Positions 1 through 64,000 of a stretch of 64,000 nt of DNA are shown here, piece after piece (the stretch's first letter is position 1; each line of letters opens with the position of its first letter). Under the pieces are notes generated by a model. It made no database searches. It saw only the letters and a list, made by a program, of their open reading frames with translations, and had not been told where the DNA came from. Position numbers and translations under genes: made by a program. Source of the stretch: an uncultured delta proteobacterium (lineage in GTDB: Bacteria; Myxococcota_A; Polyangia; Haliangiales; Haliangiaceae); NCBI GenBank assembly GCA_963848295.1, contig CAWKDB010000010.1, forward strand, positions 1,984,001 to 2,048,000, given 5' to 3'.

Positions 1-1160
1 CGCGCGAGCTCCTCGGTGCCGGCGTTGCCTCCGTACTGCTCGCGCATCGTCTCGCGGTTATCGAGCGAGTCGCTATGTTGCTTGTCGTAGAGCTCGACTT
101 GAAGGCGATGCTCGAGATCGGGCCGGCGCTCCGGCTTGACGCCGTACTCGCGCACGTTGTCGATCTTCAGCTCCATCGCGTTCAGATCGTCGTGAGCGAG
201 CTCGCGTTCGATCTCCTCGAGCGGCCTCTCGTCGCCCTCGGCCTTCGCGTTCAGTGCATCGTTCTGGAACTTGGCGAGCTCGGGCGCCTCGAGCATGTCC
301 TTGCCGTACTTGGCCTTGAACTCGGCTTCGTCGAACATCAGACCCTTGTTCGACTTGATCCCTTCGAGCACGGCGACGCGATCCTTGTCGCTGTCCGCGC
401 GGTGATACTCCGTCGCCGTGCTGAACTTGCCTTCGCTCCACAGCTCGGTGGTGCCGATCTCGTTGTCCGCTGCCTCTGCCTTGCGCTTCTCGCGGTCGTG
501 ATCTCGCGTGACGGCGAGCTGTTCCTCTACGAAGGCGTTGTCGCTGTGCCTATCGGTCTCGACGTACGACGCGTAGTGCGCGGCGAGCTGCTGGTCGACG
601 CCATGCTCGTCGACCTTCGTGGTGTCGCGCCCGGTGAGGATAGCCACCCCGCGTTGCTCGCTTGCATCGAGCTCGGTCGCCTTCGCGGCCAGGGCTTGTT
701 TCTCGGCCAGCGCGGCCGCTCGCTTCTGGGGATCGGTGCTCGACAGGTCCGGACTCGTGAGCGCGGTCTCGATCTCCTTCTGGTCGTTTTCGCGCATGCC
801 CTCGCGCAACGCGTAGGCGCGATCTTCGGCCCGTTCGCCGCGCAACAGCGCCGCGACCCGCATGTCGGTCGTATCGCCATCGTTGAACCGGTCCTTCAGT
901 AGCTCGTCGAACGTCTCGCCGCCCGTCGCGGCAGCTTGCCGGTCCCACGCGGTCCGAGCCGCTTTGATCTCCTCGGGCGGCATCTGCTCGAGCTCGCGGA
1001 GCACGTTGCTCGCCTTGCGGACGTCGTAGTTGTGGAGGCTCTGCGCGTCGATCTGCCCGTAGTCGCCGGTCTTCATACCGTCGCCGCGCTTCTTCAGCAT
1101 GTTCGCGATGTGAATGCCTTCGGCCGCCGCGCGGTCTCCGGCCGACAGCTTCAAGATCTC
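1..1160. repeat. Direct repeat, copy 1, of the middle of the polymorphic toxin gene (copy 2 = 5188..6347); runs off the left edge of the window
   Basis: Offset 5187 nt. ORF translations 73..441/5260..5628 and 527..880/5714..6067 are identical. One mismatch seen (1143 C vs 6330 T). The copies diverge after ...TCAAGATCTC. Confidence 0.97.
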
Positions 1161-1199
1161 CTCGCGGTTGTCCTCGGAGACTACGACCCCGCCCTGCAT
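1..1199 (-). CDS. Partial chimeric ORF: MQGGVVVSEDNRE fused in frame to the duplicated toxin middle (residues ~365-750 of the 1119-aa protein); open at the window edge
   Basis: ATG at 1199 is in the same frame as the toxin copy and reads ...EEILKLSAGDRAAAEGIHIANMLKK... with no stop down to position 1. Confidence 0.55.
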   Translation of the reverse strand, partial: MQGGVVVSEDNREEILKLSAGDRAAAEGIHIANMLKKRGDGMKTGDYGQIDAQSLHNYDVRKASNVLRELEQMPPEEIKAARTAWDRQAAATGGETFDELLKDRFNDGDTTDMRVAALLRGERAEDRAYALREGMRENDQKEIETALTSPDLSSTDPQKRAAALAEKQALAAKATELDASEQRGVAILTGRDTTKVDEHGVDQQLAAHYASYVETDRHSDNAFVEEQLAVTRDHDREKRKAEAADNEIGTTELWSEGKFSTATEYHRADSDKDRVAVLEGIKSNKGLMFDEAEFKAKYGKDMLEAPELAKFQNDALNAKAEGDERPLEEIERELAHDDLNAMELKIDNVREYGVKPERRPDLEHRLQVELYDKQHSDSLDNRETMREQYGGNAGTEELA

Positions 1200-1329
1200 C
1201 GCCCCGCACCCAATCGAGCGCGAGCGCCTTTGCGCCGCGCTGCCAGACCGTGCGGTCTGTCGCCTCCGTCGCGACCGGCACCGCTGACGACTCCACGTTC
1301 GCGTCTCGGATCAGCAGCGCGACGCTCAT
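1161..1329 (-). pseudogene. 5' part of a small immunity-like gene, frameshifted and interrupted by the duplication junction
   Basis: MSVALLIRDANVESSAVPVATEATDRTVWQRGAKALALDWV, then a 1-nt shift into AMQGGVVVSEDNREEIL. Lies in the toxin/immunity array. Family resemblance is from memory only. Confidence 0.4.
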
Positions 1330-1446
1330 CCCGCCGAACCGACCTGACGCTGCTCGATCATCGTCGGTGTGAGCACACGGATCCTCCAGAATTGTTTCGC
1401 TCCAACGTCTGGACCCGCTGCCACGAGGTTGCGACGCTGATCGCGA

Positions 1447-2763
1447 TCATGCGTCCTGGTGCAGCTCGAGTATCGGCGTGGTCGCGCCCGGAGGCATGCG
1501 AGCGAGCTTCGGCTCGAGCATGCAGATTATCGAGGATGCGATGACGTCTATCGCACCGTAGGCCTCGTCATCTTCACCGACGCGAATCCGATCCCACACG
1601 CCGTCCGCTTCGCGGCCGAGCTCGAGCAATGAGGTTCCAGATAGTCTCGGGCCGATCGGAGCCGAGTGCGGAAAGCCCCCCGCCGCGAGCGCGGCTAATG
1701 CGCGAGCGAACGTACCGATGACCAACGTGCCGTGCCACATACGCCGTGTACGATGCTCGTAACTCGCCTCGAATCGGTCATCGACATGGAGCAGGAGCTC
1801 GATCCTGCCGGAGTATGGGTTGTGTGGATTTCCATGGCAGTACGAGATCTGCGTGACGTTCATCGTTGCTTCGCGTCGCGCCGTGTCGACCAATCGGTCC
1901 GGGCCAGCCGTTCCCAGCGCCGGAACCAAGTCGCCGGCGACCGCCCCGGCGATCCGAATGATATCCCGATATCGACTGCTCGCCATCGGCGCGTCGAGTT
2001 GGCCTCGCGCACCATCACGCGTGCACGCGATCGCAATGACGTCTCCCTCATGCGGCGCCGCAGGTGCCGGAAAGCCGGCGAGCTCCATCGCGCCGACTGC
2101 GCGCTCCCACGTTCCTGCGACGAGGGTCCCACGCCAAACTTTGTCATCGCAGCGCAGCTCGAATGCGCCGCGCGTGAACGAAACGCTCGCGACCGGACCA
2201 CGCGTCTCGATCCTCGTGGTGCGCGCGAGCTCGGTCTCACTCGCGCGATCGGCGCCAGTCTCGCGCATGGCAGCGTCGAGTCGCTTCCAATCGATTCCAT
2301 CTTCGACCGGATGATCAAGCGACGATGCAGGCTTCGGCCGACCGACGGCGTTAGGCAAATACACGGTGAAGAACTGACTGTAGGCGACGCTGCGCACCAT
2401 TGTGGGTTGCGTATCGTCGATCACGAGCTGATATAGGTGGCGCAAGGTCGAAGGGGCGCGCGCGGCTCTGTCATATGCAGCCCATGCCAGAACGGCAACC
2501 GCGCGCGTTGCGACATCCGGCTCCTCGCGCATCATCTGCTCAGCGACTTCGCGATAGGCAGAGATCTGCCAATAGAACCCCAGCGTACGAATCGCCGCGG
2601 AGCGGAGCTCAGGATCCTCGTCGTGCAGATACTCGGCGATGACGGGCGCGAGGTTTGTTAGTGACGCCTTGCCAATCGCGATGATCGCGCTGTAGCGATC
2701 CCCCGAGGTCTTCGCGTCGCGTAGCGCGGCGAGCGCGGCCGTTTCGTCCGCCGTCATCGTCAT
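1447..2763 (-). CDS. HEAT-repeat protein, probable immunity protein of the Ntox28-like toxin, fused to two copies of an uncharacterised domain
   Basis: ATG at 2763 overlaps the toxin TGA (ATGA). HEAT motifs LHDEDPELRSAAIRTLG and EPDVATRAVAVLA. The C-terminal half has two WxGTLVxGTxxRAxxAxxxxGFP units. Confidence 0.8.
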   Translation of the reverse strand: MTMTADETAALAALRDAKTSGDRYSAIIAIGKASLTNLAPVIAEYLHDEDPELRSAAIRTLGFYWQISAYREVAEQMMREEPDVATRAVAVLAWAAYDRAARAPSTLRHLYQLVIDDTQPTMVRSVAYSQFFTVYLPNAVGRPKPASSLDHPVEDGIDWKRLDAAMRETGADRASETELARTTRIETRGPVASVSFTRGAFELRCDDKVWRGTLVAGTWERAVGAMELAGFPAPAAPHEGDVIAIACTRDGARGQLDAPMASSRYRDIIRIAGAVAGDLVPALGTAGPDRLVDTARREATMNVTQISYCHGNPHNPYSGRIELLLHVDDRFEASYEHRTRRMWHGTLVIGTFARALAALAAGGFPHSAPIGPRLSGTSLLELGREADGVWDRIRVGEDDEAYGAIDVIASSIICMLEPKLARMPPGATTPILELHQDA

Positions 2764-3443
2764 ATCTTCGACTTGACTGTATCGAGGAACTTGGAATATC
2801 GCGACAGCCAAGCCTGGAGCAGTTCGCGCTCGCCGTAGCCACCCACCGCGGCGTCGACTCGGCCCAGTTCGTCCTTCACGGTCGCGATCGCGTTGAGCAC
2901 ACCTTCGCGAGCGGTCTCAACTTCCGCAACGTGGTCATACACGCGTCCCACCGCATTCGTGATCTCGACTCCTCGCTCCTCCTTGATCACCGCGGCCAGG
3001 TCATCGGGCTTCATGTGATCGCGAACCGCGTTCTCGGCGCGTCGCAAGATGTTCTGCATCGCCTCTGGTAGCGCCGAGAGGTCAGCTTCGCGCGAAATTC
3101 TGAGCACTCGATTGCGCTCGGTCGCGGCTTGCTCGAGGCTGCGCTGCTCGTCACTCGTCAGGGGCTGCGGCAGGGTCTTGCCGGTATTCGAGAGCTGTGA
3201 CTCGGGCAGGCCGAGCGTCTTCGGCCCTCGGGGTTCGGTTCCGGCGACCAGCGTCTCTTGGGGCTCGGCGGCAGCGTTGACGTCGTTGAACTCGGGTGGT
3301 GCAACCGCGACCATCGGCTGCGTGACCTTGCTAGCCGCGGCCTCGCTCCGGCGCGTACTCTCGATGTCGCCGCCGATCTGCTCGATGTGCCGCGGCCTGA
3401 TAGAAGCGGCTTTCTGACCCTCCACAGGGAAGTTGCCCATCAA
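2760..3443 (-). CDS. Orphan toxin C-terminal cassette, Ntox28-like (predicted RNase/tRNase)
   Basis: ENAVRDHMKPDDLAAVIKEERG...GRVYDHVAEVETAREGVLNAI...LSRYSKFLD fits the DH-x3-D / DHxxEV pattern of Ntox28. Preceded by an A/E/P-rich linker and followed by a HEAT gene. Confidence 0.78.
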   Translation of the reverse strand: MMGNFPVEGQKAASIRPRHIEQIGGDIESTRRSEAAASKVTQPMVAVAPPEFNDVNAAAEPQETLVAGTEPRGPKTLGLPESQLSNTGKTLPQPLTSDEQRSLEQAATERNRVLRISREADLSALPEAMQNILRRAENAVRDHMKPDDLAAVIKEERGVEITNAVGRVYDHVAEVETAREGVLNAIATVKDELGRVDAAVGGYGERELLQAWLSRYSKFLDTVKSKI

Positions 3444-3789
3444 GCTGTGGTCAGTGAATACAGCGCGCCCAGGCGAATCGGCGAGATCAACGTATTCGTC
3501 GAACCCGACGAGACTGGGGCAATTGGCGCAACGCGCGGGAATCCTGCGTCACTGACCGCGGCAGTCGCGCGATCAAATGTTCCGCGCACCAACGTTCCGC
3601 GCCAACTCGTTCGCTTCTTGCGATGCTCGTAACTCGCCTCGAATCGATCGTCCGCGTAAAGCCTGAGCTCGAACCTGCGCGAACTCGGTCTGGAGCCGGT
3701 GCTCGAGGTCGGGCCGGCGCTCCGGCTGCACAACCGCGGCCGTATCCGCGGTTCCATCGGCGTGCTGGTTCGTTACGGCTTCGGCTTCG
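3444..3789 (-). pseudogene. Mosaic of gene remnants: a toxin-carrier paralog fragment and a fragment of the immunity-associated domain
   Basis: VQPERRPDLEHRLQTE matches toxin VKPERRPDLEHRLQVE. In another frame, FELRLYADDRFEASYEHRKKRTSWRGTLVRGTFDRA matches IELLLHVDDRFEASYEHRTRRMWHGTLVIGTFARA of 1447..2763. Confidence 0.75.
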
Positions 3790-4083
3790 TCACCGATTCT
3801 CGCCGTCTCGGTCGACTGGGGGCGTTGATTCTGCGTCAACGATTGTCGCCCCATTGAGAAGCGCAAGGGCGAACCCCGGGGCAGCGATCGTCAGTGTGTA
3901 TTCATTCGAAGTCTTAGGTGGGTCCACGAAAGCGACTGTTCGTATGACTATCGGGAGCGAGCCTTCGCGCGTCTGTGCCGTCGCGGCGATCCCGTGGCGG
4001 AGAGCTCCGCTTTCGAGTACTCCAGTTACCGTGTCGACGCCGGCAATTCTGGATACTTGCTTGACAACGAAACGGAGGCTCAT
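3790..4083 (-). CDS. Probable cognate immunity protein (97 aa, predicted beta-rich, EF-Tu domain II-like N-terminus)
   Basis: ATGA overlap with the toxin stop. Small and visibly more AT-rich than the flanks. FVVKQVSRIAGVDTVTGVLESGALRHG. Confidence 0.7.
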   Translation of the reverse strand: MSLRFVVKQVSRIAGVDTVTGVLESGALRHGIAATAQTREGSLPIVIRTVAFVDPPKTSNEYTLTIAAPGFALALLNGATIVDAESTPPVDRDGENR

Positions 4084-7000
4084 CGTGGTGCCTGCTCCTT
4101 CGCGAGTGTCTCTCGTAAGCGCCGCAGTCGCGCGATTGTCTGACGGGTTTCCACCGGCGAAATCCCGTACTGCCTACGGTTGCGAATCAGCTTTTCCGCC
4201 GCCTCGATCTCCATCTCAGTCACGTTGGCGCCGGTCGCCCGCCCGGTGCGATACTGCGCGGTGTGAATGAACTCCTCGAACGTCTCCGAGGCGGTTGGCT
4301 GGGGACGTAGCACCATGGTCTTCGCATTGAGTGTGACGGCACTGGCCTCGCGCGCTTCAAGATATGCTTGGGCTTCCGCATCCTGGGCGAGAACACCGCC
4401 CTGTCGTTCGAAGGCCCGTTTCATCTTTCCGAATCGCTCGGCGTCCATCGCGGGGCCGTCGATCGGCTCGCTCGTCATCCCTGCATCGAGGTCGTAGCCG
4501 CTCTGCGACCGATCTATCGTTGCCTCGACCTCCCACTCGTCCCCCGAGACCTCGGCGGGATCCTCGGGCACGCGGGTCGCTGAACCCTCGAGCGCCGTCT
4601 CGGTCTTCGCCGCGTCGGCCGCCTCGCCCGGCATGCGCGGTGCGCTGTCCGCGAGCTCCGCGTCGCCCGCGACTTCCTGAACGCCTTTATCGACGATCTC
4701 GGCCTTTGCCTCTTGAGTCGCGCCGTGCTCGACGAGCTCGCCTGCGGTCTTCTCGCCGATTTCGACTGCATCACCGCCGATCGCGCCGACCTTGCGCATC
4801 TGGGCGAACCTGGCGACGCCCACGGTCGCGAGATCGACGACGGCGTCGATCGCCAGCAACTTCGTATCGTCGGCCGGGTCGTAGGCTTCGCCCGCGACGG
4901 ACTTCTTGATCGCCATCGTCGCGAGCCCGGACGCGATGTCGATGAGCGCAAACAGCTCCGGCTGCGCCGTTAGTAGCGCGGCGATCTTCGCGATCGTCGC
5001 GAAGATGTGACCGAGGTGTTCGCCGAGCTTGATCTTCTCCTCGCGCTGAACGTCGAGCGTTTGCGCGAGGTTCTGGTCGATCTCGCGGAACTCGGCGTCG
5101 GAGACTCCCGACTTGAGCTCGCGCGGTCCCAGGCCGAACGGATCCGCCGCCGGTCGAAGCATGTCGTCTTGAACGAGCAGCTGCTCGCGCGCGAGCTCCT
5201 CGGTGCCGGCGTTGCCTCCGTACTGCTCGCGCATCGTCTCGCGGTTATCGAGCGAGTCGCTATGTTGCTTGTCGTAGAGCTCGACTTGAAGGCGATGCTC
5301 GAGATCGGGCCGGCGCTCCGGCTTGACGCCGTACTCGCGCACGTTGTCGATCTTCAGCTCCATCGCGTTCAGATCGTCGTGAGCGAGCTCGCGTTCGATC
5401 TCCTCGAGCGGCCTCTCGTCGCCCTCGGCCTTCGCGTTCAGTGCATCGTTCTGGAACTTGGCGAGCTCGGGCGCCTCGAGCATGTCCTTGCCGTACTTGG
5501 CCTTGAACTCGGCTTCGTCGAACATCAGACCCTTGTTCGACTTGATCCCTTCGAGCACGGCGACGCGATCCTTGTCGCTGTCCGCGCGGTGATACTCCGT
5601 CGCCGTGCTGAACTTGCCTTCGCTCCACAGCTCGGTGGTGCCGATCTCGTTGTCCGCTGCCTCTGCCTTGCGCTTCTCGCGGTCGTGATCTCGCGTGACG
5701 GCGAGCTGTTCCTCTACGAAGGCGTTGTCGCTGTGCCTATCGGTCTCGACGTACGACGCGTAGTGCGCGGCGAGCTGCTGGTCGACGCCATGCTCGTCGA
5801 CCTTCGTGGTGTCGCGCCCGGTGAGGATAGCCACCCCGCGTTGCTCGCTTGCATCGAGCTCGGTCGCCTTCGCGGCCAGGGCTTGTTTCTCGGCCAGCGC
5901 GGCCGCTCGCTTCTGGGGATCGGTGCTCGACAGGTCCGGACTCGTGAGCGCGGTCTCGATCTCCTTCTGGTCGTTTTCGCGCATGCCCTCGCGCAACGCG
6001 TAGGCGCGATCTTCGGCCCGTTCGCCGCGCAACAGCGCCGCGACCCGCATGTCGGTCGTATCGCCATCGTTGAACCGGTCCTTCAGTAGCTCGTCGAACG
6101 TCTCGCCGCCCGTCGCGGCAGCTTGCCGGTCCCACGCGGTCCGAGCCGCTTTGATCTCCTCGGGCGGCATCTGCTCGAGCTCGCGGAGCACGTTGCTCGC
6201 CTTGCGGACGTCGTAGTTGTGGAGGCTCTGCGCGTCGATCTGCCCGTAGTCGCCGGTCTTCATACCGTCGCCGCGCTTCTTCAGCATGTTCGCGATGTGA
6301 ATGCCTTCGGCCGCCGCGCGGTCTCCGGCTGACAGCTTCAAGATCTCGTCCCGATCGGCGCCGGGCGCGATTCGGACAGCAGCCCACTCGGGCCCGAGCA
6401 TCCACTGGCGCTGAGCTGCTTCCGCGAGCTGCGCAGGGGTGAGACCGCGTAATACTTCCTTGATCCGCTCGACGTCATCCCCGGCGTTGATCACGCCGAT
6501 CACCGCTGCGTGGACCGGATCGCCGCTGAGCCCGGCAACCGCTTCATCCTCGTTGCCTTTCGAGAGCGACTTGTCGAGCTCCTCGTAGATCGTGTGATCC
6601 CCATGGGTGTTCTTCCGGATCGCCGCGCGGATCATCTCGATCTCTTCGGGCGTGCGTGGGCCGAGTACTCGGGCGATCTTCTGCGCTTGGTCGTCGTCGT
6701 TCGCGTCGTCGGTACGAGTCACCGCGAGGACCTGCTCGGCCCACGCATTCGCCTGGGTGGCGAGTGCCGCGCGCGCGGTGGGGTTCATCTTCTCGAGCGC
6801 ATGCTCGGTCGCGTCGCGGTCGTCCGAGATCATGTCGAGCGCCTGCGCTTGGTCGCGGTTGCCGTGCCAGTCCGCTTTATCGATGAAATCGCGAAGCGAT
6901 ACGCCGGTCATCTGCTGGAACTTCGCCATCATCTTGTGGCGAACCAGCGGGTCATCGACACGATCGAGGACGTTCAGGAACTGCCAACGCGCGGCCTTGT

Positions 7001-7439
7001 GGTCGGTGTCGTCCTTTGCGGACACGAGGGTCGCGGCAAACGTGGTCGCTTGCAGGTCAGCAAGCTGGTCGCGGACCTGAGCCTTCACCTCTTCGTCGTG
7101 CGCGTGCTGCTCGGCCCCGGCGTCGACCGCCGCCTGTCGAGTCGCGGCCGCTACGCCAGGGTGCTCGGCAGCCTTCGCGGCGCTCGCCTGAATGACCTGC
7201 TGGACGTAGCCATTACCGAGTGAGCGGTGGAGGACCTCGATCATCTGTGCGTGCTCGCGCGGATACTCTTCGAGCAGGTGCGCGACCGTTGGGGGCGCCG
7301 GTCGCCCGCCGGCGATCAGCGCTCGCAGTCGCGCCGCACCGGAGCCCGTTGCGGGGGTCGGCTCGTGTTCGTGCTCCGCAGAGGGCGCGTTCGTCTCGGC
7401 ACGTTGCCCCGCGGAATGATCAGCACCGACCCCAGCCAC
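4080..7439 (-). CDS. Polymorphic toxin, 1119 aa: N-terminal LHxSxGNxxVQxVI module, annexin-like repeats, hydrophobic hairpin, acidic linker, C-terminal zincin-like (Tox-MPTase-like) tip
   Basis: Long ORF with TAGATT 8 nt before the GTG. Tip reads KRAFERQGG...TLNAKTMVLRPQPTASETFEEFIHTAQYRTG...EIEAAEKLIRN. Followed by a small coupled gene and an orphan toxin/immunity pair. Confidence 0.82.
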   Translation of the reverse strand: MAGVGADHSAGQRAETNAPSAEHEHEPTPATGSGAARLRALIAGGRPAPPTVAHLLEEYPREHAQMIEVLHRSLGNGYVQQVIQASAAKAAEHPGVAAATRQAAVDAGAEQHAHDEEVKAQVRDQLADLQATTFAATLVSAKDDTDHKAARWQFLNVLDRVDDPLVRHKMMAKFQQMTGVSLRDFIDKADWHGNRDQAQALDMISDDRDATEHALEKMNPTARAALATQANAWAEQVLAVTRTDDANDDDQAQKIARVLGPRTPEEIEMIRAAIRKNTHGDHTIYEELDKSLSKGNEDEAVAGLSGDPVHAAVIGVINAGDDVERIKEVLRGLTPAQLAEAAQRQWMLGPEWAAVRIAPGADRDEILKLSAGDRAAAEGIHIANMLKKRGDGMKTGDYGQIDAQSLHNYDVRKASNVLRELEQMPPEEIKAARTAWDRQAAATGGETFDELLKDRFNDGDTTDMRVAALLRGERAEDRAYALREGMRENDQKEIETALTSPDLSSTDPQKRAAALAEKQALAAKATELDASEQRGVAILTGRDTTKVDEHGVDQQLAAHYASYVETDRHSDNAFVEEQLAVTRDHDREKRKAEAADNEIGTTELWSEGKFSTATEYHRADSDKDRVAVLEGIKSNKGLMFDEAEFKAKYGKDMLEAPELAKFQNDALNAKAEGDERPLEEIERELAHDDLNAMELKIDNVREYGVKPERRPDLEHRLQVELYDKQHSDSLDNRETMREQYGGNAGTEELAREQLLVQDDMLRPAADPFGLGPRELKSGVSDAEFREIDQNLAQTLDVQREEKIKLGEHLGHIFATIAKIAALLTAQPELFALIDIASGLATMAIKKSVAGEAYDPADDTKLLAIDAVVDLATVGVARFAQMRKVGAIGGDAVEIGEKTAGELVEHGATQEAKAEIVDKGVQEVAGDAELADSAPRMPGEAADAAKTETALEGSATRVPEDPAEVSGDEWEVEATIDRSQSGYDLDAGMTSEPIDGPAMDAERFGKMKRAFERQGGVLAQDAEAQAYLEAREASAVTLNAKTMVLRPQPTASETFEEFIHTAQYRTGRATGANVTEMEIEAAEKLIRNRRQYGISPVETRQTIARLRRLRETLAKEQAPR
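5188..6347. repeat. Direct repeat, copy 2 (inside the toxin gene)
   Basis: Matches 1..1160 with one observed mismatch. Confidence 0.97.
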
Positions 7440-7607
7440 AGCTCATCAATCTACGTGGCTGGTGGCTGAAATCAACCCACCTAAGTCGCCGAGCTGATCG
7501 TCGACGTAAATACCTTGCGAACGTGTACCGGTGGCTCTCAGCTGGCTGCAGTCGCTGTCCCAGATTGTGGCACCCGGAGAGGCGTCGTTCGCGCCACGTT
7601 CGCCCGG

Positions 7608-9434
7608 TCAGCGCGGCGCGCGCAGCAGGTTGCGCTCGGCGTGCGCGAGCACATCGATCATCTGATCGAGCATCGGCTCGTTCGCCGCGTGCGTGGTCGC
7701 GACCGTGACGTCCTTCGCGAACAACGCGACCATGTAGCGCAGGCGGGCACGCGGCTCGGCCGCGAGCGCGCGGTAGTCGGCGTGACCGATGTTGACGCGC
7801 CAGCTGCCCGATGACATCCGACTGCGCCAGCCGCTCGCCGGTTCGTCGACGAGCACCGGCTCGGGAATGCCGGCGCCCGGGCCGCCGATCGGAGGGCCGT
7901 CGACCACGTCGACCTCGGCGGTGGTCGATGCCGAGCCGCCGTTCGCCTCGGCGACGACGGTGATCGCGTAGAAGCCGCGGTCGGCGAGCTCGGCGAGCGC
8001 GATCGTGCGCGCGCTGCCCTCGCCGTCCATCGACAGCAATGGCGAGCTCGCCGACCACGTCGTCGCCGCCGCGATCGCCTGGCCGTTGAGGTCGGTGACG
8101 ATCGCGCGCACGCGGCGCGCACCTCCGGGCCACAAGCGGATCGGATCGGGCGACAGTCGAACGTGCGCGGCCGGGCCGGGAGGCAACAACTGCGGCTCGT
8201 GCGCGGGCTCGTCGCTTGGCGCGGGCGTCTCTCCGGTCGTGCTCGCGGCGGGGACCGAAGCGCCGGTCGCGAGCGGATCGATCGCGCGCTCGCCGTCGGG
8301 TCCGCCGCGCCCGACGATCGGCGACGGCATCTCGAGGTGAGGTAAGCGATCGCGTAGCCCGCGCAGCGCGCGGCGCAGCTCGGATAGCAGCTGGCGCTCC
8401 GACGCGGCGTGGCGCTGCTCGAGCTGGCGGTCGAGCGCGGCCTGCGCGTACGGCTCGATCCGGGCGAGCGCGGTGACGAACGCCGCCGCGGCCGCATCTG
8501 GGGTGACGCCGCGCCGCGAGCCCGGTGGCACCGCGAAGCCCGCGAACTCGATCGTGCCGGCGAGCGCGGGATCGGTCCACGGTGCGTGGTCGAGCCCGAG
8601 CGCGGCGAGCTCGCCGAGCCGATCGGCGACGACCGTGCCTCCGCAGGTCAGCTCGACGCCGGCCGCGCCGACGCTCGCGTGATACAGCTCGATGACGATC
8701 GGCGAACAGCCGGGCACCTCGACCTGCGCGGGTACATCGAGCCGAACGCCATCGAACCGCCGCGGCACGACCGGGATGCGATCGACGAGCACCCCGCGCG
8801 AATCGAGCTCGCGCACCTCGACCGCGGCGCCGCTCGACAGCAACGGGCCGCGCAGCTCGGCGCCGAGATAGTCGGCGAGCCGACGCGTCGTCAGCGGGCG
8901 CAGCGCCGCGGCGTGGAGCTCGCCGACCACGATCTCGGTGAACGTCGCGGGCGCGTCGATCGTGGGCGGCGCGGGCACGATCTCGGCGCGCGGCTCGTCC
9001 TCGACCAGGCGGAGCAGCCAGGGCGCCGACCCGGCGACCCGCGAGCGGATGTCCATGCGATGGCCGATCGACCAGAACCCGAGCAGCCCGATGCCGTACT
9101 GGCCCGCGACGATCTGCTCGTGGCGCTCGCGCGGCGACAGGTTGCGTTTGTGCGAGCGCCCGATGTGCGTCGCGATGTGGCGAAGCGCGGTCTCGCGGTC
9201 CTCGTCGGGGCGTATCCCGTCGCCGTCGTCGCGCACGACGAGCGTCGCCCGCCGGCCGCGCCGCCGCCGCTCGATCACGATCGCGCGCGCATTCGCGTCG
9301 ATCGCGTTCTGCACGAGCTCGGCGACCGCCTTGCGCGGATCGCTCTGGCTGCGCGCGAGCCAGCGGATCAGATCGAACGCGTCGGCCGGCTGCAGCCGCA
9401 CGCGGCTCGCATCACGCTTCGATCGGATCGGCAC
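7608..9434 (-). CDS. GHKL (HSP90/MORC-like) ATPase with a C-terminal Ig-like insert
   Basis: Motifs AELVQNAIDANA, VRDDGDGI and GQYGIGLLGFWSIG; C-terminal WRVNIGHADY. Start placed at GTG 9434 (TACAAC 7 nt upstream). Confidence 0.8.
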   Translation of the reverse strand: MPIRSKRDASRVRLQPADAFDLIRWLARSQSDPRKAVAELVQNAIDANARAIVIERRRRGRRATLVVRDDGDGIRPDEDRETALRHIATHIGRSHKRNLSPRERHEQIVAGQYGIGLLGFWSIGHRMDIRSRVAGSAPWLLRLVEDEPRAEIVPAPPTIDAPATFTEIVVGELHAAALRPLTTRRLADYLGAELRGPLLSSGAAVEVRELDSRGVLVDRIPVVPRRFDGVRLDVPAQVEVPGCSPIVIELYHASVGAAGVELTCGGTVVADRLGELAALGLDHAPWTDPALAGTIEFAGFAVPPGSRRGVTPDAAAAAFVTALARIEPYAQAALDRQLEQRHAASERQLLSELRRALRGLRDRLPHLEMPSPIVGRGGPDGERAIDPLATGASVPAASTTGETPAPSDEPAHEPQLLPPGPAAHVRLSPDPIRLWPGGARRVRAIVTDLNGQAIAAATTWSASSPLLSMDGEGSARTIALAELADRGFYAITVVAEANGGSASTTAEVDVVDGPPIGGPGAGIPEPVLVDEPASGWRSRMSSGSWRVNIGHADYRALAAEPRARLRYMVALFAKDVTVATTHAANEPMLDQMIDVLAHAERNLLRAPR

Positions 9435-9524
9435 GCCATCGGTTGTAGCGCGCGGCTCTGACGAGCGTGGTGCGGCCTCCGGATTGGGTCCGTGCGGCTC
9501 ACGCGTGTGCTCGCCGATGAGGGT

Positions 9525-9540
9525 TGGCACGCCCGCTGCT
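9525..9540 (+). promoter_or_regulatory. Sigma54-like -24/-12 promoter
   Basis: TGGCACGCCCGCTGCT (GG-N10-GC), 12 nt before ATG 9553. Confidence 0.55.
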
Positions 9541-9552
9541 CCTCCGTACACC

Positions 9553-9891
9553 ATGCGCACCTGTCTCTTCGTTGTAACGTTCGCCGTGATCGCGGCATGC
9601 ACCAGCAGCTACCAGCCGCCGGATCTGTCGGGCTCGGTCGCGTGCGGGACCATGACATGCGGCGACGGTCAGCTGTGCATCGACTCGACGCGCGACGGCA
9701 GCGAGGGCTCGTCGAACGAGATCGAAACGTTCAGCTGCGCGACGCCACCCGCGGACTGCCAGCTCCTTGAATGCAGCTACGAATGCCCGCACGAGGGCGT
9801 GAGCAATTGCTGTCCGCCGTGCATCGTGGGTCTGTGCGGCGGCATCCCGGGCTATGACGGCAGCCGGAACGTCAGCTGCGTCGGCTTCTGA
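9553..9891 (+). CDS. Small Cys-rich lipoprotein
   Basis: MRTCLFVVTFAVIAAC lipobox; many Cys. Confidence 0.75.
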   Translation: MRTCLFVVTFAVIAACTSSYQPPDLSGSVACGTMTCGDGQLCIDSTRDGSEGSSNEIETFSCATPPADCQLLECSYECPHEGVSNCCPPCIVGLCGGIPGYDGSRNVSCVGF

Positions 9892-9918
9892 TTCGCGACA
9901 ACGATGTCGCGGTTTGCG

Positions 9919-10455
9919 TCACCGGGCGTCATCAACGGGGTTAGGTTCGAGCTCGAACCGGAGCGTGACGGTATGAAGCTGCCGATCTAGCTTGGTGAGC
10001 GGCATGACGGTCCCGACGAAGCTCGCCTGGAGCCTGTCGCGGTCCTGGACGAGCCTCGTCCGGCTGAACACGTCACCGGCGCGGGTCTTGACCAGATCCT
10101 CGACGGCCGTCGGGAATCCGCGAAACTCCACCGCGCCGATCGAGAACTTCGCACCCTCGTCGATCCGGATCGTGACCGCGCCGGAGCGTTTGCAGTCGGG
10201 GGTCAGGAACCCGATCACGCACGTGCCGTCGGTCTCCTGCACCTTGACGTCGACGTAACCGAGGTCCCAGTAGAGCTGGCTCGTCTTCAACGATACGCGC
10301 TCGAGCTCTTGATCGGTGAGCTTGCGATCGGCCGGCACGAGCGCTCCGAGCGCGGCATCCGTCACCTCGCGATTGCCGACGAAGTGAAGTCGCGACGGAG
10401 CCGCACTGGCGACGCTCGAGATGACCAGGACGGACAGGAAGAACATGGTGCGCAT
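9919..10455 (-). CDS. Secreted POTRA-domain protein
   Basis: Signal peptide MRTMFFLSVLVISSVASA; LHFVGNREVTD, YWDLGYVDVKV, IRIDEGAKFSIGAVEFRG and GDVFSRTRLVQDRDRL are typical of POTRA repeats. Confidence 0.8.
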   Translation of the reverse strand: MRTMFFLSVLVISSVASAAPSRLHFVGNREVTDAALGALVPADRKLTDQELERVSLKTSQLYWDLGYVDVKVQETDGTCVIGFLTPDCKRSGAVTIRIDEGAKFSIGAVEFRGFPTAVEDLVKTRAGDVFSRTRLVQDRDRLQASFVGTVMPLTKLDRQLHTVTLRFELEPNPVDDAR

Positions 10456-10511
10456 GCGGCTCTGACCGCGAGGCCTACGCGCCGGTTGCTCGCCGCTACT
10501 CGCAAACCACG

Positions 10512-11237
10512 TCAATGCTCGACGAATAACGCGTACTGATTCAGCGTGCGCGTGCCGCTGATCTTGTGGACGCTGATGTAGAACGTGCCGGCGTCGGGAC
10601 TGCCCGGTGCCATCACGCACGCGCTGGCGCCGCCGCCACCCGTCGCGGTCGCGCAGGTCTGCGGGTCGGTGCTGCCGTTCGCCGAGATGCACACCTGGTA
10701 GTTGTCGTCGGCCGGGTAGTTCGCGATGTTGAGGCAGGTCGCCATCCCGCCTGACGTGCCGGCGCCTACGGCGGTGATCACGAACCAGTCGTCGCGGCCG
10801 AGGGTGCGCATCGTCGGCGCGCTGTCGTGCATGCGATCGTCGGAGTAGATCTGGCTGACGATCGTGCACGGATTATTCGCGTTGTCACACGTGCCGGTGC
10901 CGCCGGTCACGTTCGGGAGCATCACGGGGACTGCGGTCGCGGCGCTATCTTGCACCGGCGCGTCGAGCGCCTCGCAGCCATCGGCCGCGCTGCCGTTCAT
11001 GTCGTAGTACTCGCCGACGCACGTCAACACGCACGTCCCGCTCGCCGTGCCGTCGGAGCACGTCTCTTGCTCTCTCGTCGGATCCGCTTGCGGGCAGCTC
11101 GTGCTGCAGGTGCCGCAGTGATCGGTCGAGCCGAGCGTGCACTCGGCGATCGGCGAATCGGTGCTCCCGTCGGCGTGCGCCGGCGGCTCGCCGCCTTTCG
11201 CGCAAGCCGCGACGACCAAGAGGAGCCACCACCGCAC
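10512..11237 (-). CDS. Cys-rich lipoprotein
   Basis: (V)RWWLLLVVAAC lipobox; HCGTCSTSC and YYDMNGSAADGCE motifs; TACGCT 7 nt upstream. Confidence 0.78.
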   Translation of the reverse strand: MRWWLLLVVAACAKGGEPPAHADGSTDSPIAECTLGSTDHCGTCSTSCPQADPTREQETCSDGTASGTCVLTCVGEYYDMNGSAADGCEALDAPVQDSAATAVPVMLPNVTGGTGTCDNANNPCTIVSQIYSDDRMHDSAPTMRTLGRDDWFVITAVGAGTSGGMATCLNIANYPADDNYQVCISANGSTDPQTCATATGGGGASACVMAPGSPDAGTFYISVHKISGTRTLNQYALFVEH

Positions 11238-11340
11238 GCGCGCGAGCGTAGCAGCGGCAGCGCGGCGCATTACTACACGACGGTTACCGAGTCGCGGTCC
11301 GCACTTGCCGATCGCGGGCAAAGCGCTACACCGCGCATTG

Positions 11341-12066
11341 ATGATCGACCTCTATTATTGGCCGACCCCGAACGGGCAGAAGATCGCGATCATGCTGGAG
11401 GAGACCGGCCTCCCTCATCGGGTCATCCCGGTCAACATCGGACGCGGCGACCAGTTCGACCCCGCGTTTCTCGCGATCAGTCCCAATAACCGAATGCCCG
11501 CGATCGTCGATCACGAGCCGGTCGGCGGTGGCGCTCCGATCTCGATCTTCGAGTCGGGTGCGATCCTCATGTACCTCGCCGAGAAGTCCGGCAAGCTGTG
11601 GCCTGCCGAGCCGCGCCGCAAGTACGAAGTCGCCCAGTGGGTGATGTGGCAGCTTGCGAACCAGGGCCCGAAGCTCGGCGAGAACGGCCACTTCAAGCGC
11701 GCGGCCCAGAACGCGAGCAACGGCGACCTGACGTATGCCCTGCGCCGGTTCGACGACGAGACCAATCGGCTGTTCGGCGTGATGAACATCCGCCTCCACG
11801 ACCAGCGATACCTCGGCGGCGACGACTACAGCATCGCCGACATCATCTGCTACCCGTGGACCGCGACCTGGAAGTATCAAGGCCAGGACATCGAAGAGTT
11901 CCCGCACGTCAAGCGCTGGCTCGACGAGCTCGCCGCACGCCCCGCGGTCGAGCGCGGGATGGCCGTCGGCAAGGAGCTGCGCGAGGATCCCGCGACCATC
12001 TCGGCGGAGGAGCAAGCGCGCCGCGCGAAGGTGCTCGCCAACCAGCGCGCTCGCCGGCCCAGCTGA
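11341..12066 (+). CDS. Glutathione S-transferase family protein (YfcG/YghU-like)
   Basis: MIDLYYWPTPNGQKI, ISPNNRMPAIVD, IFESGAILMYLAEK, YSIADI. Confidence 0.93.
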   Translation: MIDLYYWPTPNGQKIAIMLEETGLPHRVIPVNIGRGDQFDPAFLAISPNNRMPAIVDHEPVGGGAPISIFESGAILMYLAEKSGKLWPAEPRRKYEVAQWVMWQLANQGPKLGENGHFKRAAQNASNGDLTYALRRFDDETNRLFGVMNIRLHDQRYLGGDDYSIADIICYPWTATWKYQGQDIEEFPHVKRWLDELAARPAVERGMAVGKELREDPATISAEEQARRAKVLANQRARRPS

Positions 12067-13086
12067 TCACTTCTTCGTGAACTTGAGCGTCATCCGATCG
12101 CTCTCGCCGATCGCGGTGTACTTCGCCTTGTCTTTCTCGCCCTCGCGATAGCCCGGCGGCAAGGTCCACACGCCCTGCGGGTAGTCCTTGGTGTCCTTCG
12201 GGTTCGCGTTGACCTCGGACTTGCCGGCGAGCGTGAAGCCGGCCGCGGTGACGCGATCGATCACCCATTGCTCGGCGAGGTAACCGGTCTTCGCGGTGTC
12301 CTCGCCCTTGGTGCCCGCGACCCCGCGATGCGCGACGACCCCGAACGTACCGCCGGGCTTCAGCACGGCGTGGATCGCCGCGAGGTACTTGTCGAGCTCG
12401 GCGTCGCGCTGCCAATCGTGCATCTCGCGGATCGCGAGGACCAGATCGACGCTGCCTGCCGGCCCGAACACGAGCGGGTCGCCACTCGTGATCCGGACGC
12501 GCTCGACCTTGCCGAACAGCTCGGGCGACTTCGCGAGGAACAGATCGAGGCGACGTCCGCTCACCGTCGACATCTTCCCGGCGGGCGCCGCGGCGTCCGG
12601 TCCGGCGACGATCAGCTTGCCGTGATTCGCGAGCAACGGCGCGAGCAACTCGGTGTACCAGCCGCTCCCCGGACCGATCTCGAGCACGGTCTGCGTCGGT
12701 TTCAAGCCGAAGAACTCGAGCGTCTCGATCGGATGGCGCGCCGCATCGCGGTCCTTGTTGCCGGGTACGCGGTACGGGCTCGCGAGGATCGCGGCGAGCG
12801 CGGCCTTCGTATCCTTGGCCTTTTGATCTCGTACCGCGACCGCGGCCTTGATGAGCTCGGGCGTCCACCGCTTGGCTTCCTTGGCGGCGTCGGCCTCGGC
12901 GTCCGCCATCCCCTTGGCGACCTTGTCCGCGTCCGTCATGCCGGCGTCGACCGTCATGCCGGCGTCGACCGTCACGGCGGTCTTCGCCACGATCGGCGCG
13001 ATGTTCTCGGACTTCGCAGCGGCCTCGTGCTTCTTGCACGCACCGACCGCACACAACGCGACGAGCAACCAAGGCGATAACTTCAT
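12067..13086 (-). CDS. Lipoprotein class I SAM-dependent methyltransferase
   Basis: Lipobox ALCAVGAC; RDAARHPIETLEFFG, VLEIGPGSGWYT, NANPKDTKDYPQGVWTLPP, IGESDRMTLKF. Confidence 0.88.
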   Translation of the reverse strand: MKLSPWLLVALCAVGACKKHEAAAKSENIAPIVAKTAVTVDAGMTVDAGMTDADKVAKGMADAEADAAKEAKRWTPELIKAAVAVRDQKAKDTKAALAAILASPYRVPGNKDRDAARHPIETLEFFGLKPTQTVLEIGPGSGWYTELLAPLLANHGKLIVAGPDAAAPAGKMSTVSGRRLDLFLAKSPELFGKVERVRITSGDPLVFGPAGSVDLVLAIREMHDWQRDAELDKYLAAIHAVLKPGGTFGVVAHRGVAGTKGEDTAKTGYLAEQWVIDRVTAAGFTLAGKSEVNANPKDTKDYPQGVWTLPPGYREGEKDKAKYTAIGESDRMTLKFTKK

Positions 13087-13115
13087 ACGCGGCACTGTAC
13101 GCCTTTCGTCACGCG

Positions 13116-13874
13116 CTAGTTCTGCAGCGTCGCATTGAACAGCGCGACCATCGTCTCCCAGTGATGCTCCGCAGCCGCGGCGTCGTAGACCGGCGTGTCG
13201 CGAAACACCCAACCGTGCTTCGCGTTGAACGTCTCGATCTCGTGATCGACGCCCGCGCTGGTCAGCGCCTGGCCGAGCCGCTGCTTCATGTCGTCGGGAA
13301 ACGATTGATCCTCGATCGCACCGCCGATGAAGACGCGCGCCTTGATCTTCGGCGCGAGCAGGTGCGGACTGTCGGGCGCTTCGGTAGCGAGTCGGCCGCC
13401 GTGATACGAGGCCGTCGCCGCGATGCGGTCCGGGTACGTGCCGGCCGCGGTGAGCGACATCAGGCCGCCCATGCAGTAGCCGGTGGTACCGATGCCGCCG
13501 GGCTTCGCCTTGGGTGCCGTAGAGATGTACTCGAGGAACGAGCGCGTGTCGGCCATGATGTTCGAGGCGGTCGCGTGCGCGAAGAACTTCTCCATGAGGA
13601 CCTTGCGCTGCTCGGGATCGCTGAACACGGTGTGCGGATTCATCGGCTCGTAGGGCCCCGATCGATAGAACAGATCCGGCAGCACGACGAAGTAGCCGTA
13701 GGTCGCGAGCCGCTCGCCGACCTCGAGCATGGCGGGGCGGATGCCGAGGCCGTCCATGAAGACGAGCACGGTCGGCCACGGACCCTTGCCGTCCGGGTGA
13801 TAGACGTAGCTCGGGCACGAGCCGTCGCGGGTGGTGATCGTCTCCTTGCGATAACGAACGGCGGCGGTGGGCAT
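13116..13874 (-). CDS. Dienelactone hydrolase family protein
   Basis: MDGLGIRP, GYCMGG nucleophile motif, SYHGG, AKHGW. Confidence 0.92.
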   Translation of the reverse strand: MPTAAVRYRKETITTRDGSCPSYVYHPDGKGPWPTVLVFMDGLGIRPAMLEVGERLATYGYFVVLPDLFYRSGPYEPMNPHTVFSDPEQRKVLMEKFFAHATASNIMADTRSFLEYISTAPKAKPGGIGTTGYCMGGLMSLTAAGTYPDRIAATASYHGGRLATEAPDSPHLLAPKIKARVFIGGAIEDQSFPDDMKQRLGQALTSAGVDHEIETFNAKHGWVFRDTPVYDAAAAEHHWETMVALFNATLQN

Positions 13875-14188
13875 ACGGTCAGACTCCTTGCGTGATTGAA
13901 GAAAGCGACAGGCGTTGCATTACGGCATCGTGTAACGCCGTCTCCGGAGCTCGGTGACGAGCGCTTCGCTCACCGCCGGATCGAGTTGTTGATCGCGTAG
14001 GCGATCGCGCGCTGGCGCTGGGTCGCGACCAACGGCGCCTTGCCACGGAGCAGCGCCACGAGGTCGCTGCCGCCGGCGGGACGCCCTCTCCCGCGTCGCT
14101 TCGCGCGCACCATGCGGCCACTATGGTTCGTTCGCGTCGCGCTGCGGGACAACGGGCGGTCCACGCTCGAGCCGTGTCGGGCGCAGCG

Positions 14189-14923
14189 TCAGTGCACGAG
14201 GAACCAGCGCACGCCCGCCGTCACCTCGAGATGAAAGTGGTTGCGGTGCGGACGGTTGTAGTCGGGCGTGAGCACGACGTTGAACAAGTGATCGTCGACC
14301 GCCTCGCACAGGATCGCGCGGAGCTCGGTCGCCTTCGCGGTCACCGGATGTGGCGCCGCGCCCTTGCCGCACGTGGCCGCGCCGATCGCGCCGTGAAAGT
14401 CGTCGAGCACGCTGAGCGCGCTGCCGTCGGACTTCACGAACCTCGCGGCGTCGAGTGCGAGCCCGCCGTTGTGCTGACCGCCGATCTTGTCCGCGGCCCA
14501 CGACTTCGGCGGCACCCGGTACATCGAATAGTGGACGACCTCGACGATGTCGTGGCGCGCGAGGATCTCGGCGAAGTCATCGAGCGCGAGCACGAGCCGG
14601 CAGTCGCCGATCTCCCACGGAGAAGTCGCACGCGCGGCCTCGCGGAGATCCGTGTGAAACGTCACGCCATGCAACGGACCTTGTAGACGCACGGGCGCCG
14701 CGACGCCGCGAGCGGTCTCCGTGCGAAACGCGATCTTGCGCCGGGTCAGCTCGGCGGTGCAGTCGTCGGGGGATAGCGCACCGTATCGCACCGCGGGTGA
14801 GGCGTCGGCATCGCGGGGCGTCGTGAACCGCGAGGTCGCGTGTCTCGACGGCGCCTTGTGGGCGTGAGGTGCGGCTGCCGCGAGCGTCGCGCTGGCGGTC
14901 AACACGACGAGGGCAAGCCGCAC
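14189..14923 (-). CDS. Secreted extensin-like C-terminal domain protein
   Basis: Signal peptide; GVAAPVRL, QHNGGLALD, VVLTPDYNRPHRNHFHLE. Confidence 0.85.
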   Translation of the reverse strand: MRLALVVLTASATLAAAAPHAHKAPSRHATSRFTTPRDADASPAVRYGALSPDDCTAELTRRKIAFRTETARGVAAPVRLQGPLHGVTFHTDLREAARATSPWEIGDCRLVLALDDFAEILARHDIVEVVHYSMYRVPPKSWAADKIGGQHNGGLALDAARFVKSDGSALSVLDDFHGAIGAATCGKGAAPHPVTAKATELRAILCEAVDDHLFNVVLTPDYNRPHRNHFHLEVTAGVRWFLVH

Positions 14924-15021
14924 CACAACATTCTACGCGATCGAAGTTTGCCCGGCCGCATTTCCGACGGAGCGCCCGACCCCACGGTGTATCCTTGCCG
15001 CAACGACCTCCTGGGGGAGCG

Positions 15022-17625
15022 ATGCGTAGACACGTCCTTTCGCTCGTCGCGCTGCTCGCAGGTTGCGGCGACAACATCCATCCTGGCGTATTCGTCGACA
15101 CCGCGGTGCCGAACACGACGCTCGCCGCCGGCGACCCGGTCGGAGCTCGGTGCTCGCTCGTCGACGCGACCGGCGAGCCCGCGCTCGACCCGCACGGCAA
15201 TCCGCTGACCGACTCGACCGATTTCTCGATCAGCTACGAGGCGCCGGAGTCGTTCGCGACCGCCGACGACGGCCAGATCATCGCCGCGAAAGAAGGCACC
15301 GCGACGGTGCGCTGCTCGGCGGCGAGCCTCGCCTTGATCGACGAGACCCCGGTGGAGCTCACGATCGTCGCCGGCCCCGCGGTCCGCGCGATCACGCAAC
15401 TCGACCAACCGACGACGCTCGCCGGCGTTGCCGACGGCGTGCAGTGCCTCGTGTTCGACGCGTTCGACAACCCGGTGCAGGTCGTCGCGCAGTCGATCGC
15501 GCTGTCTCCAACCGGCGCCGGCACGTCGACGACCGCCGACAGCGTGACCGCCACGCTGACCGGCGACTATACGGTGTCGTGCGTGATCGGCGGCGCGACC
15601 GAGGTCGTGCCGGCGGATCTCGTCGTGCTCCCCGCGCTGCCGGCGTCGCTCGTCGGCGCGCTCGATCCGGAACGCACGCTGTACGCGATCCTCGATCAGG
15701 TCACGCTGATCGCCGACGCGTTCGATCAATTCGGCAACCGCGTCGACGACGTCGGCCTGTCGTATGCGGCGTCGCCGACCGTGCCTTCGCCGGCCACCGC
15801 GCGCTTCCAGTTCAACGCCGACGGCACGTTCTTGTTGTCCGCGATGGTGACCTCGGCCACCGAGAACGGCACGCCGCTGAGCGCCACGCTGCCCGCGCTC
15901 GTCGATTCGACCGGGCCCGCGATCGAATGCCGGCGGATCGATTCGCCCACGGTTGCGGCCGACGCATACATGGTGCAGCAAGCGCCCGCGACCGTCGTGT
16001 TCCCGGTCCATATCGGCGCCGCGTTCAGCGTGCAGTCGGTGACGATCGGCGGCAACGCGGCGAGCCTCGATGCCGGCTCCGGCAACTACACCGCGAGCGT
16101 GCCGATCGGGTTCGGGATGAACTTCGTCGACGTCGTCGCGACCGATACCAACGGCATCCAGAACAGCACCACGTGCTTCGTGCTCGCCGCGTCGACCTAC
16201 AACCCCGAACCGAACGTGATGGCCGGCGCGATCGGTTTGCGCCTCGATCAGTACGCGATCGGCGATCCGTCGCCGTCCGGTCTCGATAGCCTGAACGACA
16301 TCTTCTACACGGTGCTGAGCAGCGGCGCGCTGCGGTCGCTCGTCGACGCCGCGCTCACCGCCGACAACCCGATCAGCAACGGCAGCTGCGGGGTCTTCGC
16401 GTGCGATCCCAAGGTCACGTACAACGGCGGCACGATCGCGTGGGACACGCCGACCACGACGTTGACGCTGATCACCGGCGGCTTGCAAGCCAAGGTCACG
16501 CTACCGAACGTGCGGCTCAACGTCAGCGCGTGCGGCACGACCTGTTGCATCGGCGGGTCGAACATCGAGGTCACCGCGAGCAGCATCAGCGCGACCGTCA
16601 ACTTCAGCCTGCAACTGCAAGGCGGCTTGCTGCGCTCCGCGGTGTCGGGGGCGCCGGTCGTCACGGTCGGTACGGTCACGCTCAACGGCTCGGGCTTCTG
16701 CGGGTTCGTCCTCAACCTCATCCAGAGCTTCTTCACCGGCACGGTCAAGACCGCGGTGCAGAACGCGCTGACGAGCTTCATCAACACCTCGGTGGGCCCG
16801 ATCCTCGACGGCGTGACTTCGAGCCTCGACGTCTCGACGCTCGGCCAATCGTTCTCGGTGCCCCGCCTCGATAACACGGGCACGATCATGCTCGGCTTCG
16901 GCCTTCAGTTGTCGTCACTCGACATCTCGACGACCCGCGTCCTGATCGGCCTCGGCACGAAGTTCACGCCGGGTACGGTCGCGCAGACCCGGCCGAGCCT
17001 CGGTATCGCGATGCGAACCGCGAGCGCGCTGCTCGATCCGCCGGGCACGAGCCCTTCGAACCCGGTCGCGATCTCCGCCTATGAAGGCATCCTCAACGAG
17101 GCGCTGCACGCGCTGTGGCGCGGCGGGTTCTTCCAGGCGACGTTGGACCTCGCCGGTGGCACCGCCGTGATCGACGGCCGGTTGCCTCCTGTCGTCGCGT
17201 TCGGCACCGGCAACACCGCGACGCTCATGCTCGGCGGCATCAACGCGACGCTCACGATCCCCGGCGTGATCGATACGCCGATCCAGATCGTGTTCGGCGG
17301 CAACGCGAGCGCGACGGTGAGCCTCGTCGGCAACTCGCTCGTGTTCGGCAACCTGGACCTCGATCAGCTGTTCGTGTCGTTCCAGGCGACCCTGTCGCAA
17401 CAACAGCGCACCGCGATGGAGACGTTCTTGACCTCGGCGCTCCAGTCGGTGCTCGGCACCGCGATCAACAACGCGATCCCGGCGCTGCCGATCCCGTCGT
17501 TCACGCTGCCCGCGAGCGTCGCGACCTACGGACTACCGGCAGGGGCCCAGCTCGGCATCGTCAACCCGTCGCTGTCGACATCGGGCTCGAGCGCGGTGCT
17601 CGTCGGCCAGTTTGGAGTCCACTGA
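15022..17625 (+). CDS. Large lipoprotein: Ig-like N-terminal half and possible BPI/TULIP-like C-terminal half
   Basis: MRRHVLSLVALLAGC lipobox; DAFDNPV and DQFGNRV Ig-type motifs; ILNEALHALWRGGFF; ALPIPSFTLP. Confidence 0.75.
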   Translation: MRRHVLSLVALLAGCGDNIHPGVFVDTAVPNTTLAAGDPVGARCSLVDATGEPALDPHGNPLTDSTDFSISYEAPESFATADDGQIIAAKEGTATVRCSAASLALIDETPVELTIVAGPAVRAITQLDQPTTLAGVADGVQCLVFDAFDNPVQVVAQSIALSPTGAGTSTTADSVTATLTGDYTVSCVIGGATEVVPADLVVLPALPASLVGALDPERTLYAILDQVTLIADAFDQFGNRVDDVGLSYAASPTVPSPATARFQFNADGTFLLSAMVTSATENGTPLSATLPALVDSTGPAIECRRIDSPTVAADAYMVQQAPATVVFPVHIGAAFSVQSVTIGGNAASLDAGSGNYTASVPIGFGMNFVDVVATDTNGIQNSTTCFVLAASTYNPEPNVMAGAIGLRLDQYAIGDPSPSGLDSLNDIFYTVLSSGALRSLVDAALTADNPISNGSCGVFACDPKVTYNGGTIAWDTPTTTLTLITGGLQAKVTLPNVRLNVSACGTTCCIGGSNIEVTASSISATVNFSLQLQGGLLRSAVSGAPVVTVGTVTLNGSGFCGFVLNLIQSFFTGTVKTAVQNALTSFINTSVGPILDGVTSSLDVSTLGQSFSVPRLDNTGTIMLGFGLQLSSLDISTTRVLIGLGTKFTPGTVAQTRPSLGIAMRTASALLDPPGTSPSNPVAISAYEGILNEALHALWRGGFFQATLDLAGGTAVIDGRLPPVVAFGTGNTATLMLGGINATLTIPGVIDTPIQIVFGGNASATVSLVGNSLVFGNLDLDQLFVSFQATLSQQQRTAMETFLTSALQSVLGTAINNAIPALPIPSFTLPASVATYGLPAGAQLGIVNPSLSTSGSSAVLVGQFGVH

Positions 17626-19472
17626 TGCGCGCCGCGATGCTCGCGATCGTCTGCGCGTGCGGCTCGTCGACCGCGCTCCCCACCGCGGGCGACCTCACCG
17701 TCACGATCACGTCGCCCTCGCCGGGGGCCGAGCTGCTCGCCAGCGATCAGCCGATGATCCATGTCACCGGCACGGTCACCACGACCGACCCCGCGTACGG
17801 CGTGTTGCTCGCGTGGGTCGACGGTGCCGCGGTCGACCTAGCCAGCGACGGGTCGTTCGCGACCGACATCGCGCCTGCGGTCGGCATCAACCACATCGAG
17901 GTCGACGGCGACGACGGTTTCGGCACGACGGTGAGCCAGCAACTCGATGTGATGTGGGCGCCCGATTATCTGCCGCCGACCGCCGGCACGACCGGGTTCG
18001 TGTTGTCCGACGCGCTCGACTTGTACCTCGGGCAGGATTTCTTCGACGGTCGCCAGCTCGGCACCACGCTCGACCTCGCGACCGATCCGGTGATCGCGCA
18101 CGACCTCGCGTCGTCGCTCGAGCTGATCTTGTGGAACATCGATCTCGCGAGCTTGCTCCAAGGCGGCATCCACGTCGGCAGCGGCGGCTCGGCGCTCGAC
18201 ATCGACATCGCCTCCGCGACGCCTTCGCAGATCATCGTCGACGCGCTCGTCGCCGACACACCCGATGCCGAGATCGATCTCTCGATCGACCTCGACGGCG
18301 TGTTCCTCGGCACGACCGGCAGCTTCACCTACAGCGGCAACACCCTCGTCATCGGCGGCGGCTTGTCGGCCGACATGCACGCGTCGGCGCGCCTCCTGCT
18401 CGGCATGAACCCCGACGGCACGATCGCCGTGACCGTCGCCGACGTCACCGCGACCGTCGGTCCGCTGGTCCCGAGCTTCACCGGCCCCGACGGCAACACG
18501 CTCGACGGCTTCATCGCGATCGGCAACAACGACTTCCAGACGCTGGTCGAAGGCATCATCCAGCAGCAACTGATCCCGACGTTCACGAATCAACTGCCGC
18601 CGCTGCTCGAATCGCTGCTCGGCGCGACGAGCGATCTGCTCGACAACGTCAGCTTCACGCTCGACGCCTCGCTCGGCACGCCGGTCACCGCGACGCTCGA
18701 CGGTCAGGTCAGCTCGCTCGAGGTCGTCGCCGGGCCGGCGGTCGGCGAAGCGCCCGGGCACGTCACGATCCATCAGAGTGTTGCTATCTCGACGACCGGC
18801 ACACCGATCCATCCGGACTCGCGCGGTGCGGCTCGCGTCGCGGCGGCCCCGGTGCTGCCCGCGACCACCGGATCGCTCGACGTGCTGTTGTCGCAAGACT
18901 TCTTGAACGCGCTGCTTCACTCGCTATGGAACTCGGGTCTGCTCGAGGGCTCCGCGACGCTCGGCGGGATCTCGGCCAACGTCAGCGCGAAGCTGCAGCC
19001 GTTCGTCGCGCCGATCCCCGATGCGGTCGCGTGCGATATCGATGGCGTGCGCTGCGACGTGATCCTCGAGCTCGGCCAGCTCGAGGTGGCGCTGCCCGAC
19101 TTCTCGCAGACGTTCGTGATCAACGCGACCGCGGGTGCGCGCGTCGTCGTCGACGGCACCACGATCTCGATCGTGATCGAAGCGACGCCGACGCTCGTCG
19201 TGTGGGAGACGTCGGCGACGCCGGGCCTGCTCACGCCCGCGGCGGTCAGCGACATCGTGACGACCGCGGTGTGGCCCGAGCTGTTCGGTGCGATCGGCGA
19301 CAAGCTCCACCTCACGCTGCCGGTCCCCGATCTCGCCGCGCTCGGGCTCGACGCGCTGTCGCCGAAGCTCGCGAACGCGCAGCTCGAGCTCGACGTCCGC
19401 CAGAGCGCCTCGGTCACCGCCGGCTACATCGGGCTCGGCGCCGACCTCGAGCTCCAGACACCACACCCGTAG
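17625..19472 (+). CDS. Lipoprotein, distant paralog of the upstream gene (Ig-like plus possible BPI/TULIP-like)
   Basis: TGATG overlap; MRAAMLAIVCAC; VTITSPSPGA; FLNALLHSLWNSGLL; LTLPVPDL. Confidence 0.75.
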   Translation: MRAAMLAIVCACGSSTALPTAGDLTVTITSPSPGAELLASDQPMIHVTGTVTTTDPAYGVLLAWVDGAAVDLASDGSFATDIAPAVGINHIEVDGDDGFGTTVSQQLDVMWAPDYLPPTAGTTGFVLSDALDLYLGQDFFDGRQLGTTLDLATDPVIAHDLASSLELILWNIDLASLLQGGIHVGSGGSALDIDIASATPSQIIVDALVADTPDAEIDLSIDLDGVFLGTTGSFTYSGNTLVIGGGLSADMHASARLLLGMNPDGTIAVTVADVTATVGPLVPSFTGPDGNTLDGFIAIGNNDFQTLVEGIIQQQLIPTFTNQLPPLLESLLGATSDLLDNVSFTLDASLGTPVTATLDGQVSSLEVVAGPAVGEAPGHVTIHQSVAISTTGTPIHPDSRGAARVAAAPVLPATTGSLDVLLSQDFLNALLHSLWNSGLLEGSATLGGISANVSAKLQPFVAPIPDAVACDIDGVRCDVILELGQLEVALPDFSQTFVINATAGARVVVDGTTISIVIEATPTLVVWETSATPGLLTPAAVSDIVTTAVWPELFGAIGDKLHLTLPVPDLAALGLDALSPKLANAQLELDVRQSASVTAGYIGLGADLELQTPHP

Positions 19473-19490
19473 CGGGGCTACCATTGCATG

Positions 19491-20501
19491 ATGAGGGTCG
19501 CCGGCGTCGCGCTCATCCTGTGCGCTTGCGGTCGGCTCGAGTTCGTCGACGAACCGAGTCGCGGCGACGCCGGCACAGATGGCGCGCGAACTGTCGACGC
19601 CGCCGACGCCGCGATGGCGCGCAAGACGTTCTGCCTCACGGGTGACCAGATCGACTACGCCTTGGTCTCGCCCGATGGGATCAACTGGACGCAAGAGCCG
19701 CTGCCTTCGACTCAGGCATGGGATGCGATCGGAGCGAGCGACTCCACCTATTGCGTCATCGCGGGCAATACCGATATCGCAGGGCAAGCGACCGCGGCCT
19801 CGGTCGACGGAGTGAGCTGGGCGACCGGAAGCATGCCTGCCGGTGCGCGGTGGAATTCGGTGGCGTGGGACGGCTCGAAGTTCTGCGCCGTGCAGACCGG
19901 CGGGGACAACCTCGCGGCGACGTCGACCGACTGCGTGAATTGGACGTCGCGGACGATGCCATCGTCGAACTACTGGGGCCACGTCGTGTGGAATGGCTCG
20001 CAGTTCGCTGCGATCGGTTTGATCTCGAACGTCGCCGCGACGTCTCCCGACGGCATCGACTGGACCGCGCGCACGCTGCCCTCATCGCAGTACTGGGACG
20101 GCTACCTCGTGTGGAACGGATCGGTGTTTTGCGTGATGGCCGGCTTTGCCACCGACGGCACGACGCCGAGCGCGACGTTCGCAACCTCGCCCGATGGAAT
20201 CACGTGGACCGAAGGCACGATGCCTTCGAGCCAGTTCTGGACCGGGCTGGCGTGGAACGGGTCGACGTTCAGCGCCGTGGCTCAGGCCACGGACGTGGCC
20301 GCAACCTCCCCGGATGGCATCGACTGGACGCTGCAAAAGATGCCGTCCACGCAGGATTGGGCGCTCGACGCTTGGAACGGAACGCTGTTCTTGGCGGTCG
20401 CGAGCGGCACGAACATCGCCGCGACCTCGCCCGACGGGGTCAACTGGACACAGACGACCCTGCCCGCAAGCGCGAACTGGCAGGGACTCGCGGTGAAGTA
20501 G
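19491..20501 (+). CDS. Lipoprotein with about seven Asp-box-like (TSPDGIxWT) repeats, predicted beta-propeller
   Basis: ALILCACGRLEF lipobox; ~40-aa repeats ATSPDGIDWT..MPSSQxW...WNGSxF. Confidence 0.82.
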   Translation: MRVAGVALILCACGRLEFVDEPSRGDAGTDGARTVDAADAAMARKTFCLTGDQIDYALVSPDGINWTQEPLPSTQAWDAIGASDSTYCVIAGNTDIAGQATAASVDGVSWATGSMPAGARWNSVAWDGSKFCAVQTGGDNLAATSTDCVNWTSRTMPSSNYWGHVVWNGSQFAAIGLISNVAATSPDGIDWTARTLPSSQYWDGYLVWNGSVFCVMAGFATDGTTPSATFATSPDGITWTEGTMPSSQFWTGLAWNGSTFSAVAQATDVAATSPDGIDWTLQKMPSTQDWALDAWNGTLFLAVASGTNIAATSPDGVNWTQTTLPASANWQGLAVK

Positions 20502-20587
20502 GCCGCTCGCCGGCAATGGGGCCGCGTGCGCTGCGTCCTGTAGCCTGATCGTACGAATAGGTGGCCGTCGGAGATCGTTATTGCGTG

Positions 20588-21424
20588 ATGCGGTTGCCAG
20601 CGCTGATCGCGTTGCTGCTCACGGGTGGTGTGGCTCGCGCCGATGGTGTCGCGGCCGATCCGATCCATCGGTTCGCGGCGAAGTTCCCGAAGCTTCAAGC
20701 CACGCTCGCCGCACGCAAGCTCGATGCGATCCTGAGCGCGCCCGCACCGTGTGACGCAGATGACGGCACGCCCTCGAAAGCGCCCGCGATCGACGACAAC
20801 ACCGCGGCCTCGACATCGCCCGATGGCAAGACGCTGGTCGTGATCGCGACGCTCGACCTCGACCGCGCCAAAGCGACCGCGCTCGGCATCCCTTGGCGCG
20901 CCGAAGATCCCGACGGCCCGGTCGTCGCGCTCGTGTTCGATGGTCCGAGCGGAGCCATATGGGGCAGCAGGCTGATGAGCTTCTACGCGTGCAACCCGAA
21001 TCATCACACGTTCGACTGGACCGCGAATTCGCATCGCGTCCATGTCTCGGTCGACACCGGCCATGGCGAACGCGTCGCGCTGATCGACCCGACCGGGCCG
21101 ACCCATGGCGTGAAGTTCGTGGGGTTCGTCGGCCTCGATCTCGAATCGCCCGCGATGCAGCACATCGCGTGGATGCCGTGGTCGAGCGGGTGGCCGGCCG
21201 GAGCGCCAGAAGCCGAAGGCGATGAGCTGTGGGTCGACAATCACAAGCTCTGGGGCTCGGCCGATGACGGCGTGAAGATCTGGGGCGTCGCGTGGACGTC
21301 GGAGACCGTGCTGACGTTCTGCGGCCAGGACCCCAAGTCCAAGGCGAGCAGTTACACCGCGACCGTGCGCGGGAAGTCGGTCGTCGTGAAACGCACGGCC
21401 GCGCCCTGCGAGCCCGACGAATAG
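20588..21424 (+). CDS. Secreted hypothetical protein
   Basis: Signal peptide MRLPALIALLLTGGVARA; normal amino-acid composition. Confidence 0.68.
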   Translation: MRLPALIALLLTGGVARADGVAADPIHRFAAKFPKLQATLAARKLDAILSAPAPCDADDGTPSKAPAIDDNTAASTSPDGKTLVVIATLDLDRAKATALGIPWRAEDPDGPVVALVFDGPSGAIWGSRLMSFYACNPNHHTFDWTANSHRVHVSVDTGHGERVALIDPTGPTHGVKFVGFVGLDLESPAMQHIAWMPWSSGWPAGAPEAEGDELWVDNHKLWGSADDGVKIWGVAWTSETVLTFCGQDPKSKASSYTATVRGKSVVVKRTAAPCEPDE

Positions 21425-21428
21425 GCAA

Positions 21429-22601
21429 CTACAGCCAGCCGAACGTGTGTTGGTAGCTGCCGATGACCTCGACGTCGCCGCTCGCATCCTTGATCACGAG
21501 TGACAAGTTGCCGTCTTGCGACGCGATGATCGCGGCGGCCTCGTGGGGATGGCGCATGCAGAACAGCACGCCCGCGGGATGGCGCGTGCCCTTGAACGTC
21601 GACAAGTCGTCGATGTGAACGTCTTCGCTGTACGGGTTCACGTGGCGAAAGCTGGTCGTCGGCGCCGCGCCCTCGATGACCTGGACACCAAAGCCGCGCA
21701 CCGTGAGGTTCGTGTCGAGCAGGAGCGCGTTGTCGATCGCGGTCAGGCGCGCCACGAGCTCGATCGCTTCGGCGAACGCGATCTGCGCTTCATCGCGAAC
21801 CAACGCTCGACCGTCGGCGCCGCGCGGGCGCGAGCCGACCAGCCTCGGCAGGCGGTCGTCGACATGGACATCGCGGATCACCCGCGCGTACCGCTCGACG
21901 AGCACGTCGGCCCCGTCGCCAACCGGGTAGTGCGCCCGCACGCCGACCGGCGTGTCGACCGCCGCGGGAATCAACAAGATCATTCCGCCGTGGCCGTGTG
22001 CGAGCACGCGCGCCGCGATTCGCGTGACGACCGCGGCGCGAAGATCGACACCGATCGTCGGGTGCGCATCTGCGGCCCACTCGGCAAACGTGCGAGTCAG
22101 CTCGCGCGCCGGGGACTTCACGCGATGTGCACCGCCGAGCAGATGGATCTCGCCGCGCGAGTAGAGCGCGCGCGTCACGCCGGCATACTCGACGCGCAAC
22201 ACGCCCGCGCCGAGCGCGCGAAGGGTGAGCGGCTGATGCGCGGCAAGACTGCGCTCGATCAACGCCCACGCGACGAGCTCGTCGCCATCAGCACGCACCG
22301 CGATCGAGGTCGCGTCGCCTCGCGTTGCGGGTGCGAGCTTCGCGAGGTTCTTCGGCGTGACGCGCACGGCGGACGCGAGCTCCACCACCGCGGCGCAATC
22401 TCGAGCTTTCGGCTCCCAGGCGACGCCGAACTCGACCCGGCGTGCTTCCTCGGCGTGCAGGCTCGCGAAGAACGTCGCGTCGATCAGCGCGACGAGCTGC
22501 GCGTCACTCGGCAGCGGCGAGCCGGGCTCGGCGAGCTCGGCGAGGTGACTCGCGAGCTGCGCCGCAAACTCGTTCGACGATCGTAAGAGCTCTGCATCCA
22601 C
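21429..22601 (-). CDS. DACNV-sensor / DisA_N (diadenylate-cyclase-like) domain protein with atypical catalytic motifs
   Basis: N-terminal IDATFFASLHAEE..LAKLAPA; HGHGGMILLIP; LTAIDNALLLD; RGFG; GTRH; IIASQDG. Confidence 0.78.
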   Translation of the reverse strand: MDAELLRSSNEFAAQLASHLAELAEPGSPLPSDAQLVALIDATFFASLHAEEARRVEFGVAWEPKARDCAAVVELASAVRVTPKNLAKLAPATRGDATSIAVRADGDELVAWALIERSLAAHQPLTLRALGAGVLRVEYAGVTRALYSRGEIHLLGGAHRVKSPARELTRTFAEWAADAHPTIGVDLRAAVVTRIAARVLAHGHGGMILLIPAAVDTPVGVRAHYPVGDGADVLVERYARVIRDVHVDDRLPRLVGSRPRGADGRALVRDEAQIAFAEAIELVARLTAIDNALLLDTNLTVRGFGVQVIEGAAPTTSFRHVNPYSEDVHIDDLSTFKGTRHPAGVLFCMRHPHEAAAIIASQDGNLSLVIKDASGDVEVIGSYQHTFGWL

Positions 22602-22619
22602 GGCGCCAGGATAGCAGCG

Positions 22620-23075
22620 TCACTTCGCGCCCGCGGCCGACTTGAGCGCCGATACGCCGCGAGTCTCGAACAGGTTCGCGACGACGCCCTCGATGCAATC
22701 GGCGAGCGCGATGTCGTCGATGCCTTCGACCGTCGCATCGCCACTCAACACGGCCACCATCGCCTGGCTCGGCAGCGCGATGATCGCGACGCCGACGCCG
22801 CACACCAAGCCGTCGGTCTGCTCGACCCTCTTGAGGCTGACGTGGACCTCGTACGCGGCGTTACCCGCGGCCGCCGACAGCACGCCGAGGTGATGCTCGG
22901 ACGACGTCTTGACCATCGCCTCGCGACCGCCGCTCGTCGAGTCTTCATACGACAGCGTCACACCGTGCGGAACGACGGCGGGTGCGACTGGCGGCTGCGC
23001 CGGGGCCGGCTTCGTCGGCGCACCGCACGCCGCGCCGAGGAGAGCGAGCGCCGAGCTGACACGAAGCGAGCCCAT
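22620..23075 (-). CDS. Hypothetical lipoprotein
   Basis: ALALLGAAC lipobox followed by a Pro-rich linker; start uncertain. Confidence 0.55.
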   Translation of the reverse strand: MGSLRVSSALALLGAACGAPTKPAPAQPPVAPAVVPHGVTLSYEDSTSGGREAMVKTSSEHHLGVLSAAAGNAAYEVHVSLKRVEQTDGLVCGVGVAIIALPSQAMVAVLSGDATVEGIDDIALADCIEGVVANLFETRGVSALKSAAGAK

Positions 23076-23113
23076 CCGCTTTGTTCGTACACCATTCCCG
23101 GTACGCTCGCGCC

Positions 23114-23926
23114 ATGAACTGGCCATCTCCGTTCACCAGCCATCGTTCGGTGCAAGTCGGCGCGGTCGAGACCCATGTCGCAGCGTGCGGCGACGGCCCG
23201 CCGGTGCTGTTCCTGCACGGCAATCCCGACACCCACTCGGTGTGGAGCTCCACCGTCGCGCTCTTGACCGGTTATCGCTGCCTCGCGCCCGACCTCCCGG
23301 GATTCGGCGCGTCGCGTGCGCCGGCAGACTTCGACATGTCGCTCGAGAACCAAGGCGACTTCGTGCGCGGTCTCGCGGCCGCACTCGAGCTCGATCGCTT
23401 CCACCTCGTCGTGCACGATATCGGCGGCGCGTTCGGGCTCGCGTTCGCGGCGCAGCATCCCGAGCGGGTGCTCTCGCTGACGATGTTCAACACCGGCTTC
23501 TTCCCGGACTTGCGCTGGCACTTCTGGGCGCGGGTGTGGCGGACGCGCGTGCTCGGCGAGATCTCATTGGCGCTGATGAACCGACCGTTGTTCGCGCGCG
23601 AGCTGAAGCGCGGATCGCCCGGCATGCCGCCGGAGTACGCCGCCCACGCGTACGGCGAGCTCACGCCTGCGATGAAGAAGATCACGCTGCGCTGGTATCG
23701 CGCGATGGATCCGGACGTGTGGACCGGCTGGGACACGCGGTTCCTCGCGGCGACCGAAACCGTTCCAAAGCTGACGCTGTGGGGCGACCTCGATCCGTTC
23801 TTGCCGTCGAGCTTCGCCGACCGGTTCGGCGGCGAGGCGAAACATGTCGCGGATTGCGGCCATTGGCTCATGGTGGAACAGCCAGGGCTCGCGGCGACCG
23901 CGATGCGCGCGTTGTTCGAGCGCTAG
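23114..23926 (+). CDS. Alpha/beta hydrolase (epoxide hydrolase/haloalkane dehalogenase-like)
   Basis: LFLHGNPD, APDLPGFG, VVHDIGG, WGDLDP, CGHW. Confidence 0.92.
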   Translation: MNWPSPFTSHRSVQVGAVETHVAACGDGPPVLFLHGNPDTHSVWSSTVALLTGYRCLAPDLPGFGASRAPADFDMSLENQGDFVRGLAAALELDRFHLVVHDIGGAFGLAFAAQHPERVLSLTMFNTGFFPDLRWHFWARVWRTRVLGEISLALMNRPLFARELKRGSPGMPPEYAAHAYGELTPAMKKITLRWYRAMDPDVWTGWDTRFLAATETVPKLTLWGDLDPFLPSSFADRFGGEAKHVADCGHWLMVEQPGLAATAMRALFER

Positions 23927-23982
23927 AGGAATTGAGCGCCGCCACGGCAGATCGTTGCGCCCGTCCGTGCGTAGATAGAGGG

Positions 23983-24702
23983 ATGAACGCTGGTTGGCGC
24001 AGTCTCGGTGTCGCGTGTGCGCTCGTCGCCTGTCAGCAGGCCAAGTCGACGACCGGACCGACGGTCCCTGCCGCGGGCCTCGGTGAAGTCGGTCACGAAC
24101 GCGGCGATTGCAGACCGGACAAGACCTGCGAACCGAATCTGCTGTGCCTGTCGAACCTGTGCGTGCGACCGCCCCCGGCCGACTGCGCCCCGATCGCCGA
24201 ACAGCTGGCTTCGTTCGAGCTCGGCAACTATGCGGAGCCGGAAGCGCGCGCGCCTGTCGTCGCGAAGTACAAGACGCAATGCGAGACCTCGATGGTCAGC
24301 AAGGAAGAAGGCACGTGCATGGCCCAAGCACACGACAAGTGGGCCGCGGCGCAATGCGTGCCTCGGATGTTCCCGGATCTCGCATCGACGAGCGACACCG
24401 GCCAGTGCGACGCGATCTCGCAAAAGATCTCGGCCGCGCTCGACAAGCAAACGAACTACGGCAACAACCCGCAGATGAAGGGCTGGCTCGACACCACGAT
24501 CCGCGTGGTCAAGGAATCGTGCCTGCAAGACCACTGGCCCGATGCGCTCAAGCACTGCGTGTTGGCGACGAACATGCCGCAGAACCCGATGGCATTTCAG
24601 GGCTGCGAAAAAGACATGCCGCCCGAGCTGACCCAAAAGGTCCAACAGCGGATGACCGAGGCGATGCAGGCCTGGTCCGCTCACCAAAACGGTGGCGGCT
24701 AA
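23983..24702 (+). CDS. Cys-rich lipoprotein
   Basis: ACALVAC lipobox; CRPDKTCEPNLLCLSNLC; CLQDHWPDALKHC myxobacterial-type motif. Confidence 0.78.
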   Translation: MNAGWRSLGVACALVACQQAKSTTGPTVPAAGLGEVGHERGDCRPDKTCEPNLLCLSNLCVRPPPADCAPIAEQLASFELGNYAEPEARAPVVAKYKTQCETSMVSKEEGTCMAQAHDKWAAAQCVPRMFPDLASTSDTGQCDAISQKISAALDKQTNYGNNPQMKGWLDTTIRVVKESCLQDHWPDALKHCVLATNMPQNPMAFQGCEKDMPPELTQKVQQRMTEAMQAWSAHQNGGG

Positions 24703-26459
24703 GGAATCACGACGACGGAGTTGATCTTTCCGACGTTGCCCCCGGCGGGGTACGCGTACGACGAGAACGCCGCGAGCCCCCACACCATGATGTTGAACGC
24801 GCCCGCACTCGAAGCGGTGTGGCGACCGTTCGTACAGGTGCCGACCGGCGTCAACCGCTCGAGATCGACGTTCGTGACCTCGTACTGCGTACCGTCACCA
24901 ACCGGCGTCCAGCCGCTGATCGTGCCGAGGCAATCGACCATGACATCTTGAAAGCCAGCAGTGCCCGCTTTGCGCACGAGCACGAGGTTCGTCGTGGTGT
25001 AGGTCGGATCGGTGAAGAACACGTAGCTCGACAGCCACTGCGCCGGCGGCAAGATGTTGACGTACTCCTCGTCGCCGAGGCACGTGCCCTCGTTGGGGTC
25101 GTTCGCGCCCGGGCGACTGCCGCTCGTGGTGAAGCAGCCGGTCATGTATTGGCCGACGTAGAACGGGTGCATCGCGTCTTGGCTCGTGACGATGAACGGC
25201 ACGGTCGATTGGAACTCGGCCACCTCGCCGACGTCGAGCGCGGTCGGTGCACCTGCCACGGCCGGCGAATAGGTCAGCGTCGTCCCCGCGGTGGTGCCGA
25301 CGACGCGATAGATGATCGACTCGGGCATCAGATCGGCGCGCCGGGTCGCGTACGGCGGCGCGACATATTCCGAGCCGAGCGCCGAGACCGGTGGGATCTC
25401 CTGGTGCGCGGAGTCGCAACCGCCGCCGGTCGAGGTCGTCGACGACAGGCAGAGCTCGCCCGAGCCGCCGGTGAACGACACCGGGTTGTTAGAGCTGATG
25501 ATGCTGCCGGCCATGTCGCCGGAGTCCTGCCACTGGATGTACTGCCCGGCGTCCAGCGTGTACGAGGTCGTCGTGCTCGCCGGTGCCGCTACGACGCCCG
25601 TGCCGGCCGGCAACGCCGACGTCGGCTTGATCTGCACGGTGGTGCCGTCGGTCGCCGCCACGATCTGACCCCAGCCCGGACCGCCGGTCGGCTTGGGGCC
25701 CGCCGCGACGTAGTTCGTGCCCCACGCGGTCGTCGGCAACAGCAGCTCGGCGCTCGGCAAGTACGAGGTCGCGCCGCCGTACGGCAAGATGTCGTACGCG
25801 CTGACCGGAAAGCTGGTCGTGACGTGGAACGACGTGCCGATTCCGGTCGAGCTCGCGGTTCCGCTCCACACCGCCGACCCGGTCGAGGCCGACACCGCCG
25901 GCGTGATCGGACAGGTGATCATCGTGCCGTTGTTGATCGAATTCGGGTCGGACGACAGGAACACGACGCCGACGCTCGAGCTCGCGATCCCGGTCGAGGA
26001 GATCGCCGGCCAGTTCGCCACCGTCGCGGTGCCGTCGGGAACCCGGCCGAACATCGTCGGGTCGTAGCTCGTGCCGCCGCGCGAGATCGTGATCGTGGTG
26101 TTCTCGGGCCAGTTGTTCGCGAGGAACATCGCGAAGCACGGCGGGCGGTCGGTGTCGTAGAACGACGGCGTCGCGACGACGAAGTCGCAGCCGACCGAGC
26201 CTTGGCTCGCCGCGGCGGCCTGACACGCGGGCACGCACACCCCGGCGGCGCAACCTTGGTCGTCGGGACATGTCGCGATGACGTTGCCGTTACCGTCGAG
26301 CACGTTGTGCAGATCCGAGCTGCACGACGCGCCCGCGATCGGCCCGTCGCCGTTGCCAGGACCGCCGTCACCGCTGCCGTTACCACCGCGGCGGGTCGGC
26401 CCACACGCGACCGCGAGAGTGGCGAGCGAGGCGAGCGCGATCGTTGTCAGGGGCTGCAC
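24699..26459 (-). CDS. IgGFc-binding domain lipoprotein
   Basis: Lipobox LAVAC; SVGCDF, AELLLPTTAWGTNY, HQEIPPVSALGSEY, PPAQWLSSYVF, SYAYPAG. Confidence 0.88.
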   Translation of the reverse strand: MQPLTTIALASLATLAVACGPTRRGGNGSGDGGPGNGDGPIAGASCSSDLHNVLDGNGNVIATCPDDQGCAAGVCVPACQAAAASQGSVGCDFVVATPSFYDTDRPPCFAMFLANNWPENTTITISRGGTSYDPTMFGRVPDGTATVANWPAISSTGIASSSVGVVFLSSDPNSINNGTMITCPITPAVSASTGSAVWSGTASSTGIGTSFHVTTSFPVSAYDILPYGGATSYLPSAELLLPTTAWGTNYVAAGPKPTGGPGWGQIVAATDGTTVQIKPTSALPAGTGVVAAPASTTTSYTLDAGQYIQWQDSGDMAGSIISSNNPVSFTGGSGELCLSSTTSTGGGCDSAHQEIPPVSALGSEYVAPPYATRRADLMPESIIYRVVGTTAGTTLTYSPAVAGAPTALDVGEVAEFQSTVPFIVTSQDAMHPFYVGQYMTGCFTTSGSRPGANDPNEGTCLGDEEYVNILPPAQWLSSYVFFTDPTYTTTNLVLVRKAGTAGFQDVMVDCLGTISGWTPVGDGTQYEVTNVDLERLTPVGTCTNGRHTASSAGAFNIMVWGLAAFSSYAYPAGGNVGKINSVVVIP

Positions 26460-26573
26460 CCGGCGACGATAACGCTCCTTGCGAGGACTCCGTGAACTAT
26501 CTCGTGACAATGAGCGCGCTAGCGCGCGTGGTCGAGGTGCTCGAGCAAGAACCGCGAGATCGCGGACGGCTGC

Positions 26574-27461
26574 CTAGCGCCCGCCGCTCTGGCCGCACAG
26601 CCCGCCGAACTCGCTCGACGGCTGGCAGGTGTCGCCGCCGGTGCAGTCGGCGTCGGTCGTGCACTCGTTCGACGCGTGGCAATAGCCGTCGGCCGCGCAG
26701 CCGCCGCCGTCGACACAATCGCCGCCGTTGACGCACGGTAGCCGGCACGCATCGCCGACCTGGACGCAGACCGGATCGGCGTTCGGCACGCACACGAGGT
26801 AGCCGTCGTTCTCCCAACCGGCCGGCGTGCCGCACGTGTTGTTCGGGTCACAGTCGGCCGTCGTCGCGCACTCGTCGGAGTCGTGGCAGAACCCGGCGAC
26901 GCAGTTATTGCCGGTCCCGCAGTCATCCGACGTCGTGCACTCGTCGCGGCATTCGCCGCCGCCGGTGCTCCTGCAGTACGGGTTCGGGCCGCCGCGATCT
27001 TCGGTGCAGAAGCCTTGCATGCTCTCGCCGGGTGCCGCGCAGATCTGATCTCCCGGGCAGACGCCGGCGAGCGTGCCGTCGGCTTGCACGGTGAGCGTGC
27101 AGCTACCATCGACGTGACAGATCAGATCGGAGCCGCAGCCTTCGTCGAGCGGACAGTCCTTGCCGGTGGTACAGCTCCACGCGGGCAGCGGCGCGGGAGG
27201 CTGGCCGGCGGCGGTGCACAGGCCGCCGAAGTCCGGATCGGCGATGCACGTCGTGCCGCTCGCGCAGTCGGCGTCCGAGCTGCATTCGTTATCGGCGTGG
27301 CATGCGTTCGCGACGCAACTGCCTCCACGGGCGGAGCAATCGGCGGTCGTGGAACACTCGATCTGAGCAGTCGGCTCGAGGTGCTCGGGTTTGGTGGCAC
27401 AGCCGGCCAGCAAGGCCATCGTGAAAACGGCCTTGAGAACGTTACGGATTTCGGTAGTCAT
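26574..27461 (-). CDS. Cys-rich repeat lipoprotein (ECxxxxDC repeats)
   Basis: ALLAGC lipobox; repeated CSTTADC / CSSDADC / CTTSDDC / CTTDADC. Confidence 0.8.
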   Translation of the reverse strand: MTTEIRNVLKAVFTMALLAGCATKPEHLEPTAQIECSTTADCSARGGSCVANACHADNECSSDADCASGTTCIADPDFGGLCTAAGQPPAPLPAWSCTTGKDCPLDEGCGSDLICHVDGSCTLTVQADGTLAGVCPGDQICAAPGESMQGFCTEDRGGPNPYCRSTGGGECRDECTTSDDCGTGNNCVAGFCHDSDECATTADCDPNNTCGTPAGWENDGYLVCVPNADPVCVQVGDACRLPCVNGGDCVDGGGCAADGYCHASNECTTDADCTGGDTCQPSSEFGGLCGQSGGR

Positions 27462-27551
27462 CAGTCCCTCCATGCCCGGCTTAGTGCTTCGCTTCGCGCT
27501 CGATCGAAAAAGTTTTTCGATTCGCGATCGAGTGCGCATCAAAGGCTCTGC

Positions 27552-28460
27552 TTGCAACCAACGGTGATCTCCGGACTCGTGCTCGCGCTCGTGCTCAGCT
27601 CACGGGCGGCGAGCGGCGATCCGCTCAGCGTGCGGAGCACCGGCACGTTGCCGTTCAGCGATGCCGAGCTCGAGTCCGCGCTCGCCGTACGCGCCGCGCT
27701 GGCGCCGGCCGGATCGCCATCGCGCTTGATCGCGGAGGTCAGCGGCGACGCGGCGGCGGCGAAGGTGAACGTCCTCGGCCGCGAGCGGATCGTCGCGCTC
27801 GATGGGCAGCGCGGCGGCGATGCCGCGCGGTTGGTCGCGTTTGCGATCCTCGAGCTCGCCGGCGATCAGCTCGATCCACCCGCCGGGACGACCGGTGCAG
27901 CGCTGGCTCCGCTCGCCCCGGCGATCGTCGACGTCACCGCGCCGATCGCGAACGCGCGGCCGCGGGTCGGCGCACCGCGCTGGACCGTGGGTGTGTGGGC
28001 GTCGGCGGGAGCGCGCGATGACGTGGCGGTCGAGGTCGGCGTGCCGATCGCCGGCGCGTTCCGGGCGCTGATCTCGATCGGGCTCGATCGCACGGCGACG
28101 GCGACGGCGATGGCCGACACGGTCGAGCTGCGCGATGTGCCGGCGCGCGTCGGCGTGGCGTATCGCCCGATCGTGACGCGGTTCGGAGCGCTCGAGTTCC
28201 GAGCGACCGCGCTCGCGGTGATCGAATCGGCGTCGGCGGCGCGCAGCCAGTCCGAAGTCTTGTGGGGCGGCGGCGGTGCCGTCGTGTGGGCGGTGCCGGT
28301 GATCGCGCACGGCGATGTCGGCGTGACCGCGCAGCTCGGGCTCGGCGTCGACGGGTTCGCGTCGTCGATCGACTATCAGGTCGGGGGCCATTCGATCGTG
28401 ACGACCGATCGGGTCGCATGGTGGGGCGGCGTCGGCGTCGCGGCGGAGCTGTGGCGATGA
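27552..28460 (+). CDS. Secreted hypothetical protein with a beta-barrel-like C-terminus, first gene of the ECF operon
   Basis: Signal-like N-terminus; amphipathic strands ending in W; stop overlaps the sigma factor start. Start uncertain. Confidence 0.62.
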   Translation: MQPTVISGLVLALVLSSRAASGDPLSVRSTGTLPFSDAELESALAVRAALAPAGSPSRLIAEVSGDAAAAKVNVLGRERIVALDGQRGGDAARLVAFAILELAGDQLDPPAGTTGAALAPLAPAIVDVTAPIANARPRVGAPRWTVGVWASAGARDDVAVEVGVPIAGAFRALISIGLDRTATATAMADTVELRDVPARVGVAYRPIVTRFGALEFRATALAVIESASAARSQSEVLWGGGGAVVWAVPVIAHGDVGVTAQLGLGVDGFASSIDYQVGGHSIVTTDRVAWWGGVGVAAELWR

Positions 28461-29077
28461 TCCTCGGCGCATTCTTCGGCGCGTTGTGGCGAGCTCCGGA
28501 TCCGGCCGCGCAGGCGGGCGACGCGAACGCCGAGCTCGTGCGACGGGCGATCGCCGGCGAGCGCCGCGCGTTCGACGAGCTGTATCATGCGCATGCCGCT
28601 GGCGTGTACCGACTGATCACGCGGCTCGTCGGTGCCGGCGCAGATCGCGACGATCTCGTCCAGCAGGCGTTCCTCGAGGCGTTTCGCTCGTTGCCGAAGT
28701 TCCGCGGCGACGCCGCGTTCGCGACGTGGCTGCATCGCATCGCGGTCAACGTCGCGTATCAACATCTGCGCCGCCGCAAGCTCGCGAGCTGGGAAGAGAT
28801 CTCGGATCAGCTGCCGGCGCCGCTCGCGAAGTCGCCCGAGCACGAAGCGCGACAGCAGCAAGATCTGACCCGCGCGCTGCGCTACCTGTCCGCGCTCAAG
28901 CCGCGCAAGCGCATCGCGTTCGTGTTGCGCGTCGTCGAGGGGATGTCGCTCGGCGAGATCGGCGAGCTGGTCGGCGCGAGCTCCGCGGCGGTCGGCCAAC
29001 GAGTCAAACACGCCCAACGCGAGCTGGTCGCGATGGCAGAGCGCGATCGCCTGCGAACCCCGGAGGAGGCCCGATGA
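28457..29077 (+). CDS. ECF RNA polymerase sigma factor
   Basis: DDLVQQAFLEAFRSLPKFRGDAAFATWLHRIAVN; region 4 RIAFVLRVVEGMSLGEI. Confidence 0.93.
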   Translation: MILGAFFGALWRAPDPAAQAGDANAELVRRAIAGERRAFDELYHAHAAGVYRLITRLVGAGADRDDLVQQAFLEAFRSLPKFRGDAAFATWLHRIAVNVAYQHLRRRKLASWEEISDQLPAPLAKSPEHEARQQQDLTRALRYLSALKPRKRIAFVLRVVEGMSLGEIGELVGASSAAVGQRVKHAQRELVAMAERDRLRTPEEAR

Positions 29078-30657
29078 GCGATGTTGATCGATCCGCACCG
29101 CCATCGGCCGTCGATCGGCTGGTCGTAGCGCTGCAACGCGACGAAGTCACTCTCGACGACGTCACGCGCGCGCGCTCGCTCGCTCAGATGGCGCCGGCGA
29201 TCGATGCGATCGCGGCTGACTACGCGTCGGCTCGTGCGCCACGCTCGCAACGAGGGCCCTGGCTGTGGCTCGGCGCCGCGGCCGCCGCGGCCGTGGTCGC
29301 GCTCGTCGGTTGGCGGATCACCGGCGATGGGACCAACCGCGAGCATCGCGCCACGACGTCGAGTCCGACCATCGCGCGCGCGCCGATCGAGCGCGATCGC
29401 CACGTGCTCGCCCCGTACGTCGTCAGCGGCGTCGCGCCGGATGTCGCCAAGACGCTGCTCGATGGCGCCTTCGCGTCGCTCGACGTCTCGACCGGGCTCG
29501 TCCGCGCGAACGTCGCGGGCGACCGGATCGGCATCGTCGGTCCGGCGCGAGTCGTCGTGGCCGCGGTGCACGATACCGACGTCGCGCTCGATCTCCAGTC
29601 GGGGACGCTGCTCGTCGCTGCGCCGGGCTCGACCGCGCTGCACATTCACGCCGGCGGCCACGACCTCGTCGCGCGCGTCGCCGATGTCGTCGTCAGAGTC
29701 GCAGGCTCGGCGCAGACCACGGTGGTGTTCGTCGATCGCGGTGAGGTCACGCTCGACGGGGCGCAGCTCGCCACCGGCCAGTGGTTCGGAGCGGTCGCCG
29801 ACCGATCGCCGGCGCTGGTCGCGATGATCCGCGATCACGGCCATGCGATCGCGCCTCCGATCGGCAGTGCCGGAATCGTGGCCGTCGACGGTGACGGCGA
29901 AGCCGTGGCGACCGAAGCCGGCGCCGTGATCGGCACCGCGCCGGTGTGGGCGCGCGTTTCCGCCGGTCCGCTTGCCCTGGTCGCCACGGGCGGCGCCGGC
30001 GAGCGCCGCGCCACCGTCGACATCCGCGAGGGCGTCACGGCGCACGTCGCTGCGGTCGCGCCTGCGGTCGAGCCGACGCCGACCGAGCCTGCGCGCGGTC
30101 CCGCGCCGATCGCCGCGGTCGCGCCGCCGCCGGCCGCGACGCCGACGCCGACCGAGACCGACGCCGCGGCGCCCGATTCCGCATCGGCCTTGTATGCGAC
30201 CGCGGAGCGCGACCTCGGGGCCGGCCAACGCGCGACGGCGGAGCAAACGCTGGTCGAGCTGCTCGACCGGTTCCCGGCGTCACCGCAAGCGGCCTCCGCT
30301 CTGTACGACCTCGCGGGCATCGCGCGCGCCCGCGGCGAGTACGCCAAGGCGGTCACGTGGCTCGATCGCCTGCTCGCCTCGGCGCCGCCGGCGGCGGTGC
30401 GCGAGCCTGCGGCCTATCTACGCTGCCGCATCCGCGTCGACGCCGGCGACGATGCCGCGCCGTGCTTCCGCGGGTTCCGGGTCAGCTTTCCCGACTCGCC
30501 GCACGATGCCGAGGTGCTCGCGTGGCTCGCCGGCGATGCCGGGCGCGGCGGGTGCGCGGGTGCGGCGACCCTCGCGGCCGAGTACGTCCGGCGCTATCCC
30601 GACGGCGCGTTTGCCCCGCGCGCGCGCACGCTCGCCGCTTGCGAGCCGAAGCGATGA
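29074..30657 (+). CDS. Probable anti-sigma factor (one TM, FecR-like region, C-terminal TPR)
   Basis: ATGA overlap; TM WLWLGAAAAAAVVALVGW; LQSG / VDRGEV; LDRFPASPQA and YVRRYPDG TPR motifs. Confidence 0.78.
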   Translation: MSDVDRSAPPSAVDRLVVALQRDEVTLDDVTRARSLAQMAPAIDAIAADYASARAPRSQRGPWLWLGAAAAAAVVALVGWRITGDGTNREHRATTSSPTIARAPIERDRHVLAPYVVSGVAPDVAKTLLDGAFASLDVSTGLVRANVAGDRIGIVGPARVVVAAVHDTDVALDLQSGTLLVAAPGSTALHIHAGGHDLVARVADVVVRVAGSAQTTVVFVDRGEVTLDGAQLATGQWFGAVADRSPALVAMIRDHGHAIAPPIGSAGIVAVDGDGEAVATEAGAVIGTAPVWARVSAGPLALVATGGAGERRATVDIREGVTAHVAAVAPAVEPTPTEPARGPAPIAAVAPPPAATPTPTETDAAAPDSASALYATAERDLGAGQRATAEQTLVELLDRFPASPQAASALYDLAGIARARGEYAKAVTWLDRLLASAPPAAVREPAAYLRCRIRVDAGDDAAPCFRGFRVSFPDSPHDAEVLAWLAGDAGRGGCAGAATLAAEYVRRYPDGAFAPRARTLAACEPKR

Positions 30658-30950
30658 TCCGGATCGCGCTCGCCACGCTGGTCGTGCTCGCCGCCTGCGC
30701 GACGAAGACCGTCGAGCTCGGCAACCCGATCGACGCCGCAATCGATGCACCGCTCGACGCTTCGCTCTGCCGGTGCCGGATCACACCGTGCCGCATCATG
30801 GCCGATTGCGCGGCGATCGGCGGCGCGTGCGGCGGGGATGGTTATTGCGTCGGAGACCTCGGCGTGTGCTCGACGATGGCGCAATGCACCGCGCTCGACC
30901 CGGGCTCGGTGTGCACCGCGAGCTCGACATCGACGCTCGCCTGCCCGTGA
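30654..30950 (+). CDS. Small Cys-rich lipoprotein
   Basis: MIRIALATLVVLAAC; ATGA overlap. Confidence 0.72.
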   Translation: MIRIALATLVVLAACATKTVELGNPIDAAIDAPLDASLCRCRITPCRIMADCAAIGGACGGDGYCVGDLGVCSTMAQCTALDPGSVCTASSTSTLACP

Positions 30951-33062
30951 TCACACCGCGGTGACGTCGACCGGCTGGCCGCTCAGCGCGCTCGTCCCGG
31001 ACAGCGCGTCGACCCGCGCGGGATCGATGATGTCGTTGATGCTCGCGCCCGGTGCTCTCGCCGCGACACGCAGCTTGACGCCGCGCCGTCCGTGGCCCCA
31101 GCCGTGCGGCACGCTGACCACGCCCGGCATCATCGCGTCGGAGATCTCGATCGGGAGCTCGATCGATCCGCGCGCGGTCGCGACGCGAGCGAGGCCGCCG
31201 TCCTCGAGGCCGCGCACGAACGCGTCGTCGGGATGGATCAACAACGTGCAGCGCGGCGGACCTTTGACGAGCCGCGCGCTGTTGTGCATCCAAGAATTAT
31301 TCGACCGCAGCTGGCGGCGACCGATCATCACGAGCCCGCTCGGCGACGAGGCCCAGGCCGTGTCGAGCCGCGCGAGATCGTCGAGATACGGCTTCGGCGC
31401 GAGCGCGACCCGGTGGTCGCGAGTGCCGAGCCGCCCGGGCAATCGCGGCTGTAGCGCGCCGAGATCGATGCCGTGCGGCGACGCGCGTAGCTTCGCGAGC
31501 GACAGGCCACCGCGGCCGAAGCCGTACGGACCGGCGCGCAACGCGACGTCGATGATCGCCTCGGGTCCGAGCCGGCCCAGCAAGCGCTGCGCGAGCCCGC
31601 GCGCGATCGACGGCAGCTTCATCCGCGCGAACAAGCCGGCGTAGATCTCCCAGTCGTGGCGCGCATCGGCGGCGCGCTCGAACAGCGGTGGCGAGTACTT
31701 CGCGACGTTGCGCACCGCAAACGCGTTGAGCGCGGCGTCGTAGTGCGAGCGCTCGAGCGCGGACGTCGGCGGCAGGATCACGTGCGCGAAGCGCGTCGTC
31801 TCGTTGATGTACGGATCGATCGACACCATGAAGTCGAGCTCGCCCAACGCTTGCTCGAGCTGCACGCCGCCCGGCGATGACAACACCGGATTGCCCGCAC
31901 TCGTCACGAGCGCGCGGATCTGACCGTCGCCCGGAGTCTGGATCTCCTCGGCGAGCACCGACATCGGCAGCTCGCCGCCGAACTCCGGCTTGCCCGACAC
32001 GCGGCTGCGCCAGCGTGCGAACCCGCCGTCGAACCCGAGCTGCGCCGCGAGCGGCAACGGATCGACCGCAGGCGTCGTGAACATCAACCCGCCGGGCACG
32101 TCGAGATGCCCGGTCAGCGCGTTGATCGCGTAACACAACCACGCCGCGAGCCCGCCGAACTCCTGCGTGCACACGCCGATCCGACCGTAGAGCACCGCGC
32201 GCGGGGTGGTCGCAAGCGCGTGCGCGAGCTCGCTCAGATCGCGAGCCGAGACCCCGGTGATCCGCGCCGCACGCTCGGGAGTCCAGGCCTGCGCGGCGGC
32301 GCGGAGCTCGGCCACGCCGTTCGCCGCGAGCGGACCGACCCGCACGAGGTCCGCCGCGAACAGCTCTTGGATCATCGCGAGTAGCAGCACCGCGTCGGTG
32401 CCTGGGCGCACGAACAAGTGGCGGTCCGCCCGCTCGGCGGTTTCGGTCCGCCGCGGATCGAGCACGATCACGCGGCCACCGCGCGCCTGGATGTCCTTGA
32501 GCCGGCCGCGCATGTCCGGCGCGGTCATCAGGCTGCCGTTCGACGCGAGCGGATTCGCTCCGAGGCACACGAACAGATCGGTGCGATCGACATCGGGCAC
32601 CGGCATCAGCAGCTGGTTGCCGAACATCAGCAGCGCCGCGAGCATGTGCGGCAGCTGATCGAGCGACGTCGCCGAGAACATGTTGCGCGTGCCGAGCGTG
32701 CGCAGCGCGAGCTGGCCATAGGTCAACAGGCCGAGGTTGTGCGCCGTCGGATTGCCTTGATAGACCGCGATCGCGTGCTTGCCATGGCGCGCGCTCACGG
32801 CGCGCAGCCGTGCCGCGACGTGATCGAGCGCGTCGTCCCACGTCATCTCGATCCAGCGATCGCCGTCGCGCCGCACCGGGTGACGCAGCCGATCCGGATC
32901 GTGATGCAGATCGGCGAGCGCGGCGCCCTTCGGGCAGATGTAGCCGCGGCTGAACGGATCGGCGCCATCACCGCGGATCGAGACCACCTGATCGCCGTCG
33001 ACCTCGACCGCGATGCCGCAGGTCGCTTCGCACAGCGGACACGTGCGGTAGTGCGTGGTCAC
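30951..33062 (-). CDS. Molybdopterin-dependent oxidoreductase
   Basis: CPLCEATCG...CPKG Fe-S motif; GANPLASNG; GRRQLRSNNSWMHN; PHGWGH. Confidence 0.93.
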   Translation of the reverse strand: MTTHYRTCPLCEATCGIAVEVDGDQVVSIRGDGADPFSRGYICPKGAALADLHHDPDRLRHPVRRDGDRWIEMTWDDALDHVAARLRAVSARHGKHAIAVYQGNPTAHNLGLLTYGQLALRTLGTRNMFSATSLDQLPHMLAALLMFGNQLLMPVPDVDRTDLFVCLGANPLASNGSLMTAPDMRGRLKDIQARGGRVIVLDPRRTETAERADRHLFVRPGTDAVLLLAMIQELFAADLVRVGPLAANGVAELRAAAQAWTPERAARITGVSARDLSELAHALATTPRAVLYGRIGVCTQEFGGLAAWLCYAINALTGHLDVPGGLMFTTPAVDPLPLAAQLGFDGGFARWRSRVSGKPEFGGELPMSVLAEEIQTPGDGQIRALVTSAGNPVLSSPGGVQLEQALGELDFMVSIDPYINETTRFAHVILPPTSALERSHYDAALNAFAVRNVAKYSPPLFERAADARHDWEIYAGLFARMKLPSIARGLAQRLLGRLGPEAIIDVALRAGPYGFGRGGLSLAKLRASPHGIDLGALQPRLPGRLGTRDHRVALAPKPYLDDLARLDTAWASSPSGLVMIGRRQLRSNNSWMHNSARLVKGPPRCTLLIHPDDAFVRGLEDGGLARVATARGSIELPIEISDAMMPGVVSVPHGWGHGRRGVKLRVAARAPGASINDIIDPARVDALSGTSALSGQPVDVTAV

Positions 33063-33107
33063 GGCGCGACTTTAGTACGGTACGGTGACCCGGAGTAAGC
33101 TGAGATC

Positions 33108-33475
33108 GTGCGGCTCGCTCTCGTGGTGGTTGCGATCGTCTGCGGCTGCAACCCGCCGCCCGCCGACGCGAGCCCCGGCCGCGACGCGCCTGCACTCGAC
33201 GCGTATCTCGGCTACTGCTCGGGCTGGGGGCCGTTCGCGCTGTGCTTGTAGACGTTACCGACCGAGCCGCTCACGCTCGCGACCGGCTCGCTCGACACCG
33301 ATACGTCACCGCTGTGCGCGCCAGATCCGATCGCGAGCTGGACCGCGCACGGGCAACCGGACGCGTGCATCTTGATCCGTACGTCGGTCACCGGAGGCCG
33401 TCGCGAGCGCGGTTCGCATCACCGCAACGATGCTACCGGATCGCCGTCCAGGTTACCGTGGCTACTTGGACGACC
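33108..33475 (+). pseudogene. Lipoprotein pseudogene (in-frame TAG, truncated)
   Basis: GTG with TAAGCT 6 nt upstream; RLALVVVAIVCGC lipobox; TAG at 33249, then the frame continues TLPTEPLTLATGSLDTDTSPLC..GQPDAC. Confidence 0.6.
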
Positions 33476-33644
33476 CACCGCTGTGCGCGCCAGATCCGAT
33501 CGCGAGCTGGACCGCGCACGGGCAACCGGACGCGTGCATCTTGATCCGTACGTCGGTCACCGGAGGCCGTCGCGAGCGCGGTTCGCATCACCGCAACGAT
33601 GCTACCGGATCGCCGTCCAGGTTACCGTGGCTACTTGGACGACC
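33307..33644. repeat. 169-bp perfect tandem duplication
   Basis: 33307..33475 = 33476..33644; ATGCTACCGGATCG occurs at 33430 and 33599. Confidence 0.96.
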
Positions 33645-34378
33645 CCGACGAGACCGTCGATGGCCTGACCAGCGCTTGGAAGATCATCCAGCGGCGGCGC
33701 GGTCATCGCCATTCGACCGACGATCTGCTCACCGGCTGGTACGCGGCAGAGCAAGTCCCGGCGCCGGGCCGCGTGCTCGATCTCGGCAGCGGCATCGGCA
33801 CGGTCGGCATGCTCGTGTTGTGGCGAGCTCCGGCTGCGACGCTCGTGGCGATCGAGGCCCAGGACATCAGCTTTGCGCTGCTCGAGCGCAACCTCGCGCT
33901 CAACCGGCTCGAGGCGCGGGTCCGCGCGATCCACGGCGACTTGCGCGTGGTCGACCTCGGTGGCGAGCGCTTCGATCTCGTCAGCGGCAGTCCGCCCTAC
34001 TTCGACGTGGCAGCCGGCATCGTCCCGGCGGATTCCCAGAAGGCGCATGCGCGATTCGAGCTGCGCGGCGACATTCGCGACTACGCGGCGGCGGCTCGGA
34101 GCGCGCTCGCCGACGGCGGTCGCTTCGTGTTTTGTTTCCCGAGCGTGCAGCACGAGCGCGCGATCGCCGCCTGTCGCGAAGCGCAGCTCGCGGTCGTGCG
34201 CTGGCGCGAGGTCGTGCCACGCGTCGGGCTCGCCCCGCTGTTCTCGCTCTACTGCTGCGCGCGCGCCGAGAGCTGGTCGACGCCGCCGGACCACGAGCCG
34301 CCGCACATCGTGCGCGATGCCGGTGGCACGCCGACCGCCGCACACGCCGCGGTCCGCGCGACGTTCGGCCTGGTGTGA
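33599..34378 (+). CDS. tRNA1(Val) A37 N6-methyltransferase-like (TrmN6/YfiC family)
   Basis: IQRRRGHRHSTDDLL, VLDLGSGIG, FDLVSGSPPY, ARFE. Confidence 0.85.
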   Translation: MLPDRRPGYRGYLDDPDETVDGLTSAWKIIQRRRGHRHSTDDLLTGWYAAEQVPAPGRVLDLGSGIGTVGMLVLWRAPAATLVAIEAQDISFALLERNLALNRLEARVRAIHGDLRVVDLGGERFDLVSGSPPYFDVAAGIVPADSQKAHARFELRGDIRDYAAAARSALADGGRFVFCFPSVQHERAIAACREAQLAVVRWREVVPRVGLAPLFSLYCCARAESWSTPPDHEPPHIVRDAGGTPTAAHAAVRATFGLV

Positions 34379-34382
34379 ACGC

Positions 34383-35195
34383 CTAACGCCGCGCGCGTCT
34401 CCACACGCGGCCGGCGAGCTCGGCGGCGTCGTACCAGCCTGCCCTCGCAACTTCGAACGATCGCCGCGCGAGCGTCGGCGGATCGAGCAGGCCCGCGGCG
34501 GCGGCTTTCGCACGGCAGGCCGAGACGTCGTAGCCGACGCGCATGAAGTCGACCCGACGGTGCTCGCTGTCGTAGATCGCACACGCGGCGCGCCAGTCAC
34601 CGTCGCGCGGTTGGCCGACGCTGCCCGGATTGATCAGGTACACGACGCCGGGCTCGAGCTCGACGCTCGCCGGGTTGCGCAGCGTCTCGACGCCCGAGTC
34701 GCGCAGCGCGTGCGCGACGCCGCGGTGGGTGTGGCCGAAGAAGCAGACCCGTGGGCCGCCCGCGGCGGCGAGGCTCTCGAGGTTTGCGGCGATCCGCTCT
34801 GGCGTCGTGATGTGAAAGCGGTCGTTCGGCTCCGGCACGAGCGCGCCGTGCACCATCATCGCGGTCGAGTCGATCGGCCCGGTGATGTCGAGCCCGCGCA
34901 GATACGCCGCGTGCTCGGCCGCGAGGTGCTCGGCGGTCCACTGGACAGCGCGGCGTGCCACGAAGCCAAACTCGGACATCCCGATCGTGCCTAGCGTCGC
35001 GCGATCGTGGTTGCCGGCGATGACGTGCGTGCAGCGATCGCGGACGAGCTGGACGCATTCGTTCGGATTGGCGTGATAGCCGACGACGTCGCCGAGACAC
35101 GCGATCCGATCGACGCCAGCATCCGCCAGGTGCGCGAGCACCGCCACGACCGCCTCGACGTTCGCGTGCAGATCCGAGATCAGCCCGTACTTCAC
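34383..35195 (-). CDS. Metallophosphoesterase family protein
   Basis: ISDLHAN, GDVVGY, GNHD, VHG, GHTH, INPGSVGQPRDG. Confidence 0.93.
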   Translation of the reverse strand: MKYGLISDLHANVEAVVAVLAHLADAGVDRIACLGDVVGYHANPNECVQLVRDRCTHVIAGNHDRATLGTIGMSEFGFVARRAVQWTAEHLAAEHAAYLRGLDITGPIDSTAMMVHGALVPEPNDRFHITTPERIAANLESLAAAGGPRVCFFGHTHRGVAHALRDSGVETLRNPASVELEPGVVYLINPGSVGQPRDGDWRAACAIYDSEHRRVDFMRVGYDVSACRAKAAAAGLLDPPTLARRSFEVARAGWYDAAELAGRVWRRARR

Positions 35196-36379
35196 GGCCG
35201 CGGGCCCGCCAGTCGCTTGCGCAGCGCTCGTCCGTAGTCGAGCAGCGACGTCGCCCACGGCATCGGATCACGCCACGAGAACACGTCGTAGACCTTTCGC
35301 CCTCTCAACGAAGCGAGCCACGACAGCCAGCTCAGCTCGCCGCTCGGCCGATAGCTGCGCAGAAACGAGCGCAGGTCGTCGGCGAACGACAGCCAGCGAA
35401 TATCGGTCGCGTAGTCGGTCGCCGCGGCGATCGGCGCGCCGGTGAGCTCGGCGTACGCGAGCTGCGGCAGGTTGATCCCCGCGGCGGCGCCGAGGTAGTG
35501 CCACAGGTTGAAGCGCGCGTTGACCTCGAGCACGTAGAGCTCGCGAGTGTCAGCGTGCATCTTCATGTCGATCTTGAGCGGCCCGCTGAGCCCTAGCTTC
35601 GCGACCACGGCGTTGCCGATCGCGACGACCCGCGGCTCCTTGACGAGCTCGAGGTACGTGCTGATGCCGGCTTCGCGCGGGAATGTACGGATCTTCTTGC
35701 CGACGAAGTGCGCGAGCGCTCTGCCGCTGGCGTCGACGTACGCGTGAAAGCTGTAGATCAGGTCCTCTCCGCCGGGGATGTACTGCTGGATCACGAAGTC
35801 TTCGGTGTGCCGCGAGACCTCGGCGTAGAGCGCGCGCAGCTCGGCGGCGGAGGTCGCGATCAACGCTTTGCGCGGCCCGGTCGCATGCAGCGCGACATGC
35901 TCGAACCAGCCGATGTGAACGTTGGGCTTGATCACGCACGGCACCGGCACGCGCTCGAGGACCTCGTCGACGCCGGCGACATCGCGCGAGCATGCGGTCG
36001 CGGGCACCGGCAAGCCCGCCGCGCTCGCCCGCGCCGCGAACCCGCGCTTGTCGACCATCGCTTCGATGACGTCGGCCGGCGGCATGCGGAAGCGAAACGA
36101 GTCGGTCAGCCGCTCCCGATGACGCGACACGAACAGCAGTTGCTCGTCGCTGCCATAGAACAGCACCGGCTTGTCGCTTCGATCGTGCGCGATCCGCTCG
36201 AGATCGGCGAGGGCGCTCTCGGTCTCGGCGTATGGCGCGATCAGGTGACGGTGGCCTGCGAAGCGCGATGCGAGGGTCACGTCGTTCGGGTCGGTCGCGG
36301 CCAGGACGACCGGAATGTCCGACCCGACGAAGCACCGCAGCATGTTCAGGTCGCCGAGCAAGACCGCGGTCGGCTTCAT
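35192..36379 (-). CDS. ATP-grasp carboxylate-amine ligase (D-aspartate ligase-like)
   Basis: VPCVIKP, IQQYIPGG, KKIRTFP, YVLEVNARFNLW. Confidence 0.85.
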   Translation of the reverse strand: MKPTAVLLGDLNMLRCFVGSDIPVVLAATDPNDVTLASRFAGHRHLIAPYAETESALADLERIAHDRSDKPVLFYGSDEQLLFVSRHRERLTDSFRFRMPPADVIEAMVDKRGFAARASAAGLPVPATACSRDVAGVDEVLERVPVPCVIKPNVHIGWFEHVALHATGPRKALIATSAAELRALYAEVSRHTEDFVIQQYIPGGEDLIYSFHAYVDASGRALAHFVGKKIRTFPREAGISTYLELVKEPRVVAIGNAVVAKLGLSGPLKIDMKMHADTRELYVLEVNARFNLWHYLGAAAGINLPQLAYAELTGAPIAAATDYATDIRWLSFADDLRSFLRSYRPSGELSWLSWLASLRGRKVYDVFSWRDPMPWATSLLDYGRALRKRLAGPRP

Positions 36380-36459
36380 CGGTTATCTCAGTTTGCCATC
36401 TCGGCTCACCGGACGCCTTGCAATGGGCGAGAACCTGCGCGGACAATCAACCTCACAGT

Positions 36460-37563
36460 ATGGAAGAGGCGGCGGTGCGCTGGCTGGATCCGTGGCGTGA
36501 ACAGCGCGACGTCGAGGCGATCTGGACCTCGCTCGCCGAAACGTGCCGGCCGACCTACTTCCTGACGTGGGCGTGGGTCGAGAACTGGCTCGCGACGCTG
36601 CCGCGCAGCGTATCGCTCCAGCTCGCGGCCATCGTCGACGATCTCGGCCCGGCAGCCGCTTGGTTCATCGGCGAACGCGTGATCTTCCACGGCGGGATCG
36701 TGCCGAGCCGCGCGGGCTTCCTCAACGCGACCGGCTGCGACGAATTCGACGAGCTGACGATCGAGCACAACGGTTGGCTCGTCCGGTCGCCGGACAGCTG
36801 CTCGATCGATCGCGTCGTCGAGGCCCTCCCGCCGACGTGCGACGAGCTCGTGCTCGAGGCGATGGACGCGACCGATGCCGCGTTGACTCCGCGACGGCCG
36901 GCGCGCCTGGTGACGCGCAAAGCGGTCGCGTGTCATGCGGTCGAGCTCGAAAAGGTGCGCGCCGTGGCCGATTACCTCGCGCTGGTCAGCGGCGAGACCC
37001 GCTCGCAGATCAAGCGCGCGTTCAAGCTCTATGCGGCGCGCGGGCCGATCGATGTCGAGCTCGCGACCGACTTGGCGCAGGCGCGCGCGATCTTCGCCGA
37101 GCTCGTCGCACTGCACACCGCGGCGTGGCGCGACCGCGGCAAGCCCGGGGCGTTCACGCCATACATGCGGCGATTTCACGAGCGGTTGATCGATCAGCGC
37201 TTCGGCCATGGCGAGATCCAACTGCTACGCGTGCGCTCCGGCGCCACCACGATCGGCTGCCTCTATAACTTCGTCCACGACGGGATCGTGTCGTTTTATC
37301 AGAGCGGCGTGGCGTACGAAGTGGACAACAAGCTCAAGCCCGGGCTCGTGTGCCACGTCGAGGCGATCCGGCACAACGCACGCGCAGGCCATCGCATCTA
37401 CGATTTCTTGGGCGGCGACGCGCGTTACAAGAGCTCGCTCGCCACTCGTTCGACCGAGCTGCGCTGGTGTGCGGTCCGTCGCCCGCGCATCCGGTTTGCG
37501 CTCGAGGATCGCGCGCGCGATCTACGAGCGTGGTGGCGACGACGGAGCGCGAGGGCGTCATGA
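36460..37563 (+). CDS. GNAT acetyltransferase, CelD/BcsL family
   Basis: FLTWAWVENW, LHTAAW, FYQSG, KLKPGLVCH, YDFLGGDARYK. Confidence 0.88.
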   Translation: MEEAAVRWLDPWREQRDVEAIWTSLAETCRPTYFLTWAWVENWLATLPRSVSLQLAAIVDDLGPAAAWFIGERVIFHGGIVPSRAGFLNATGCDEFDELTIEHNGWLVRSPDSCSIDRVVEALPPTCDELVLEAMDATDAALTPRRPARLVTRKAVACHAVELEKVRAVADYLALVSGETRSQIKRAFKLYAARGPIDVELATDLAQARAIFAELVALHTAAWRDRGKPGAFTPYMRRFHERLIDQRFGHGEIQLLRVRSGATTIGCLYNFVHDGIVSFYQSGVAYEVDNKLKPGLVCHVEAIRHNARAGHRIYDFLGGDARYKSSLATRSTELRWCAVRRPRIRFALEDRARDLRAWWRRRSARAS

Positions 37564-38579
37564 ATCGCGCCAGGGCAAAGACGGCGCTCGCGACATGGTC
37601 CGATCAACTCGGCATGACCCGCGCGCTCGGATCGCTGCCGCGACGGCGCCGGCTGATCGTGCTGACCTACCATCGCATCGGCGATGCGGCGCATGCCGCC
37701 TACGATCCCGAGATGTACTCGGCCACGCCCGAGGACTTCGACGCGCAGGTCGCTTACCTCAAGCAGCGAATCGGCGTGATCTCGCTCGACGAAGCACTCG
37801 CCTGGCTCGACCAACCGACGCGGCGCAGCGGCAGCGCCGTCCTGATCACGTTCGACGATGGATACATCGACAACTATCGGCTCGCGTACCCCGTGCTCCG
37901 CGATCACGGCGTGTCGGCGACGTTCTTTCTGACCACGTCGTTCGTCGGCGAGAGCCGGTTGCCGTGGTGGGATCGCATCGCCGATTACGTGCGCCGCACG
38001 CGCGAGCCCCGCCTGCACGTCGAGTATCCGACCGCGCTCGACTTCGATCTCGACCGAGAGTCGCGACCGGCCGTGTTGCGCCGGTTGCTCCAGCTCTACA
38101 AGTCCGCCGCGATGACCGATCCCGAACGCTTCATCAGCGCGATCGCCGACGCGTGCCGGATCGATGCGACGGTGCCCGAGCGGACCTTCCTCGACTGGAA
38201 CGAAGCGGCCGAGATGATCGCCGGCGGGATGTCGATCGGCTCGCACACCCACACGCACGAGGTGCTCGCGAAGCTCTCCCTCGAGGATCAGATCCACGAG
38301 CTCACGAAGTCGCGGCAGATCCTGCAAGCAGCGCTGCCGATCGCTGCCGACGTGCTCGCGTACCCGGTTGGCTCGAGATACGCGTTCTCACCGACGACGA
38401 TCACCGCGGCCGAGAGGTCCGGCTATCGCGCTGCCTTCTCGTACTACGGCGGGATCAATCGCCCCGGCACGACCGAGCGGTTCGACATCCGGCGCACCAC
38501 CGTCGACCACGACGTGAGCTTGCCGCTGTTTCGGCTTCGCCAGACGCTGTCCGCGGTGATCGGGCGCGAGTTGCTCTAG
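37560..38579 (+). CDS. Polysaccharide deacetylase
   Basis: LTYHRI, ITFDDGY, IGSHTHTH, LAYPVG. Confidence 0.92.
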   Translation: MNRARAKTALATWSDQLGMTRALGSLPRRRRLIVLTYHRIGDAAHAAYDPEMYSATPEDFDAQVAYLKQRIGVISLDEALAWLDQPTRRSGSAVLITFDDGYIDNYRLAYPVLRDHGVSATFFLTTSFVGESRLPWWDRIADYVRRTREPRLHVEYPTALDFDLDRESRPAVLRRLLQLYKSAAMTDPERFISAIADACRIDATVPERTFLDWNEAAEMIAGGMSIGSHTHTHEVLAKLSLEDQIHELTKSRQILQAALPIAADVLAYPVGSRYAFSPTTITAAERSGYRAAFSYYGGINRPGTTERFDIRRTTVDHDVSLPLFRLRQTLSAVIGRELL

Positions 38580-38619
38580 GCGCGGAACAAGCCTCTCCAA
38601 CCGCGCGTTCCCTCGCGAG

Positions 38620-39342
38620 ATGCGACGCACCGCGATCGTCCTGGCGCTGTGCGGGCTCGGCACTGTTGCCAACGCTACGCCCGCCGAGCCATGGGATGGC
38701 CCGTTCAGCGATCCGGAGGCGATGACCGGCGCCAACCTGTCGAGCTGGAGCTCCGATCTCACCGACCACGAGCTCGGGCCGCCGCCGGGTGTCGGCGCCG
38801 ATACCTTGGCCATCGTGGAGCGCGTCACGACCGCGCCCGACGAACCGCGGTTCTGGCACCTCGCGCTTCACACCAAGACCGGCTGGTTCCTCAGTCCGGT
38901 CCTCGGGCGCGCCGAGAACCGAGACACGTGCGACCTCGAGGCGGTCGGCGCGGTCGGCGACCGGCTCACGTTCCGCTACACGTGCAGCGTCGGCCGGTTC
39001 ACCTGGGCGGAGAAGTCGTTCGCGCTGCTGTGCAAGATCGATCGCGCCGGGCGGCCGGCGTGCGGCAGCGCCGTCACGGCGTCTCGCAACAACGTTCACA
39101 CCGGCGGCAAGGAAGACGGCACCGACGTGCTGCACGATACCTCGAGCTGCACGCCGACCTTCACCGCGAATACGATCGTGCTCGCGCGCCGCGCGCCGAG
39201 CCACGAGCCCGGCGACTCGACGACGCACGTCGCGACGCTGTCGCCGTGCCATAGCCCGGGCAGCTTCGTCCTCACCGGCGACTTCGCGGCCGCGTCGCAC
39301 GGCAAGCCGCCGCTGTTCGACGAAGCCGGCAACTGGCGCTGA
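38620..39342 (+). CDS. Secreted hypothetical protein
   Basis: Signal peptide MRRTAIVLALCGLGTVANA. Confidence 0.65.
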   Translation: MRRTAIVLALCGLGTVANATPAEPWDGPFSDPEAMTGANLSSWSSDLTDHELGPPPGVGADTLAIVERVTTAPDEPRFWHLALHTKTGWFLSPVLGRAENRDTCDLEAVGAVGDRLTFRYTCSVGRFTWAEKSFALLCKIDRAGRPACGSAVTASRNNVHTGGKEDGTDVLHDTSSCTPTFTANTIVLARRAPSHEPGDSTTHVATLSPCHSPGSFVLTGDFAAASHGKPPLFDEAGNWR

Positions 39343-39372
39343 CGATTCGGTGCAGCGCGACCGCTTCGCCGG

Positions 39373-39855
39373 TCAACGCCGACGAGCGGGCTTGCTCGCA
39401 GCCTTCTTCGCGGGCTTGCTCGCAGCCTTCTTCGCGGGCTTGCTCGCAGCCTTCTTCGCGGGCTTGCTCGCAGCCTTGCGCGGGGCGCTCGCCTGGTGCG
39501 GCGCGCTCGCCTGGTGCGGCGGCGACGCATGCTTCGGCTGGTACACGCCGACGCGACCACCACCGGGCAGCGTGATGAACGTCAACGAGCCCCACCGCTC
39601 TTCGTGGACCGCCGCACATTCGACGTGCTTCGCCGTCATCTCCGCGATGTAGGCCTGAACATCGTCGCACATCAAGTACAGCTCGTGACGATCGTTGTCC
39701 TCGCCGGGATGGACCGCGACCTCGCCCGGGGGCAGCGCGAAGATCAGCCAGCCTCCGCCGACATCGACATTCGCGAAGCCTAGGACATCGCGGATGAAGT
39801 CCTTATCGCGGCTTGCGTCCTTGCTGTAGATGATGACGTGGGCGCCGATGATCAT
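39373..39855 (-). CDS. VOC/glyoxalase family protein with a basic KAASKPAK repeat tail
   Basis: MIIGAHVIIYSKD..GGWLIFALPPGEVAVHP..HELYLMCDD..WG..LPGGGRVGVYQP. Confidence 0.88.
   Translation of the reverse strand: MIIGAHVIIYSKDASRDKDFIRDVLGFANVDVGGGWLIFALPPGEVAVHPGEDNDRHELYLMCDDVQAYIAEMTAKHVECAAVHEERWGSLTFITLPGGGRVGVYQPKHASPPHQASAPHQASAPRKAASKPAKKAASKPAKKAASKPAKKAASKPARRR
39386..39477. repeat. 24-bp tandem repeat, about 3.8 copies
   Basis: Unit GCGGGCTTGCTCGCAGCCTTCTTC. Confidence 0.95.
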
Positions 39856-39914
39856 GGTGCGGTCGTATCACGACGCTCGGAGCGATGTGCTTCCCGCCGC
39901 CGTTCCGAGTGATG

Positions 39915-40727
39915 TTAGTGAGCGACCGCCGGCGCGGTCGCGGCGACCCCCGACGTGTGGTGATGCTCGTTCTCGGCGGCCGCCGCGGCCGCGAACCGCC
40001 GTACGTCGGTCAACATGTCGGCGGCGAGCTCGGGCGCGAACTTGATGACCGCGGCGGAGGCCAACCGATCGAGCTTGCGATCGGTGTTCCACTCGTTCGT
40101 GCGCTGCGTCGCGGTGATCGAGCGGCGCGTCGTGAACATCAGCAAGCCGGTCTTGACATCGAACATCGTCGCTTCGATGTAGCCGGTCGCTTCCTGCTCC
40201 TGACCCGGCAAGAACAACGCGCCGATCACCGTCGCATATCCGAACGCCCACGGGCCGACGTGGTGATCCTTCGTGATCACCTCGCGATAGAGCACGATGT
40301 AGCGCAGGCGATAGCGCGCCGCGGCTTCGCGCAGTGCTTCCATGCCGAGCGCGCCCGACGGAATCGGCATCATCTCGGTGACGAGCGAGAACGACGCGTC
40401 GTGGCGCAACCGCTCGACCAACGGCGCGATCCCGACCGGTACGTGATCGATGTCGGGATTCGGCCCGCGCCAATCTCCCGCCGTGGTGACCGGCATCACG
40501 CCGACGCGCGACGGCAGATCGAGCTCGATCGGTGAAGCGAGGATCGTCTGCAACGCATCCTCGGACAGCGCGCCGTTCGGCGAGCTCGAGAACAACGAGT
40601 GATCGAGCGGTTGCGGCGCCGCGGGCGCTGCGCTCGGCATCACCGCCGACGCCATCCTCGACGGCGTAACGGCACAGCCGGCGGCCACGCAAACCAGGAG
40701 TGCTGCGAAGCGAGCTTGATTCGACAT
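39915..40727 (-). CDS. Lipoprotein (rhombotarget-lipoprotein-like)
   Basis: VAAGC lipobox; LPSRVGV; YATVIGALFLPG..IEATMFDVKTGLLMF. Confidence 0.68.
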   Translation of the reverse strand: MSNQARFAALLVCVAAGCAVTPSRMASAVMPSAAPAAPQPLDHSLFSSSPNGALSEDALQTILASPIELDLPSRVGVMPVTTAGDWRGPNPDIDHVPVGIAPLVERLRHDASFSLVTEMMPIPSGALGMEALREAAARYRLRYIVLYREVITKDHHVGPWAFGYATVIGALFLPGQEQEATGYIEATMFDVKTGLLMFTTRRSITATQRTNEWNTDRKLDRLASAAVIKFAPELAADMLTDVRRFAAAAAAENEHHHTSGVAATAPAVAH

Positions 40728-40785
40728 GTGCGAGTTCAACGCGCGCTCGGCTCGCGGCTTACAGTATTCGAGCTATCGTCGAGCC

Positions 40786-40992
40786 ATGAGCTTCGGCAAG
40801 AACCCGCACGTCGCCAAGGCCGAGGCCGCCGAGCAGAAGGCGAACGACGCCCAGGACGATTCCGCGCGTGTGCAGGGCTGGCTCGAAGCCGGCCGCCAGT
40901 GGGAACGCGCCGCGGATCGCGAGAAGGACGCGAAGCGCCGCCAACTCTACACCGACAAGGCGGCGGCGGCGCGTACCGCGGCCGAAGGCTGA
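40786..40992 (+). CDS. Small helical hypothetical protein
   Basis: MSFGKNPHVAKAEAAEQKA...; TATCGT 6 nt upstream. Confidence 0.72.
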   Translation: MSFGKNPHVAKAEAAEQKANDAQDDSARVQGWLEAGRQWERAADREKDAKRRQLYTDKAAAARTAAEG

Positions 40993-41002
40993 GACGGTCG
41001 AC

Positions 41003-41773
41003 GTGGGTTGGCTCACCGAGCGCCGGAGGGCGCATCTCCTCGCCGAACCGTTTCCACCGGAGTGGACCACGTTCCTCGAACGCAACGTCGCGGCGTACAC
41101 GTTGCTCGACGCGAACGAGCGCAAGCAGCTGCGCGAGCTCGTCCAGGTGTTCGTCGCGGAGAAGCATTGGGAGGGATGCGGTGGCCTGGAGCTGACCGAC
41201 GAGATTCGCGTCACGATCGCGGGCACCGGGTGCCAGCTGTTGCTCGGCGGCGATCACGATCTGTTCGCGGACGTCCATTCGATCCTCGTGTATCCATCGA
41301 CGATCCGGCTGCCGGAGGAGCCACCGCAGCTCACGAGCTCGCCGATCGTGGGGACGCGCGGCGCCGATCTCGTGATCGGGCTGGCGAAGCGACACGACGA
41401 GCTCGTGCTGTCCTGGGACAGCGCGCTGCGCGGCGCGCGCGACGCGCACGACGGTCACAACGTCGTGATCCACGAGCTCGCGCACAAGATCGACTACCTC
41501 AACGGCGCGGCCGATGGCACGCCGTTGCTCGCCGACCGCTCCGCGCGCCGGGCCTGGGCCAGCGCATTCGAGCCAGCGTTCCTCGCACATCGCGAGCGTG
41601 CGGCCCGTGGCGAGCCGAGCTTGCTCGATGATTACGCGATCACGAACGAGGCGGAGTACTTCGCCGTTGCGACCGAGGTGTTCTTCGAGAAGCCGCACGC
41701 GCTCGCGCGCGAGCTGCCCGACGTGTACGCACAGCTCAGCGCGTTCTATCGGCTCGACCTCGCCGCGCGTTAG
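41003..41773 (+). CDS. M90 family zinc peptidase (MtfA-like)
   Basis: ILVYPS, LVLSWD, DGHNVVIHELAHKID, YAITNEAEYFAVATEVFFEKP. Confidence 0.92.
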   Translation: MGWLTERRRAHLLAEPFPPEWTTFLERNVAAYTLLDANERKQLRELVQVFVAEKHWEGCGGLELTDEIRVTIAGTGCQLLLGGDHDLFADVHSILVYPSTIRLPEEPPQLTSSPIVGTRGADLVIGLAKRHDELVLSWDSALRGARDAHDGHNVVIHELAHKIDYLNGAADGTPLLADRSARRAWASAFEPAFLAHRERAARGEPSLLDDYAITNEAEYFAVATEVFFEKPHALARELPDVYAQLSAFYRLDLAAR

Positions 41774-41788
41774 TGCTTAAGTCGGCGG

Positions 41789-42892
41789 ATGCGGCCCGTG
41801 CTCATCGTGATCGCGCTCACGTCGACGGTTGCCGCGGCGCCGAAGTCACCCGCGTGCACGACCGTGCCGGTCGTCGATCAATACGGGCACCCGGTGCGTC
41901 ACGCCCTGGTCATACGTTGGGACTCCGATCCCGATGGCGCAACCGGCACCGGTGGCGTCGGCCAATGGGAGAGCGATGCGACCGGGGCGCTGTGTGTCCC
42001 GACGGGCGAGTGGAGCGGGTATTTCACGATCGAGCCCGACGGCGAGCACGGCGGATCATGTGCCGGCCACGTCAAGCTCCTCGGGGCTGGAACTCCGCCT
42101 GCGCGGATCGTGATGCCGGTCAAGCCGCTCGCGATGGCGAAGGTCACCGGCAAGGTCGTCACCACCGACGGGTCGCCCGCCGCCGGCGTCACGGTCGACG
42201 TGCTCGATCTCGCGGTCGGCACGTGCGGGGGCGCGCGTCCAACGCTGCGCATCCCGACCACGGGCGACGGACGTTTCACGATCGAGACCGTGCGCGGCGA
42301 TCTCGAGGGTCGCGTGTTCGGGGATGCGATCGAAGAGACGGCGTTTCACTTCGCAGCGGGCAGCAAGGACAACGTGGTCATCGCCCACGACGGCGCGCAG
42401 TGGCGCGGTCGCGTACTCGCGCCGGATGGGACGCCGCTGACGCCAGCGTACGTGGCTGCTTGCGATCCCGACAACGACTGCAAGGGCGCTACCGCGGTCG
42501 GCGACGAATACGTCATCGCGCATCTCCGGCCGGGCGCGCACACCCTGGTCGCGCTCGTCGAGCACGACGCGGTGCTCGGTTGGCGCCGGATCGACACGCC
42601 ACTCGTGTTCGCGCAGGACGAGCATCGCGCCGCCGACCTCCAGTTCGCACCCGGGCGCGACATCTCCGGCACCACGCGGCCGAACGTGGTCATCGATGCG
42701 ACCAAGAAGGGGGCGGCGGTCCAGTCGGGGCGGAAGACCGCGATCCAGATTCAGTCGGACGCGAACGGCCACTTCGTGTTCCATCAGATGGAGCCGGGAA
42801 CGTGGGCGCTCAGCGCGTTCATGCCGGATCGACCGGGTATCGCCCACCCGGTCGAGGCCGCGGCGGGGGATACCAACGTCAAGCTGCCTTAG
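41789..42892 (+). CDS. Secreted carboxypeptidase-regulatory-like domain protein
   Basis: Signal peptide; repeated VTGKVVTTDGSP / GRVLAPDGTP / SDANGHFVF. Confidence 0.78.
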   Translation: MRPVLIVIALTSTVAAAPKSPACTTVPVVDQYGHPVRHALVIRWDSDPDGATGTGGVGQWESDATGALCVPTGEWSGYFTIEPDGEHGGSCAGHVKLLGAGTPPARIVMPVKPLAMAKVTGKVVTTDGSPAAGVTVDVLDLAVGTCGGARPTLRIPTTGDGRFTIETVRGDLEGRVFGDAIEETAFHFAAGSKDNVVIAHDGAQWRGRVLAPDGTPLTPAYVAACDPDNDCKGATAVGDEYVIAHLRPGAHTLVALVEHDAVLGWRRIDTPLVFAQDEHRAADLQFAPGRDISGTTRPNVVIDATKKGAAVQSGRKTAIQIQSDANGHFVFHQMEPGTWALSAFMPDRPGIAHPVEAAAGDTNVKLP

Positions 42893-44287
42893 CGGCGCTC
42901 TTGGCGGGGTGGCTTCACGAGGTAGCTGCGAAACCGCTTGTTCTTGATCTTGCCGCGCTCGAGCCCGGCAAGCGCACGCGCTCCGACCTCGGCGGTGACC
43001 GCGACGAACGTCATCTGATCGGTGATCGAGATCTTGCCGATGTCCGGCGCGGCGAGCCCGATCTCGGTCGTCAGCGCGCCGACGATGTCGCCTGGCCTCA
43101 GCCGGTCGCGTCGCCCGCCTTGGATCGCGATCGTGATCATCGCGGGCGGAGCGGCGCGATCGCCGCCCGTGGCGGGTATCGGTGATAGCGGGATGTTCGC
43201 GAGCGGACCTTGGCGAAGCTCGTCGAGCGCGCGGCGATCGCCCTGGCCGACGAGGCTGATCGCGAGACCTTCGTGGCCCGCGCGGCCGGTGCGACCGATG
43301 CGATGAATGAAGACGTCGGGCTCGCGCGGCAGATCGAAGTTGATGACCGCGCCGAGCTCGTCGATGTCGAGGCCGCGCGCGGCGACGTCGGTCGCGACGA
43401 TCACGCGCAAGCTGCCGTTGCGCAGCAGGATCAGCACGGTATTGCGATCGTGTTGGTCCATGCCGCCGTGCAACGCGACCGCTGCGAAGCCGGCGGCCCG
43501 TAGATGCTCGGCGACGGCATCGCAGGTCTCGCGCAGGTTACAGAAGATCACCGCGGACTCGGGAAGGTGATGGCCGAGGATGCGCACGAGCGCGCTGACC
43601 TTCTCCAGGCTGCCGGCGTCGTACAGCACTTGCGAGACGCGAGCGGCGACGTCGTCGGCCGGCGCGACGACCTCGACCGCATCGCGTTGGAACGACCGAC
43701 CGAGCGCGCGGACCGCATCGGGGAACGTCGCGGAGAACAGCAGGGTCTGGCGATCGGTTGGCGTCGCGGCGACGATCGCGGTCACCGCCGCGACGAACCC
43801 CATCTCGAGCATGCGGTCCGCTTCGTCGAGGACGACCGTGCGGATTCCGGACAAGTCGAGCCGGTTGCGCGCGAGGTGATCCTGCACGCGACCCGGCGTG
43901 CCGACGACGACGTCGACGCCGTGCTCGAGCGACGCGCGCTCGGCCTGGACCGAGCTGCCCCCGCTCAGCGTCCTCACGCGAACGTGCGGCAACGGGCGAG
44001 CGAGCCGGCGGAATCTCGTCGGCGACTTGCGCGGCGAGCTCGCGCGTCGGGCACAACACGAGCGCGCCCGGCGAGCCGCTGCGAGGAATGATCCGCGCCA
44101 ACAACGCGAGCCCGAACGCCGCGGTCTTGCCCGTGCCGGTACCGGCCTGGCCGAGCAGGTCACGGCCCGCGAGCATCGCCGGCAACGCGAGCGCCTGGAT
44201 CGGCGTCATCTCGCGATACTCGAGCTGCGCGAGGTTATCGAGCCACGGTTTCGCGAGGGCCAAGGTCGAGAACGACAGGTCGGTCAC
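42889..44287 (-). pseudogene. dbpA: ATP-dependent RNA helicase DbpA with a 1-nt frameshift near 44010 (real or sequencing error)
   Basis: Q motif MTPIQ, AGTGTGKT and PTRELA in one frame; TPGR, DEAD, SAT, HRIGRTGRAG and the DbpA RNA-binding LRPGDIVGALT in another. Confidence 0.88.
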
Positions 44288-44310
44288 GGCGGTCAGCTAG
44301 ACTACCAGGC

Positions 44311-45360
44311 GTGGACCCGGCAGCCCGCGATGCATTCGTCTGGTTCACCCATCAACCGGCGTCGACCGCGTGGCTCAAGCGCGAGCTCGCGGCGAAGCGA
44401 CCCGACCTGCGGTTCGCGTTTTCGCGCCCCGGCCTGACGACCTTCAAGGTCGAGTCCAGCCGTGCCGACGAGCCGACCGGCAGCTCGTTCGCACGCGCGT
44501 ACGGCCATTCGCTCGGCCGAGCCGCCTCGGTCGACGAGGTCCTCGCGCACGCCGGTTCGCTCGCCGCGACCCGGCTGCACGTGTTCGAGCGCGATCCGGA
44601 CCGCCCCGCCGACGAGCGCGACGCGGCGATCGCGGGAACCCGCGCCGCGGCGCTCGAAACCGCCGTACGAGCCGCCGCGCCGGATCGGTTCTCGCCCGAT
44701 GCACTCGCCAACGCGGGCGACGTCGTGCTCGACGTGATCGTCGCGCCAGCCGAAGAGCCCGAAGACGGGATGTTCGTGGGCTGGCATCGCCACGACGTAT
44801 CCCACGGACCGCTCCCCGGCGGGGTAGCGCACGTCGCGATTCCCACCGCCGCGCCATCGCGCGCGTGGGCGAAGATCGAGGAGGCGATCCGCTGGTCCGG
44901 CCTCGTGCCGCGCGCCGGCGAGTCGGCGGTCGAGCTCGGCTCGGCGCCCGGAGGCGCGAGCTTCGCGTTGCTCGAGCGCGGCTTGCACGTTCACGGCGTC
45001 GACCCGGGCGCGATGGATCCGCGCGTCCTCGGCTACGTCGGCGCGACCGGCAACCGCTTCACGCATCACGCGTCGCCCGCCGCCGAGGTCGCGCGCAAGG
45101 ACCTGCCGCGCACCTACGCTTGGCTCGCGAGCGACGTCAACCTCGCGCCGATGGTCGCGCTCAAGTACGTCGAGCGATTCGTCGCTCTCGCGCACGGCGG
45201 TCTGCGCGGCGCGTTCATCACGCTCAAGCTCAACGACGATGGCGTGTTCGAGGCGCTACCGCGCCTCGCAGCCCGCATCGCCAAGCTCGGTGCGGCGCGC
45301 GTCCGCTACACGCAACTGCCGAGCCATCGCAGCGAGATCGTCGCGATCCTCGACTGGTAG
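44311..45360 (+). CDS. RlmM/FtsJ-like SAM-dependent rRNA methyltransferase
   Basis: APSRAWAKIEEA, AVELGSAPGG, GVDPG, WLASDVN, TLKL. Confidence 0.82.
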   Translation: MDPAARDAFVWFTHQPASTAWLKRELAAKRPDLRFAFSRPGLTTFKVESSRADEPTGSSFARAYGHSLGRAASVDEVLAHAGSLAATRLHVFERDPDRPADERDAAIAGTRAAALETAVRAAAPDRFSPDALANAGDVVLDVIVAPAEEPEDGMFVGWHRHDVSHGPLPGGVAHVAIPTAAPSRAWAKIEEAIRWSGLVPRAGESAVELGSAPGGASFALLERGLHVHGVDPGAMDPRVLGYVGATGNRFTHHASPAAEVARKDLPRTYAWLASDVNLAPMVALKYVERFVALAHGGLRGAFITLKLNDDGVFEALPRLAARIAKLGAARVRYTQLPSHRSEIVAILDW

Positions 45361-45364
45361 CGGC

Positions 45365-46630
45365 TCACCTCATCCCGTCGACGACCAGCTTCGCACCGGC
45401 CGCCATCAGCGCCGGGTCGATGTCCCACGAATCGCCGTGGTGATAACCTTGGTTGTCGGTCCAGCTCTTCGCCGATTGGATCTGCGAGTAGATCGCCATC
45501 ATGTGGCCCTCGCCCATCCCTTGATCCGCGTCCGGCGGTTGGTCCCCGCCCTCGTTCGTCACGAAGTCGATGCGACCGCGAAAGCTCCAGCTCGACACGG
45601 TCAACGCGAGGCTACTATCGTCGAGCGACGAGTCGCGCGAATCGTTCGTCATGTTCGCGCACGCGGTCGTCATCCCGACGTAGTTGATCACGTTGTTGTA
45701 GGCACTACCGGCCGCGGTTGGCGCCATCACGGTCGGGACCCGACAGTTGTTCGTCGTGCTCGTGCCGCAGAACGGATCGTCGTTGCCGTAGCTCGAATTC
45801 GGGTTGCCGGTGCACTCGGACGCGTCCTCGTCGCAGTGCCCCTCGGAGATGTGAACCCGACCGCAGCCGGCGTTGACGTCCCAGAATCCGGGGCCGCCGA
45901 TCAGCATCTGGTAGTCGATGATCGAGTCGAGGCCGTACCAGACATGCGCGCCGAAAGTCGCGGCGGTGCCCATGCTGCTGCCGACGGTGCCGAGCTTCTG
46001 GCCCTGCGCGAAGTTGTCCTTGACCCATCGGATCACCGCGGCAGGGCGTGCAGCTTGGCCGCGCGTGCTCGTCGGGGTCGCGTCTTTGCGCGTGAACCAG
46101 CCGCCGCCCGCGAGGATGCTCGGCGTGCCCTTTTCCCAGCCGAGCGACACCGTCTTGAGGTCGCTGATCATCTGGATCTGCAGGTCGAACGGATTGAACA
46201 CGGACGTGCCGCCATCGCCAGCATGGGTCACCACGACGTCGGTGCCATCGGGCGTGAACGCGAGGTGCCCCCCCATGCCGTCGACGACAAACGCGAGCGC
46301 CTGGATCTGATCACCGCGCGCGGACATCGTCGGCCCCGATGCGCTCGATAGTCCGAACGTGCAAGTCGTCCAGTCGGAGCACGGCGTCGCGCACGAATAC
46401 GTCACCGCGTCGCCGGTGGTCTCCACCGTGTATGCGGCGTTGAGGTTCACCGTGTTCGTGACCTGACAGAACTCGAGCTGCGGTAGTGCGACGCTGCCTG
46501 CGTCGAGCAATACGTCGTTGCTCGCACCGGCGTCGCTCCCCGCTCCGTCGATCGAGCCATCAGCGCTCGCTGCGGGGCTGGAGTGACATGCGGCGAGCGC
46601 GGCAACAGCGACCGATAGACGCAAAGCCAT
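45365..46630 (-). CDS. Lipoprotein with a possible alpha/beta-hydrolase fold
   Basis: AALAAC lipobox; GTVGSSMG nucleophile-elbow-like motif. Confidence 0.68.
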   Translation of the reverse strand: MALRLSVAVAALAACHSSPAASADGSIDGAGSDAGASNDVLLDAGSVALPQLEFCQVTNTVNLNAAYTVETTGDAVTYSCATPCSDWTTCTFGLSSASGPTMSARGDQIQALAFVVDGMGGHLAFTPDGTDVVVTHAGDGGTSVFNPFDLQIQMISDLKTVSLGWEKGTPSILAGGGWFTRKDATPTSTRGQAARPAAVIRWVKDNFAQGQKLGTVGSSMGTAATFGAHVWYGLDSIIDYQMLIGGPGFWDVNAGCGRVHISEGHCDEDASECTGNPNSSYGNDDPFCGTSTTNNCRVPTVMAPTAAGSAYNNVINYVGMTTACANMTNDSRDSSLDDSSLALTVSSWSFRGRIDFVTNEGGDQPPDADQGMGEGHMMAIYSQIQSAKSWTDNQGYHHGDSWDIDPALMAAGAKLVVDGMR

Positions 46631-46642
46631 GCCGTCGCTAAC

Positions 46643-46658
46643 AGCAAGCTCCGCGCCA
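46643..46658 (-). promoter_or_regulatory. Sigma54 -24/-12 promoter
   Basis: TGGCGCGGAGCTTGCT on the minus strand, near consensus, 12 nt before ATG 46630. Confidence 0.68.
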
Positions 46659-46750
46659 CGCCGCGCGCGCTCGCCGGGTGGGCGCGTGGAACCTACACTT
46701 CCACGATCGTCGGACTGGAGCGACGGCGGTGGTACCTCGAAGTCCCGCGG

Positions 46751-47029
46751 CTAGCGCGAGCGATAGCTAAAGTGATGCTGGTGCATCCGGCGCAGGAAGC
46801 GATCATCGATCGAGAGCCCGGACGCGCTGCCGAGCACGGCGTCGATCCCGCAGCGCGGGCACAGCGCGGTCTGATCCGAGTCGGTCCACGCGGTGACGTC
46901 CGTGATCTGGAACGTCCGGAAGCAGAAGAAGCAACCGCACAGCGCGCTGTTGTCGAGCTCGGCGCGGTGCTTCGAGGCGTGTTTGTGAGCTTCGATGTAG
47001 ATCGCGGCGGCGGCGGTGGCGATGGTCAT
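46751..47029 (-). CDS. Small conserved Cys-rich (probable zinc-binding) cytoplasmic protein
   Basis: AHKHAS..CGCFFC..TALCPRCGIDAVLG. Confidence 0.8.
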   Translation of the reverse strand: MTIATAAAAIYIEAHKHASKHRAELDNSALCGCFFCFRTFQITDVTAWTDSDQTALCPRCGIDAVLGSASGLSIDDRFLRRMHQHHFSYRSR

Positions 47030-47188
47030 GGATGACCGGCGGGCAACACCGACGGCACCTCCACACGTACCACGCCGATCGATCGAACCGCACTGTCATT
47101 CGGCGGTGCCGGTCCCGGCCGGCCACCGCGCCGCGATCTACTTGGCACGAGGACGTGCAGCCGGAACGGCGATCGATCGAGCTCGGGG

Positions 47189-64000: not shown

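Follow-up and report, generated by a model that had tools for sequence, protein, structure and literature searches.

The locus described here raises the question of which kind of carrier its toxins ride on, and by which route such a carrier leaves the cell. The window, i.e., the whole stretch of 64,000 nucleotides that was analyzed, begins with a row of minus-strand genes in which an earlier note, made from the letters alone, had recognized a polymorphic toxin locus with an unrecognized carrier type and orphan toxin-immunity cassettes. Our preferred reading, to which we give a probability of about 0.7, is that of a polymorphic toxin-immunity locus whose soluble, annexin-repeat carrier is predicted to bring exchangeable C-terminal toxins into competing cells, most likely after export through the eCIS of the same genome, a route that we infer.

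The elements previously listed for the minus strand (a 1119-aa ORF, a 97-aa gene, remnants, a headless tip, a HEAT gene and a second carrier copy) were all located, in that order. In carrier 1 (1119 aa; 4080..7439, minus strand, with a GTG start at 7439), an N-terminal module precedes an annexin-like all-alpha core; hydrophobic helices and then a disordered acidic linker lead on to a Tox-MPTase4-like C-terminal domain, tip A (residues 986-1119; 4083..4484, minus). The gene immA (97 aa; 3790..4083, minus), predicted to confer immunity to tip A, starts with an ATG that overlaps the carrier stop in an ATGA. Remnants follow (3440..3789, minus), made of a 175-nt fragment of the gene immB2 (3501-3675, 100% identity) and a 47-nt piece matching the carrier core at 83% (3681-3727). 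Orphan tip C (2760..3443, minus), which is not joined to any carrier, comprises the tail of an HExxH region and an Ntox28 domain, and its stop overlaps, again through an ATGA, the start of immC (438 aa; 1447..2763, minus), a HEAT-repeat predicted immunity gene (HEAT_2, E 4.6e-8).

The second copy of the carrier middle is present as claimed, but the locus does not end with it. Carrier 2, whose N-terminus is truncated, extends from 1199 across the window start at base 1 (1..1199, minus); it is a 1061-aa ORF (L001 13199..10014) reaching 1986 bases before the window, where the remaining core, an HExxH region (HELSHQIGLLDEY) and an Ntox28 tip, tip B, are found. Downstream of it, also outside the window, come the ATGA-coupled immB1 (HEAT_2; L001 10017..9115) and then immB2 (139 aa; L001 9118..8699), itself ATGA-coupled. 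There are consequently four ATGA junctions, one after each of the three tips and the fourth between immB1 and immB2. The gene immC is a fusion of an immB1-like part (71% identity) and an immB2-like part (62%, the C-terminal third). The immunity-like fragment once placed after the HEAT gene and ahead of the second copy was not found as a separate gene, the immunity fragment lying in the remnants instead.

The two carriers share a nearly identical repeat, positions 4589-6347 of the window corresponding to -598..1160 with a single mismatch in about 1759 nt (~1.76 kb), so that positions 1-1160 of the window duplicate 5188-6347. The repeat boundary at 1160 is spanned without mismatch by short-read contigs from soil-metagenome runs, which may derive from the same sample as the window assembly, and the duplication is therefore not merely the product of this assembly. 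GC3 amounts to 0.84 in the core and 0.89 in a flanking gene, and to 0.60-0.77 in the tips and immunity genes, with immA at 0.60. The carrier core, which would accordingly be accessory, was found in none of the five closest genomes compared. At the borders of the island, the flanking transporter is 57-64% identical in congeners and the HATPase gene is missing or partially matched, these regions being too diverged for synteny.

Carrier 1 matches no Pfam family above the cut-off, and Pfam finds none of the RHS, haemagglutinin, PAAR, VgrG, LXG, or Hint domains that the earlier note had not seen either. RHS_repeat is found neither in carrier 1 (E<=0.1) nor in carrier 2 (E<=0.01), haemagglutinin/FHA repeats and the TPS domain are not detected by Pfam in either of them, and the T6SS/T7SS marker domains PAAR, VgrG, MIX, LXG, and WXG are likewise not detected in carrier 1. 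A sequence search of the PDB with the carrier profile gave nothing significant and a search of the ESM Atlas with the core was uninformative (top score 0.78). The AF2 model of carrier 1 (mean pLDDT 81, pTM 0.72) is helical over residues 34-883, mostly with values above 90. When the core of this model was compared with the PDB by Foldseek, 79 matches were obtained at E<=1e-3, those listed being all annexins or annexin-A2 fusion constructs, with annexin VI as best match (E 2.5e-6). Residues 227-306 superpose in VIA on single annexin repeats, with an rmsd of 1.6-2.0 Å over 70-74 residues and Z of 6-7.6, values of 6-8 being common for helical repeats according to the warning of the tool, and annexin VI aligns across residues 135-609. 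In addition, hhalign identifies internal repeats at 245-320, 318-385 and 405-480 as mutually similar (probability 85-92%). Altogether, Foldseek, VIA and hhalign delineate a putative repeat array at residues ~129-609 (5613..7055, minus).

The annexin-like repeats proposed from the sequence are thus upheld, in a predicted model, by the Foldseek matches and the superposition of single repeats. Repeats of ~70 aa in this model conform to the five-helix annexin fold, with low global TM-scores against annexins (0.1-0.28). The Pfam Annexin family (PF00191, cut-off 25 bits) has no match in carrier 1, and four homologues match it below threshold (16.7-22.2 bits). The canonical calcium-binding motif is GxGTD, as given in the available part of Kodavali et al. 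(2014; PMC3894181); in its place, the best of our repeats has VLGPRTPEE, i.e., GPRTPE, which by eye looks like a degenerate loop. Hydrophobic helices follow the core (residues ~805-880; 4800..5027, minus), with Kyte-Doolittle maxima of 1.4-1.7 in three segments and long AF2 helices at 781-824, 827-852 and 855-883. They end in a GEAYDPADD motif and form the final conserved segment before the variable region, since conservation stops there in homologue alignments.

A homology search retrieved 372 matches at E<=1e-3; at the stricter E<=1e-30, 58 representative clusters were obtained, which come from Kofleriaceae-type MAGs. The homologues measure 600-2192 aa, their similarity is confined to query residues ~120-950, and both of their ends vary. 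Among 30 scanned homologues, C-termini differ and include Tox-GHH (P0016) and Ntox28 (P0017); across the family, the tips further comprise an HExxH region combined with other tips, and the Tox-MPTase4-like tip A. All seven related loci in which the 3' end of the carrier is intact harbor an adjoining variable ORF of 108-338 aa, which overlaps the carrier by 4 nt in five of them, and the architecture is kept in seven other MAGs. One related locus, L051, even has its own orphan, made of carrier residues 725-927, another tip and a coupled ORF. The proposal that homologues would keep a constant core and differ in C-termini followed by small variable genes thus agrees with what these loci contain.

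Variable tips, coupled ORFs and displaced tips, as expected of a polymorphic toxin locus with orphan cassettes, are hence all seen. A constant region (~120-950) precedes differing C-terminal toxin domains; standalone cassettes lie downstream (tip C with immC, carrier 2 with immB1 and immB2, and the L051 orphan); and a coupled ORF, in some cases of HEAT type, follows three of three tips here and the carrier in 7/7 related loci. From this organization, the locus is in our judgment a genuine polymorphic toxin locus, whose carrier family is missing from Pfam.

The tips themselves are related to toxin domains to different degrees. Residues ~997-1114 of carrier 1 have many matches at the C-termini of unrelated proteins, and the domain carried by tip A was found, among 30 proteins scanned, behind RHS (3), PT-TG (2), Phage_Mu_F (4) and Phage_min_cap2 (4) domains. 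Tip A homologues exhibit an invariant E-E-x-x-H-x-x-Q and a downstream E. Against Tox-MPTase4 (PF15640), tip A aligns over nearly the whole profile with E 0.0053 and 17.1 bits, below the cut-off of 25; five relatives, with 22-24 bits, also stay below it. Given this sub-threshold score and the E-E-x-x-H in place of HExxH, tip A is treated as a probable distant relative of Tox-MPTase4 and not as a member. Its AF2 model is confident (pLDDT 96.8), but has no Foldseek match in the PDB at E<=1e-3 (the SPRTN protease ranks fourth, E 1.2), and a sequence profile gave no significant match there. The partner immA matches no Pfam family, and a search of 5.8 billion proteins yielded only two homologues of it (84% and 76% identity); a metagenome scan with its 97 aa returned one locus, a 38% match within an unrelated 780-aa ORF with no tip-immunity context.

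Tips B and C both belong to Ntox28 (PF15605, cut-off 25) by profile, with E 2.6e-6 and 27.9 bits for tip B and E 1.6e-6 and 28.6 bits for tip C. Tip C is 60% identical to tip B and aligns with residues 818-1060 of carrier 2. The Ntox28 signature is given as [DN]HxxE in the available part of Zhang et al. (2012; PMC3482391); it is intact in tip C (DHVAE), whereas tip B (QHVAE) departs from it at the first position. Tip B also weakly matches the CdiA-CT tRNA nuclease 5j5v_B (E 0.071).

The organization of the locus resembles that of Rhs and CdiA systems in its conserved carrier, the sharp change to variable tips after a conserved motif, the coupled predicted immunity genes and the displaced tips. 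As in these systems, the orphan retains a stretch homologous to the carrier, through which it could recombine with the main gene, and tip switching by orphan recombination has reportedly been seen in Salmonella Rhs and with CDI orphans. Unlike them, the locus lacks both RHS/YD and haemagglutinin repeats, as well as PAAR, VgrG and a partner for two-partner secretion, and its carrier is all-alpha and annexin-like. Tip A itself is shared with MuF, RHS, and PT-TG toxins, aligning at 36-80% identity with their C-terminal ~115 residues, including a conserved P[TS].S.VFEE[FL]IH..Q.R.G ... EIEA..KLI, but the carriers are wholly different.

Haliangium and the Kofleria-type myxobacteria presumably belong to the same order-level lineage. 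Toxins with annexin domains are known from Haliangium and described as PVC/eCIS-delivered, as far as the available parts of the two reports tell (Zhang et al., 2012, PMC3482391; Kodavali et al., 2014, PMC3894181). Like these PVC-SS/eCIS toxins of Haliangium ochraceum, our carriers place annexin-type domains ahead of a variable C-terminal toxin and have no Sec signal, and one homologue, P0039, shares DUF4157 with them. The published toxins, in the accessible descriptions, combine a DUF4157 metallopeptidase with one or two annexin domains and mostly have no immunity gene. The present family differs by a ~800-aa conserved core, several annexin-like repeats, hydrophobic helices and the occurrence of DUF4157 in 1/47 members scanned, as well as by tightly coupled downstream genes, orphan cassettes and the distance of its genes from the eCIS cluster. 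Several annexin domains joined to a C-terminal toxin, there of nuclease type, are also found in the Burkholderiales protein JOSHI_001, which according to the available part of PMC3894181 carries three annexin domains with Pyocin_S and Colicin D; its membrane anchor and Pyocin_S translocation domain were, however, not detected in our carrier. The designation of an unrecognized carrier type is too strong, because annexin-domain toxins had already been described in Haliangium in 2012 and 2014. What is new is this family with a ~800-aa multi-repeat core and its Rhs/CDI-like immunity and orphan organization. The carrier family is not described in the literature found on bacterial annexin polymorphic toxins, Kofleriaceae toxins and annexin contractile-injection toxins, where supplementary tables might list homologues.

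The 65-aa module at the N-terminus of carrier 1 (residues 24-88; 7176..7370, minus; consensus G.G..AL..L.A.G.P.P..V..L....P.DRDAM...LH..LGN.YVQQV) is predicted by AF2 to be helical (pLDDT 83-95). It heads ten ORFs of this genome, namely carrier 1 and nine unrelated proteins, plus one weak match, and is present in 2/301 genomes sampled from the phylum and in 2/7 carrier-bearing MAGs. The strict motif occurs in 2/56 database homologues and the module is also found in the carriers of four related loci, the remaining homologues having a short [LM][LM]P[WY][VM]D[HD]D-type motif or different N-termini. The idea of a class built on this shared module is thus not supported: the module is, as far as its distribution suggests, a lineage-specific tag on ten proteins of the genome and not a family-defining feature. 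One module-bearing protein is a DSP-phosphatase effector-like protein without toxin-immunity layout, and the neighborhoods of eight other module genes (96 ORFs) contain no common secretion or chaperone gene. The LLPWMDD-type motif was considered as a second tag in this genome; its four matches are scattered, none being N-terminal, and they are therefore taken as chance.

Concerning the route of export, the eCIS is the leading candidate, although we put it somewhat below an even chance, with self-delivery clearly behind and the rest left to other or unknown mechanisms. Annexin domains occur in PVC-delivered Haliangium toxins and beside eCIS genes, according to the available sections of PMC3482391 and PMC8213781, and in P0039 the carrier core is preceded by an eCIS_core/DUF4157 domain (E 4.8e-12), the only such case among the 47 family members scanned; carriers 1 and 2 have none. 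The genome encodes a complete eCIS cluster (C2:~901-934.5 kb), the carrier being located on another contig (C10:1.99 Mb). The T6SS sheath VipB/TssC was detected in none of five genomes, including this one (85% complete), and in none of the seven carrier-bearing MAGs. Pvc16_N was found in 5/5 relatives and 7/7 carrier-bearing MAGs, but an eCIS is present in every relative with or without the carrier, and the co-occurrence is therefore uninformative. No module gene lies near the eCIS cluster, the ten genes being on C10, C4, C9, and C11 and the cluster on C2; in two related genomes (G301 and G302), 0/10 module matches share a contig with a Pvc16_N match; and the module was not found in the DUF4157 proteins of the genome. 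Compared by BLAST with the related loci, the ORFs of the eCIS region gave a generic Ser/Thr kinase as sole match. It speaks for this route that the proteins loaded into a given eCIS have an N-terminal loading sequence in common, specific to that system, as stated in the available part of 10.64898/2026.05.27.728243. Against it, published loading sequences are disordered, whereas for our module a folded, helical structure is predicted. Moreover, the majority of eCIS toxins lack immunity genes in the available sections of PMC3482391 and PMC8213781.

The carrier might also deliver itself like a colicin or pyocin, being released by lysis or some exporter without any injection machine, an explanation that we deem rather unlikely. 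The core would then bind the envelope or membrane of the target, the hydrophobic helices would translocate the tip, and the [LM][LM]P[WY][VM]D[HD]D motifs of the homologues, which sit in a His/Pro-rich disordered segment, would play the part of Tol/Ton boxes in the target. In colicins, a short conserved motif lies within a disordered N-terminus, a helical center and a cytotoxic tip follow, and an immunity gene is found directly downstream; the carrier family matches this modular order, with hydrophobic helices upstream of the tip and dispersed genes without secretion-system neighbors; an annexin-Pyocin_S-Colicin D protein is moreover on record in Burkholderiales, in the available part of PMC3894181. 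However, the folded 65-aa module is common to nine unrelated proteins, including the phosphatase effector-like one, and a common export tag therefore fits better than self-delivery. In addition, no Pyocin_S, colicin translocation, or lysis-gene family is found in the carrier or its neighbors, and P0039 has the eCIS marker. If the module is such a tag, it could be the address of an undescribed export route serving at least ten effectors per genome in Kofleria-type myxobacteria, the annexin-repeat carriers then forming a new trafficking class of polymorphic toxins that attach to the target membrane and insert themselves into it independently of eCIS, T6SS, T7SS, CDI, and Rhs shells; we regard this as a doubtful speculation. 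It is very unlikely that the module directs carrier 1 and the nine other proteins to type III export, whether flagellar or through an unrecognized T3SS-like apparatus. Two FHIPEP genes are present, a phosphatase effector-like protein bears the module and, within the genus, full-length FlhA occurs in both module genomes (G000 and G250) and not in G115 and G290, but this is a tiny sample of related genomes and FlhA also occurs in at least five genomes without the module. Furthermore, the full-length FHIPEP sits in an ordinary flagellar cluster (flagellin, hook, rod, rings), and the second is isolated, none of 16 neighboring ORFs scanned matching a T3SS family. Finally, the missing N-terminus of carrier 2 and the remnants could be taken as signs of a decaying or selfish cassette array, or of an intracellular, toxin-antitoxin-like addiction module, rather than of a deployed weapon, with the duplication as an assembly artefact. 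This appears hardly credible, since carrier 1 is intact with a confidently predicted fold, the 97-aa gene is conserved, separate short-read contigs span the repeat junction and seven other MAGs keep the architecture.

Returning to the preferred reading of an annexin-repeat carrier most likely exported through the eCIS, its parts may cooperate as follows. The N-terminal module would serve as an export or loading signal, the annexin-like repeats would attach to the membrane of the target cell, and the tip might cross it with the help of the hydrophobic helices; the HExxH region ahead of Ntox28 could be a releasing peptidase and the small coupled genes would provide immunity. If the near-identical 1.76-kb core copies recombined with each other, 5187 bp would be lost and the full N-terminus would be joined to tip B, an event that may switch the deployed toxin. 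The joint expected from this deletion was not found in three soil-metagenome DNA runs of one study, whose short contigs and depth of 2-5 are blind to rare forms; among the sequencing runs listed as containing this DNA, there was none of RNA.

The classification of polymorphic toxins follows their carrier and trafficking modules, and to these the present family contributes a large all-alpha carrier of annexin-like type without Pfam model, so far confined to little-studied soil myxobacteria. It joins an arrangement of predicted immunity genes and orphans known from Rhs and CDI systems to an architecture that was earlier tied only loosely to phage-tail-like injectors. It also opens the questions of whether bacterial annexin repeats are able to take a toxin across a target membrane, and of the role played by a conserved, lineage-specific N-terminal tag on ten otherwise unrelated proteins. 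Should this module be a loading signal, it would represent a compact tag for the loading of selected proteins.

Every element that the earlier note had described as a polymorphic toxin locus was recovered on the minus strand in the first 7.4 kb of the window, which spans C10:1984001-2048000, from the ORF list and the translations. The toxin-bearing protein of 1119 aa (carrier 1, 7439..4080) is followed by a 97-aa gene (immA, 4083..3790), whose ATG overlaps the carrier stop as ATGA. After 350 bases of remnants comes a headless ORF (tip C, 3443..2760) with an Ntox28 C-terminus (E 1.6e-6, above the Pfam cut-off), whose stop again overlaps as ATGA the ATG at 2763 of immC (2763..1447), a HEAT-repeat gene of 438 aa (HEAT_2, E 4.6e-8). 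The 5' part of a second carrier (carrier 2) runs from 1199 past the window start, and the locus extends into the 12 kb preceding the window (L001), where two ATGA-coupled genes lie 3' of carrier 2, namely immB1 (HEAT_2, E 1.1e-10) and then immB2 (139 aa). Directly upstream of carrier 1, after a gap of 168 nt, a 664-aa HATPase_c_3 protein is encoded (7608-9602, minus strand); its GC3 of 0.89 is above that of the carrier core (0.84), and nothing evident relates it to the toxin locus.

Carrier 2, an ORF of 1061 aa, is missing about the first 364 residues of carrier 1 and shares residues ~365-950 with it, a single position differing between the two copies across about 1759 nt. Beyond residue ~950 the two part: carrier 2 has a region containing an HExxH motif (HELSHQIGLLDEY), followed by its own Ntox28 domain, tip B (E 2.6e-6). 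The tip-immunity cassettes B and C are 72% identical in DNA, and tips B and C 60% identical in protein. The immC gene is a fusion of immB1-like and immB2-like parts, with protein identities of 71% and 62%, respectively, and the remnants contain a 175-nt piece 100% identical to immB2 as well as a 47-nt piece of the carrier core. The carrier 2 boundary was spanned without mismatch by short contigs from soil-metagenome runs, which may derive from the source sample. Inside the carrier repeat, contigs of two soil runs match up to L001 11553-11574 (about -447 to -426 relative to the window) and then continue into unlike sequence, perhaps from a related strain whose core or tip junction differs.

A word-indexed search retrieved 13 homologues of the carrier besides the two records of this locus, and in an exhaustive phmmer search of 1.84 billion representatives 372 proteins passed E<=1e-3, of which 58 reached E<=1e-30. 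The matches fall in two classes: proteins of 600-2192 aa aligned only to carrier residues ~120-950, and many unrelated proteins whose own C-termini align only to residues ~997-1114. On the test that the earlier note set, homologues do vary at their C-termini, family members bearing different tips (Tox-GHH in one and Ntox28 in one of the 30 scanned), and small variable genes do follow them. Eleven related loci were recovered from seven MAGs whose titles name Kofleriaceae or Deltaproteobacteria. Each of the seven loci with an intact carrier 3' end has an ORF of 108-338 aa directly against the carrier, with a 4-nt overlap in five; these ORFs have a low GC3 and mostly no Pfam family, two being of HEAT type. 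One related locus (L051) harbors its own orphan, made of carrier residues 725-927, another tip and a coupled ORF. In the present locus, GC3 is 0.60-0.77 in tips and downstream genes, 0.84 in the core and 0.89 in the neighbouring gene, and the core was not found in the five closest genomes searched. Taken together, these observations bear, at the level of sequence, the marks of a toxin-immunity system that is mobile and recombines.

The reading of the locus as a polymorphic toxin system is supported, and two further elements of the earlier interpretation are not supported in the form given: that the class is built on a shared N-terminal module, and that the carrier type is unrecognised. The 65-aa module (carrier 1 residues 24-88) recurs N-terminally in nine other ORFs of the source genome, of 130 to 1594 aa. 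Of 301 sampled genomes of the phylum, two have it (the source genome and one congener), as do two of the seven carrier-bearing MAGs, the other carrier homologues having N-termini that differ from that of carrier 1. An LLPWMD-like motif occurs in its strict pattern in 10 of 56 homologues, and looser variants such as MLAYVDHDHD were seen by eye in about a dozen more. On this evidence the module is a swappable, lineage-specific tag outside the constant core of the family. Among the other module-bearing ORFs, the one of 1594 aa lies in the window (47192-51973, minus strand), with the module at residues 61-126, a second, partial module-like match near the C-terminus (1406-1464), long Ala/Gly/Thr-rich repeats and no Pfam family. 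Another, a 333-aa protein on contig C4 (146750-147754; L015:7747-8748, minus strand), joins an N-terminal module to a DSP-PTPase at its C-terminus, classed as 'polymorphic toxin system' type (PF22785, E 1.9e-14); it is effector-like, and no immunity gene is obvious.

Pfam detected nothing in carrier 1. Its AlphaFold2 model, built from a 51-sequence alignment (mean pLDDT 81, pTM 0.72), is helical over residues 34-883, mostly above 90 pLDDT, and disordered over residues 884-1020. Foldseek against the PDB gave 79 matches at E<=1e-3; those listed are all annexins, annexin-A2 fusion constructs included, and annexin VI ranks first (E 2.5e-6, 765 columns). In VIA-align, single annexin repeats superposed on residues 227-306 at 1.6-2.0 A across 70-74 residues, and annexin VI aligned with residues 135-609. 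Three core segments resemble one another (hhalign probability 85-92%) and sub-threshold Pfam Annexin matches occur in four homologues. Since global TM-scores were low and Z was 6-8, a range flagged by VIA-align as common for helical repeats, the model is taken to indicate an annexin-like repeat fold, short of membership of the annexin family. Past the annexin-like repeats, conservation ends with a segment of three long helices of moderate hydrophobicity (residues ~805-880), which closes in GEAYDPADD; a linker that is acidic and disordered then leads to the tip.

Tip A, borne by carrier 1, belongs to a widespread family of C-terminal domains. Among 30 bearers scanned, three carried RHS repeats, two a pre-toxin TG domain, eight were phage MuF/minor-capsid fusions, and VG15, TIG and sub-threshold Tox-MPTase4 alone were found once each, leaving 14 with no family. 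The motifs P[TS].S.VFEE[FL]IH..Q.R.G and EIEA..KLI are conserved. Tip A alone aligned almost end to end with Tox-MPTase4 at 17.1 bits, below the cut-off of 25, and its model from its own alignment, a small alpha/beta domain with a pLDDT of 96.8, had no significant PDB match; tip A is thus best termed a distant relative of Tox-MPTase4 in which E-E-x-x-H replaces HExxH. Tips B and C are Ntox28 domains, a predicted RNase according to PMC3482391, and a CdiA tRNA nuclease matched tip B weakly (E 0.071) across a GG..H..E motif.

How the carrier leaves the cell is more tentative. Our leading reading, with a probability of about 40%, is export or delivery by the genome's extracellular contractile injection system (eCIS). 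A complete cluster on contig C2 encodes Pvc16_N, two sheaths, tubes, hub, spike, gp25, baseplate J, an AAA+ ATPase and a DUF4157 protein, and no T6SS sheath gene was found in the source genome or in 11 related genomes. DUF4157 also lies upstream of the carrier core in one family member (P0039). Annexin domains have been tied to PVC/eCIS toxins, especially in Haliangium (PMC3482391, PMC3894181 and PMC8213781), and a preprint (10.64898/2026.05.27.728243) reports system-specific N-terminal loading sequences. However, module genes are not near an eCIS cluster in any genome examined, and the DUF4157 proteins that the source genome encodes carry no module. The module itself is predicted to fold, and an eCIS is present in every relative examined, with or without a carrier. 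The cluster (C2:~901000-934500; L044, L017) has unusual accessories, namely three FHA-domain proteins, a PASTA-Tail_P2_I fusion, a pentapeptide-repeat protein and, beside its AAA+ ATPase and short DUF4157 protein, a Ser/Thr kinase. Elsewhere, two giant proteins of 2264 and 2210 aa (C2:477652-484446 and C10:4150706-4157338), with two DUF4157/eCIS_core domains each, are candidates for eCIS cargo whose genes lie outside the cluster.

The modular order of the carrier also fits colicin-like self-delivery, which we consider less likely than an eCIS, and type III export looks improbable: the full-length FHIPEP gene belongs to an ordinary flagellar cluster, and the other is isolated. The balance of probability, after eCIS delivery and these two, goes to some other or unknown route. 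The flagellar cluster is complete (C10:3352001-3392000; L060, L061), with flagellin, FliD, FlgE/K/L, FlgH/I, FliF/G/I/P/R and FlhA/F, in a Kofleriaceae-type genome; its FlhA type occurs only in some congeners. Myxobacteria are generally regarded as non-flagellated. The second FHIPEP-family gene (C10:4726447-4728210; L062 14408-16264), matched by the profile in two pieces, is kept in most relatives, and no type III secretion or flagellar family was found in the 16 neighbouring ORFs scanned.

Polymorphic toxins are a known kind of system, and annexin domains were associated with toxins in this bacterial lineage in 2012 and 2014 (PMC3482391 and PMC3894181). A conserved multi-repeat carrier family combining interchangeable N-terminal tags with an immunity and orphan organisation like that of Rhs and CDI was not found in the literature searched or in Pfam.

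We propose that carrier 1 is co-produced with immA, which would neutralise tip A in the producer, and that the N-terminal module serves as the signal for its export or loading. The annexin-like array may then bind the target membrane, as its fold and a suggestion in PMC3482391 would have it, the hydrophobic helices helping the tip across; wherever an HExxH region lies upstream of Ntox28, it could, from its position, free the tip. Were the near-identical 1.76-kb core copies to recombine, 5187 bp would be lost and the result would be a carrier of full length, about 1413 aa, with tip B at its end. The joint of this deletion was not seen in shallow soil-metagenome data; the homologue P0003 shows this full-length architecture intact. 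The downstream cassettes would retain immunity to related toxins and serve as a reserve.
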